64,000 nucleotides of DNA, taken from positions 120,964,001 to 121,028,000 of the forward strand of contig NC_086097.1 of the NCBI RefSeq assembly GCF_963921235.1, given 5' to 3'. Below the pieces are notes generated by a model. It was not told the origin of the DNA and made no database searches. It saw only the letters and a list, made by a program, of their open reading frames with translations. Every line of letters begins with the position of its first letter. The first letter of the stretch is position 1. Positions 1-64,000 of the stretch are shown one piece after another. This DNA is from Mobula hypostoma (taxonomy: Eukaryota). The position numbers were made by a program, and so were the translations under genes.

Positions 1-46
1 CAAGTATCACAGCTTGTAAACACTTTTGTAGCCGGCTAAGAGTCCT

Positions 47-997
47 TCAATTCTTGTTTGGGGGATTTTTGTCCATTCTTCCTTGCAAAAGGCTTCTAGT
101 TCTGTGAGATTCTTGGGCTGTCTTACATGCACTGCTCTTTTGAGGTCTATCCACAGATTTTCGATGATGTTTAGGTCGGGCGGACTGTGAGGACCATGGC
201 AAAACCTTCAGCTTGTGCCTCTTGAGGTAGTCCATTGTAGATTTTGAGGTGTGTTTAGGATCATTATCCTGTTGTAGAAGCCATCCTCTTTTCATCTTCA
301 GCTTTTTTACAGACGGTGTGATGTTTGCTTCCAGAACTTGTTGGTACTTAATTGAATTCATTCTTCCCTCTACCAGTGAAATGTTCCCTGTGCCACTGGC
401 TGCAACACAAGCCCAAAGCATGATCGATCCACCCCCGTACTCAACAGTTGGAGAGGGGTTCTTTTCCTGAAATTCTGCACCCTTTTTTCTCCAAACATAA
501 CTTTGCTCATTGTGGTCAAAAAGTTCCATTTTAACTTCCTCAGTCCACAGGACTTGTTTCCAAAATGCATCAGGCTTGTTTAGATGTTCCTTTGCAAACT
601 TCTGATGCTGAATTTTGTGGTGAGGATGCAGGAAAGGTTTTCTTCTGATGACTATTCCATGAAAGTCATATTTGTGCAGGTGTCGCTGCACAGTAGAACA
701 GTGCACCACCACTCCAGAGTCTGCTAAATCTTCCTGAAGGTCTTTTGCGGTCAAACGGGGGTTTTGATTTGCCTTTCCAGCAATCGTACGAGCAGTTCTC
801 TCGGAAAGTTTTCTTGGTCTTCCAGACCTCAACTTGACCTCCACCGTTCCTGTTAACTGCCATTTCTTAATTACATTATGAACCGAGGAAATGGCTACCT
901 GAAAACACTTTGCTATCATCTTATAGCCTTCTCCTGCTTTGTGGGCATCAATTATTTTAATTTTCAGAGTGCTAGGCAGCTGCTTAGAGCAGCCCAT
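47..997 (-). pseudogene. Tc1-family DD34E transposase, inactivated
   Basis: ATG at 997 (MGCSKQL). Paired-like HTH, GRPRK linker, WTEE (first catalytic D reads E), GGGSIMLW, QQDNDPKH. Frameshift near 180 in the SPDLN..E motif. Confidence 0.92.
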
Positions 998-1045
998 GGC
1001 TACTGATTGTTGGGACAAGGTTTGAGGAGTCAGGGTATCTATAAA

Positions 1046-2410
1046 CTATGTTCCCTCTAAGCTGTGCGTGTGTGTGGGTGCACACACGTTTTTCAACCAG
1101 CGCACAAAGGAAATTAATGTGCGCACAAAAGTTTAGTTACCTAAAATAATGTAGTAATTAATAATAATACTTATTGAAAACAACCTTTTAGCTAAATGTT
1201 TCTGCTAAATAGTTAGTCGGTTTTTCAAATACCACAATGCACGTCACTAATTTACGTCACCTCACCTTTCCTGTTCCAGTTTGTACAGCTGCATCATGGC
1301 GGCAGCCATCTTTGGCGGACAGTGTTCATATCATAAAGTTTACAAAGATCTGTTTCAAATCCTGTAGATAGCTTACTAAGTTTTTATTGAAAAAAATTGA
1401 TTCACTATGTCGAATTCAAAACAAGCAACAGGCGTGAAACTTTACAGGTTTTAAGTGATGTCTTTGATGAACATCACTTTGAGGTAGCATTACAGGTTTT
1501 AAGTGATGTCTTTGACGAACTGGCTGCACTGTGCAAGATTCTGCAAAACAGTGGCCTGACACCAATTAATTCACTTCATTTTGCATGAGGCAAAATTAAC
1601 GAGAAAAGAAGGCAGTATCTGGGAGACAATGTTTCATGGAGTGACAAAGTTAAAGTTTTGTTAAGCCAACAACGGGAAGAAAACGTCACAGTAGATGCAA
1701 GTTCGCTGTTGACTTTTATAAATAGTCTTTGTGTTCATTTAGAAGACAGGTTTCCTGAAGATGAGGTACAAGAATGGTCACCTTTTGATTTCTCCGCAAT
1801 TGTGGATTGTGACTTCACATTTGGTAATGAACAAGTTAATGCCTTATGTCTAAAATATCATGATTTTCTAGCTCAAGATACTGTAATAGTTAGACAGTTT
1901 AATGATTTCAAATTTTCTATGCAAGATAAAATTAAATCCAAACTGATGGCAAACTTTGCTCAAATGGTGGCATTTGTACTTCAGAATGAACAATTTTGCA
2001 ACCTTGCACAGTTGATGGACATTGGGGGAACCTTTCTTGTGTCTAGTGTGGACTGTGAGTGAGGTTTTAGCCTAATGTTTCAACTCAAAAACAAGCTGTA
2101 AAACCGGTTAGGTGAATGTCATTTGGATATATTAATGAGAATCAAAAGCTATCAGTTGGATGGAAGCTCTATTAGTCTAGATAGAGTTTACAAAGAATGG
2201 GTAATTGCCAAAGCCAGGAGAGAGAAAAAAATAACTGAGTGACTTAAATACGTATGTTATTTTGTTGTTATTCTATGCAGTTTTATGTCAAATATTTTGT
2301 AACTGTGCCATGTGTGCATTCACTGCGCACATACTTTTGTCACAGGAAAAAAATTTGCACAACATAAGATTTTTGCACACATTGACTACTAAAAATTAGA
2401 GGGAACGTTG
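1046..2410 (+). mobile_element. Internally deleted hAT transposon nested in the Tc1 element
   Basis: TIRs CTATGTTCCCTCTAA (1046) and TTAGAGGGAACGTTG (ends 2410). 8-bp TSD TCTATAAA / TTTGTAAA. Remnant C-terminal hAT dimerisation domain (SSVDCE*GFSLM..LKNKL*NRL) around 2040-2140. Confidence 0.88.
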
Positions 2411-2771
2411 TTTGTAAAGCTTTGAAATTTGCACAACCTGGCCTTTCCTAATGATGATTGTGAACAACCCATAGCCCTAACAAGCTAATTAAGGTCTGAG
2501 ACCTTGGTAAAAGTTATCTGAGAGCTCAAATCTCTTGAGGTGCCCAAACTTTTGGATGGTGCTCCTTTCCTTTTTTTTCACTCTAAAATTGTACAAAATA
2601 AAAATAATACACTAATCCTGCTTAAAATGTTGAAAATAATGTTTCATCTTTAACTTTAAGACTTTTGGAGATCAGTTCATCTTCTACTCACTTAACTATT
2701 CACAGTAACAGAAATTTTGACTGGGGTGCCCAAACTTTTGCATGCCACTATACGTACATTAAGAAGTAGTA

Positions 2772-3342
2772 CATTCAGTGGCCTCTTTATTAGGTACACC
2801 TTTCCACCTGTTTGTTAATGCTTCTCTAATCAGCCAATCGTGTGGCAGCAATTCAATGCATATGAACATAGAGACATGGTCAAGAGGTTTAGTCATTGTT
2901 CAGACCAAACATCAGAAAGGGCATAAATGTGACCTAAGTGACTTTGACCGTGGAATGATTGTTGGTGGATGTTGGTGGAATGATTGTTGGGGTGGTTTGA
3001 GTATCTCAGAAACTGCTGATCTCTTGGGATTTTCACACAAAACAGTCTCTAGAGTTTACAAAGAATGGTGTGAAAAGTGAAAAACAAATCCAGTGAGTGG
3101 CAGTTCTTTGGGCAAAAAATACTTTGTTAATGAGTGAGATCAGAGGAAAATGGCCAGCCTGGTTCAACTGACAGGAAGGTAATAACCACATGTTACAATC
3201 ATGATGTGCAGAAGAGCATCTATGAACGCATGACACATTGAACCTTGAAATGGATGGGCTGCAGCAGCAGAAGACCATGAACATACACTCAGTGGCCATT
3301 TTATTAGGTGCAGGAAGTATGTAATAAAGTGGCCACTAAGTG
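2772..3342 (+). mobile_element. Non-autonomous Tc1-derived element (MITE-like)
   Basis: TA-flanked TIRs CATTCAGTGGCCTCTTTATTAG and TAATAAAGTGGCCACTAAGTG. Residual Tc1 HTH coding (DLSDFDRGMIVG...SISETADLLGFSHKTVSRVYKEW). Confidence 0.85.
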
Positions 3343-3464
3343 TATTTATGGATTATATCTTCATACATTGCATTGGTATTCATCATTAAATATTTCTGAA
3401 AGTAGTAGGAAAGCAGTTAGTTGCTAATTAAGTATGCCTTAAATTTTCAATGACACAGCAAGAT

Positions 3465-3975
3465 CAACTTTATTCACATTTCCATTTATTATGAATTTGC
3501 TGTGCTGTGTTGGTTAGAGTGTGACATGTAACAAAAAACAACAATATTCAACAATTGTAAAGAATGAAGAATTAGATTTTTAAAAGCTAGAGGTTAAAGT
3601 ATAGAAATCAATAAAACGTGCATAAGTACTTAAATACCAGCATGTATCTACAATGTATGATTTATAAAGGAGTTTGAAGTGTTTACGGTGCAGTGCAGTA
3701 ATGGGAGCGGTAAAAGAGGGCTGTCGGGGGGGGGTCACTAGAATGGTTGATTGGGCTTGGGGGGAAAAACTTTAAAGATGGTGTGAAGTTTTTTTTTCAA
3801 TATGTCTATAGTACTTTCCAGAAGGAGCTTTTTGCAAAGACGGTTTGCAGGGCGTGTAGTGTCCACGCTGATTTTCCTGTCTGCTTTTTTATCCTGGACA
3901 CATACAACTCCTGCAGTGATGGTAGACTACAGATAATGACTCTCTCTGCTAACCTGACAGTTTGCTGTAGATTGC
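3465..3975 (-). mobile_element. Old interspersed repeat, probably a LINE 3' end; second copy at about 34615-35310
   Basis: TGTTGGT.AGAG...GACAT..AACAAAAAA...CAATT.TAAAGA...TAGAGGTTAAA is shared with the 34.6-35.3 kb copy. Confidence 0.5.
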
Positions 3976-4119
3976 GAGAGCGTGCTGCACCAATGCAGGC
4001 AGAAGGACACTGTTTGGTCTTTTGGGTCTATGTGACCTCCCAGGAGAGTAATTCATTAGTCCCAATGTCATCTCCTTATTTCCCAGTAGTCCTAAAAATT
4101 ATTTTCTCAATCCAGCATA

Positions 4120-4212
4120 TCTCAGGGATACTGAAAGAAACCAGAGCTCACAGAAGAAATCTTGTGACAACAGAAAAAATGTATACTATCTGTACAGGCA
4201 AACCCGAGGTCC
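4120..4212 (-). mobile_element. Degenerate V-SINE-like fragment
   Basis: Decayed match to the V-domain pattern GAAACC.GAGC.C.C.GA.GAAA. Confidence 0.35.
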
Positions 4213-4499
4213 GGCATGCTATGTTGGCACCAGAAGTGTGGAGGCACTAGTGGGCCATCCCCAGCACAATTCTTGGACTGTTTTGGTCGTCGACGCAAAA
4301 TGATACACTTCACATATGCTTCAATGTTTGAACGTACGTGTGACGAAAAAGTAATCTTTATCTTTGAACTCATGCATATCTTTCACTGTGTTGTCACTAG
4401 AAATAAAATAACTTTGGTCTTGATAATGTTAAACCAAAAGTAATTTCAGTCAGAACCATGGTACCAGTTGCCGGCAGCCCCCAGCACAATCTTTGGACT

Positions 4500-4822
4500 G
4501 TGAGAAGTATGTACAGGATCAATGCAAGCAGACTTTTTCTACTGCGATTGGGTGAGACTAGAACTAGAGATCATGGGTCAAGGGTGAAAGGTGGAACGTT
4601 TAAGGGGAACATGAGGTGGAACTTCTTCACTCAGAGAGTTGCCAGTGGAAGTGAAGAATGTGGATTTGATTGCAACATTTAAGGGAAAGGCACATGAATG
4701 GTGGGGGTAATGGAGGGTTGTGGTCCAGGTGCAGGTCAATGGAACTTAGCAGAATAATAGTTTGGCACGGACTAGATGGGCTGAGGGGCCTGTTTCTGTG
4801 TTGTAGTGTTCTATGACTCTAT
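4500..4822 (+). mobile_element. CR1 LINE 3' fragment
   Basis: Encodes TRDHG...FFTQRV. CR1 3' UTR GGGCTGAGGGGCCTGTTTCTGTG...TTCTATGACTCTAT. Confidence 0.75.
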
Positions 4823-5469
4823 CTAAAACTAGAAGTAGGTGAATGGGTGTTGATGTCAGGTAAGATATGGGATACAATGGTGTGGGCAAACTTTGCAGAG
4901 AGTGCAATGTTCAAGTCCATCAGGGGACCACTGGATTGTTTGAGAGAAAAGTGAGTAATCTGATGGGCGTAGATGGAAATGGCCTATCTCTGTGCAGTCC
5001 TGCTCCATGACTCTGACTCTATGACACTATAAAATAAATAACAGTGACTTGCATTTCCTGAGGGGGTTGCATAATTTATGTCTATGCTGTAACTATTCTA
5101 TGATACTTTGAGGCAAGGTTGAGCAGGCTGAAGCTAAACACAGTCAAATTTAAAAGAATGAAATTGCCCTTTTTAGAAATATATATGAGACAACTTGTTG
5201 AGGTAGATACTCTAAGAATATTTTGCCTCATTTGGGAATCAAGGACCAGGACGTAGAGATGCTGTAGTGACTGTGATTCAATTCTGACCTTTGATGCTGT
5301 TGATCAGGAGTTGTCACGTCTCCCTTTAACCATGTGTTTTTCTCTTGGAGATTTGGATTAAGATGGCTGTGGTGTATCACAACAATGACTTCTTGGTAGC
5401 AAGCAAAACAAACATAACTATAAATTACTGAACTAATCAGACATTTCCTCAGATACAATTACTGCAATC

Positions 5470-6175
5470 AATAGCCTGTAACTTTCCTTTCGGAGTTGAG
5501 CTTTAGAACAACCTGTACGACCTAGCAATTTTGTGGAGTGAGCTGAAGTTTCGAAGGCGCAGGACAGTTGCAGCGTGGCACATAAGGGATTGGAGCCCAG
5601 GATCGAGAGCAGGGAAATGAAATGATTCAATATTTGGCCATTGCGGGATGTGATTCAATACAGCAGAACCAAGGCAGAGTCAAGGCAGCATGGCCCAGGT
5701 CTGAGAGTGAGGAATGACCCATGTTTTGGCCAATTTAAGTGCCGGACCAGATTGGAAGGGTCAAATATGGGCCAAATCATGCTGACAGGGACCCAAGGTT
5801 TGGCTGAATTAAGCACCGGGACAGATTGAAACTGCCAAGATGTCGGGACAAGTGGAGAGGGATGGGCTGGTGTTCAGCTTGCTTTTCTGCGAGGTTTACT
5901 CATCTCTACACTGAACTGAGGCTATGACCAGCAACTGAAGGACTCCCAGACCGGCAGCAGTGGTGACTGGCTTTGTGGTTGTGGACTCACTTTCATGAAC
6001 TTCAGTTCTGTTGATATTTGCCTACCTTTATTGTTTGCACAATTTGTTTTTTTTTTCCTGCACATTGGGTGTTTGACAGTTTCCCTTTTTTTTCTAGATT
6101 CTATTGGGTTTCTTTGTGTTGTGGCTCCTTATAAGGAGACAAATCTCAAGGTTGTTTAGAGTACACATACTTTGA

Positions 6176-6180
<5 letters not shown>
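5470..6180 (+). mobile_element. Non-coding, probably non-autonomous retroelement
   Basis: The 3' end (AATCTCAAGGTTGT...ACATACTTTGAT) resembles the LINE-type tails seen in reverse at about 11990 and 27750. No coding signal. Confidence 0.35.

Positions 6181-6206
<26 letters not shown>
6181..6206. repeat. (TA)n microsatellite
   Basis: Perfect TA run. Confidence 0.95.
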
Positions 6207-6211
<5 letters not shown>

Positions 6212-6679
6212 TTCTTTCTCGTTATTTTGAATGAGCAGGTACGTTTTTGTGCCTTGGCCCCAAAGGAATGCTGTCTCATTCAGCTGTATCCATGTATGGT
6301 CTGAATGACAATTAAACTTGATTTAATATGACTTTGAACATTGAACTTTGCTTTCCAAAGATGTGCTGGTTGTTAGGTTAATTAGCTACTGTGATCACTG
6401 TCAATGTCGCTGGGCAACAGGGGAGAAATAACGTGATGTAAAAGGGTAAAAGAGAGAAAAAAGTCCCAGGATACCTGGGAGGTTTGGGATTGAAGGGATT
6501 GCTCTGAGTGCTGGCATAAATCCAATGGGCCAAATGATCTCTGTGAGATAAGGAAATAAATAAATCAAAAAGTAAAAGAAATAAACCAAAAAAAATGTAT
6601 AAGCAAAAAAACAAAATGCTTGAAGTACCTTCAGATAAATGGTGGGCCTATTTATCCAGCGGTGAGAATAAATTCCTTT

Positions 6680-9139
6680 TCTTAAGAACCGAGGGCCAGA
6701 GCACCAAGTCTTCAAATCTCTGCAAGCCCGCTGGAGAAGTCAAAGACCCAGTATCTATGAATCCACCAGCCTGTTGGGAGCTGGAGGCCCAAGAAGACGG
6801 CCTGTACAGGAGTTAGAAGACTGTGTATATGAGTGGTTGGAAGGGAGGAAGGAACGGGGCTTTTTATGCTGTTGTTTCTTTGTCACTTGGTATGTTCTGT
6901 TTTGCTTGATTTTGTGCCCCGCTAAGTTTGGTTATTGGCCCCAGAATGTATGGCTACACTTATGGGCTGCCCCCAGCAATATCCTTATTGTTAACGCAAA
7001 TGACACATTTCATCCCAGTTTGGCAAAAGAATAAATCAAGGAAGGTAGTGCACCCGTGGCTGACAAGAGAAATTAGGGATAGTATCAATTCCAAAGAAGA
7101 AGCATACAAATTAGCCAGAAAAAGTGGCTCACCTGAGGACTGGGAGAAATTCAGAGTTCAGCAGAGGAGGACAAAGGGCTTAATTAGGAAGGGGGAGAAA
7201 GATTATGAGAGAAAACTGGCAGGGAACATAAAAACTGACTGTAAAAGCTTTTATAGATATGTAAAAAGGAAAAGACTGGTGAAGACAAATGTAGGTCACC
7301 TACAGACAGAAACAGGTGAATTGATTATGGGGAGCAAGGACATGGCAGACCAATTGAATAATTACTTTGGTTCTGTCTTCACTAGGGAGGACATAAATAA
7401 TCTTCCAGAAATAGTAGGGGACAGAGGGTCCAGTGAGATGGAGGAACTGAGCGAAATACATGTTAGTAAGGAAGTGGTGTTAGGTAAATTGAAGGGATTA
7501 AAGGCAGATAAATCCCCAGGGCCAGATGGTCTGCATCCCAGAGTGCTTAAGGAAGTAGCCCAAGAAATAGTGGATGCATTAGTGATAATTTTTCAAAACT
7601 GGTTAGATTCTGGACTAGTTCCTGAGGATTGGAGGGTGGCTAATGTAACCCCACTTTTTAAAAAAGGAGGGAGAGAGAAACCGGGGAATTACAGACCGGT
7701 TAGCCTAACGTCGGTGGTGGGGAAACTGCTGGAGTCAGTTATCAAAGATGTGATAACAGCACATTTGGAAAGCGGTGAAATCATCGGACAAAGACAGCAT
7801 GGATTTGTGAAAGGAAAATCATGTCTGACGAATCTCATAGAATTTTTTGAGGATATAACTAGTAGAGTGGATAGGGGAGAACCAGTGGATGTGGTATATT
7901 TGGATTTTCAAAAGGCTTTTGACAAGGTCCCACACAGGAGATTAGTGTGCAAACTTAAAGCACACGGTATTGGGGGTAAGGTATTGATGTGGATAGAGAA
8001 CTGGTTAGCAGACAGGAAGCAAAGAGTGGGAATAAACGGGACCTTTTCAGAATGGCAGGCAGTGACTAGTGGGGTACCGCAAGGCTCAGTGCTGGGACCC
8101 CAGTTGTTTACAATATATATTAATGACTTGGATGAGGGAATTAAATGCAGCATCTCCAAGTTTGCAGATGACACGAAGCTGGGCGGCAGTATTAGCTGTG
8201 AAGAGGATGCTAAGCGGATGCAGAGTGACTTGGATAGGTTGGGTGAGTGGGCAAATTCATGGCAGATGCAATTTAATGTGGATAAATGTGAAGTTATCCA
8301 CTTTGGTGACAAAAATAGGAAAACAGATTATTATCTGAATGGTGGCCGATTAGGAAAAGGGGAGGTGCAACGAGACCTGGGTGTCATTGTACACCAGTCA
8401 TTGAAAGTGGGCATGCAGGTACAGCAGGCGGTGAAAAAGGCGAATGGTATGCTGGCATTTATAGCAAGAGGATTCGAGTGCAGGAGCAAGGAGGTACTAC
8501 TGCAGTTGTACAAGGTCTTGGTGTGACCACACCTGGAGTATTGTGTGCAGTTTTGATCCCCTAATCTGAGGAAAGACATCCTTGCCATAGAGGGAGTACA
8601 AAGAAGGTTCCAGATTGATTCCTGGGATGGCAGGACTTTCATATGAAGAAAGACTGGATGAACTAGGCTTGTACTCGTTGGAATTTAGAAGATTGAGGGG
8701 TGATCTGATTGAAATGTATAAAATCCTAAAGGGATTAGACAGGCTAGATGCAGGAAGATTGTTCCCGATGTTGGGGAAGTCCAGAACGACGGGTCACAGT
8801 TTGAGGATAAGGGCGAAGCCTTTTAGGACTGAGATTAGGAAAAACTTCTTCGCACAGAGAGTGGTGAATCTGTGGAATTCTCTGCCACAGGAAACAGTTG
8901 AGGCCAGTTCATTGGCTATATTTAAGAGGGAGTTAGATATGGCCCTTGTGGCTACGGGGATCAGGGGGTATGGAGGGAAGGCTGGTGCAGGGATCTGAGT
9001 TGGATGATCAGCCATGATCATAATAAATGGCGGTGCAGGCTCGAAGGGCCGAATGGCCTACTCCTGCACCTATTTTCTATGTTTCTATGTTTCACAGTAT
9101 TTTTTGATGCCCGTTATAAATAAATTTGAATCTGAATCT
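6680..9139 (+). mobile_element. Non-autonomous retroelement split by a CR1 insertion
   Basis: GGGCTGCCCCCAGCA...AACGCAAATGACACATTTCA ends at 7012. It resumes at 9091 with TTCACAGTAT...AATAAATTTGAATCTGAATCT. A similar tail occurs at about 4215-4365. Confidence 0.6.
7013..9093 (+). mobile_element. 5'-truncated CR1 LINE (ORF2 reverse transcriptase), young subfamily A
   Basis: ORF 6928-8526 has KSPGPDG, NYRPVSLTS, YLDFQKAFDKV, GVPQGSVLGP and FADD. Stops at about 8524 and 8554, and a 2-bp deletion near 8610. Tail (TTTCTATG)n. Confidence 0.97.
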
Positions 9140-9919
9140 TTAGAACTCTGACCTGACCAAAGCTGTTAGGTATATCCAAAGCTGAGTTGGACAGCATTTT
9201 AATGTACAGAGGAATTGAAGGTTATGGAGTTTATGGAGAAACTGGAGTTGAGACCACTGATTAGGCCAGCCAAGAGGTTATTTATAAGCGGAACATACAG
9301 TCTTGTTTTTATTTCTAATATTCTTCTGTTAATAAGATCAATGATGGATCAAAAGCATCAAATGAATTTGTTTCAATTTTCGTGAAGGAGTTAATTTTTT
9401 TCAGTGTCCAGAAAATAAATGGAATTTGCTTCAATCCAGATGAGTAGTAACAGATAACTGGCACTAGGTGGAGGAGTCAGTAGCATAATCTGGCACAGTG
9501 TACTGGAATAGGGCCAGTTCTGATCCTGATGACAGATACAAGTCTGTTACACATCAGCAGTAACATTGTAAAGTGAGAGTAGAAACCAAAGTAACAGCCT
9601 AACAATTTTATGGCTGACGGAATGAGAAAGAACAAATGATTGGCACTGCCAATCGGAAAAATAAAGTTAGCACAAGGCCCTGAGAAAATCACTGTGTGAG
9701 GCTGCAATATCAGCATGCTCTGTCTGCACGAGAACACATGGATACTTTCTTTTTAATGAGTGTCTGTATTATATCTGCCTAATACAGCATGACTAAAAAC
9801 CAGTCCAGCAGCAACACTGAATATTATTGCTTATTATATAATCAATGTCACTGTGTGTTGGCTGAGATGAAGAGAGAAGTAATTACTTTCCCCTTGTTGG
9901 AGAGTAAACCTCTTCCTAA

Positions 9920-10030
9920 TTCCTTTTTATAAGTCCTGATGAAGGAGTTCAAACCAAAATGTTGACAATTTATTCCCCTTCGTAGATGCCGCTTGATCTA
10001 CCGAGATCCTCCAGCATTTTGGGTGTTGTC
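9920..10030 (+). mobile_element. Degenerate Penelope pseudo-LTR fragment with a decayed hammerhead motif
   Basis: AGTCCTGATGAAGG...CCAAAATGTTGAC...TAGATGCCGC...CCTCCAGCATTTT, homologous to the pLTR at 42205-42320. Confidence 0.7.
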
Positions 10031-10044
10031 CAGCTGGGAGACAC

Positions 10045-10450
10045 CACCTGTGCTGGCAGCTCATTCCCCAATCTCACAACCCTCTGAGTGAAGATGTATC
10101 CCCTCATGTTCCCTTAAACTTTTCGCCTTTCACCCTTAAGGCATGACCTCTGGTTGTAGTTCCACACAACCTCAGTGGCAAAGGCCTGCTTGCATTTACC
10201 GTATCTATATCACTCATAATTTTGCATAGCTCTATCAGATCTCCTCTCAGTCTTTTATGTTCCAAGGGATAAAGTCCTAAGCTATTCAATCTTTCCTTTT
10301 AACTCAGGTCCTCCTCTCCCAGCAACAATCTTGTCAGTTTTCTCTGTACTCTTTCAACCTTATTTATATCTTTCTTGTCAGTAGGAGACCAAAACTGCAC
10401 ACAATATTCCAAATTGGGCCTCACCAATGTTTTATACAACTTCAACAACG
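10045..10450 (-). mobile_element. CR1 3' coding fragment
   Basis: Minus-strand LEYCVQFWSP and LRGDLIE...TRGH motifs. Confidence 0.85.
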
Positions 10451-11114
10451 TTGTCCTCCTAATTCCATTTTCCTCCTGATGGACCCCTTTCCCTGATGTT
10501 TAGCCATTCACGGCCATGTCTTCAATGGCCAAGGTTCTAAGATGTTTCTATCTGCTTACTTCTTAAACCAAGCTTACACCACTTTGTTTTGCTCATTTCA
10601 AATGATAATTGTTCCTGTGAAAAAAACGAAGTAGCTTACTTCATTAAAATTGGCTATGAAAGATGTTATAGGAACTTCTTTTCCATTTGGCCCTCCACAA
10701 GATTTCTACTTGAAACAAAATTTTAAATGCATTCCTATAATAATGCAACAGAATGGCCAAAATATCAACAACTTGCCTGGGGAGTTTGTTGGGCTGGAGA
10801 TTAATTCTTTCTTCAGTGCCAAGCAACGCACATTCTTTCATGATTCTTACAGGTCTTAAGCCTCCGACCTTTCCTGAGTTGTAGTGTCTGAAAAATCTAC
10901 CTTCCTCCCACTCAGTTGTGTCCTTTGAACTTTATTTCCTAGTTTTGCCTCTTCTTTTGAGCTATTTCCTTTTCTCCATTAGGAAAATGACTGTTGGCAT
11001 GAAATGACACCTAAAAATTTGCCTGAAATATATTCTCCAAGGATCTTAAATTTCATATTTATCTCTTATGTTTGGACATCACAACAGCCAAATTCCATTA
11101 GCAAAAGATTAAAA

Positions 11115-11575
11115 CCATAAGACCATAAGGCATAGGAGCAGAATTTGGCCATTTGGCCCATTGAGTCTGCTCCACCATTCCATCATGGCTGATTTATTAT
11201 CGCTTTCAACACATTCTCCTGCATCCTCCTGTAATCTTTCACACCCTTACTAATCAAGAACTTATAAACTTCTGTTTTAAATATTCTTGGCCTTCACAGC
11301 TATTGGTGGCAATGAATTCCACAGATTTACTGGCTCCAGTAAAATAAAGTAAGTTAACCTCTACTCCAAAGGGACATCCTTGTATATTGAGGCTGTGCCC
11401 TCCAGTCCTAGACTCAGGCACTATAGAGAACATCCTTTCTAAGTCCACTCCATCTAGGCCTTACAATATTCAATAGATTTCAATGAGATCCTCCTCATTC
11501 TTCTAAACACCAGTGAGTACAAGCAGAGCCTTAAAACAATCCTTATACCTTCCCTCTCTCATTCCTGGGATCATT
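11115..11575 (-). mobile_element. Degenerate CR1 3' end
   Basis: Reverse-strand tail CCATAAGACCATAAG.CATAGGAGCAGAA; encodes ESRTGGHSL. Confidence 0.8.
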
Positions 11576-11669
11576 AACTGGGAGATCTTCTGGTAGTGGC
11601 AGCATTCGTGAAAAAAGGGATGCAAAATCACATTGGATACAGGGAAGTGCCACAGCTTTTTAACTCAGC

Positions 11670-11890
11670 TGTGTTGCTGGAGTCTCTATTTGACTTCCCT
11701 GTGGAATGCATGGGCTTTCTCTGGGTCCTCCAGTTACCTCCCACAGTCCGAAGATGTACCGTGTAGGTTAATGGTCATTGTAAATAGTCCCTTGGTTAGG
11801 TTAGGGTTAATCAGGTTTGCCATGGGTTGCTGGGGTGATGTGGCTCAAAGGGGCCAGAAGGGCCTACTCCACACTGTGTCACTAAATAGG
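11670..11890 (+). mobile_element. V-domain SINE with CR1-like tail (HE1-like)
   Basis: GGGCTTTCTCTGGGTCCTCCAGTTACCTCCCACAGTCCGAAGATGTAC..GTAGGTTAATGGTCATTGTAAAT, then GGGCCAGAAGGGCCT. Confidence 0.65.
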
Positions 11891-11984
11891 TAATTAAATG
11901 CACACATTTCCAGGTTTTATGTCCAATCAACGTAAGTGTGTCCAGTAAGAATCTGTGTGATGTAGTTGCAACACCAGCAGTTAT

Positions 11985-12435
11985 AAGTCAAAATCAAAGT
12001 ACATTAATGTCACCATATACTGTACTACCTTAAGATTTCCTTTCAAGCATTTTCAGGAAAACAAAGAAATTCACTAGGATTTATGAAAAAAAAAATATAT
12101 ATATATATATAAATGAAGACTGAGAAGCAACCAACGTGCAAAAGAAGTCAAACTGTGCAAATAAAATTAAATAAATAACTCTGAGGACATGAGTTGTGGA
12201 GTCCTTGAAAGTAAGTCCATAGGTTGTGGAATCAGTTCAGAGTTGAGGTGAGGGAAGTTCTACAAGCTGGTTGAGTCCCTAATGTTTGAAGGGTAAGAAC
12301 TGTTCTTGAACCCTGGTGGTGCTGCACCTAATGTTCCTGTACCCCCGATGGTGGTAGCGAGAAGAGAGCACGGCCTGGATGACTGGGGAGTCTGTGGTGA
12401 CGGATGCTGCGACCTTGTGGCTGTGCTCCTTGTAA
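11985..12435 (-). mobile_element. Degenerate Rex1/Babar-type LINE 3' end
   Basis: Homologous to 27745-28340 (GAGTCCTTGAAAGT.AGTCCATAGGTTGTGG; CTGTTCTTGAAC). Confidence 0.6.
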
Positions 12436-13374
12436 AACGTCAATCTCAGAACAATTACTGGAAAGCTTTCAGTAGCAAGAAAAACAAGAAAAAGACAAAG
12501 GAAAGCCTTTGTTTAGGATTGTAAGATTGTGCAATTATGAATTTTACAGCAATGATGCATAAAATGACTTCAATGTGAACTTCTTGTTATTAGTTATATA
12601 AGTCAAAAGTATTCAAACAGCTTTCAGAAAATTCAAGGCTGAGTAGGATTTTATTAATAAAGTCGAAACTATAGTGCAATTTGAACAAAAAAAATAGTAT
12701 TCAATAGAGATGTCACATCATCTTTGAAACTTAAATTGGTGATACAATGGCAGAGGAGATTTAGACAGGGTACAGTTCTTCCAATAAACCCGATCCCAAT
12801 TATAGAAATTACACGTTATTCTTAAGATAAAAATACTTCAAATGGTGTTTTTTTTTAGAATCAGAATTATTATGACATGCACCGAGATACAGCCAAACCC
12901 TTGTCTTGCATATTGATATTGACTTATTGGCTTATTATTATTATTGTTACATGTGCCAAAGTACACTGAAAAACTTGACTTGCATTCCATCCATACTGAT
13001 CATTTCATTATAACAGTGCTTTAAGGTAATTCATAATGGAAACTGCAGTGCTGGGACACAATAAGGTGCAAAACCATAATGAAATAGATTATAAGATTTT
13101 ATCGTAGCAGGGGACCACTCATTAATCTTATAACAGTGGGACAGAAGCTGTTCTTGAGGTTGGTGGTACATTGTTTATATCCTTCTACCTTCTGTTGGAT
13201 AGGAGGGGAAAGAAGAGAGAATGTATGGAGTGTGTTTACCAAAGCAGAAAGAAGAATCAACAGAGTCTTTGGAGCAGAGGCTGGTTTCCATAATATGCTG
13301 GGCTGTGTCTATAACTCACTGCATTTTCCTATGGTCCCACGAGAGCTGTTGCCATACCAGAATGTCATGCATCC

Positions 13375-15488
13375 ATAGAAAAATAGAAACATAGAAAACC
13401 TACAGCATAATACAGCCGCTTCGGCCCACAAAGCTGTGCCAAACATGTCCCTACCTTAGAACTATCTAGGCTTTACCCACAGCACTCTATCTTTCTAAGC
13501 TTCATGCAGCCATCCAGAAGTCTCTTAAAAGATCCTATGGTTTCCACCTCCACCACCGCTGCCGGCAACCCATTCCACGCACTCACCACTCTCTGCGTGA
13601 AAAATTTACCCCTGAGATCTCCTCTGTACCTTCTTCCAAGCACCTTAAAATTATGCCCTCTCATGCTAGCCATTTCAGCCCTGGAAGAAAGCCTCCGATT
13701 ATCCACATGATCAATGCCTCTCATTATCTTGTACACCTCTATCAGGTCACCTCTCATCCTCCGTCGCTCCAAGGAGAAAAGGTCGAGTTTACTCAACATT
13801 TTCTCATAAGGTATGCATCCCAAGCCAGGCAACATCCTTGTAAATCTCCTCCGCACCCTTTCTATGGTTTCCATGTCTTTCCTGTAGTGAGGCGACCAAA
13901 ACTGAGCACAGTACTCCAAGTGGGGTCTGACCAGGGTTCTATATAGCTGTAACATTACCTCTCGGCTCCTAAACTCAATCCCACTATTGATGAAGGCCAA
14001 TGCACCGTATGCCTTCTTAACCACAGAGTCAACCATCGTAGCAGCTTTGAGTGTCCTATGGACTCGGACCCCAAGATCCCTCTGATCCTCCACACTGCCA
14101 ACAGTCTTACCATTAATGCCATATTCTGCCATCATATTTGACCTACCAAAATGAACTACCTCACTCTTATCTGGGTTGAACTCCATCTGCCACTTCTCAG
14201 CCCAGTTTTGCATCCTACCAATGTCCCGTTGTAACCTCTGACTGCCCTCCACACTATCCACAGCGCATCAACCTTTGTGTCATCATCAAATTTACTAACT
14301 CATCCCTCCACTTCCTAATCCAGGTCAATAAAAAAGTCACAAAGAGTAGGGGTCCCAGAACAGACCCCTGAGGCACACTACTGGTCACCGGCCTCCATGC
14401 AGAATATGACCCATCTACAACCACTCTTTGCCTTCTGTGGGCAAGCCAGTTCTGGATCCACAAAGCAATGTCCCTTTGGATCCCCTGCCTCTTTACTTTC
14501 TCAATAAGCCTTGCATGGGGTACCTTATCAAATGCCTTGCTAAAATCCATATACACTACATCTATGGCTCTACCTTCATCAATGTGTTTAATCACATCCT
14601 CAAAAATTTTAATCAGGCTCGTAAGGCACGACCTCCCTTTCACAAAGCCATGCTGACTATTCCTAATCATATTATGCCTCCCCAAATGTTCATAAATTCT
14701 GCTTCTCAGGATCTTCTCCATCAACTTACCAACCACTGAAGTAAGACTCACTGGCCTATAATTTCCTGGGCTATCCCTACTCCCTTTCTTGAATAAGGGA
14801 ACAACATCCACAACCTTCCAATCCTCCGGAACCTCTCCCATCCTCATTGATGATGCAAAGATCATTGTCAGAGGCTCAGCAATCTCCTCCCTCACCTTCC
14901 ACAGTGGCCTGGGGTACATCCCATCCGGTCCCATTGACTTGTCCAACTTGATGCTTTCCAAAAGCTCCAGTACATTCTGTTCCTTAATATCTACATTCTC
15001 AAGCTTTTCAGTCCACTGCAAGTCATCCCTACAATCGCCAAGATCCTTTTCCGTAGTGAATACTGAAGTAAAGTATTCATTAAGCACCTGTGCTATTTCC
15101 TCCGGTCCCATACACACTTTCCCACTGTCACACTTGATTAATCCTATTCTCTCATGCTCTATCCTCTTGCTCTTCACATACTTGTAGGATGCCTTGGGGT
15201 TTCCTTTAATCCTATCCGCCAATGCCTTCTCATGGTCCCTTCTGGCTCTCCTAATTTCATTCTTTGGCTCCTTCCTGCTAGCCTTATAATCTTCTAGATT
15301 CCTATCATTACCTAGTTTTTTTTAACCTTTTGTAAGCTCTTCTTTTCTTCTTGACTAGAAGAACAGCCTTTGTACACCATGGTTCCTGTACCCTATCATC
15401 CTTTCCATGCCTCATTGGAACATGCCTACTCAGAACCCCACGCAAATATCCCCTGAACATTTGCCACATTTCTTCCGTACGTTTCCCA
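13375..15488 (-). mobile_element. 5'-truncated CR1 LINE, subfamily B
   Basis: ORFs 14254-15222 and 13473-14261 carry RT motifs YMDFSKAFDKV and VPQGSVLGP, with frameshifts at about 14265-14335. Reverse tail CATAGAAA repeats. Confidence 0.96.
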
Positions 15489-15733
15489 GATAGAAGGCTC
15501 TCTATGATGCATTGATAGAGGTCCTGGGATGTACAAAATTTTCGTATACTCCTAAGGAAGTAGGAATTATCGTGGACTGTCTTAGTTATGATGTCTACAT
15601 GGCTGGACCAGAACAGGTTAATGGTGATCTTACAAACTTGAAGCTTTCAACTCTCTCAACCTCAGCATCAGAGGTGTATACAGGAGCACAGACACTGCCT
15701 CTTCCAGGAGTCAATAACCAACTCTTCTGTCTT

Positions 15734-16489
15734 TATTATCTAATAAATGCAGATTATTATCTAAATGGAGTCAAGTTAGGAAAAGTGGAAGTACAACGAG
15801 ATCTAGGTGTCCTTGTACATCAGTCACTGAAAGCAAGCATGCAGGTACAGCAGGCAGTGAAGAAAGCTAATGGCATGCTGGCCTTCATAACAAGGGGAAT
15901 TGAGTATAGGAGCAAAGAGGTCCTTCTGCAGCTGTACAGGGCCCTGGTGAGACCACACCTGGAGTATTGTGTGCAGTTTTGGTCTCCATGTTTGAGGAGG
16001 GAGTGCAGCGTAGATTCACAAGGTTAATTCCCGGGATGGAGGACTGTCATATGTTGAAAGATTGGAGCGGACTGGGCTTGTATACACTGGAATTTAGAAG
16101 GATGAGAGGGGATCTGATTGAAACATATAAGATTATTAAGGGATTGGACACGCTGGAGGCAGGAAGTATGTTCCCACTGATGGGTGAGTCCAGAACCAGA
16201 GGCCACAGTTTAAGAGTAAGGGGTAGGCCATTTAGAACGGAGTTGAGGAAAAACTTTTTCACCCAGAGAGTGGTGGATATGTGGAATGCTCTGCCCCAGA
16301 AGGCAGTGGAGGTCAAGTCTCTGGATGCTTCCAAGACAGTGGTGGATAGAGCTCTTAAAGATAGCAGAATCAAAGGTTATGGGGATAGGGCAGGAACTGG
16401 ATACTGATTGTGGATGATCAGCCATGATCACAGTGAATGGCGGTGCTGGCTCGAAGGGCCGAATGGCCTATTCCTGCACCTATTGTCTA
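15734..16489 (+). mobile_element. CR1 3' fragment
   Basis: Encodes ADYYLNG...LEYCVQFWSP...FFTQRVV. Tail TATTGTC. TSD CTGTCTT at 15727-15733 and 16490-16496. Confidence 0.93.
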
Positions 16490-17385
16490 CTGTCTTGCTG
16501 CCATTGAGGGAAATGTTATTGTCATGACATGATGTCATTAGGCTCTCCAGCCAACCCCAAGATTCGGCCCACTATGGTGGTATCATCTGCAAACTAGTAG
16601 ATGGAGGTAGAGCAGTATATGGCCACACAGTCGTGAGTGTACAGGGAGTAGAGTACAGGTGTGAGGAAACAACTTTGTGGGGCACCAGTGTTGAGGACAA
16701 TCGTGGCTGAGTTGTTGCTGCCTATCCTTGCTATTGTAGTCCATTGGTCAAGAGGTCAAGTATACAGTTGCAAAGGGAGGCGCTGACTCCCAGGTCGACA
16801 GGTTTTGAAGATTACTTTGGTTAGAGTATTGAAGGCAGAGCTACAGTCAAAAAACAATAGTCTAGCCATTTGGCTGTAGGCCACCCAAGCAGAATGTGAG
16901 GTGCTGTCCTTCTGATTTATGGTTGGTCTTACTAAGGCAGAAGGGAAGGATGAAATCAGAGACTTGGTGACACTGCTGTATCTAAGCAGACCAGGCTCGT
17001 TGGTTGGAAGTGCCTGTTAATGTGCTGTAGCTCTAAACATAAAAGAACAAAACTTTACACTTGCTCATTTTCTGCAACAGGGAAGTAGATTGGCAGTCAT
17101 TAACAACATTGCGTTATTAAGAGGATACTTACTTTGCTAATCACTAAACCCGTCTGCATGTGGCAAGTTAAATGGACAATTAATATGGAAATGCAGCTAC
17201 ATTATGAAGATTTCAGAGGAGGTTAGAGCTGAGAGTGCTTTTACAGCCCTAATAGCAGAATGGCATAAAATGTCCAGCAGGCCAAGAGCAACTAACATAT
17301 TATGCGGAAATCTTTCCATGATGAGATGCTACGCACTGTTACCTCCCCAGGCAATTCATCACTGAAAGGCAATAGCTCTAGGATT

Positions 17386-17680
17386 CTAAACACAAGAAAT
17401 TCTGCAGAGGCTGGAAATCCAGAGCAACACATACAAAATGCTGGAGGAATGAAGCAGGTCTGACAGCATCTCTGGAGAGGAATAAACAGTTGACATTCTG
17501 GGCCACGAGCCTTCGTTACAACTGGGAAGTAAGGAGGAAGAAGCCAAAATAAGAAGGAGGAGGGAGGGGAAGAAGTTCAAGCTAGAAGATGATAGGTGAC
17601 ACTAGGTGAGGGGAAGGTCAGTGGGCGGAGGAGGATGAGGATAAAGTGAGGAGCTGGGAGATGATATGTAGAAAAGGATT
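17386..17680 (-). mobile_element. Older Penelope-like pseudo-LTR fragment
   Basis: TCTGCAGA.GCTGGAAATCC.GAGCAACAC...TGCTGGAGGAA; hammerhead region decayed. Confidence 0.75.
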
Positions 17681-18036
17681 CTGCGTAGCTTGCTAACGGA
17701 ACTCATCCATGTGAGACGAGACTCCACTGCACACTGTTGTAGATGAGCCAGGTAATGCTTTTTTTATATTACACTGCTGATGACAGAATACGAGGAAGTC
17801 CTCTGCAGGTTAATTAACACTTGAATATGAATGAGAGATTTTTAATATATGTAAATTTACCAATCAGTATAACCCAGAAGAAGTTGATAACTTTGTAAAG
17901 CTCTTTGAGAAATCTCAGTAACATAAAGGTATTGACGTAAACAAAATGATTTCCTTTTTCTAGTACATTGGAAGCCATGCAATCAGATGGTCAATAATTT
18001 CCATTTGCCCTCTCCATTACAGCATAAAATGTGAGT

Positions 18037-18631
18037 TTAAACGCAAACAACAGGAATTCTGCAGATGCTGGAAATTCAAGCAACATACATCAAAGTTGCT
18101 GGTGAACGCAGCAGGCCAGGCAGCATCTATAGGAAGAGGCGCAGTCGACGTTTCAGGCCGAGACCCTTCGTCAGGACTAACTGAAGGAAGAGTGAGTAAG
18201 GGATTTGAAAGTGGGAGGGGGAGGGGGAGATGCAAAATGATAGGAGAAGACAGGAGGGGGAGGGATGGAGCCGAGAGCTGGACAGGTGATAGGCAGAAGG
18301 GGATACGAGAGGATCATGGGACAGGAGGTCCGGGAAGAAAGACGGGGGGGGGGGTGACCCAGAGGATGGGCAAGAGGTATATTCAGAGGGACAGAGGGAG
18401 AAAAAGGAGAGTGAGAGAAAGAATGTGTGCATTAAAAAGAGTAACAGATGGGGTACGAGGGGGAGGTGGGGCCTAGCGGAAGTTAGAGAAGTCAATGTTC
18501 ATGCCATCAGGTTGGAGGCTACCCAGACGGAATATAAGGTGTTGTTCCTCCAACCTGAGTGTGGCTTCATCTTTACAGTAGAGGAGGCCGTGGATAGACA
18601 TGTCAGAATGGGAATGGGATGTGGAATTAAA
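18037..18631 (-). mobile_element. Penelope-like element 3' fragment (end of GIY-YIG ORF plus pseudo-LTR)
   Basis: Near-identical to 37247-37830. TSD AAAATGTGAGT at 18026-18036 and 18632-18642. Confidence 0.92.
18143..18178 (-). ncRNA. Minimal type I hammerhead ribozyme motif (Penelope pLTR)
   Basis: Minus strand reads AGTC-CTGACGA-AGG GTCTCGG CCT-GAAAC-GTC-GACT. Helix I is AGTC/GACT, with core CUGANGA, helix II AGG/CCU, GAAA and a GUC cleavage triplet. Confidence 0.8.
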
Positions 18632-18654
18632 AAAATGTGAGTATTTTATACATA

Positions 18655-18885
18655 ATATAAAAGCAAGGATGTAATGCTGAAGCTTTATAAGGCACTGGTC
18701 AGACTGTACTTTGAATATTATGAACAGTTTTGGGCCCCATATCTGAGAAAAGATGTGCTGGCATCAGAGAGGACTCAGAGGAAGTTAGTGAGAATGGTCC
18801 CAGGAATTAAAGGGCATTTGATAGCTCTAGATTTTAGAAGAATGGTGGGGGGGGAGGATATCATTGAAACCTACCGAATATATAT
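18655..18885 (+). mobile_element. Degenerate CR1 fragment
   Basis: Encodes LKLYKALVRL.FEY.EQFWAPYLRKD. Confidence 0.75.
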
Positions 18886-19765
18886 TGAAACTCTCTTTGG
18901 AGAGGCTAACTTGCTGGCGTTGAATTGCATTGGTGCTGGGGGAGATCCATTACAGGTTTCTGATGAAGGCTCTCTACCCAATTCCTCTACGTAGATGCTG
19001 CCCAACCGGCTGAGTCCTCCGGCCTTAGTTGCGTGTTTCATTACAGCATTATTGTATCGCACACAAAAGATCATTTTAGTCATGGATCTGCAGCAGTGCC
19101 CGAGGCCTAAGACTTTGACCATTACTGAGTTGCCTTCACACACTTTCTTTTAGTCTACGCCATTACCAAGAGCACTGTGATGTACGCCTGACTGCAGTTG
19201 GGGTCTGCCTGTGGGGCCAATGCTCACAGGGGAGAGGGCCAGGGATTGGATGTAGCTGGACTGAGACCTCCTTCAAGAGTGAGATCACTCTCATTGGAAG
19301 GTTGGGGTTTTAGATCATGGTTTTGGTTGGGAATTAGGAATCGTGCTGGGGGCTAGGTTCAGGTCTTTGGTCAGATGGCTAGTATCCACATCCATGGAGT
19401 TATACGGTGTAATAACAGAGGAGCCAATGACAGCATTGACATAGAGGCACAGAATGTATCGTGCTGAATTGGTGTTTCCTTATTTAATGCTAGATTTCAA
19501 AATCAGACGTATGATAAGTGCACAATATGAGGGGTCAGCTATAATCCAGAGCTCGAATGCTTCAGACTTGGAAAACACAACAGGAGGACTGGTCTTCAGG
19601 TAAAACTTTGAACAAGTTTGTATGGGACATAACATATTGGTGTGAACTGCCAGCCGGATGCATAAATAAGATGCACGCAATTACTTAGACAAACTAGCTT
19701 ATATTGTAACTCTATTTTAATATGATCCAGGAACATTTTAATTAGCCCGGGAAAACTGCATATTA

Positions 19766-19911
19766 AAAACTCAAGAAAGTCTGCAGATGCTGGAAATCCA
19801 AAGCAACACCCACAGAATGCTGGAGGAACTCAGCAGGCCAGGCTGTTTCCTCTTCCCCATGGACGCTGCCTGACCTGCTGAGTTCCTCCAGCATTTTGTG
19901 TGGGTTGCTTT
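19766..19911. mobile_element. Palindromic Penelope-derived mini-insertion
   Basis: Inverted arms 19800-19843 and 19868-19911 are both pLTR-terminal sequence. TSD CTGCATATTA at 19756-19765 and 19916-19925. Confidence 0.85.
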
Positions 19912-20103
19912 GAAGCTGCATATTATATTTATTTGCCTGGCAAGATGGAATTGTAAGAAGATTGAAATAAGCCAACTGCAAAACATTTTCATCTTACCCT
20001 ACTTTTTTTGCATTTTAAATGTATTCATACATAGAAAGACAGCAGATGTCGGCTGCTGTCCTTTAGGAGTATAATTGAGTGGAACTTTCTCAAACAGATG
20101 TTG

Positions 20104-21170
20104 TACACTCCTTATCTAATAAGGTGGCCAATGAATGTATGTTTGTGGTCTTCTGCTGCTATGGCTCATCCATGTCAAGGTTCAACGTTGTTGGAATTGG
20201 TTGATTTTTTTAGTATTTTATAAGATATTAGTTGAATTAATGTAAGACTAAAATTATAGTTTTAATTGTAGCTTTTTTCTTACTGACATAACATGTACTT
20301 TTAAAAATTTGTATCTTTAACAAATTCATGTATTTTTCACAGTGTGTGGTGGTTCATCCCCACCTACTGGCAGAAGGTGGTATAGCAGTTATATGTACCT
20401 TTTCATTTTCTAATTGGCTATTAGCACGTTATACGCGTGTTAAAATTGTTTGAATTGTGTAACCTTTTGATTGGATTCTGTTATCGAAGGAATTTCTGTT
20501 ACCTCAACTAAAAAGGTGATAGATTTTTCAAAACGCCATATTGAATCTAATGAATCTCTGTTTTGCTTCTCAGTTCCTCACACTTTCAAATGCTCTGTAT
20601 CTTTGTTTAAACTTTAAAATAAATAGTGAAGAATCAATGAATCAAAGTTTTTCACTCAATCCTGAACTGCTAAAAGAACCCAGGGGTCAAAAATAATCGA
20701 GATCCAATAACCTGCTGAGCATTCAGAGTGGCTCTTCTGCACACCACTGTTGTAATGTGTGGTTATTTGAGTTACTGTCGCCTTCCTGTCAGCTTGAACC
20801 AGTCTGGCCATTTTCCACTGACCTCTCTCGTTAACAAGGCATTTTTACCCACGGAAGTGCTGTCACTGGATTTTTCATTTTTGCTTTCGTCACCATCCTC
20901 TGAGAACTCCAGAAACCGTCGAGCATGAAAATCCCAAGAGATCTGCGGTTTCTGAGATACTCAAACCACCCTGTCTGTCACCAACAATCATTCATGATCA
21001 AAGTCACTTAGATCACTCTTCTTTCCCATTCAAATGTTTGGTCTGAGCAAGAACTGAACCTCTTGATCATGTCTGCATGCTTTTATGTATTGAGTTGCTT
21101 TCATACAATTAGATATTTTCATTAACATGCAGCTGTACAAATGTGCCTAATAAAATAGCCATTGAGTGTC
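20104..21170 (-). mobile_element. Tc1-derived MITE-like element (family of 2772-3342), interrupted
   Basis: Reverse-complement homology to 2772-3342. Ends CTAATAAAATAGCCATTGAGTG. Confidence 0.8.
20188..20712. mobile_element. Unclassified ~525-bp insertion inside the MITE
   Basis: MITE sequence stops at TTCAACG and resumes at TGCTGAGCATTCAGAG. Ends are imperfectly inverted. AATAAA at about 20618. Confidence 0.55.
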
Positions 21171-21468
21171 AGTGGAATACCAAAGGCCAACTTTGTTTCG
21201 GTGGGACCCAGATCCTGACTGTCCAGTAACTATCACAAACACACAAACCCAAACCCAGACCCAGACACAGCTGCTATAAGCATTGTATGTTCTTATTTAA
21301 AATTCTTCTGCATCCAATAAGATCAAGTTCTCAAATTATGAGAAGAGCACATAATCAAAGTTAGCATATGATGACATGAAGGTTGTGGACAGTGTGGAGT
21401 ATTGTTTTAGGTTACAACAGGACATGCTATGTGATAGACTCGTATGTGTTTTGCATAGTGAGGTAATT

Positions 21469-22268
21469 CATAGAAACAAAGAAACATAGAAACATAGAAA
21501 ATCTACAGCGCAATGCAGGCCCTTCGGCCCACAAAGCTGTGCTGAACATGTCCTTACCTTAGAAATTACCTAGGGTTACCCATAGCCCTCTATTTATCTA
21601 AGCTCCATGTACCTGTCCAGGAGTCTCTTAAAAGACCCTATCATATCCGCCTCCACCACCGTTGCTGGCAGCCCATTCCATGCACTCACCACTCTCTGCG
21701 TAAAAAACTTACCCTGACATCTCTGTACTTATTTCCAAGCACCTTAAAACTGTGCCCTCTCGTGCTAGCCATTTCAGCCCTGGGAAAAAGCCTCTGACTA
21801 TCCACACGATCAATGCCCCTCATCATCTTGTACACCTCTATCAGGTCACCTCTCATCCTCCGTCGCTCCAAGGAGAAAAGGCCAAGTTCCCTCAACCTTT
21901 TTCTCATAAGGAATGCTCCCCAATCCAGGCAACATTCTTGTAAATCTCCTCTGCACCCTTTCTATGGTTTCCACGTCCTTCCTGTAGTGAGGCGACCAGA
22001 ACTGAGCACAGTACTCCAAGTGGGGTCTGACCAGGGTCCTATATAGCTGCAACATTGCCTCTCGGCTCTTAAACTCAATTCCGCAATTGATGAAGGCCAA
22101 TTATGCCTTCTTAACCACAGAGTCAACCTGCACTGCAGCTTTGAGTGTCCTATGGATTTGGACCCCAAGATCCCTCTGATCCTCCACACTGCCAACAGTC
22201 TTACCATTAATACTATATTCTGCCATCATATTTGACCTACTAAAGTGAACCACCTCACACTCATCTCA
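21469..22268 (-). mobile_element. CR1 3' fragment, subfamily B
   Basis: Close match to 13375-14170; tail (CATAGAAA)n. Confidence 0.95.
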
Positions 22269-22596
22269 CAGTTCAGAAGTGTTTGGTTATAGAAGATTGA
22301 CTAACAATACAGAAGGCAATTGAGATTAGTACATTTATGGAGATGGCAGCTAAAGAGGCACAGCTATTAAATGCATCTTCCTAAGTTCATAAAGTTTCTA
22401 TTGACTTTAAGAATAAGATAGCTATTGGTAATCTATGTTACCTTCGTGGCAAAACTGAACATTCAGTAAAAGAATGCTGGTATAAGGATTTACATTGCCG
22501 AAGCCGTGGCAAAATGGGACATATTGAACTCAGCAGTAAAAGTAAGAAGATGCTGTCAACCAAAACCACAGTCATAAAGAAGAATTACTTTTGGAA

Positions 22597-23128
22597 TATA
22601 ACCCCCAGGTTCGAGGGGCTGCGTTAGTGTAGGGAAAGATACTCTCCGACCCGTCAAATTTGTGAAATCTCATTTGTGTAGATGCCACAAAATAACAAAC
22701 AGTACACCATATGCAATTAAACGATTTAGCTTTATAATTCTTAATTTGACCGGAGGGTTAGTAAAGAAAACAAAAAGAAAAGGGCCCATTTTAATCAAAC
22801 AGTCTATTGCGCATGTTGGAGCTCATGACTTTCGTTCTTCATTGATTTCCCCTGGGCATCGTCAACTCCTGACACCATCCCACATCCACTCAGTCTCCGT
22901 TTTGGCATCTTCTCTCTCCATCTTCCACTGAACAAAATCCCTGCGAATACCTTCTCTCAGACACACAGGAAAGAAGCATGACGCCTCTCATTGAATGGCG
23001 CACATTCCAAAGCCCCGTTATCCCTAGTCATGACTCAAACAGTGCTGCCACAGAGAAACCATTATATTAGGAGTGAAAGCTTACAGAGAAACCATTATAT
23101 TAGGAGTGAAACCTTACAGAGCGTTACA
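22597..23128 (-). mobile_element. Solo LTR (532 bp) nested in the Gypsy gag
   Basis: Termini T(A)TAAC...GTTACA. 4-bp TSD GGAA at 22593-22596 and 23129-23132. Internal 33-bp tandem duplication at 23051-23116. Orientation is tentative. Confidence 0.85.
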
Positions 23129-25176
23129 GGAAAAACACAAAGAAACAGGAACAAGATGGAGCATATTGAGGACAGACAAAGACGGCTATTTGGTGACCCT
23201 GTGGTTGGATGGGGCCACAGTGAAGATGCAGTTGGACATGGGTGCTGCAGAATCACTGGTGTCAGAGACAGTTTACAAGGAGAAATTCCATCATCTCACC
23301 CCAGATGGAGTAAAGGTTGACTTAAAGACCTATACTGGTGAGGTTGTTCCAGTAAAGGGAGCAGTGCATGTTACAGTGGAGAATAACGAATAGAGAAAGA
23401 AACTTCCACTCTACATTTTTAAAGATAGCTATCCAGCACTTCTGGGCCACTCGTGGTTGGAGCAGCTCAAACTCAACTGGCGCAAAGTGCATTTGATTGG
23501 TGGGAGCACTTATTTACAAGAGGTATTGAAGAAAAACACAGAAGTATTCAATACAGAACTGGGCCTATGTTAAACTGGCTGCTAAGCCCAACATAATACC
23601 CAAATGCCTGTTCAATGCACCCTTAAATCAAAGGTAGAGACTGAATTAGAAACGCTGGTCCAGATTAAGGTATTAGGTAATGAGCAACTTCAGTGGTTCC
23701 TGTCCTAAAAATGGGTAAATATTTAAGGTTTTGTGGAGACTTCAAGGTAATCATTAACCTGGTCCTTATGACTGAACAATGCCCTCTTCCGATCACTGAT
23801 GACCTTTATGCAGGTTTGGCCAGAGGACAGACGTTTAGCTAGATTGACTTGAGTATATTTGCAGATGCATGTGGAGACAGAGTCATGGGAATTGTCGGCC
23901 ATAGTGATTCTTCAGTTACCAAAGGCCTCTTTTTAACATCACTTCAGCTCCTGCGCCTTTTCAGCAAGCAAAGGACCAGCTCCTGATCAGGTTGGCAGAG
24001 GTGAAATGCTATTTGGATGGCTTACTCGTTACTGGGAAAAATGAGCATGAGTGCCTATAAAACTTGGATGCTTCACTACAAAAATGCAAGGAAAATGGAC
24101 TAAAGGTCCGGAAGGGCATTTGACCTTCAACAGAATATTTGGGCCGTAGGATTGATAACTCAGGGCTTCCCAAGGTACCATCAAAAGTGAAAGCAGTCGT
24201 TTCTGCTCCATCACCACAGAATGTAAGACTATTAAGATCTCTCAAAGGACTACTAACATACTACGCAAAGTTTGTTCCTAACCTAGCTAGAATGCTGAAA
24301 CCATTTAATGAGCTTATAAATAATTCAACACAGTGGCAGTGGACAGATTGCTGTGAAAACATTTTTTTAAAAAGGCCAAAACAATTTTGTCTCAATCTGA
24401 AGCAATCACATCCTTCAACCCGTCATTGCCCATGCAGCTGGCCTGCGACATATAACCCTATGGTGTAGGGGTAGTTATCTCAAACATCATGCATCTGGGT
24501 GAAGAGCTTCCAACTGATTTTGCATCGAGGTCATTAATCAAGGCAGAAAGCCACTAACCCCATATTAAGCAGGAAACCCTCGCAGTTATCGTTGGAGTTA
24601 ACAAATTCCATCAATTCTTCTTTGGTCAACGATTTACATTACTGACAGATCATCACTCCATGACATCAACTTTTGGTCCACGTGCAGGTATTCCTTCCCC
24701 GGCTACTAGTCGAATGTACTGTCGGGCTCTGTTACTTTCAGCACATCAGTATGACATAAAGTGCAGGATGTCCAAGCACTATTCAAATACTGGTGGACTA
24801 TCCAGATTTCCCTTTATTGTTAGAGCTCCAGAGCCATCCCCTGTAAGAGTGCTTTTACATCGAAGAAGCACTTACAGTTCCAATAACTGCAGAGCTAGTC
24901 CAGAAGCACACATGTACTGACCCTGTTCTATCTAAAGTGGTGGACATGATAGCTCACGAATGGAAAGGAGAGCCAACCAAAGAAATTTAAACCTTACCAG
25001 GCTCAACAGAAGGAGCTCACAGTCCAAGTAGGATGCTTACTTTGGAATTACCGTGTCGTCATTCCTCCACCACTGAGAAAGCAAGCGCTTGACCAGCTAC
25101 ATGCAGGTGTTGTGGTGCGCGTGAAAGTAATTACACACAGCTACTTCTGGTGGCCAGTACTAGATGTATCCATTGA

Positions 25177-27135
25177 AGAGAGGGCATTCAGTGATGGAAA
25201 TAAGGAGGAGCTGAGGGCAATACAGAGGGACATGAAAGCCAGGATCAGGGAGGCTAAAGACAGGTACAGGAGGAAGCTTGAGTGGAAACTCCAGCAGAAC
25301 AACATGAGAGAGGTCTGGAGGGGGATGAGGACCATCACTGGGTTCCGGCAAACTAGCAACAGAGGAGCTGAAGGCAGTGTGGACAGGGCCAATGAACTTA
25401 ACCTGTTCTTTAACAGATTTGACATTGTGACCCCTGCCCATCCCCCACATGAGCCATCTGTTGTCGTCCCACAACCAACACATATTCCACTCTCCCCTCC
25501 CTTCACAGTCCCCCACCCTGCTCTCATGACTATACCCCTTCCCCACACGAAACCACCACAGTGGGCTTCACAGCTGAACAGGTGAGAAGACAGCCGAAAT
25601 GTCTCAACCCAAGGAAGGCTGCAGGACCGGATGGTGTCAGTACCAGGGTGCTCATAGCCTGTGCCTCTCAGCTATGTGGAGTACTTCACCATGTATTCAA
25701 CATGAACCTGAGGCTCCAGAGGTTTCCTGTATTGTGGAAGACGTCCTGCCTCATCCTTGTGCTAAAGACGCCGTGCCCCAGCGGCCTCAATAACTACAAA
25801 CCGGTGGCATTGACCTCCCACATAATGAAGACCCTGGAGAGACTTGTTCTGGATCTGCTCCAGCCTATGGTCAGGCCACACTTAGATCCCCTCCAGTTCG
25901 CCTACCAGCCCCGACTAGGAGTTGAGGATGCCATCATCTACCTGCTGAACCGTGTCTACGCCCACCTGGACAAGCCAGTGAGCACTGTGAGGGTCATGTT
26001 TTTTGACTTCTCCAGTGCGTTCAACACCATCCGCCCTGCTCTGCTGGGGGACAAACTGACAGCGATGCAGGTGGATGCTTCCCTGGTATCATGGATTCTT
26101 GATTACCTGACTGGCAGACCACAGCACGTGTGCTTGCAACACTGTGTGCCCGACAGAGTGATCAGCAGCACTGGGGCTCCACAGGGGACTGTCTTGTCTC
26201 CTTTTCTATTCACCACTTATGCCTCAGACTTCAACTACGGCACAGAGTCTTGTCACCTTTAGAAGTTTTCTGATGACTCTGCTATAGTTGGATGCATCAG
26301 CAAGGGAGATGAGGTTGAGTACAGGGCTACGGTAGGAAACTTTGTCACATGGTGTGAGCAGAATTATCTGCAGCTTAATGTGAAAAAGACTAAGGAGCTG
26401 GTAGTAGACCTGAGGAGAGCTAAGGTACCGGTGACCCCTGTTTCCATGCAGGGGGTCAGTGTGGACATGGTGGAGGATTACAAATACCTGGGGATACGAA
26501 TTGACAATAAACTGGACTGGTCAAAGAACACTGAGGCTGTCTACAAGAAGGGTCAGAGCCGTCTCTATTTCCTGAGGAGACTGAGGTCCTTTAACATCTG
26601 CCGGATGATGCTGAGGATGTTTTACGAGTCTGTGGTGGTCAGTGCTATCACGTTTGCTGTTGTGTGCTGGGGCAGCAGGCTGAGGGTAGCAGACATCAAC
26701 AGAATCAACAAACTTATTCATAACAGCAGTGATGTTGTGGGGATGGAACTGGACTCTCTGACGGTGGTATCTGAAAAGAGGATGCTGTCCAAGTTGCATG
26801 CCATCTTGGTCAATGTCTCCCATCCACTACATAATGTACTGGTTGGGCACAGGAGTACATTCAGCCAGAGACTCATTCCTCCGAGATGCAACACAGAGCA
26901 TCATAGGAAGTCATTCCTGCTGGTGGCCATCAAACTTTACAACTCCTCCCTTGGAGGGTCAGACACCCTGAGCCAATAGGCTGGTCCTGGACTTATTTCA
27001 TAATTTACTCGCATAATTTACATATTACTATTTAATTATTTATGGTTCTATTACTATTTATTATTTATGGTGCAACTGTAACAAAAACCAATTTCCCCCG
27101 GGATCAATAAAGTATGACTATGACTATGACTATGA
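25177..27135 (+). mobile_element. Rex1/Babar LINE, 5'-truncated, inserted in the Gypsy integrase zinc finger
   Basis: KAAGPDG, DPLQFAYQ, FFDFSSAFNTI, GAPQGTVLSP, FSDD, YKYLG. Ends with AATAAAG then (TATGAC)n. Confidence 0.95.
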
Positions 27136-27744
27136 TTAAAACATGTCCATATTGTCAGTAAGTGAGAAGTGCTCCTCAACTTGCTCTTTTGCATCCATGG
27201 AAATTGTCTGAAGAACCATGGCAGAGGATTCACATAGATTTTGCGGGACCTGGAGAAGGCCACGTGTTCTTGATCGTAGTGGACACACACAGCAAATGGC
27301 CTGAGGTTGCCATCATGAAGAGCACTACATCTAAATAATGCATTGAGGAGCTAAGTTCCATCTTCAGCTCACAACTCCCGACTGAAGATTTCAAGGCATT
27401 TATGGGAGCAAACAGTATTCAACACATAAGTCAGCCTCTAATGGTCTTGCTGAATGATTCATACATACAATGAAACAAGGCCCTCAGGACTTCAGTGGGA
27501 AATGGACCCCTCAACCCGTGTCTTAGCACTTTCTTGCTGACATACCGCAACACACCTCATGTCACCACCAAAATGGCTCCAGCCACTGCACAGATGAAAA
27601 GACAGCCTGGCACTCAGCTTGACTTGCTTAGACCCCCAAACACAAAACAGATTGTGCTAAATGAACAGAAAATCTAAACAGAAAGATGTGCTGAAGCTTA
27701 GTACAGAAGATTCACAGCAGGAGAGAGAATACTTCAATGCTCAA

Positions 27745-28340
27745 ACTAACTTTATTATCGAAGTTCATATGCAGCCCTGAGATTCTTTTTCTTAAGGGCA
27801 TGCTCATTAAATCCAAGAACCATAATAGAATCAATGAAAGACTACACCCAGCAAGGTGGACAAGCAACCAGTGTGCAAAAGGCAACAAAAGAGAAAGAAA
27901 ATAATAAAACAAATAAATAAGCAATAAAGATCAAGAATGTAAGATGAAGAGTCCTTGAAAGTTAGTCCATAGGTTGTGGGAACAGTTCAGTGATGGGACG
28001 AGTGATGTTGAATGAAGTTATCCCCACTGATTCAGGAGCCTGATGGTTGAAGCATAGTAACTGTTCCTGAACCTGGTGTTGCGAGTCCTGAGGCTCCTGT
28101 ACATTTTTCGTGATAGCAGAAGTGAGAAGAGAACATGATCTGGGTGGTGAGCATCCCTGATAGTCAATGCTCCTCTCCTGTGACAGCACTCCGTGTAGAT
28201 GTGCTCAATGGAGGGGAGGGCTTTACCCATGTTTGACTGGGCCATATCCACTACCTTTTGTATGATTTTCTGTTTAAGGACATTGATGTTTCCATACCAG
28301 GCTGTGTTGCAACCAATCTATATACTTTCCATCACAACTG
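27745..28340 (-). mobile_element. Rex1/Babar-type LINE 3' end
   Basis: ORF 28018-28251 reads HHPDHVLFSLL.S...YRS...RFRNSYY.STIRLLN. Confidence 0.75.
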
Positions 28341-28654
28341 CATCTCTGGATCAAAGTGGTTATTTGCCTAACCCTAATACATGGTGGCACAAACTGGTCC
28401 TGTGCAATACATAGTGGTCACTAGTGACCACAACATCCAGAGAAGGCATTTTCTTAGCTGTTGCCCACTTTTGAAAACCAACACAAACTGACCAAACCAG
28501 ATCTAGTTGGAGAAATGGAACGGGATTCTGAGACAATGACTGCAGATCCTCCATGAAGATCAAATGACACAGCCAATGCTCCTCCATTACCTGGGCTTTC
28601 TCAGGAGCCCTCTACTGACAATGCAGTACCCAAGCCCAGGTCTATACATACGAC

Positions 28655-29586
28655 ACGAAGAGATAACTGGCAGGGATGATAGCAGAGCACCAATGGCTGG
28701 AATTTCTGGAAGCAATTCAGAAGGCACAGAATATATACATTCCAAAGAGGAAGAAGTATTTTAAAGGCATGATGACACAACCGTGGCTAGCAAGGCAAAT
28801 CAAACCCATTATAAAAGCCAAACAGAGGGCATATAATAGAGCAAAATTTAGTGGGAAGTTTGAGGATTTGGGAAGCTTTCAAATACAAACAGAAGGCAAC
28901 TAAAATAGTCATTAAGAAGGTAAAGATGGAATACAAAAGTAAGCTAGCCAATGATATTAAAGAGGAACCAAAAGTTTCTTCAGATACATGAAGTATAAAA
29001 GGGAGGTGAGAGTGGATATTGGACCACTGGAAACAATGTTGGAGAGGTGGTAATGGGGGACAACAAAATAGCAGATGAACTGAGTAAGTAGTTTACATCA
29101 GTCTTCACAGTGGAAGACACTAGCAGTCTGGTGGAAGTTCCAGGTGTCGGGGGGCATGAAGTATGTGAAGTTACCATTACTAAGGAGAATGTTCTAGGGA
29201 AAATGAAATGTCTAAAGGTAGAAAAGTCACCTATACTAGATGATGTACACCCCATGGTTCTGAAAGATGTGGTGAAGAGGTTGTGGAGGCATTAGTAATG
29301 ATCTTTCATGAATCACTAGATTCTAGAATGGTCCAGAAGACTGGAAAATTGCAAGTGTCCCTCCACTCTTCAAGAAGGGAGAAAGGGCGCAGAAAGGAAA
29401 TTATAGGCCAGTTAGTCTGATCTCAGTGGTGGGAAGATGTTGGAGTCGATTGTTAAAAATGTGGTTTTGGGGTACTTGAAGGCACATGATAAAATAGGCC
29501 ATAGTCAGCATGGTTTCCTCGAGGGAATATCTTGCCTGACAAATCTGTTGGAATTGTTTGAAGAAATGACAAGCAGGATAGACAAA
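28655..29586 (+). mobile_element. Older, decayed CR1 ORF2 segment
   Basis: PWL, SVFT.ED, KSP..D.VHP.VLK, NYRPVSL and SQHGF..G.SCLTNLLE with several frameshifts. Confidence 0.85.
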
Positions 29587-30740
29587 GTGTGCAAACTTAA
29601 AGCACACGGTATTGGGGGTAAGGTATTGGTGTGGGTGGAGAATTGGTTAGCAGACAGGAAGCAAAGAGTGGGAATAAACGGGACCTTTTCAGAATGGCAG
29701 GCGGTGACTAGTGGGGTACCGCAAGGCTCTGTGCTGGGACCCCAGTTGTTTACAATATATATTAATGACTTGGATGAGGGAATTAAATGCAGCATCTCCA
29801 AGTTTGCGGATCACACGAAGCTGGGTGGCAGTGTTAGCAGTGAGGAGGATGCTAAGAGGATGCAGGGTGACTTGGATAGGTTGGGTGAGTGGGCAAATTC
29901 ATGGCAGATGCAATTTAATGTGGATAAGTGTGAAGTTATCCACTTTGGTGGCAAAAATAGGAAAACATATTATTATCTGAATGGTGGCCGATTAGGAAAA
30001 GGGGAGGTACAACGAGACCTGGGTGTCATTATACACCAGTCATTGAAAGTGGGCATGAAGGTACAGCAGGCGGTGAAAAAGGCGAATGGTATTCTGGCAT
30101 TTATAGCGAGAGGATTCGAGTACTGGAGCAGGGAGGTACTACTGCAGTTGTACAAGGCCTTGGTGAGACAACACCTGGAGTATTGTGTGCAGTTTTGGTC
30201 CCGTAATCTGAGAAAAGACATCCTTACCATAGAGGGAGTACAAAGAAGGTTCACCAGATTGATTCCTGGGATGGCAGGACTTTCATATGAAGAAAGACTG
30301 GATGAACTGGGCTTGTACTCGTTGGAATTTAGAAGATTGAGAGAGGATCTGATTGAAACGTATAAGATCCTAAAGGGATTGGACAGGCTAGATGCAGGAA
30401 GATTGTTCCCGATGTTGGGGAAGTCCAGAACGAGGGGCCACAGTTTGAGGATAGAGGGGAAGCCTTTTAGGACCGAGATTAGGAAAAACTTCTTCACACA
30501 GAGAGTGGTGAATCTGTGGAATTCTCTGCCACAGGAAACAGTTGAGGCCAGTTCATTGGCTATATTTAAGAGGGAGTTAGATATGGCCCTTGTGGCTAAA
30601 GGGATCAGGGGGTATGGAGGGAAGGCTGGTGCAGGGTTCTGAGTTGGATGATCAGCCATGATGATAATAAATGGCGGTGCAGGCTCGAAGGGCTGAATGG
30701 CCTACTCCTGCACCTATTTTCTATGTTTCTATGTTTCTAT
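29587..30740 (+). mobile_element. CR1 subfamily A 3' part, joined in frame to the older CR1
   Basis: Near-identical to 7945-9093 from GTGTGCAAACTTAAAGC onward. FADD reads FADH. Tail (TTTCTATG)n. Confidence 0.95.
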
Positions 30741-30959
30741 AGGGAGGAACTCATTATGTATTCATGTATATTTTAATCCTTATGGGTTGCTCAAGCTTCC
30801 CCATATATTACATGCTGAATATAATGTGAAAGGGCATTCAGGTAAGAAAACTTACAAATAAAATAAACAGTAGCACATTTTTTCCATACCTCTCCATCTC
30901 TTGTGTGTGTTATTCACAGCCACCCAGCTTCTGAGCAATACATAACAGCAATAATTAGA

Positions 30960-31360
30960 AGAGGGCATTTCCTGGGTGTGGGGTCATTTATAAAAGCTGC
31001 CAACTTTTTGAGGCATTGTCCCTTGAAGATGTCCTCGGTGGTGGTGAGGCTGGTGCTCATGATGGAGTTGGCTGAGTTTGCAACACTCTGCAGCTTTTTC
31101 AGATCCTATGCAGTGGCCCCCTTGCTCACCAAACAGTGATGCAACCAGTCAGAATGTTCTCCACTGTACACTGGTAGAAATTTGCTAGAGTTCTTGGTGA
31201 CATACCAAGTATCCTCAAACCCCTAATGAAATACAGCCTCTGATGTGCCTTCTTTATAATTGCTTTTGTTTGCTTGACCCAGGATAGATCTTCAGAGATG
31301 TTGGCACCCAGGAACTTGGAGTGGCTCATCCTTTCCATTGCTGAACCCTTGATAAGATTG
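30960..31360 (-). mobile_element. Degenerate Rex1/Babar-type LINE fragment
   Basis: Encodes KFLG.NISEDLSW...KKAHQRLYF.R.L...FY.CTVENILTGCITVW. Confidence 0.8.
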
Positions 31361-32094
31361 TTGTGTGTTTCCTCAACTTCCCAAGGTTCTAACCAGCTTG
31401 GTGAAATTAATGGTCCCACCAAGAAGTGGGTTTTTGGTCCATCTCTTCTTAATGATGATATGGAAGCGCACTGGTTCATCCGTTGGCATTAGGTTGGTAG
31501 GATTGGGTGGCATGGAATCAACAAATCATTTCCTCCTTTGTGCTGGTCCATTACAATGAGACTTCATAGGATCCAACCCCTTCATGAGATAAACAATCCC
31601 AGAACCTCTTCCGTCTATAGGTCACCATCAGGGCACTACTTCTTGTGCGTCTGTCCTGAGGCCAGAACAGGACACAGGCAGAGATAAACTTGTACGTTTC
31701 TGGGTTCATGGCTCTGTCAGCTCATTGCATGGCTAGGCTTTGATCACATTTACCACATATGCATATATTGGGTTAGGTCAATCTGAGCCAACTTGCTGCC
31801 TGGACCTGGTGCTCACACTATCGAATATTCCATTTAATGCGTATCAGGGGTCAAGCAGGCTGTGTTTGCCATAATATAACCACATTGTGACACTGAGAAA
31901 ACTAACCACTAGACTCAATACTTGGCAGAAACATTGGTTTACACAGTTTTATGGGTAGTTCACTAACTTGGCAGGGAGTAGGTTACGCTTAGCACATTTG
32001 TCCATTTGTAATATAAACTGTCAACTAATCTGCCCCAGGACAGAAAATACTGCAGCATGCAATAAGTGCTTTGTCACATTTCAAATTGTGAACA

Positions 32095-33100
32095 ATAGGA
32101 CGTAGAATGTTACAGGATAGGAACAGGCATTTCAACCCACAATATTGTGCTGAACTAATTACATTAATAATCAGATGCCCAACTAAGCCAATCCCTGACT
32201 ACACAATGTCCATAATCCTTCCATTTCCTGCACATCCATGTGCCTATCTAAGAGCCTCTTGGACAACTCTACTGAAATATCCAAAACAGTGCATTCCAGG
32301 CACACACCTGCTCGTCTCATCTGAAATTACCCCCTCTCACCTTACGTGCACACCCTTTGGTATTAGACATTTTAACTCTGGGGAAAGTACTGGCTGTCCA
32401 CTCTATGCCTCATATAAACTTATAAACCCTGATCAGATCACCCCTCAGCCTTCACTACTCTAGAGAAAACAACTCAAATTTGTCTGACCTCTCCTGAAAG
32501 CACATGCCTTCTAATCCAGGCAGCATCCCAATAAATCTCTTCTGCACCTTATCCAAAGCCCTAATATGCCTCCTATTCCTATAATGGGGTAACCAGAACT
32601 CTAGATGCAGCCTAACTGGAGTTTTATAAAACTGCAACACAACTTCTTGACTCTGAATATATATGACTCATGAATTTAGTTCCTCAACTAATAAAGGCGA
32701 GCATGCTATATGCCCCCTTTATCATCCTATCAACCTGTGTAGCCACTTTTAGGGAGCTATGGATTGGATCTCAAGATCTCCCTGCCCATCAACACTGCTA
32801 AGGCTCTTGTCATTAACAGGCTAATGTCTCTTTACATTTGATTTCACAAAGTTCAAAACTTCACATTTGGCAGGTAAAAATCCATCTACCATTTCTCTGC
32901 ACATACCTACAACAGGTCTATACCTCGCTGTATTCTTTGGCTGGTCTTCTACATAGTCCGCCGCACACTTCAAATCATCTATAAACTTACTAACCCAGCC
33001 CTCCACACTTTCATCTAGGTCATTTATGTGCAGTATATCACAAATAGCAGAGGTCCCCGAACAGATCCCTATGGGCCACCATGAGTCACAGACCTCCAGC
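32095..33100 (-). mobile_element. Degenerate CR1 3' part
   Basis: Encodes VEGWVSKFIDD, KCEVL.F and VQKRF..MLPGLE. Confidence 0.8.
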
Positions 33101-34642
33101 TGGAATAAAATTATAAGACCATAAGATGTAGGAGCAGAATTAGGCTACTCAGCCTACTGAGTCTGTCCTGCCATTCTATCATAGCTGATTTATTATCCCT
33201 CTCAATCCACTTCTCTTGCTTTCTACCCTTAACTTTTTGACAGCCTCACCAATCAAGAACTTAATATATATAGCCCAATATAGCCAATTAGGCCTCCACA
33301 GCGGTCTGTGGCAGACCCCATCAACCATAACCTTAAAGAAATGGATTAAGAAATAATATTCAAACAATGAGATAAATCAAAGTGAAAACTTACTGGAGTT
33401 TTTTCCTCAGAACAAGTGAGTTCACCAAATACATGACATGCCTCATTACATATATGCAGTGGGAGACAAAATCCTGGGGATCTGCCATGCAATTTTTCCA
33501 TTTCTACTTTTTCAGTACTAGAAATCTGATAATAATACTTTGAACAGGGTATGAATGTCCAGCTGTTCGCTTTGGCAGCTCTAAGATTTAGATATTCCCA
33601 AAAGCAAAGACAGGGCCTGATAAGTACAAGAAAATTTGTAAACCCCCTGAGATCATCAAGTAAATACACAGATATTCCCTGCAGCCCCTGCCCACGCCCA
33701 AGAAGGACATGCCAGACCCCAGCATTCTAGTCAACAATGAAGTCTTTTCCTTCAAATGAAGCAGAAAATTCTTGTGGTAAAAATGCCAGAGAAATGATGT
33801 TAACTCTGTGTAGAACTGAATTAGAGCACACTTAGAGTACTGTGCTGTACGTGGTTATATACACTTGGAGTACTATACTGTACATGGTTATGTTCTTTAT
33901 GTTACATAGCGAATATTAAGGTAGTGCAATCACTCAAGTTGAGTAAGTTGAGTATGATGTTATTGTCCAATAAGTGTTATTTACTTAATGAAGAACGCCT
34001 GTGCGTGACTTTGTTTAAAGTGGGGAGGCTGCTTCATGGAAACCACCACATCATCCATGACAGATCTGGGTCAGGATCGAGTGGTGTGGATTGCAAGACG
34101 ATTGTGGACACTTCACTGCTGCAGCCTTCCTCCACCTTCACTGACATTGCGATTTGTCAGCACCTTCTGCCTGCCCCACCATTTTCATTGAGGTCTTGGA
34201 TGGATCGCTCTTTGTCTGGACCCTCTCCTTTAAACTTACCACCAAGGGTAACCCTCCTAGGAGCTAAGCTTTAGATAGTATCACACTTGGGATCGTAGGA
34301 ACTCAGAGGACTGCACCACAATTCCTCAGAGAAGGAATTAAAGTAACAGGTGATCGAGGAAGAATGATCATCCTAATTCACCATATACATTGGCGGAAGA
34401 TGATGGGGCATCACAACAGCAGTGAAGGAGTCCCCTGACATCTTGCTTCCATGCCACTGTACCCTGACCCTGATCTGTCAAGGAGCTGTGTATCAGCCAC
34501 CCCATGTGAAACAAAATCATGCACGGGTGTTTTCCATTAAGGGAATCCATCCTAACACCCCAGATGACAACCCCATTACACTCGACTGACATATATACAT
34601 GTATTCAGAACTTCTTTCAGTGTGTTGGTCAGAGGGCGACAT

Positions 34643-35061
34643 TGTGATGTGGAATCAGGTCTGTGGGTTCGTTGAGTGGGGACAGAAGACACTCACTACC
34701 AGTAAGTAGTTGACTGTTTATTTACAGGACAAGACAGATACTAAACTTTTGGTAAACCTAGTTACACCCAGTTACAAATACTTACGTATCTAAAGTGTGT
34801 ACTCGGGCCCTCTCTCACTGTTCCTGCGGTACCAGTCATGGCCTAGTCTGTCAGTGAGCCTGCAAAGTGAAAAGAGAAAAAGACCGAGTGCATTCAGCAC
34901 ACTAGATTTATATTTTATTGGATCCGTGACATTATCAGCTGGTGCCAACAGGCAGCCAATGGAAATGCTGCAATACTCCTCAAACAGGCCGGTCCCAAGC
35001 TAGAAAGGGAAAGCTACAAGTAGCTTTTGATGAACAGGAAAGATTGACACTTATTGCAACA
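34643..35061 (-). mobile_element. Solo LTR (419 bp)
   Basis: TG...CA ends. TSD GACAT/GACCT. Minus-strand TATAAA (about 34907) and AATAAA (about 34716). Removing it restores the host repeat seen at about 3510. Confidence 0.75.
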
Positions 35062-35544
35062 GACCTGCAACAAAAAAAAATCATTCAACAATTATAAAGA
35101 CAAAGAATTAAATAAAAATAAAGTTAGAGGTTAAAATCTGATATATTGAATAAAATGTGCGTAAATACACACATATTACGTGTATTTACCATGGACACAG
35201 CATTATAAAACAAATGGTTTAAATTGTTTATAGTGCAGTGTTGGGCGCAATAGGTAGTGAGTGCTGGGTGGGGGAGAGGGGCGTCTAATAAGAATGGTTT
35301 ATCAGATAAAAAGAGAAACCATAATAAAGAATTCAACCAATACTGAGAGGTTACGTGACAGAGAAAAACTGAAAGGATCCTCAAAATAAAGAGGGCTTTT
35401 GTTGGCTGCATAATGAAGGCCTCTTTCGACCTATCACTTCATAATATGGGACATGATTTGAAGACAGCCAGTAAATAGCCAAATGAAGAAATTGAGTTAG
35501 CTTCTGAGAGTACTGATTGAATTCTGACTTCCGACATTGTCTGC

Positions 35545-35795
35545 CTCAGGATTGCACATTGGTGCTCTGATCACGTGGGTTTGTCTGCCTCAGGGAGTTA
35601 CAATCTCCTCCAAAGGTATTCCAGTTGGTAGGTTAATTAGACACTGTAAATTTCCTGTAGTGAGGGTATGTGGTAGAATCAGAGTGGAGTTAATAAAAAT
35701 GTAGCCAGAATAAAATGAGATTACTGTAGAATTAGTGCAAAGGCTACTTGATGTTCAGCATGGACCCGGTGAGTTAAAGGTCCTGCTTCTGTGTT
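35545..35795 (+). mobile_element. Degenerate V-SINE
   Basis: CGTGGGTTT...GGTAGGTTAATTAG.CACTGTAAATT plus a CR1-like tail. Confidence 0.5.
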
Positions 35796-36648
35796 GTTTG
35801 AAAGAGGTATAGGAGACTTAAGTCCCACAACACCAAGTTCAGGAAAAGTTATTACCCTTCAACCAAGAGGCTCCCGAGCCAGAGTGGATAACTTCACTCA
35901 CCTCAACGCTGAACTGATTCCACAGCCTATGCAGTCTCTTGCAGCAACTTTACAGCAATGTTTCAATGTTATTAATTTATTTAAATATCTATTTATTTAT
36001 TCTCAGCTCAAGATGGTAAAATCTGAAGTACAGGCATAGCTATTCCTCATTTGCTTGGAACTTTCAGGTTATTTGAGTACTGTGGCCTCCTGAATATTTA
36101 CATAATTATTGCTGTGCAGGCCTAATTGTTTTATCCAACTGTGTAGGGGATGAGACCATTTGTAGTTATTACCAATGGGACAATAATCCTTCAATTGCTC
36201 CCTTTACAATCTGATCATGTCCAATAGTCTTTCAACTTCCTCTTATAATTCAGCAGATTTCTGGTGTTTTCCACTTATTGATTTCTGCATCTTTGGAATG
36301 GCTACTTCTATTAACTAAGTTGTTCTTGCAAGTTTATCTTATAATATTATATCTGGACAGTTATTATGGATTGTCCTAACTGTAATAATGGATCAGTAGT
36401 AATATAATTTGCTGAACTCTGACACTAAAACTAGATTAGACTTGTATTTATTGTATTTTTGTGCCTGTGCAAGTAATCAGATTGACCTAAACTGCTGCAG
36501 GATCTTGTAATGTGTTGGATCGTTTCTTGTTTCTCTTGCCATTTTCTGCATTAATCATCTTGAACTTGTTGGTCTTCCATGATGTATTTTTGATTTTTTT
36601 GTATGTTAACCACCTGCTCCTATATTGCCACAAGTAACATCTCTGTTT

Positions 36649-37019
36649 TTTGGCCTTTCCAAACTTATTCTATTCCTTTTTAATGTATGTTGAGACGGGC
36701 GGAGTCGACGACACTAATGGTTCCTTTTTTTTTGATGTTATATAACAGCCCATGTCTTTTTTTTCTTAGTTTAGTTGATTAACACTGTTTAGGTTAGTTT
36801 TTCTTTTGGGGTATATTTTTTTCCCTTTTCATGTTTTTTTTTTCTATTTTTTTGTATATTACATTTGCATCCTGTATGTTTGGGAGGTTTAATACTCATG
36901 TGTCAACTGGGTTTATATTTAACCATGTTAATCATAACAATGTAATCCCAACAACTTTGTATCAATACTATGGTATGTTTATTATTATGAAATTAATAAA
37001 AAGATTGAAAAAGGAAGAG
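36649..37019 (+). mobile_element. L1-like 3' UTR fragment inserted in the R4 element
   Basis: T-rich 3' UTR ending AATAAAAAGATTGAAAAAGG. About 16-bp TSD AGTAAC(AT/TC)CTCTGTTT at 36633 and 37020. Confidence 0.7.
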
Positions 37020-37246
37020 AGTAACTCCTCTGTTTCTAGGAAGAGGTCTCCAACTCTGAACCAGGCATTCGACACTTCCTTGTCAACACCTAGTCTGCAC
37101 AGATCATGGGAATGTCTTTCATGGAGGGTCATACTCTTCCATTGGTTAAAATTTTCTTCTGCAGTGATAATTACTTCTTTTTTCTGAGTTGTAATTTCAT
37201 TTTAGTTTAGTGGTGTGTACTTCTTATCAGAATTGCATATGCTAGC

Positions 37247-38779
37247 AACAGGAATTCTGCAGATGCTGGAAATTCAAGCAGCACACATCAAAGTTGCTGG
37301 TGAACGCAGCAGGCCAGGCAGCATCTCTCGGAAGAGGTACAGTTGATGTTTCAGGCCGAGACCCTTCGTCAGGACTAACTGAAGGAAGAGTTAGTAAGAG
37401 ATTTGAAAGTGGGAGGGGGAGGGGGAGATCCAAAATGATAGGAGAAGACAGGAGGGGGAGGGATGGAGCCAAGAGCTGGACAGGTGATTGGCAAAGGGGA
37501 TACAAGAGGATCATGGGACAGAAGGCCCGGGGAGAAGGAAAAGTGGAGGTGGGGAAACCCACAGGATGGGCAAGGGGTATAGTCAGAGGGACAGAGGGAG
37601 AAAAAGGAGAGTGAGAGAAAGAATGTGTGTATAAAAATAAATAACGGATGGGGTACGAGGGGGAGGTGGAGCATTAGCGGAAGTTAGAGAAGTCAATGTT
37701 CATGCCATCAGGTTGGAGGCTACCCAGACGGAATATAAGGTGTTCCTCCAACTTGAGTGTGGCTTCATCTTTACAGTAGGGGAGGCCATGGATAGACATG
37801 TCAGAATGGGAATGGGATGTGGAATTAAAATGTGTGGCCACTGGGAGATCCTGCTTTCTCTGGTGGACAGAGTGTAGGTGTTCAGCAAAGCGGTCTCCCA
37901 GTCTGCGTCGGGTCTCGCCAACATATAGAAGGCCACATCGGGAGCACCGGACGCAGTATATCACCCCAGCCGACTCACAGGTGAAGTGTCGCCTCACCTG
38001 GAAGGACTGTCTGGGGCCCTGAATGGTGGAAAGGGAGGAAGTGTAAGGGCATGTGTAGCACTTGTTCCACTTACAAGGATAAGTGCCAGGAGGGAGATCA
38101 GTGGGGAGGGATGGGGGGGACGAATGTACAAGGGAGTCACGTAGGGAGCGATCCCTGCGGAAAGCAGAGAGAAGGGGGGAGGGAAAGATGTGCTTAGTGG
38201 TGGGATCCTGTTGGAGGTGGCGGAAGTTATGGAGAATAATATGTTGGACCCGGAGGCTGGTGGGGTGGTAAGTGAGGACCACGGGAACCCTATTCCTAGT
38301 GGGGTGGCAGGAGGATGGAGTGAGAGCAGATGTATGTGAAGTGGGGGAGATGCGTTTGAGAACAGAGTTGATAGTGGAGGAAGGGAAGCCCCTTTCTTTA
38401 AAAAAGGAGGACATCTCCCTCGTCCTAGAATGAAAAGCCTCATCCTGAGAACAGATGCGGCAGAAACGGAGGAATTGCGAGAAGGGGATGGCGTTTTTGC
38501 AAGAGACAGGGTGAGAAGAGGAATAGTCCAGATAGCTGTGAGAGTCAGTAGGCTTATAGTAGACATCAGTGGATAAGCTGTCTCAAGAGACAGAGACAGA
38601 AAGATCCAGAAAGGGGAGGGAGGTGTCGGAAATGGACCAGGTAAACTTGAGGGCAGGGTGAAAGTTGGAGGCAAAGTTAATAAAGTCAACGAGCTCAGCA
38701 TGCGTGCAGGAAGCAGCGCCAATGCAGTCATCGATGTAGCGAAGGATAAGTGGGGACAGATACCAGAATAGATTGTATA
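37247..38779 (-). mobile_element. Penelope-like retroelement (RT C-terminus, GIY-YIG endonuclease, pseudo-LTR), 5'-truncated
   Basis: LRYIDD, LKFT and LPFLD (38583-38783). GVIYCVRCSRCGLLYVGET...RFAEH (37674-38414). 12-bp TSD GCATATGCTAGC at 37235-37246 and 38780-38791. Confidence 0.95.
37341..37376 (-). ncRNA. Hammerhead ribozyme motif, CpG-decayed variant
   Basis: Minus strand reads AGTC-CTGACGA-AGGGTCTCGGCCT-GAAAC-ATC-AACT. Confidence 0.65.
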
Positions 38780-39732
38780 GCATATGCTAGCGTGGAATGC
38801 TAAATCCTATTTTCATTGATGAAAATATATCTTTAGATGATTTGACTGACAGTTGTGTAAATTTCTAATGTCGGTTATTCTCCTTCCTCCTTCTGTCCTA
38901 GTGTGTTCGAGTGCACATAGTGTTTTTGAAAATTAACAATTTATGTTCTTATTTTTCTTTGTAAATTTTTCAGATCCATTTCAGGCCAATATAATATGCC
39001 AAAATAATACTTTAAAATGTGTATAGCAGATGTGTTTATTGCCTTTATTAAATTTTTACTATTAAGCTCTACTTGGCAGATTTTCTTAAGTCTTGAAGTA
39101 AATTCTATCAAAATCCTTTTATTGCACTAAGCTCTATTTTCTTTATTGGTGATATCCCAGATATTTAAATATTTCATATTCATCAATCAGTTGTACTGTA
39201 TCTTGCTACTCTGTTTTATGTTCTTCTTGCTCTTTTGCACCTTTATGTTTAATGTTTTGCACTTATTTAGTCCAAAGTCTATGTTTATATTTTTCGGAAA
39301 TAGTTCTACTATTTGAATTGTTTTAACTTAACTGATGAAGGAGTGTATAATTTCAAATCATCCATGTATAGAAGGTGTATCAAGATCTAATTCATTTGGT
39401 TGTTTCTGATTTGATACCCGATTTTCACTGATTCAGTAATTTAGAATGCAGGCTTAAAGCTCGGCAAAACCATTGTGGACTTAAGAGAGTTGCTCTGGAA
39501 CATGCTTTGCTTTATTTTGATAATAGTGGTTATTGTTTTTGGCTGTTAATAGAATGATTATAGTATGCCAATACTTCACATGATGTTGTAGGAATTTTGT
39601 AAGTATTAAAAACTTCTATTAACCATGAGAGTGGGACAGAATCAAGTGCTTTTTTGTAGTCAATATAAGAATATGAAAGACTGCTGCTTTTCAGCCGGGC
39701 TTGATTTAGAATTACAGAATCTATTATCAAGG

Positions 39733-40548
39733 TTTCAAGGTTTCAAGGTTTCAAAGGTACATTTAATGTCAGAGAAATGTATATAATATACATCCTGAAA
39801 TTCTTTTTCTTCACAACCATCCATGAAAACAGAGGAGTGGCCCAAGGAATGAACAACAGTTAAATGTTTAGAACCACAAAGTACCCCCCCCCCAGCTCCC
39901 CTCCCTCCCACGCAAAAGTGGCAGCAGAGCAACAATTCCCCCTTCCCCACACCAGCAAAAAAAATCATCAGCACCCACCACTGAGCACTCAAGCATGAGC
40001 AAGGCAACGATAAAGACACAGGCTTGCAGTTACCCCAAGACTACATTGTTCACCTGGCATTCGACATGCCACTGGCTCTCTCTCCCTTATATGGGAGAAA
40101 GAGGTGCCTCTATTTCACAGTGAGCAGGGAGACAAAACAAACAACTCACTGGCTTACGATGTTAAAAGTCCATTATGGTGCTTTTTTCGAGCTCTGTGCC
40201 CAAAGATCTCGAGTCTCTGTGCACACAGCGATAGATATTCTGACTCGCCCAACGACACACAGGTCTCCTGCCATAACAACAACCTTCAATCCACCCATCT
40301 CCAGAGCCCAGAGATCCTAGGCTTCCAAATTTGAGCCAGACTCTCGGTCTGAACCCTTGGCGTGCTGAACAACGGCCAGTTATGAAACCCCGAGAGCAAG
40401 TCCTATTCCCACAAAGAACCGTATTCAGCGTGTAACTCCAGGTCAAGGTCTTCAAAGGAACCCTGAAAGGGAAAATAGAGATATTAAAGATGGAAATAGA
40501 GCTGTTTCCGAAGATGCAAGCAAAAGTGCCATCATCACTTCGCTCCAC
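39733..40548 (-). mobile_element. Non-coding ~0.8-kb retroelement inserted in the R4 RT
   Basis: Short tandem tail (TCAAGGTT)n at the left end. The R4 reading frame resumes on both sides. Confidence 0.65.
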
Positions 40549-40588
40549 CTCTGAGTTCAGTTGTTCTGACATCCTTTCATTCCCTTAC

Positions 40589-40836
40589 TATTATGTTTTG
40601 TAATTTCAAAACATTAAACCAATTCAAAGGAAGACATGGGAGTCCAAAATGTGAGTCTGACTTCATGTTTACTTTAAGCAAGGCGCGCTCATATCATGTG
40701 GTGGCGTGATAACATATGCAATTCACGTATTTATACATATAACACATAATGAATTACTTAAATGAACAAGAATGTTTAATCAAACAATATACATTTAAGA
40801 TTACTCAAATATTATTGAAATATTAAATACCTAACA
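40589..40836 (-). repeat. 3' LTR of the RBM25-carrying element
   Basis: Direct repeat of 43257-43495. Confidence 0.9.
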
Positions 40837-41122
40837 CCTTCCCTGCTTTGCTATAAACTCCAAATCAATACAGAATGTATCTCAACCATATACACAATAA
40901 ACTACATAATCCAACTCGTAATCAGACATTCACAGCATAGTCCCATTCAGGCTTAAATATTTATTGCTGTGGAGGCATTCTTACTCTTGTGTGATAACAT
41001 CTTTCCTGACAAGAGGAATCCCTCTGCTTGTGAAAACAATCTCAGGTTCTGAGACCTCCTCATGGTGGTTATTGGAGTTGAATCTGAGACTGCAGGAAGT
41101 GGATCTGACAACTCCAGGCATA

Positions 41123-41649
41123 TTTCTTCTTTTTCCCTTTGCTTCCATTTTGTGCATCTTAACGTTAGGAAGGTGCATTCAGTTCACTGGAGTATTCTCT
41201 TATTTATCCTTCTTCTGCTACCTTTTCAATCTGATCTCTCCTCTAGGTTTCCTCATCCACATTATCTGATGAACCCTCTGCTTTTGACTCCTTTCTTTTT
41301 GACCTTCCATTCATCCAGTTGGGTTTTGTTCTTTGCATTTACCTTTACAATCAGATTTTTATCTCACACTTGAAGTTCATTCAATAACCTTAATGCATAC
41401 AGAGTAGATACTCAAAAAAACCAAATGCTTTCAACTTTCCTAAAGCTCCTTGAACTCTCTGCTAGTTCAACACCAAGCCACCTTTCGCACATAACTGCCT
41501 GATAAAGATATCAGAAGCTTTCTTAGATGTGTTGCCTACAAAAACTGTTGTTGTTGGACCAGTGCTTTTGTCACTTTCACGTTTCCTCTGAGCAGAATGG
41601 TCCTTCCAATATGCTTTCCAACCAGAGACACAGAGGTTGGCACAAACAC
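41123..41649 (-). pseudogene. RBM25: Intronless fragment of RNA-binding protein 25 (N-terminal RRM region)
   Basis: Translates across frameshifts and stops as VFVPTSVSLVGKHIG / KDH...GPTTTVFVGNTSKKASDIFIRQLCAKGGLVLN*QRVQGALGKLKAFGFFEY / STLYALRLLNELQ / DKNLIVKVNAKNKTQLDEWKVKKK / VDEET*RRDQI...IREYSSELNAPS. This is colinear with vertebrate RBM25 as I recall it. Confidence 0.88.
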
Positions 41650-42194
41650 ACATTTGTTGTCTGTTGGACAACACTTCATGGTGTTCTGCACAGAGACAGT
41701 TGTTCAGTACCTTTCTTAATTTACTTCCAAATTAAGTTGTCTTTATTGTAGGGGATTTGGCATGCAAATGATGAACAGATCTCCAACCAATTTGTAGTTG
41801 CCTCAGCTAATCACGGCCCCACGATACTGGCCCTCCTGTTTTTACCATATACAAGCTCAATGTGGCTTGTTGGTTATGGTATTTCATTCCCACAGCAGTT
41901 ATCTTTTTCTCCAGTATAAGTTCTTTGTTGAATATCTGCAGGTTTCAGTTTAGTATCTTTGACATGCTGTTCAAACTCATTTTGTGGAATGAATGAAACA
42001 GTCAAATCAGTGTCCAAATCGATTTTAATTAATTTGCCATTCACTTTAGGCATAAGCCATATTGTTGTCTATTGTTAGTTTTCACATTGAAGGATAAGGA
42101 TACCCAGTCCTGTATCACTGTCATTATTATCAGATTTTTCATCAACAGCATGCAGATTAGTGCTCTTTTTGAAACTGCAACTTGATTTTCTTTT

Positions 42195-42317
42195 CGCAAA
42201 CAACGCTCTTCCTTCAGTTAGTCCTGACGAAGGGTCTCGGCCTGAAACGTCGACTGTACCTCTTCCTATAGATGCTGCTAGGCCTGCTGCGTTCACCAGC
42301 AACTTTGATGTATGTTG
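42195..42317 (+). mobile_element. Penelope pseudo-LTR mini-insertion inside the Gypsy gag
   Basis: 14-bp TSD CTTGATTTTCTTTT at 42181-42194 and 42318-42331. Begins with an inverted 10-nt pLTR terminus CGCAAACAAC. Confidence 0.9.
42220..42255 (+). ncRNA. Minimal type I hammerhead ribozyme motif
   Basis: AGTC-CTGACGA-AGGGTCTCGGCCT-GAAAC-GTC-GACT, identical to the 18143-18178 copy. Confidence 0.8.
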
Positions 42318-43256
42318 CTTGATTTTCTTTTATCTTTTTCTCTTTGCTGTTCAGTACATTTATTTTTGTCCACCCTGTATGAGTCCTACTTTGTTGTAAT
42401 TTCTGAAAGTTTTGCCTTTAAATTTGCATTGAACTGTGTAAGTGAACCCCTGCCACAACAGTAACACAATTTGTTTGGCATAGCTAGTTTCTGTTAAGAC
42501 ATTGAAATTTTGCTATTGCTCATTTTCATTCCTGATTGCAACTCAATTGCATCTCTATCTGCTGTTTCTATTTATACAGCCATTTCAACTGCCCTTTTAA
42601 ATGTAAGTTGTGCTTCAGTTAGGAGCTGTTTTTGAATGCTTTCTTGTAAGATTCCACGGACTAAATGATCTCATAGTACATCATTAAGTCCATCATTGAA
42701 CTAACAGTGCTCAGACAATTTCTTCAGGACTCCCCTTCCTTTTGATTCCACTTATGAAACCTAAAGCATTCTGCAATCAACAATGGCTTTAGTTCTAAAT
42801 GTTCCTGTGTTACCTTGACAATATTAGCAAAGCTCATTTCTACTGTTTTAGTTGGAGCAAAATTTGAAGCAAACTGTATGCCTTTAAATCCAATGCGCTC
42901 AGCAAAATTGGTATTTGTTTCTCATTGACTATTTCATATGCTTCGAAGTACTGTTCAATTTGCTCAGAATATAAAATCCAGTTATCTGTTGTATAATCAA
43001 GCATGTCTATCTGTCATTCTGATGTAGCCAGCCATTTTTGCTCTTTTTTATGATTCTTATCATCCAGTACTCAAATTTTTGAACCCTGAATTCCTCCATT
43101 TACTGCTATTTTTCAACTTGACTGCTTCTGCATGTGCTGGACTGCATTCTTTACTTGCTGTCCCTCACTGTGTTTTTTTTTTAGTTCAAGCATCTCGTTG
43201 TGCTTCAACAGATCAGTACCCATCTCAGATTTATTTTAAAAATACCTTGTCATCAA

Positions 43257-43495
43257 TGTCGTGTTGTGCAACTTCAAAGCATTAAACTGATAAAGACACA
43301 GGAGTTCAAAATGTGAGTCTATCTTTGTGTTATACTTTAAGCAAGGCACACACCAATCATATGATAGCATGGTGACATATGCAATTCACATATTTATACA
43401 TATAACCTATAATGATTTATTTAAACAAGAAGGCTTTATAAAACAATATACATATAAGATTAGTCAAATATTACTGAAATATTAAATACACAACA
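43257..43495 (-). repeat. 5' LTR of the RBM25-carrying element
   Basis: TGT...ACA ends; direct repeat of 40589-40836. Confidence 0.9.
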
Positions 43496-43829
43496 CTTAC
43501 GGCATCCGTTCTGCTCTTCTGTAAGTATATTGTGTTTGTCTGAGTGGTGATTAGTTGTGAGATACATGATGATACAATTTTATATGTAGTTTGTAAACAA
43601 ATAAATTGATGTTATCTGTGATTTCTCCTTTAAGTAAGAAGTATGTTCTACTTTCTGTCAAAATGTCGAGCACTTTTTCAGGATTTTTAATAAAATTGTG
43701 ATATGTATTAACAGGTACAGATGAAGACAAATAAACCTTATATCAATAATTATGAATATTATCACTGACTGTTTTTCAGTTATTGACTTCTGTATGTTAT
43801 GTGTGTTTCAAATAATTATGTCCACAATT

Positions 43830-46800
43830 AAGTTGTTTGAGAAGTTGGTCATGACTAGGCTGAACTGCCTCAGCAAGGAGCTGGACCCACTGCAATTTGC
43901 CTATTGCCATAATACGTCAATGGCAGATGCAATCTCAATGGTTCTTCACATGGCCTTAGACCACCTGGACAATACAAACAACCTATGTCGGGATGCTGTT
44001 CATCAACTACAGCTCAGCATTTAATACGGTCATTCCCACAATCCTGATTGAGAAGTTACAGAACCTGGCCCTCTGTATCTCCCTCTGCAATTGGATCCTA
44101 ACTGGAAGACCACAGTCTGTGCGGATTGGTGATAACGTCTCCTCCTCACTGACAATCAACAGCGGTGCACCTCAGGGGTGTGTACTTAACCCACTGCTCT
44201 ACTCTCTCTATACCCATGACTGTATGGCTAGGCATAGTTCAAATACCATCAATAAATTTGCTGATGATACAAGCATGCAGGCAGTGACCAGCGGAAAGGA
44301 TGATGCTCTGGAGGATGAACAAGTGGCTGAGGAACTGGTGTAGGGGGCAGGGTTTCAGATTTCAGGTTCATTGGGACCTCTTCTGGGGCAGGTGGGACCT
44401 GTACAAGAGAGACGGGTTACACTTGAACTACAGGGGGCCAATATCCTTTCAGGGAGGTTTGTTAGTGCTATTGGGGAGGCTTTAAACTAGATTTTCAGGG
44501 GAATGGGAACCAGAGTGCCAGAGCTGACAGTATGGCTGGGGTGAAAATAAATGTTGTCAAAAGTTCAAGCAAGTCCGCTAATAGAAAGGTTGCGAGTGGT
44601 GGTAAAAATCTTCTGAGGTGTATATATTTCAATGCTAGGAGTATTGCGGGGAAGGTGGATGAGTTGAGGGCGTGGATTGACATGTGGAATTATGACGTTA
44701 TAGCAATTAGTGAAACTTGGCTACAGGAGGGGCAGAACTGGCAGCTTAATATTCCAGGTTTCCGATGTTTCAGATATGATCGAGGCAGAGGAATGAAAGG
44801 TGGGGGAGTAGCATTGCTTGTTAGGGAAAATATTACAGCAGTGCTCAGGCAGGACAGATTAGAGGGCTTGTCTACTGAGTCATGGGTGGAGCTGAGAAAC
44901 AGGAAAGGTATGGCCACATTAGTGGGATTGTATTATAGACCACCCAATAGTCAACGAGAATTGGAAGAGCAAATCTGCAGGGAGATAGCAGGCAACTGCA
45001 GGAAACATAAAGTTGTGGTGGTAGGGGATTTTAATTTTCCATATATTGATTGGGACTCCCATACTGTTAAGGGTCTAGATGGTTTAGAGTTTGTAAAATG
45101 TGTTCAGGAAAGTTTTCTGAATCAGTATATAGAGGGACCAACTAGAGGGGATGCAATATTGGATCTCCTGTTAGGAAACGAGTTAGGACAAGTGACAGAA
45201 GTCTGTGTAGGGGAGCACTTTGGTTCCAGTGATCATAACACCATTAGTTTCAACTTGATCATGGACAAGGATAGATCTGGTCCTAGGGTTGAGGTTCTTA
45301 ACTGGAAGAAGGCCAAATTTGAAGAAATGAGAAAGGATCTAAAAAGCATGGATTGGGACAGGTTGTTCTCTGGCAAGGATGTGATCGGTAGGTGGGAAGC
45401 CTTCAAAAGAGAAATTTTGAGTGTGCAGAATTTGTATGTTCCTGTCAGGATTAAAGGCAAAGTGAATAGGAATAAGGAACCTTGGTTCTCAAGGGATATT
45501 GCAACTCTGAGAAAGAAGAAGAGGGAGTTGTATGACATGTATAGGAAGCAGGGTGCTTGAGGAGTATAAGAAGTGCAAGAAAATACTTAAGAAAGAAATC
45601 AGGAGGGCTAAAAGAAAACATGAGGTTGCCTTGGCAGTCAAAGTGAAGGATAATCCAAAGAGCTTTTACAGGTATATTAAGTGCAAAAGGATTGTAAGGG
45701 ATAAAATTGGTCCTCTTGAAGACCAGAGTGGTCGACTATGTGCGGAACCAAAGGAAATGGGGGAGATCTTAAATAGGTTTTTTGCATCTGTATTTACTAA
45801 GGAAACTGGCATGAAGTCTATGAAATTAGGGGAAACAGGTAGTGAGATCATGGAAACTGTACAGATCGAAAAGGAGGAGGTCCTTGCTGTCTTGAGGAAA
45901 ATTAAAGTGGATAAATCCCTGGGACCTGACAGGGTGTTCCCTCAGACCTTGAAGGAGACTAGTGTTGAAATTGCAGGGGCCCTGGCAGAAATATTTAAAA
46001 TGTCGCTGTCTACGGGTGAGGTGCCGGAGGATTGGAGAGTGGCTCATGTTGTTCTATTGTTTAAAAAAGGATTGAAAAGTAATCCGGGAAATTATAGGCC
46101 GGTAAGTTTAACATCGGTAGTAGGTAAGTTATTGGAGTGAGTACTAAGAGACAGAATCTACAAGCATTTGGATAGACAGGGACTTATTAGAGAGAGTCAA
46201 CATGGCTTTGTGCATGGTAGGTCATTTTGACCAATCTATTGGAGTTTTTCGAGGAGGTTACCAGGAAAGTGGATGAAGGGAAGGCAGTGGATATTGTCTA
46301 CATGGACTTCAGTAAGGCCTTTGACAAGGTCCCGCATGGGAGGTTAGTTAGGAAAATTCAGTCGCTAGGTATACATGGAGAGGCGGTAAATTGGATCAGA
46401 CATTGGCTCAATGGAAGAAGCCAAAGAGTGGTAGTAGAGAATTGCTTCTCCGAGTGGAGGCCTGTGACTAGTGGTGTGCCACAGGGATCAGTGCTGGGTC
46501 CATTGTTATTTATCATCTATATCAATGATCTAGATGATAATGTGGTAAATTGGATCAGCAAATTTGCTGATGATACAAAGATTGGAGGTGTAGTAGACAG
46601 TGAGGAAGGTTTTCAGAGCCTGCAGAGGGACTTGGATCAGCTGGAAAAATGGGCTGAAAAATGGCAGATGGAGTTTAATACAGACAAATGTGAGGTATTG
46701 CACGTTGGAAGGTCAAACCAAGGTAGAACATACAGGGTTAATGGTAAGGCACTGAGGAGTGCAGTGGAACAGAGGGATCTGGAAATACAGATACAAAATT

Positions 46801-48140
46801 CCCTAAAAGTGGCATCGCAGGTAGATAGGGTCGTAAAGAGAGCTTTTGGTACATTGGCCTTTATTAATCAAAGTATTGAGTATAAGAGCTGGAATGTTGT
46901 GACAAGGTTGTATAAGGCATTGGTGAGGCCGAATCTGGAGTATTGTGTTCAGTTTTGGTCACCAAATTACAGGAAGGATATAAATAAGGTTGAAAGAGTG
47001 CAGAGAAGGTTTACAAGGATGTTGCCAGGACTTGAGAAACTCAGTTACAGAGAAAGGTTGAATAGGTTAGGACTTTATTCCCTGGAGGTAGAAGAATGAG
47101 GGGAGATTTGAAAGAGGTATATAAAATTATGATGGGTATAGATAGCGTGAATGCAAGCAGGTTTTTTCCACTGAGGCAAGGGGAGAAAAAAACCAGAGGA
47201 CATGGGTTAAGGGTGAGGGGGGAAAAGTTTAAAGGGAACATTAGGGGGGGCTTCTTCACACAGAGAGTGGTGGGAGTATGGAATGAGCTGCCAGACGAGG
47301 TGGTAAATGCGGGTTCTTTTTTAACATTTAAGAATAAATTGGACAGATACATGGATGGGAGGTGTATGGAGGGATATGGTCCGTGTGCAGGTCAGTGGGA
47401 CTAGGCAGAAAATGGTTCGGCACAGCCAAGAAGGGCCAAAGGGCCTGTTTCTGTGCTGTAGTTTCTATGGTTTCATTGTTGGTAGAATCATAGATGGCAA
47501 TGAGAGGGCACACAGAAGCAAGATATACCAACTAGTGGAGTGGTGTCATAGCAACAACCTGGTACTCAACGTCAGTAAGACGAAAAGGCTGACTGTTGAC
47601 TTCAGGATGTGTAAGACGAAAGAACACATATCAATCCTCATAGAGGGATCAGAAGGGGACAGAGTGAGCAGTTTCAAGTTCCTGGGTGTCATGGTCTCTG
47701 AGGATCTAACCTGGCCCAACATATCGATGCAGTTATAAAGAAGGCAAGACAGCAATACTTCATTAGGAGTTTGAAGAGATTTGATATGTCAACAAAAACA
47801 CTCAAAAACTTCTATAAATGTACCGTGGACAGCATTCTGACATGGTATGTTGGGGAGATGGGGGGAGGACAGCTGCAGAGGGTCGTAAATCTGTCTGCTC
47901 CATCTTGGGTACTAACCTACAAAGTACCCAGGACATCTTCAAGGAGCGGTGTCTCAAAAGGTAGCGTCCATTATTAAGGACCTCCAGCACCCAAGGCATG
48001 CCCTTTCTCACAGTTACTGTCAGGTAGGAGGTACAGAAGCCCAATAGCACACACTCAGCAAATCAGGAACAGCTTCTTCCCCTCTGCCATCCGATTCTGA
48101 GATGGACATTGAACCCATGAACACTACCTCACTCCTGATA
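43830..48140 (+). mobile_element. Old Rex1/Babar-type LINE split by a CR1
   Basis: [21 protein letters not shown] and FADDT up to 44271. Resumes at 47474 with IVGRI...WC..NNL.LNVSKTK...FKFLG. Confidence 0.85.
44272..47473 (+). mobile_element. Near full-length CR1: end of ORF1 (esterase-like) and complete APE-RT ORF2, inactivated
   Basis: ORF1 end DLYKRDGLHLN. APE motifs YFNARSI, SETWL, VGDFN, SDH. RT motifs YMDFSKAFD, FADD. Frameshifts at about 45557 and 47090, stop at 46138. Tail TTTCTATG. Confidence 0.97.
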
Positions 48141-48886
48141 CTTTTGCAATCCAAAGGTTCTTCTGAAGTCAAGAATGAGGCATAAAACTTGTTGCTTACA
48201 ATTGTTTTATTAAATGTTACCAGAACAAAGAAGAAGTGTTGAGAGAACACAGAAAAGAACAGATTAAAAGTACTTCTCATACTCCGACTAGATATAGCAA
48301 AATTTATTTGATAATAATTAGTGTTTAAAATAGCCAGATTCATGTAGCATGACACCTGCTACTGAAAACTAAGAAGTTTCTGAAAAATACAGAAGTAACT
48401 GTCCCATCATTACTGAAAAATTGACTGAACAATTAATGCATTACATTACATACATTATATAAAAATCCAAGCAATCATAGGAAAGTTAAACTACAAGGAA
48501 AATACAAGAAAAATAGCAATACTACATTCTAGTTGAAATACAGGATATTCAACGGTTTTATAATGATTGAGGAGTAAGATATTTATGGTGAGAGGAGATG
48601 GAAACTATCACGGGTGGCTTTGACCCTGTGGGATGATGTTGATCGGCTATCTGCATTACTTCTCACACTCTGAGATTATCCATTCAGCTGGTCACTGCCT
48701 GCATGAGTGCGTAATCATTACCACCCACTCTCCTGCCTGCTGATTCTGGGGGAGGGCCGGAATCATTTACTATGCTTGGAGAATTTTTTGGTCATTTTAT
48801 CGTTCAGGACAGAGGGAAGGGTCTTAACACTTCTTAAAGTGTTTATACACAGGTTACTGAATATTTCGTAGGATGGGGGGTAGGCT

Positions 48887-49595
48887 GAAGGCTCGTGCTT
48901 GAAGGCTTCCCCCGGACAAGCTCTGACTGGTGAAGGAGGAGTTCAAGAAGATGGAGGAATTGGGGATCATACGACGGTCTGACAGCCCATGGGCCTCCCA
49001 CCGGCACATGGTGCCCAAGGCAACGGGGGGCTGGAGACCATACGGTGACTACCGCAGACTGAATGAGGCTACAATGCCAGACCACTACCCTGTGCTGCAC
49101 ATTCAAGACTTCACAGCAAATCTGCACGGCGCAAGGATCTTTTCCAAGGTAGACCTCGTCCGGGGTTACCATCAAATCCAGTACATCCGGATGACATCCC
49201 CAAAACAGCACTCATCACCCCATTCGGACTTTTCAAATTCCTCCGAATACCGTTCGGTCTAAAGAATGCCGCATAGACTTTCCAGCAGCTAATGGACGCG
49301 GTGGGACGCGACCTGGACTTTGCATTCATCTATTTGGACGACATCCTCATAGCCAGCAGTAGTCGTCAAGAGCATCTGTCCCACCTCCGCCAGCTCTACT
49401 CCCGCCTGAGCGAATTTGGCCTCACAATCAACCCAGCCAAATGCCAGTTCGGACTCGACACCATCGACTTCCCGGGCCATAGGATTACTAAAGACGGGGC
49501 AACCCCGCTGCCCGCCAAGGTAGACGCGGTCCGCCACTTCCCCCAAGCCAACACAATCAAAGACCTGCAGGAATTCGTGGGTATGGTGAATTTCT
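48887..49595 (+). mobile_element. Isolated Gypsy RT fragment
   Basis: SPWAS, GDYRRLN, FSKVDL, PFGL, PFGLKNA, FIYLDD, KCQFG. Confidence 0.9.
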
Positions 49596-49616
49596 ACCTC
49601 GTCCGGGGATACCATC

Positions 49617-51535
49617 TGAGGAACCTGAAAGCCAGGATCAGGGAGGCTAAAGACAGGTACAGGAGGAAGCTTGAGTGGAAACTCCAGCAGAACAACATGA
49701 GAGAGGTCTGGAGGGGGATGAGGACCATCACTGGGTTTCAGCAAACTAGCAACAGAGGAGCTGAAGGCAGTGTGGACAGGGCCAACGAACTTAACCTGTT
49801 CTTTAACAGATTTGACATTGTGACCCCTTCCCATCCCCCACATGAGCCATCTGTTGTCGTCCCCCAACCAACACATATTCCACTCTCCCCTCCTACCCCT
49901 CCTCACAGTCCCCCACCCTGCTCTCATGACTATACCCCTCCCCCACATGAAACCACCACGGTGAGCTACACAGCTGAACAGGTGAGAAGACAGCTGAAAC
50001 GTCTCAACCCAAGCAAGACTGCAGGACCGGATCGTGTCAGTACCAGGGTGCTCATAGCCTGTTCCCCTCAGCTATATGGAGTACTTCGCTATGTATTCAA
50101 CATGAGCCTGAGGCTCCGGAGGGTTCCTGTGCTGTGGAAGATGCCCTGTCTCATCCCTGTGCTGAAGACGCCACGCCCCAGCAGCCTCAATGACTACAGA
50201 CCAGTGGCATTGACCTCCCACATCATGAAGACCCTGGAAAGAGTTGTTCTGGAGCTGCTCCAGCCTATGGTCAGGCCACACTTAGATCCCCTCCAGTTCG
50301 CCTACCAGCCCGACTAGGAGTTGAGGATGCCATCGTCTACCTGCTGAACCGTGTCTACGCCCACCTGGACAAGCCAGCGAGCACTGTGAGGATCATGTTT
50401 TTTGACTTCTCCAGTGCGTTCAACACCATCTGCCCTGCTCTGCTGGGGGAGAAGCTGACAGCGATGCAGGTGGATGCTTCCCTGGTATCATGGATTCTTG
50501 ATTACCTGACTGGCAGACCACAGTACGTGTGCTTGCAACACTGTGTGCCCGACAGAGTGATCAGCAGCACTGGGGCTCCACAGGGGACTGTCTTGTCTCC
50601 CTTTCTATTCACCATTTACACCTCAGACTCCAACTACTGCATAGAGTCTTGTCATCTTCAGAAGTTTTCTGATGACTCTGCCATAGTTGGATGCATCAGC
50701 AAGGGAGATGAGGTTGAGTACAGAGCTACGGTAGGAAACTTTGTCACATGATGTGAGCAGAATTATCTGCAGCTTAATGTGAAAAAGACTAAGGAGCTGG
50801 TGGTATACCTGAGGAGAGCTAAGGTACCGGTGACCCCTGTTTCCATCCAGGGGGTCAGTGTGGACGTGGTGGAGGATTACAAATACCTGGGGATACGAAT
50901 TGACAATAAACTGGACTGGTCAAAGAACACTGAGGCTGTCTACAAGAAGGGTCAGAGCTGTCTCTATTTCCTGAGGAGACTGAGGTCCTTTAACATCTGC
51001 CGGATGATGCTGAGGATGTTCTACGAGTCTGTGGTGGCCAGTGCTATCACGTTTGCTGTTGTGTGCTGGGGCAGCAGGATGACGGTAGCAGACACCAACA
51101 GAATCAGCAAACTCATTCGTAAGGCCAGTGATGTTGTGGGGATGGAACTGGACTCTCTGACGGTGGTGTCTGAAAAGAGGATGCTGTCTAAGTTGCATGC
51201 CATCTTGGTCAATATCTCCCATCCACTACATAATGTACTGGGTGGGCACAGGAGTACATTCAGCCAGAGACTCATTCCTCTGAGGTGCAGCACAGAGCAT
51301 TATAGGAAGTCATTCCTGCCTGTGGCCATCAAACTTTACAACGCCTCCCTTGGAGGGTCAGACACCCTGAGCCGATAGGCTGGTCCTGGACTTATTTCAT
51401 AATTTACTGGCATAATTTACGTATTAGTATTTAACTATATATGGTTCTATTACTATTTATTATTTATGGTGCAACTGTAACAAAAACCAATTTCCCCCAG
51501 GATCAATAAAGTATGGCTATGACTATGACTATGAC
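49617..51535 (+). mobile_element. Rex1/Babar LINE, 5'-truncated (same subfamily as 25177-27135)
   Basis: Close nucleotide match throughout; (TATGAC)n tail. Confidence 0.95.
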
Positions 51536-51539
51536 TTCT

Positions 51540-52225
51540 GTGAGTCCTTGTGCAAGTCTCCTTTAAGATTAACTTACAGTTTGAGTCAATGGTAAGGAAG
51601 GCCAATGTAATGTTAGTATTCATTTTGTGAGGAGGACTAGAATATGAAAGCAAGGATGTAAAACTGAGGCATTACAAAGCATTGGTCAGATCACACTTCG
51701 AATAATATAAGCAGCTTTCAGCCTCTTATCTCTGAAAGGGTGTGCTGGTGTTGGAGTGGGCCCAGAGGAAGTTCACAAGAATGATCCTGGAAATGAAAGA
51801 GTTAATGTATGGGGAGCCTTTGTTGGCTCTGGGTCATACTCACTGGAGTTTAGAAGCATGAGGGGGGATCTCATTGAAACCTATTGAGTACTGAAAAGAC
51901 ATGGAGAGGATGTTTTCGGTAGTGAGGAAGTCTTGGACCAGAAGGGACAGCCTCAGAATAGAAGCACATCTTTTTATGACAGAGGTGAGGAAGAATATCT
52001 TTAACCAGAGTGTGGTAAATCTGTGGAATTCATTGCCACAAACTACTGTGGAGGCCAATTCATTGGTATGGTTAAAGAGAAGTTTGATAGATTCTTGTTT
52101 AGTAAGGTTGTCAAAGTTTACTTGGAGAAGGCAGGAAAAAATGGGTTGAGAGGATTAATATAGAATGGCAGAGCAGACTCGATGGGCTGAATGGCCTAAT
52201 TCTGCTCCTGTGTCTTATGGACTTA
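51540..52225 (+). mobile_element. Degenerate CR1 3' fragment
   Basis: Encodes VVNLWNSLPQ; tail TCTTATGG. Confidence 0.8.
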
Positions 52226-53602
52226 TAGTTTTATGGACTCATTCAGATGGCTATTTGAGTCCAGAGACACACGGAGGCTGACACTGGTGGTTGTGGGATA
52301 GTCATGCTGGATGGAGTCAAGTGCTGGCAGTTGGGAAGGGAGGGAGCAGAAAATATCCCAAGTCCAATAACACAGGAGCAGAGGAGCGAAACAAGGATTA
52401 TGAAAATCAACAAGTAATATTCCCAGAATGTGTTTGAACACTGACATTACAAAAATGTTTGAAACTCATGATTTTGTCAGGAAAAGATGGCTACTTTTTT
52501 TTTTACAGACACTCCACTTGTTTCTCTCTCTGTGTCCACATTTGCAATGCACAGAGTCATGTAGACAGGGTATGTGTGCGAGATGGAAGGAGCACTTAGC
52601 TCAAGGCTGGAGCCTTCCCCCTTCACAAACACAGGAGTTTTTCAGCTCTGATCGTAATCCATGCTTTCTAAACCAGGCAGCATCCTGGTAAATCTCCTCT
52701 GTACCCTTTCCAATGCTTCCACATCCTTCTTATAGTCAGGCGACCAGAACTGGACACAGTACTCCAAGTGTGGCCTAACCAGAGTTTTATAGAGCTGCAT
52801 CATTACTTCGTGACTCTTAAACTCTGTCCCTCAACTTATGAAAGCTAACACCCCATAAGCTTTCTTAACTACCCTATCCACCTGTGAGGCAACTTTCAGG
52901 GATCTGCGGACATGTACTCCCAGATCCCTCTGCTCCTCCATACTACCAAGTATGCTGCCATTTACTTTCTACTCTGCCTTGGAGTTTGTCCTTCCAAGTG
53001 TACCACCTAACACTTCTCTGGGTTGAACTCCATCTGCCACTTCTCAGCCCACTTCTGCAACCTATCAATGTCTCTCTGCAATCTTTGACAATCCTCTACA
53101 CTATCTACAACACCACCAACCTTTGTGTCATCTGCAAACTTGCCAACCCACCCTTCTACCCCCACATCCAGATCGTTAATAAAAATCACGAAAAGTAAAG
53201 GTCCCAGAACCGATGCTTGTGGGACACCACTGGTCACAACCCTCCAATCCGAATGTGCTCCCTCCACCACAACCCTCTGCCTTCTGCAGGCAAGCCAATT
53301 CTGAAACCACCTGGCCAAATTTCCCTGGATCCCATGCCTTCTGACTTTCTGAATAAGCCTACCGTGTGGAACCTTGCCAAGTACCTTACTGAAATCCATA
53401 TAGATCACATCCACTGCACTACCCTCATCGGTATGTCATGGTCCGGTCCGCGAAGTCCGCATTCCGGTTCACGGTCTAGTTCGTGGACTCAGGACTCCGG
53501 GTCTTCCAGCTGTCCCATGTTTTGATTGAGTTAATCATAGGTACCTGATTCCCATCTTGTGGCTTGGAATAAAAGTAGCCTTGGGGTTGAGTGTGGGCTG
53601 CT

Positions 53603-56600
53603 AATTCAAGTAAGAATACGTGGAACAAGCTCCAAGTCAGTTAAAATAGGTAATGGTACCCCTCAGGGAAGTGTCATTAGTCCAGTTCTTTTTAATGTCA
53701 TGATAAATGATATCTTTGATCAGGCAGGGACGTGGATAGAGCATTGGCTGATTGGCAGGAAACAGAGAGTGGGAATAAAGGGATCCTATTCTGGTTGGCT
53801 GCCGGTTACCAGTGGTGTTCCACAGGGATCAGTGTTGAGGCCGCTTCTTTTTACATGGTACATCAACAATTTGGATTATGGAATAGATGGCTTTGTGGCT
53901 AAGTTTGCTGACAATACGAAGATAGGTGGAGGGGCTGGTAGTGCTGAGGAAACAGAGTTTGCAGAGAGACTTGGATAGATTGGAAGAATGGGCAAAGAAG
54001 TGGCAAATGAAATACAATGTTGGAAAGTGTATGGTTATGCACATTGGCAGAAGAAATAAATGGGCAGACTATTATTTAAATGGGGAAAGAATTCAAAGTT
54101 CTGAGATGCAACGGGACTTGGGAGTCCTCGTACAGGATACCCTTAAGGTTAACCTCCAGGTTGAGTCGGTGGTGTAGAAGGCGAATGCAATGTTGGCATT
54201 CATTTCTAGAGGAATAGAGTATAGGAGCAGGGATGTGATGTTGAGGCTCTATAAGGTGCTGGTGAGACCTCACTTGGAGTACTGTGGGCAGTTTTGGTCT
54301 CCTTATTTAAGAAAGGATATGCTGACATTGGAGAGGGTACAGAGAAGATTCACTAGAATGATTCCGGGAATGAGAGGGTTAACATATGAGGAACATTTGT
54401 CCACTCTTGGACTGTATTCCTTGGAGTTTTGAAGAATGAGGGGAGACCTCATAGAAACATTTCAAATGTTGAAAGGCATGGACAGAGTGAATGTGGCAAA
54501 GTTGTTTCCCATGATGGGGGAGTCTAGTACGAGAGGGCATGACTTAAGGATTGAAGGGCGCCCATTCAGAACAGAAATGCGAAGAAATTTTTTTAGTCAG
54601 AGGGTGGTGAATCTATGGAATTTGTTGCCATGGGCAGCAGTGGAGGCCACGTCATTTGATGTATTTAAGGCAGAGATTGATAGGTATCTGAGTAGCCAGG
54701 GCATCAAAGGTTATAGTGAAAAGGTGGAGGAGTGGGACTAAATGGGAGAATGGATCAGCTCATGATAAAATGGTGGAGCAGACTCAATGGGCCGAATGGC
54801 CGATTTCTGCTCCTTTGTCTTATGGTCTTATGATTTGGCAAATCCTTGTTTGCAGATGATGGTGCAATCTGGAAAAGAGGAAGAAACATTAAGTATATAT
54901 TAAGTCAGGTACAGAAGGCTTTAAGATCAGTTGAAAACTGGGCTAATAAATGGGGTTTCAGGATTTCTGCTTCTAAGTACAAATACATGATTTTTGGCTT
55001 TAGAAGAAAGATTCCTGATTGTGAATTGTGTCTATATGATTCTCCACTAGAAAGAGTCAAGGTATTCAAGTTTTTAGGTGTCTGGTCTGATGAAAGACTT
55101 ACTTGGAGGGTTCATATAGATAAAGCAATTGGAAAGTGTGAGAAAGTTTTAAATGTTATGAGAATTATTGCTGGATGCGACTGGGGAGCAGGGCGGGAAG
55201 CTATGTACTTAATATATCTAGCTATGATTAGATCAGTTATAGATTATGGTTGTATTGTTTATGGTTCTGCTGCTATGGCAGTGCTTGGAAAACTAGACAC
55301 TGTGCAGTCCAAAGCACTTAGACTCTGTTCTGGAGCTTTTAGAACAACATCAGTCCCAGCATTATGTGTGGAGATGGGAGAAGTGCCTCTACATTTAAGA
55401 TGAATTCAGTTGGGCCTGCAGTATTGGGTAAAACTAAATGGATTCATTCACAGCTGTCTACCGAAGTGTCTTTTGCAGGGCAAGTCAGAGCATCAAAGTA
55501 AAATTAAAAGATACTCATTTTTAGATTTGGTTAATAACTGGGCTGTGAAATTGAAACTGACTGAGGAAGACATGGTTGGCCAAATTTGCCTGCCACCCGT
55601 CCCTTTTTGTCTCTTTCCAGAACCAGAAGTAGACCTATTCCTCCTTTTTCAGCTTCAAGGAAGCAGTGCAATTTCATCAGCGTTGATCACAAATGAATAT
55701 TTAAATAATAAATGGGGATCTTATCTGAAGATTTTTACTGATGGCTTAGTGGACCCAGAGAGCAGTAGGGCAGGATTTGGGATGTATGTGTCACAACCTA
55801 GAGTTAAGATTGGTCACCGGGTTTCAGATGGTGTTTCTGTCTTTGCAACAGAGTTATTAGCAGTCCTCTGGGCCTTATGGTGGATAGAAGACTCTTGACC
55901 ACGTAGGGTTATCATCTGTTCGCATTCTGCTGCTGACTTAGAGGCTATAAAAGGGAATAAATCAAAAGCTCATCCTGACATAGTTATTGAGATTCTCTTA
56001 GTGTTGTTTAGAGTAGGGAAGATGGGTTGTGCAGTTAGACTTTCATGGATACCTGGGCATGCTGGGGTGGAGGGAAATGAAATTGTGGATGGCATCGCAA
56101 AGTCTTCCTTACAGAGCAGGCAAGTCGAAATTAGAGTTCCCCTAGGCAGAGTAGAATTGAGAAGTAGGATTAAAAAAGGTATAGACAAGAAGTGGCAGGA
56201 GGATTGGAAAAATGAATTAAGGGGCAGGCATTATTTTTCTAGTCACCTACTAGCTAAAAAGGTCTCAGACTGTTACCTTTTAAGTCGTAGAGATATGGTG
56301 AAATTTACAAGACTTAGGTTGGGGCATTGGGGGCTAAACTATTATTTAAAGATAATAGGAAAACATCCTACTGGATTATGTGACTGTGGTAGTCCAGAGA
56401 CAGTCCAGCACGTTTTGCTGAGCTGTAATCGACATAAAATTGAAAGAAGCATGCTGTTCAAGAGGCTATCTGGCTTAAATTTATTTTGGTTTTCCATTCA
56501 ATCTTTATTTGGCCATCAAGAGAATCAACATCTGATTGAAGAATCTATCATTCAGTTTATACGTGAGACTAGGTTGTATACGAGAATTTGAGTTCCTTGA

Positions 56601-56699
56601 AGTTCTATAAATAATTATACATCCTGCGGAGGGCTGTAATACGCCTAGGTGCGTCTAAACAGCCGGAAAGAGAAGAAGAAGAAGAAGAAGAAGAAGAAG
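53603..56699 (+). mobile_element. Nimb/I-group LINE with RNase H and C-terminal CCHC, 5'-truncated
   Basis: GTPQGSVISP // LFADD, FKFLG, IRSVIDYG, GAFRTT. RNaseH IFTDG, ATELLA, WIPGHAGVEGNEIVD. CDCG.PETVQHVLLSC. (GAA)n tail at 56670-56699. Confidence 0.9.
53731..54832 (+). mobile_element. CR1 3' fragment nested in the Nimb/I RT
   Basis: GVPQGSVL, FADN, LEYCGQFWSP; tail TCTTATGG. Confidence 0.93.
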
Positions 56700-57349
56700 T
56701 GTTTGTCTTGTCAAGATCCCCTGGGAGCAACCTGCTGGTGGAAGGTTGGAGCCGCCACTCGCCATCTTTAGGCCGTGTTGGAGAACCATCGCTTCATGGA
56801 GCTTTGCTGTCAGTAGTTGGAGCTGTCTTTGTGGTATGGATTTGACTGTTTCCCGGGCCAGTTGAGTGGCTGCCGGCCACTCTGAGCTAGGCAAGGATCC
56901 GGCTGTTTCTGTAGCCAGCTGAGGTTGCTGGCTGAACTGAGACTTGGAGCTACCCTGGAGCAGAGATGGAACTGTCTGTTGTTCTTTGGTGTTTGTCTCT
57001 TCATGTTCTTGCCTCTGTGGGGTAAGTCAGGCCGTTCTGCTGTTGCCCTGCGGGGGGTCCTGTCCTGTCCTGTCTTGTCTTGTCTTGTCTTGTCTTGTCC
57101 TCGCCTCCGTGGGGTAAGTCAGGCCATTTTGCCATTGCCCTGCAGGGAGGGGACCTGTCTTGTCTTGTCCTCCCCTCTGTTGGGTAAGTCTGGCCGTTCT
57201 GCCGTTACCCAACAGGTGGACCTGTCCCACCTTGGTGGGGAGTTAAAGATGAGTCCCGGCTTTTCGAAGGATAAATCCCGGCTCTCTGTTGATGTACAGT
57301 TCCCAGTCTGTCTCCGAGCTCTAGCCTCTGAGTTATCAACCTCTGCATT

Positions 57350-57623
57350 CCAAGACCCCAGCTCCCAGTCTCCAAGCCCAAGATCCAAGACCCCAGCTCC
57401 CAGTCTCCAAGCCCAAGATCCAAGACCCCAGCTCCCAGTCTCCAAACCCAAGATCCAAGACCCCAGCTCCCAGTCTCCAAGCCCAAGATCCAAGACCCAG
57501 CTCCCAGTCTCCAAGCCCAAGATCCAAGACCCAGCTCCCAGTCTCCAAGCCCAAGATCCAAGACCCAGCTCCCAGTCTCCAAGCCCAAGATCCAAGACCC
57601 CAGCTTGTCTCCAAGCCCAAGAT
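57350..57623. repeat. 34-35-bp minisatellite (about 8 copies) inside the solo LTR
   Basis: Unit CCAAGACCC(C)AGCTCCCAGTCTCCAAGCCCAAGAT. Confidence 0.95.
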
Positions 57624-58784
57624 CCCAAGCCTCGAAGATCCCCAAGCCCAGGATCCTAGTGCATTGTTCCTTGTCTGGGTTCCCTGTTTTGTCTATACCC
57701 TAGCCCAAATCTGCGTTCTCGTCCCTGCTCCTTGTCTGTATCCTGTCACGTCCCTACTCTAGTCAAGTCCTGTTCCTTGTACTTCAGTGTCTGTCTTGCA
57801 TTTGGGTCAGCAACCAGCGCCCCCTTTGTGACACTATATGCCTGGTCACCTCCTCAAAGAACTCTATCAGGCTTGTTAGACATGATCTGCCCTTCATAAA
57901 GCCATGCTGACTGTCCCTGATCAGACCATGATTCTCTAATTGCCCATAGAGCCTACCTCTAAGAATCTTTTCCAGCAGCTTTCCCACCACAGACGTAAAG
58001 CTCACTGGTCTATAATTACCCGGACCATCCCTACTACCTTTTTTGAACGAGGGGACAACTTTCGTCTCCCTCCAATCCTCCGGTACCATTCCCATGGACA
58101 ACGAGGACATAAAGATCCTAGCCAGGGGCTCAGCAATCTCTTCCCTTGCCTCGTGGAGCAGCCTGGGGAATACTCCATCAGGCCCTGGGGACTTATCTGT
58201 CTTAATGTATTTTAATAACTCCAGCACATCCTCTGCCTTAATATCAACATGTTCCAGAACATCAACCTCACTCATTCTGTCATCACCGTCACCAAGTTCC
58301 CTCTCATTGGTGAATACCGAAGAGAAGTATTCATTGAGGACCTCACTCACTTCCACAGCCTCCAGGCACATCTTCCCACCTTTATCTCTAATCGGTCCTA
58401 CCTTCACTCGTGTCATCCTTTTGTTCTTCACATAATTGAAGAATGCCTTGGGGTTTTCCTTTACCCTACTTGCCAAGGCCTTCTCATGCCCCCTTCTTGC
58501 TCTTCTCAGCCCCTTCTTTAACAGACCAACATAAAACGAGGAAATGACTTGCTGATTCCATGTCACCCAATCCTACCAAGTTAAACCCAGCTGATGAATC
58601 AGTACTTTTCTAAGAAGAGCAAGATCACAAACTCTTTTCATCGTTATAGAGTTGTACAGCTTAGAAACAAGCCCTTTAGTCCATCACATCCAAATCAACT
58701 ACACTCTAATACTAACCCAACTTGCTTGAATTAATTCTTTATCCACCTATACCCTACTCATTCAAGTACCTTTCAATCAATGAA

Positions 58785-59675
58785 ATCAAATCAAGTGTAA
58801 TTATCATTCCGACCATACATGGATGCAGTCTAACAAGACAGCATTCCTCTGGGGCCCAGGTGTGTAACATGCATTCAAATTAGTGAGGGAGAGAAAAAAG
58901 CCCACACATCATTACAGAAGAAATCACATCTATGGTCTAAGTCCCTGAGCAACGTTCAAATTGATGGTACAGCTCTTGGACAACCCAGCCTGTCCTTCTG
59001 CCAGTCAGACACTGGAGGGCAGCACTGACAGAAGAGCCCAGTTCCCAACCGAGCACACACTACGCTGCCTCCAGCATCATCTCGCCTAGATTGCAGTAGC
59101 AGGCAAGCCAATTTGAGTCCTTGTCCTCACTATAAATGAGGCCACGCTGCTGACAATTCACCTGTCTCGTCACCAAACAAGGGAAACAGGCCTGCAGCAT
59201 CTCACATCATCAATGTCCAACAGGGACTTGCGATCGCAAAAGAAACGTCCAAGTCAGTCACTCATCATTACACTGCACGTTGTTTTAGTGCACCAATTCC
59301 AATGTCTTCGAATAGCCGGCAGCAGCACAGTCTGCATCCAGTGTCCTCCAAACCCTCTACTGGTCGACGACTGGCTTCTCCTCCTTCCAGCTGAGCCCCA
59401 GCTTCTCTTTCTCCCGACCGAGCGCCGGCTTCACCTTCTCCCGGCATCCACTAGCTTCTCCTTCTTCAATCAGTCCACCAGCTGCTTCAACACTCCGGCC
59501 AGCGGCTCCGAACAATGAACAGATCACTGATGCGATAGACCTGCTGTATCTGTTGTTCTTGGATTACAGTATACTCTTATGATCATAAAAAAACACATTT
59601 TAAAAAGAAAAGTCCACCTCTGTTTGGCCCATGCGAGGCCGCTGGGTTCAAATGCACTGACATCTTACCAGAAGT
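58785..59675 (-). mobile_element. Non-coding ~0.9-kb retroelement-like repeat
   Basis: Tail-like CAAATCAAG at the left end. The 5' end on the minus strand, ACTTCTGGTAAGATG, resembles an ETS/YY1-type internal promoter start. Confidence 0.4.
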
Positions 59676-60069
59676 AAAATGCTTTTTATCTATTGTTACA
59701 ACCAGTGACCACTTTATTAGGTACACCTGTATACCTGCTCGTTAATGCAAATACCTAATGCAGCAGCAACTCAATGCATAAAAGCACGCAGACATGGTCA
59801 AGGGGTTCAGTTGTTGTTCAGATCAAACAACAGAATGAGGAGGAAATATGATCTACGTGATTTTGAAGGTGGAATGTTTGATAGTGCAAGACAGGATAGT
59901 CTGAGTTGTTCCTTACTGTCCTGTTGACTTTGGGAAGTTTGCAATATGCCCTCAGCAGTGTGACACTGCCCTTTTTGTTTAACCACATGATTCTGTTTGA
60001 GCAGCCTTCTAGGATATTCACCCTCAACACTGCTGATCCCCTGGGACTTTCATACAACAGCCTCTAGAG

Positions 60070-60149
60070 TAGGGATTCCCAACTTTTTTTATGCCATGGA
60101 CTCCTACCATTAATCGAGGGGTCTGTATACCCCAGTTTGGAAATCCCTG
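60070..60149. mobile_element. 80-bp hAT (Charlie-like) MITE
   Basis: TIRs TAGGGATTCCCAA and TTGGAAATCCCTG. Preceded by the CTCTAGAG target; right-hand TSD copy absent. Confidence 0.65.
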
Positions 60150-60261
60150 TTAACAGAAAGTGGTTCAAAAAACAAAAAAAAAAATCAAGTGAGCAGCAGT
60201 TCTGGAGGTGAAAATGCCTTGTTAATGAGAGAGTTCAGAAGAGAATGGGCATCCTGTTTCA

Positions 60262-61355
60262 AGCGACATTGCTTTGTGGATCCAGAACTGGCTTGTCCAC
60301 AGAAAGCGAAGAGTGGTTGTAGATGGGTGATATCCTGCTTGGAGGTCGGTCACCAGTGGTGTGCCTCAGGGATCTGGTCTGGGATCATTGTTCTTCATGA
60401 TTTTTATAGATGACCTGGATGAAGAAATGGAGGGATGGGTTAGTAATTTGCTGATGACACAAAGGTTGGGGGTGTTGTGGATAGTGTGGAGGGCTGTCAG
60501 AGGTTACAGTGGGACATTGATAGGATGCAAAACTGGGCTGAGAAGTGGCAAATGAAGTTCAACCCAGATATGTGTGAAGTGGTTCATTTTGGTGGGTCAA
60601 ATATGATGGCAGAATATAGTATTAACACTAAAACTCTTGGCAATGTGGAGGATCAGAGGGTTCTTGGGGTCTGAGTCCATAGGACACTCAAAGCTACTGC
60701 ATAGGTTGAATCTATGGTGAAGAGTGCATACGGTGCATTGGCCCTCATCAATTGTGGGACTGAGTTTAGGAGCCAAGAGGTAATGTTGCAGCTATATAGG
60801 ACCCTGGTCAAACCCCACTTGGAGTACTGTGCTCAGTTGTGGTCGCCTAGCTATAGGAAGGATATGGAAACCATAGAAAGGGTGCAGAGGAGACATACAA
60901 GGATGTTGCCTGGATTGGGGAACATGCCTTATGAGAATAGGTTGAGTGAACTTGGCCTTTTTCCCTTGGAGCGACAGAGAATGAGAAGAGACCTGATAGA
61001 GGTATAAGATGATGAGAAGTATTGATTGTGTGAATAGTCAGAGGCTTTTTTCCCAGGGCTGGAATGGCTAGCACAAGAGCGCACAGTTATTAAGGTGCTT
61101 GGAAGTAGGTACAGAAAAGATGTCAGGGGTAAGTTTTTTTACACAGGGAGTGGTGAGTGCGTGGAATAGGCTGCCGGCAACAGTGGTGGAGGCGAATGTA
61201 TAGGGTCTTTTAAGAGACTCCTGGACAGGTATATGGAGCTCAGAAAAATAGAGGGTTATGGGTAAACCTAGGTAATTTCTAAGGCAAGGACATTTTTGGC
61301 ACAGCTTTGTGGGCCAAAGGGCTTGTATTGTGCTGTAAGTTTTCTACGTTTCCAT
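60262..61355 (+). mobile_element. CR1 3' fragment, subfamily B
   Basis: Reverse-complement match to 13375-14475. Confidence 0.93.
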
Positions 61356-62289
61356 GAACAGGAAGCTGACAGCAACTCAAACGACAACATTTTACAACAG
61401 TGGTGTGCAAAGTACATTGAACTTTGAAGTGGACGAGCTACATCAGCAGAACACCATGAACGTGCACTCAGTAGCCACTTTATTGGGTACAAGAGCTACC
61501 CAAGAGATTGTGGTTACTACCTCTGACTGCCCATCCCAGATACTAAATTCTTGAGCGCTAGGTTGCAACCAGAGATCTTACAAAGAAACTTAAGGAAAAC
61601 ACTTGTTGATATATAAATGTTCATTTTGCGAAATGATTTCTTGGAGTGTGACCCCTTGGTATATCCAGGAACATCTGTACTTTCATCTTTTGAAGAACTC
61701 CAGCTGGGATGTTGAATACGTGGAAGTGTGGAGTTGAAAGAGCAAGCAGATCAGTTATGACCTCACTGAATGACAGAGCAAGTTTGAGGGGTTGTGTGGC
61801 ATACTCCTGCTCTTAATTTTTGTTTTCTATATTTTCCTACTCAGAAATGAGCTGGAGAAAGGCCAGCAGTATCACAAAGGATCCCACCAACCCTACTCAT
61901 CGGCTGTTTATCCCACTCCCATCTGGGAAGACACTACATAGCATCCATGTCAGGACCACCAGACTCAAAAAAAAAAGTTACTTCCTCTAAGCAGTAAGGC
62001 GAATCAACACTTCTACCCACTAACCAGACCACCAAATCCCGCACCACCACTTAATCATTTCCTGTCAGAGTCATCTTATGTACAGATACTCCTGTACCTT
62101 TACAATTTACAATTAACCCATGCATTTAATCTATCAAATACATTTATATTTACGTGTTCTTTATCTTCTTGTGGGTTTTTTGTGCTGCTTCTGATCTGGA
62201 CTAACAATTATTTCATTCTCCTTTACACTTGTGTATCGGAAATGACGTTAAACAATCTTGAATCTTGTGTCTTGAATTTTTGGTGACTT

Positions 62290-63110
62290 TAGATATGAAA
62301 GCGACAACAGAGGAGGAGAGTGACAGGGTTGTCTCTTGTCTTTGGATGATAATGTTGCTGGTGTATCCAAGTTTCCTGTGGTTTGCACTGTTCCTCCTGT
62401 GATTGTTCCTGAGTGCCTGATACATGAATCTTAAGCAAAATGTCAATTAATATTTCATTAGTTCTCTTCTTCTTCATCCAGGTCTGAAAATCAAATTGTG
62501 GCTTTTAGTCCATGTAGTCCTGTAGTCCTGTTGGGATTATTGTGTCAATACTACCATCAGGGAGGAGGCATATCCGTATTTTCGGAACAGCTTCTTCCCC
62601 TCGATATCAAGTTTCTGAACAGACACTAAACTAGCCAATGAACACTAACTCACTGTGTTTTGGCTCTCCTTTTGCACTACCTATTTAATTTAATTCTTCT
62701 ACTGTATATTTCTTATTTGTAATTTATATTATCATGTATGGTAATGTACTGCTGCCACAAAAAAGTTTCATGACATATGCCAGTGATATTAAACCTGATT
62801 CTGATTGTTTTTGAAGATTGTTATTGCCTTCTCGGTGCAGTAAAACACCTTCAAAAGCATCTTTGTGTTGAGTTATTTCTTCATGGTGATGCCGACATCT
62901 TGCTCTTCCAAGAACTTCTTTTGCTTGAGTTCCAACAGATCTTCCATCTGTGAGCTGATCACCTTGCAATTCCACACCATCCTGCTCTACTTCGTCAAAT
63001 CAAATCTCATTACCAACTTAAAGACAGCATGGAGACATGAACCCAAAGAAGTCTTGTATGCACTCTGCCCATTAATTCCACCATACACCATTCATTGTAT
63101 GCTGTCTTAG
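62290..63110 (-). mobile_element. Possible Tigger/pogo transposase C-terminal remnant, with a LINE-tail insertion at about 62545-62805
   Basis: Minus-strand FDEVEQDGVEL...LT.EDLLEL and an acidic SDLDEEEE tail; heavily frameshifted. Confidence 0.35.
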
Positions 63111-63116
63111 ATTATA

Positions 63117-63349
63117 CACTCAGAAGGCACTTCATTAGGTACCAACAATTACCGTGGCACCAATAGTCATTCCACAGTCAGTCACTTAGATCATATTTCT
63201 TCCCCATTCTGATGTTTTGGTCTGAACAAGTGATCCTCTTGGTAATGTCTGTGTACTTTTATGCATTGAGTTGCCACCATATGATTGGCTGATTAGATTT
63301 TTGCATTAATGAGGTGTACAGGTATACTTAATGAAGTGGCTTCTGAGTT
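63117..63349 (-). mobile_element. Short deletion derivative of the Tc1-derived MITE
   Basis: Both TIR-like ends present: CACTCAGAAGGCACTTCATTAGGTAC and TAATGAAGTGGCTTCTGAGT. Confidence 0.7.
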
Positions 63350-63403
63350 AGAATTAAAGTACTTTCTAAATGGTGAGAAACCAGTAGCAATAGAGTCTGT
63401 ATG

Positions 63404-64000
63404 AATAGAACATAGAATAGTACAGCACAGTACAGGCCCTTCGGCCCACAATGTTGTGCCGACCCTTAAACCCTGCCTCTCATTTAACCCCCCCACCTTA
63501 AATTCCTCCATCCACGTGTCTAGTTGTCTTTTAAATTTCACTAGTGTATCTGCCTCCACCACTGACTCAGGCAGTGCATTCCACGCACCAACCACTCACT
63601 GAGTGAAAAACCTTCCCCTAATATCCCCCTTGAACTTCCCACCCCTTACTTTAAAGCCATGTCCTCTTGTATTGAGCAGTGATGCCCTGGGGAAGAGGCT
63701 CTGGCTGTCAACTCTATCTATTCCTCTTAATATCTTGTATACCTCTATCATGTCTCCTCTCATCCTCCTTCTCTCCAGAGAGGAAAGCCCTAGTTCCCTT
63801 AATCTCTGATCATAATGTACAAACGTTTGTATATTCTCTAAACCAGGCAGCATCCTGGTAAATTTAATCTGTACCCTTTCCAATGCTTCCACATCCTTCC
63901 TATAGTGAGGCGACCAGAACTGGACACAGTACTCTAAGTGTGACCTAACCAGAGTTTTACAGAGCTGCATCATTACCTCGCGACTCTTAAACTCTATCCC
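63404..64000 (-). mobile_element. CR1 3' end, continues beyond the window
   Basis: ORF 63596-63973 reads LEYCVQFWSP...RGDMIE...FFTQ; tail CATAGAA. Confidence 0.95.

Follow-up and report, generated by a model that had tools for sequence, protein, structure and literature searches.

A Gypsy-type LTR retrotransposon in the window (the whole 64,000-nt stretch of DNA analysed here) carries a piece of spliced RBM25 mRNA in the place of most of its pol gene. The element is an old, defunct copy from a large family of non-autonomous Gypsy elements, which is built on one RBM25 mRNA capture. The account favoured here comprises a single capture of RBM25 by a Gypsy element, mobilisation in trans, the formation of deletion derivatives and neutral decay, with the captured piece carried along as passenger cargo. 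As a whole, this account is given a probability of about 85%.

The window element shows the features by which Ty3/Gypsy elements are recognised: two direct LTRs (TG...CA), a target site duplication (TSD) within the range of 4–6 bp, a tRNA-type primer binding site (PBS) and a polypurine tract (Table 1). The LTR pair is 82.4% identical across 238 aligned columns, and the ATA in which the 3′ LTR terminates is put down to decay. The consensus behind the 5′ LTR, obtained from a tally of 32 LTR ends, is complementary to the 3′ end of a tRNA gene that occurs 16 times in the genome (control 0) and was identified by ARAGORN as tRNA-Ser(GCT) at all four loci tested. The gag and protease align to residues 6–174 and 286–413 of a full Gypsy polyprotein (P0137), in which Pfam places protease, RT, RNase H and integrase in this order. 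The same order is found in RT-bearing sisters of the element. The window copy has lost the part from RT to the integrase core: the P0137 alignment covers gag and protease alone, with no RT, RNase H or integrase core in the window element. Both comparisons bear out the initial annotation, which had the RBM25 insert replacing RT, RNase H and integrase and being followed by the integrase tail. The same annotation described the element as structurally complete, which holds for the LTRs, polypurine tract, TSD, gag and protease; the PBS is present in a decayed form, and every frame is broken. Because of this decay, the Pfam search with the three minus-strand frames of the window copy returned no domain, and the PDB sequence search with a 44-aa piece of it returned no match. 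The sister copy L006 gave an RVP match with an E value of 0.002, below the cut-off.

Table 1. Features of the RBM25-carrying Gypsy element, in window positions.
Feature	Position	Strand	Remarks
Gypsy element carrying the RBM25 piece	40589–43495	-	2907 nt
TSD, 5′ side	43496–43500	.	CTTAC on the + strand; perfect 5-bp pair
TSD, 3′ side	40584–40588	.	CTTAC on the + strand; perfect 5-bp pair
5′ LTR	43257–43495	-	239 nt; TGTTGT start, ACA end
3′ LTR	40589–40836	-	248 nt
Decayed PBS	43245–43255	-	8 of 11 positions complementary to tRNA-Ser(GCT) 3′ end
gag, capsid to zinc knuckle	42330–43035	-	tblastn with P0137 and P0121; ends approximate; broken by stops and frameshifts
Short interspersed repeat, later insertion	42190–42327	.	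private to the window copy
gag/protease linker, aspartic protease and first RT-region codons to the 5′ junction	41704–42189	-	broken
Spliced RBM25 mRNA piece including the RRM	41123–41703	-	exon 3 end, exon X, exons 4, 5 and 6, most of 7, short later-exon remnants
Exon starts in the insert	exon X 41697; exon 4 ~41651	-	
Integrase C-terminal tail and 3′ untranslated part	40853–41122	-	frame differs from the RBM25 insert
Polypurine tract	40837–40852	-	directly before the 3′ LTR

The short repeat (~120–140 nt), which sits between gag and protease, has kin elsewhere in the window at 37269–37390 and 18071–18192, and the three copies are 93–96% alike. Decayed stretches of Gypsy pol with LINE-like interruptions are located at 22271–27653 and 48930–49597; they are more distant, with no DNA match to the RBM25 family. 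A 332-codon frame at 47–1045 presumably resembles a Tc1-type transposase, as its motifs suggest.

Copies of the family align successively to the exons of the host RBM25 gene, with the introns gone (exon numbers are labels of this analysis). Five exon junctions are clearly spanned in the window copy and eight in the longest copies, from which eight GT–AG introns of 1,093–6,053 nt are missing. The full capture consists of 1,072 nt of RBM25 mRNA from nine exons, and the window copy is a short form. The ~530 bp initially regarded as the captured extent has thus to be replaced by about 1.07 kb, about twice the window insert. Within the window copy itself, the span first proposed for the insert (41123–41649) is right at its 3′ limit, while the start lies near 41703, which adds ~54 nt consisting of the exon 3 end and exon X. 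At its 3′ end, the insert is rich in A because it encodes Lys and Glu there and not because of a poly(A) tail, in keeping with the initial description of an insert with neither poly-A nor TSD of its own.

The host RBM25 gene was located by a protein query in the searched genome (3.48 Gb, 200 contigs) at G000:C1:99.79–99.84 Mb, at a distance of ~21 Mb from the window. The residues it encodes agree with those of the family insert, and the closeness of this RBM25 to a shark protein suggests that the genome belongs to a cartilaginous fish. Identity to the spliced host RBM25 is 84.3% for the window insert and 84–90% for the first 30 loci. The protein search with the ORF of a sister copy gave 190 hits among 643 candidates; among the 120 hits listed, the named ones are nearly all RBM25 and the others are hypothetical or unnamed RRM proteins. 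The window copy matches a shark RBM25 with an E value of 2e-32. Thus, the expectation of RBM25 as the best protein match was confirmed both by the hits of the sister ORF and by the residue match of the host gene. The sequence comparison identifies the donor as the RBM25 gene of the same genome, copied after removal of its introns. Because teleost rbm25b ranked top initially, horizontal acquisition from bony fish was considered; it was rejected because the genome's own gene matches residue for residue. According to the RBM25 layout in PMC3553564, the long copies hold the whole RRM and the first part of the RE/RD-rich region; unlike RBM25 proper, as laid out there, the captured piece lacks the PWI domain, the proline-rich beginning and the greater part of the RE/RD region. 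The family inserts are therefore RBM25 fragments and not RBM25 genes. A search of the genome with the Pfam PWI model gave three matches, none of them in RBM25. A divergent PWI-domain exon (L033, G000:C2:244677884-244678039) belongs to neither RBM25 nor the C76 gene.

Upstream of the RRM, the insert includes exon X, which has 48 nt, is in frame and stop-free, is bounded by AG/GT and contains its own ATG. Its host counterpart lies at G000:C1:99832586-99832633 (in L039). Exon X is present, nearly identical in the Heptranchias protein, in two proteins of Heptranchias perlo (XP_067833824.1 and XP_067833825.1) and in one unnamed protein; one shark isoform is four residues longer there. It was missing from the ten bony-fish and tetrapod RBM25 proteins retrieved. 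The reading of exon X as a poison exon is excluded by its 48-nt length, its in-frame and stop-free sequence and its presence in the Heptranchias proteins. A retained intron is excluded as well, as the extra 5′ piece is a separate AG/GT-bounded exon 5.8 kb inside the intron. The copies preserve an old RBM25 splice form with exon X, found here in cartilaginous-fish sequences and one unnamed sequence only. Two exon X markers are linked (p 2e-5), which points to some subfamily structure, and these markers do not follow the length classes of the copies.

The parent element was approached through the RT-bearing sisters, which were searched for with sequence at the RT start of a teleost Gypsy protein. 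Out of 6,259 candidates, 150 matches were scored, and 25 loci were fetched. All 25 have gag and protease in common with the window element, none matches RBM25, and most of them share sequence as far as the 7-mer TGCCACA. At this point, the sisters read GGATGA-TGCCACA-GCAGTG, the host exon 3 reads GACTCC-TGCCACA-ACT, and the chimeras read GGATGA-TGCCACA-ACT. The 5′ junction thus has an overlap of 7 nt, a length that rough arithmetic would expect in about 5 of 10,000 random joins, and the pol frame runs across it into the RBM25 frame, in frame with gag-protease. The exon-3 sequence directly upstream of the junction matches the host gene and one site with three mismatches (control 3). Since this sequence is practically host-only, a single 5′ capture point is indicated. 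Among 20 copies picked by exon 8, the common 5′ junction was seen within 1.5 kb in 14, and the RRM exons are kept in 12.

At the 3′ junction, the long chimeras follow host exon 10 up to the 9-mer GAGAAGAAA and then continue into the integrase tail, which has the identical 9-mer, in a frame that differs from that of RBM25. The 9-mer is all purine and is therefore less unlikely by chance than the 5′ 7-mer. The 3′ junctions are heterogeneous among copies. A second 3′ junction in L166 and L176 joins the exon 9 end to a point in the tail a few bases further along, where the two share a different short motif. These mixed 3′ junctions and the exon X markers that do not track copy length speak against the favoured account to some extent, as they possibly reflect recombination that occurred repeatedly or 3′ switching on more than one occasion. 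Of eight RT-bearing sisters with a scorable tail, half have lost the integrase core at or beside the same purine site with no cargo. In the RT-bearing loci L072, L089, L091 and L073, the integrase core is lost and the zinc-finger region is joined to the tail at or near the purine site of the RBM25 capture. Such cargo-free losses point either to a further deletion family or to a hot spot of recombination. Internal tandem duplications also occur, affecting RBM25 exon 7 or the gag-protease boundary (L131, L016).

The insert therefore has intron-less exon junctions, flanks that are discontinuous parts of one LTR element, 7-nt and 9-nt microsimilarity at the switch points, and neither poly(A) nor its own TSD. 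With these features, the window element appears from its sequence to be an LTR-mediated retrocopy with secondary amplification. Capture by RT template switching, as the initial annotation had proposed, agrees with the intron loss and the junction microhomologies.

The size of the family was estimated from a 24-mer over the 5′ junction with up to two mismatches allowed, which is found at 994 sites (control 0). Of 30 loci chosen by similarity to the window copy, 13 pass this junction filter, which raises the estimate to ~2,300 copies (roughly 1,600–3,900, given the small sample). The RT-type junction is found at 2,095 sites (control 0), and the chimeras make up about one third of the chimeric and RT-type junctions together. 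A 24-mer of exon 8 is found at 210 sites, the host gene included. Hence the amplified family anticipated from the window copy exists. Relatives with a continuous pol, the existence of which had been named as a sign of a one-off insertion, turned out to be the parent family that displays the capture site.

Of 100 exact junction sites listed, 60 were fetched; 57 of them have protease, 52 have gag, 52 have over 400 nt of RBM25, and both LTRs lie within 5 kb in 18. The mean identity of sixteen LTR pairs is 80.4% (74.5–87.7), and their divergence corrects to about 0.23 per pair, which is not an age, as no calibrated rate was applied. Five copies, including the window one, have five different perfect TSDs. 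Among the other 17 copies with two LTRs, a perfect 5-bp TSD is present in 4, and 13 have at least 3 mismatches. The latter number exceeds the expectation from decay alone and counts against the favoured account; many of these loci are probably mosaics, nested or mis-paired. The copies are dispersed over many contigs and both strands, share their junctions and have their cis-acting parts in common with an RT-bearing partner, which together describe a non-autonomous amplified LTR family. Among the 36 fetched copies with a scorable tail (24 of the 60 could not be scored), exon 8 is kept in 6, part of exon 9 is present without exon 8 in 14, and 16 are short like the window copy. The protease region does not tell 49 chimeric copies from 20 RT-bearing ones (distances 0.204, 0.207 and 0.205; diagnostic sites 0/363), so both types either spread in one burst or recombined freely. 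Pairwise divergence has a mean of 17.9% over 3,303 pairs. The loci L015 and L020, which lie 2.1 Mb apart on contig C91, are 98.9% identical and probably arose by segmental duplication.

The chimera is not confined to this assembly. In fourteen sequencing runs from eight organisms, 29–54% of the sampled words of one copy are present, and in the four runs examined, contigs bridge the chimeric junction with more than 31 letters on each side, in organisms B, F and I, one of which may be the source species. The search for look-alikes in the other genomes scanned found none.

Selection was examined in 82 of 90 copies (8 short alignments were dropped) over the 195 codons that span exons X to 7, a set that represents ~4% of the estimated family. 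An open RBM25 frame is found in none of the 82 copies, with a mean of 3.1 frameshifts and 1.6 stops. Non-CpG changes have an omega of about 1.08 at a frequency of up to 5% and of 1.18 at 5–15%, so the dN/dS check proposed for the RBM25 part gave a neutral value for rare changes (omega about 1.1). Changes at 15–80% frequency comprise 17 non-synonymous and 6 synonymous sites (omega about 1.5, p 0.51). The region from exon X to exon 7 contains 317 indel events, 282 of them distinct, and none is common to more than 3 of the 82 copies. This absence of widely shared indels fits the need for an open frame and, equally, a star-like burst from few masters. As the family is star-like, selection tests on the replicating lineages are almost powerless. 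The host sequence differs from more than 80% of the copies at 20 sites, 19 synonymous and 1 non-synonymous. These were rejected as a mark of selection on the element, because the single amino-acid difference is host-derived, as indicated by the comparison with the shark protein, and the synonymous ones are unpolarised; most simply, they record the evolution of the host gene itself since the capture. Neither an open frame nor purifying selection, which would characterise a domesticated or functional retrogene, was found in the 82 copies, and their decay is neutral. A protease-RBM25 fusion protein was found neither among the 150 listed of 1,475 hits nor among 90 hits in libraries that may lack the proteins of this genome. 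The RRM fusion proteins and inflated RBM25 annotation foreseen initially thus find no backing in these copies, and present-day fusion proteins are unlikely.

The history would begin with a Gypsy element in which gag-pro-RT-RH-IN forms one frame and which co-packages RBM25 mRNA. The RT would jump from the integrase tail to RBM25 exon 10 at the shared 9-mer, copy about 1,072 nt back to the exon 3 end and return to the element at the shared 7-mer, just after the protease. The product would keep both LTRs, the PBS, the polypurine tract, gag and protease, and for this reason could be copied in trans by the RT and integrase of its sisters. It may then have multiplied in the same burst as these sisters until it made up about one third of both types together. 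Additional slippage within exons 7–10, which are rich in purines, would give rise to the shorter derivatives, the window copy among them, and the examined copies would subsequently decay neutrally. Throughout this process, the captured piece most likely travelled as a passenger, a status supported by the sisters that lost the integrase core at or next to the purine site without any cargo. The parent gene, the intron loss, both junctions, the frame, the copy numbers, the deletion series and the decay are observed; template switching, trans mobilisation, the sequence from long to short forms and the passenger role are inferred.

The same origin is compatible with a cargo that was selected. In this scenario, a Gag-protease-RRM(-RE/RD) polyprotein acts in cis, the RBM25 piece is freed in the particle, and its RNA binding aids packaging or processing. 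The graft in frame with gag-pro, the rarity of shared indels in exons X–7 against the amplification of post-RRM deletions (6/14/16 of 36) and the rise of the chimera to about a third of the family speak for such a role. However, an in-frame graft has a one-in-three chance, purine repeats account for the positions of the deletions, the changes at intermediate frequency (15–80%) show an omega of about 1.5 (p 0.51), and deletion forms free of cargo arise repeatedly too. Selection for the cargo is thus considered unlikely, although it is the most probable of the alternatives. The related notion of the captured RRM as a working part of the element, either as a released RNA-binding fragment that aided the spread of the pol-less form or through mass expression that disturbed host splicing during the burst, is unlikely to the same degree. 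A rare intact or domesticated copy could exist among the ~2,000 beyond those examined.

Two other routes concern how the insert arose and how it spread. Spread by DNA-level duplication or by gene conversion into existing Gypsy loci, instead of retrotransposition, would suit the 13 of 17 LTR pairs without a recognisable TSD and the segmental duplicate L015/L020. It is made very improbable by the five different perfect TSDs, by the divergence of at least 10.8% between the members of all remaining pairs of copies and by the distribution of the copies over many contigs and both strands. Still less credence is given to a LINE-made processed pseudogene of RBM25 that was inserted into a Gypsy copy, followed by deletion of pol and spread of the product. 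The machinery would have been at hand, as the window is rich in frames that are, by their motifs, probably LINE-type RT. Against this route, the insert stops within coding exon 10, well short of the 3′ end of the mRNA, has neither poly(A) nor its own duplication and sits at both ends on exact microhomologies with pol. Capture by template switching within a Gypsy particle, followed by trans mobilisation, hence remains the preferred explanation.

In Tan et al. 2016 (PMC5131818), LTR-mediated retrocopies of animals are ascribed to double template switching. As in the family described here, they are partial spliced mRNAs between discontinuous parts of an LTR element. Both switch points show microsimilarity, the copies lie in sense orientation and are potentially in frame, they have neither poly(A) nor a TSD of their own, and they can be retroposed secondarily as non-autonomous elements. 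The numbers given there are 3 retrocopies per genome in mosquito, 7 in zebrafish and 10 in chicken, about half of them LTR-made, whereas one capture has led here to an estimated total of about 2,300 copies, of which 994 were counted, and to a nested deletion series. Maize Bs1, as presented in the same paper, is likewise an LTR element with captured exonic pieces and switch points common to all copies; it has one to five copies and three parent genes, in contrast to one parent gene and about thousandfold more copies here. Chong et al. 2014 (PMC4299795) describe captures by crocodilian endogenous retroviruses, namely nectin3 in CrocERV31 and KIT-ligand. In these, too, host mRNA has taken the place of an element gene, the vertebrate is not a mammal, and the resulting lineage replicates in the genome. 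The crocodilian elements are, however, retroviral, replace env or nothing, include six nectin3 insertions and have ORFs under purifying selection, whereas here a Gypsy element has lost pol and none of 82 frames is open. No published report of an RBM25-carrying Gypsy family was found in the paper listings and abstracts searched; Repbase, Dfam or published supplements may already contain the family. The main text of PMC13320880 does not mention RBM25.

The finding represents a known kind of gene capture, with a mechanism published by Tan et al. 2016 (PMC5131818), at an unusually large scale. One capture from a conserved splicing-factor gene has left some two thousand copies with joined exons, compared with 1–6 copies in the published cases considered. 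Such copies will mis-map RBM25 reads, and retrocopy pipelines that drop repeat-masked hits, a filter applied in PMC13320880, may overlook the family. At the same time, it is an unusually complete vertebrate fossil of LTR gene capture, in which the parent gene, the parent element, the switch points, the frame and the deletion series are all readable. Taken together, all copies would make it testable whether captured cargo aids the spread of a retrotransposon.
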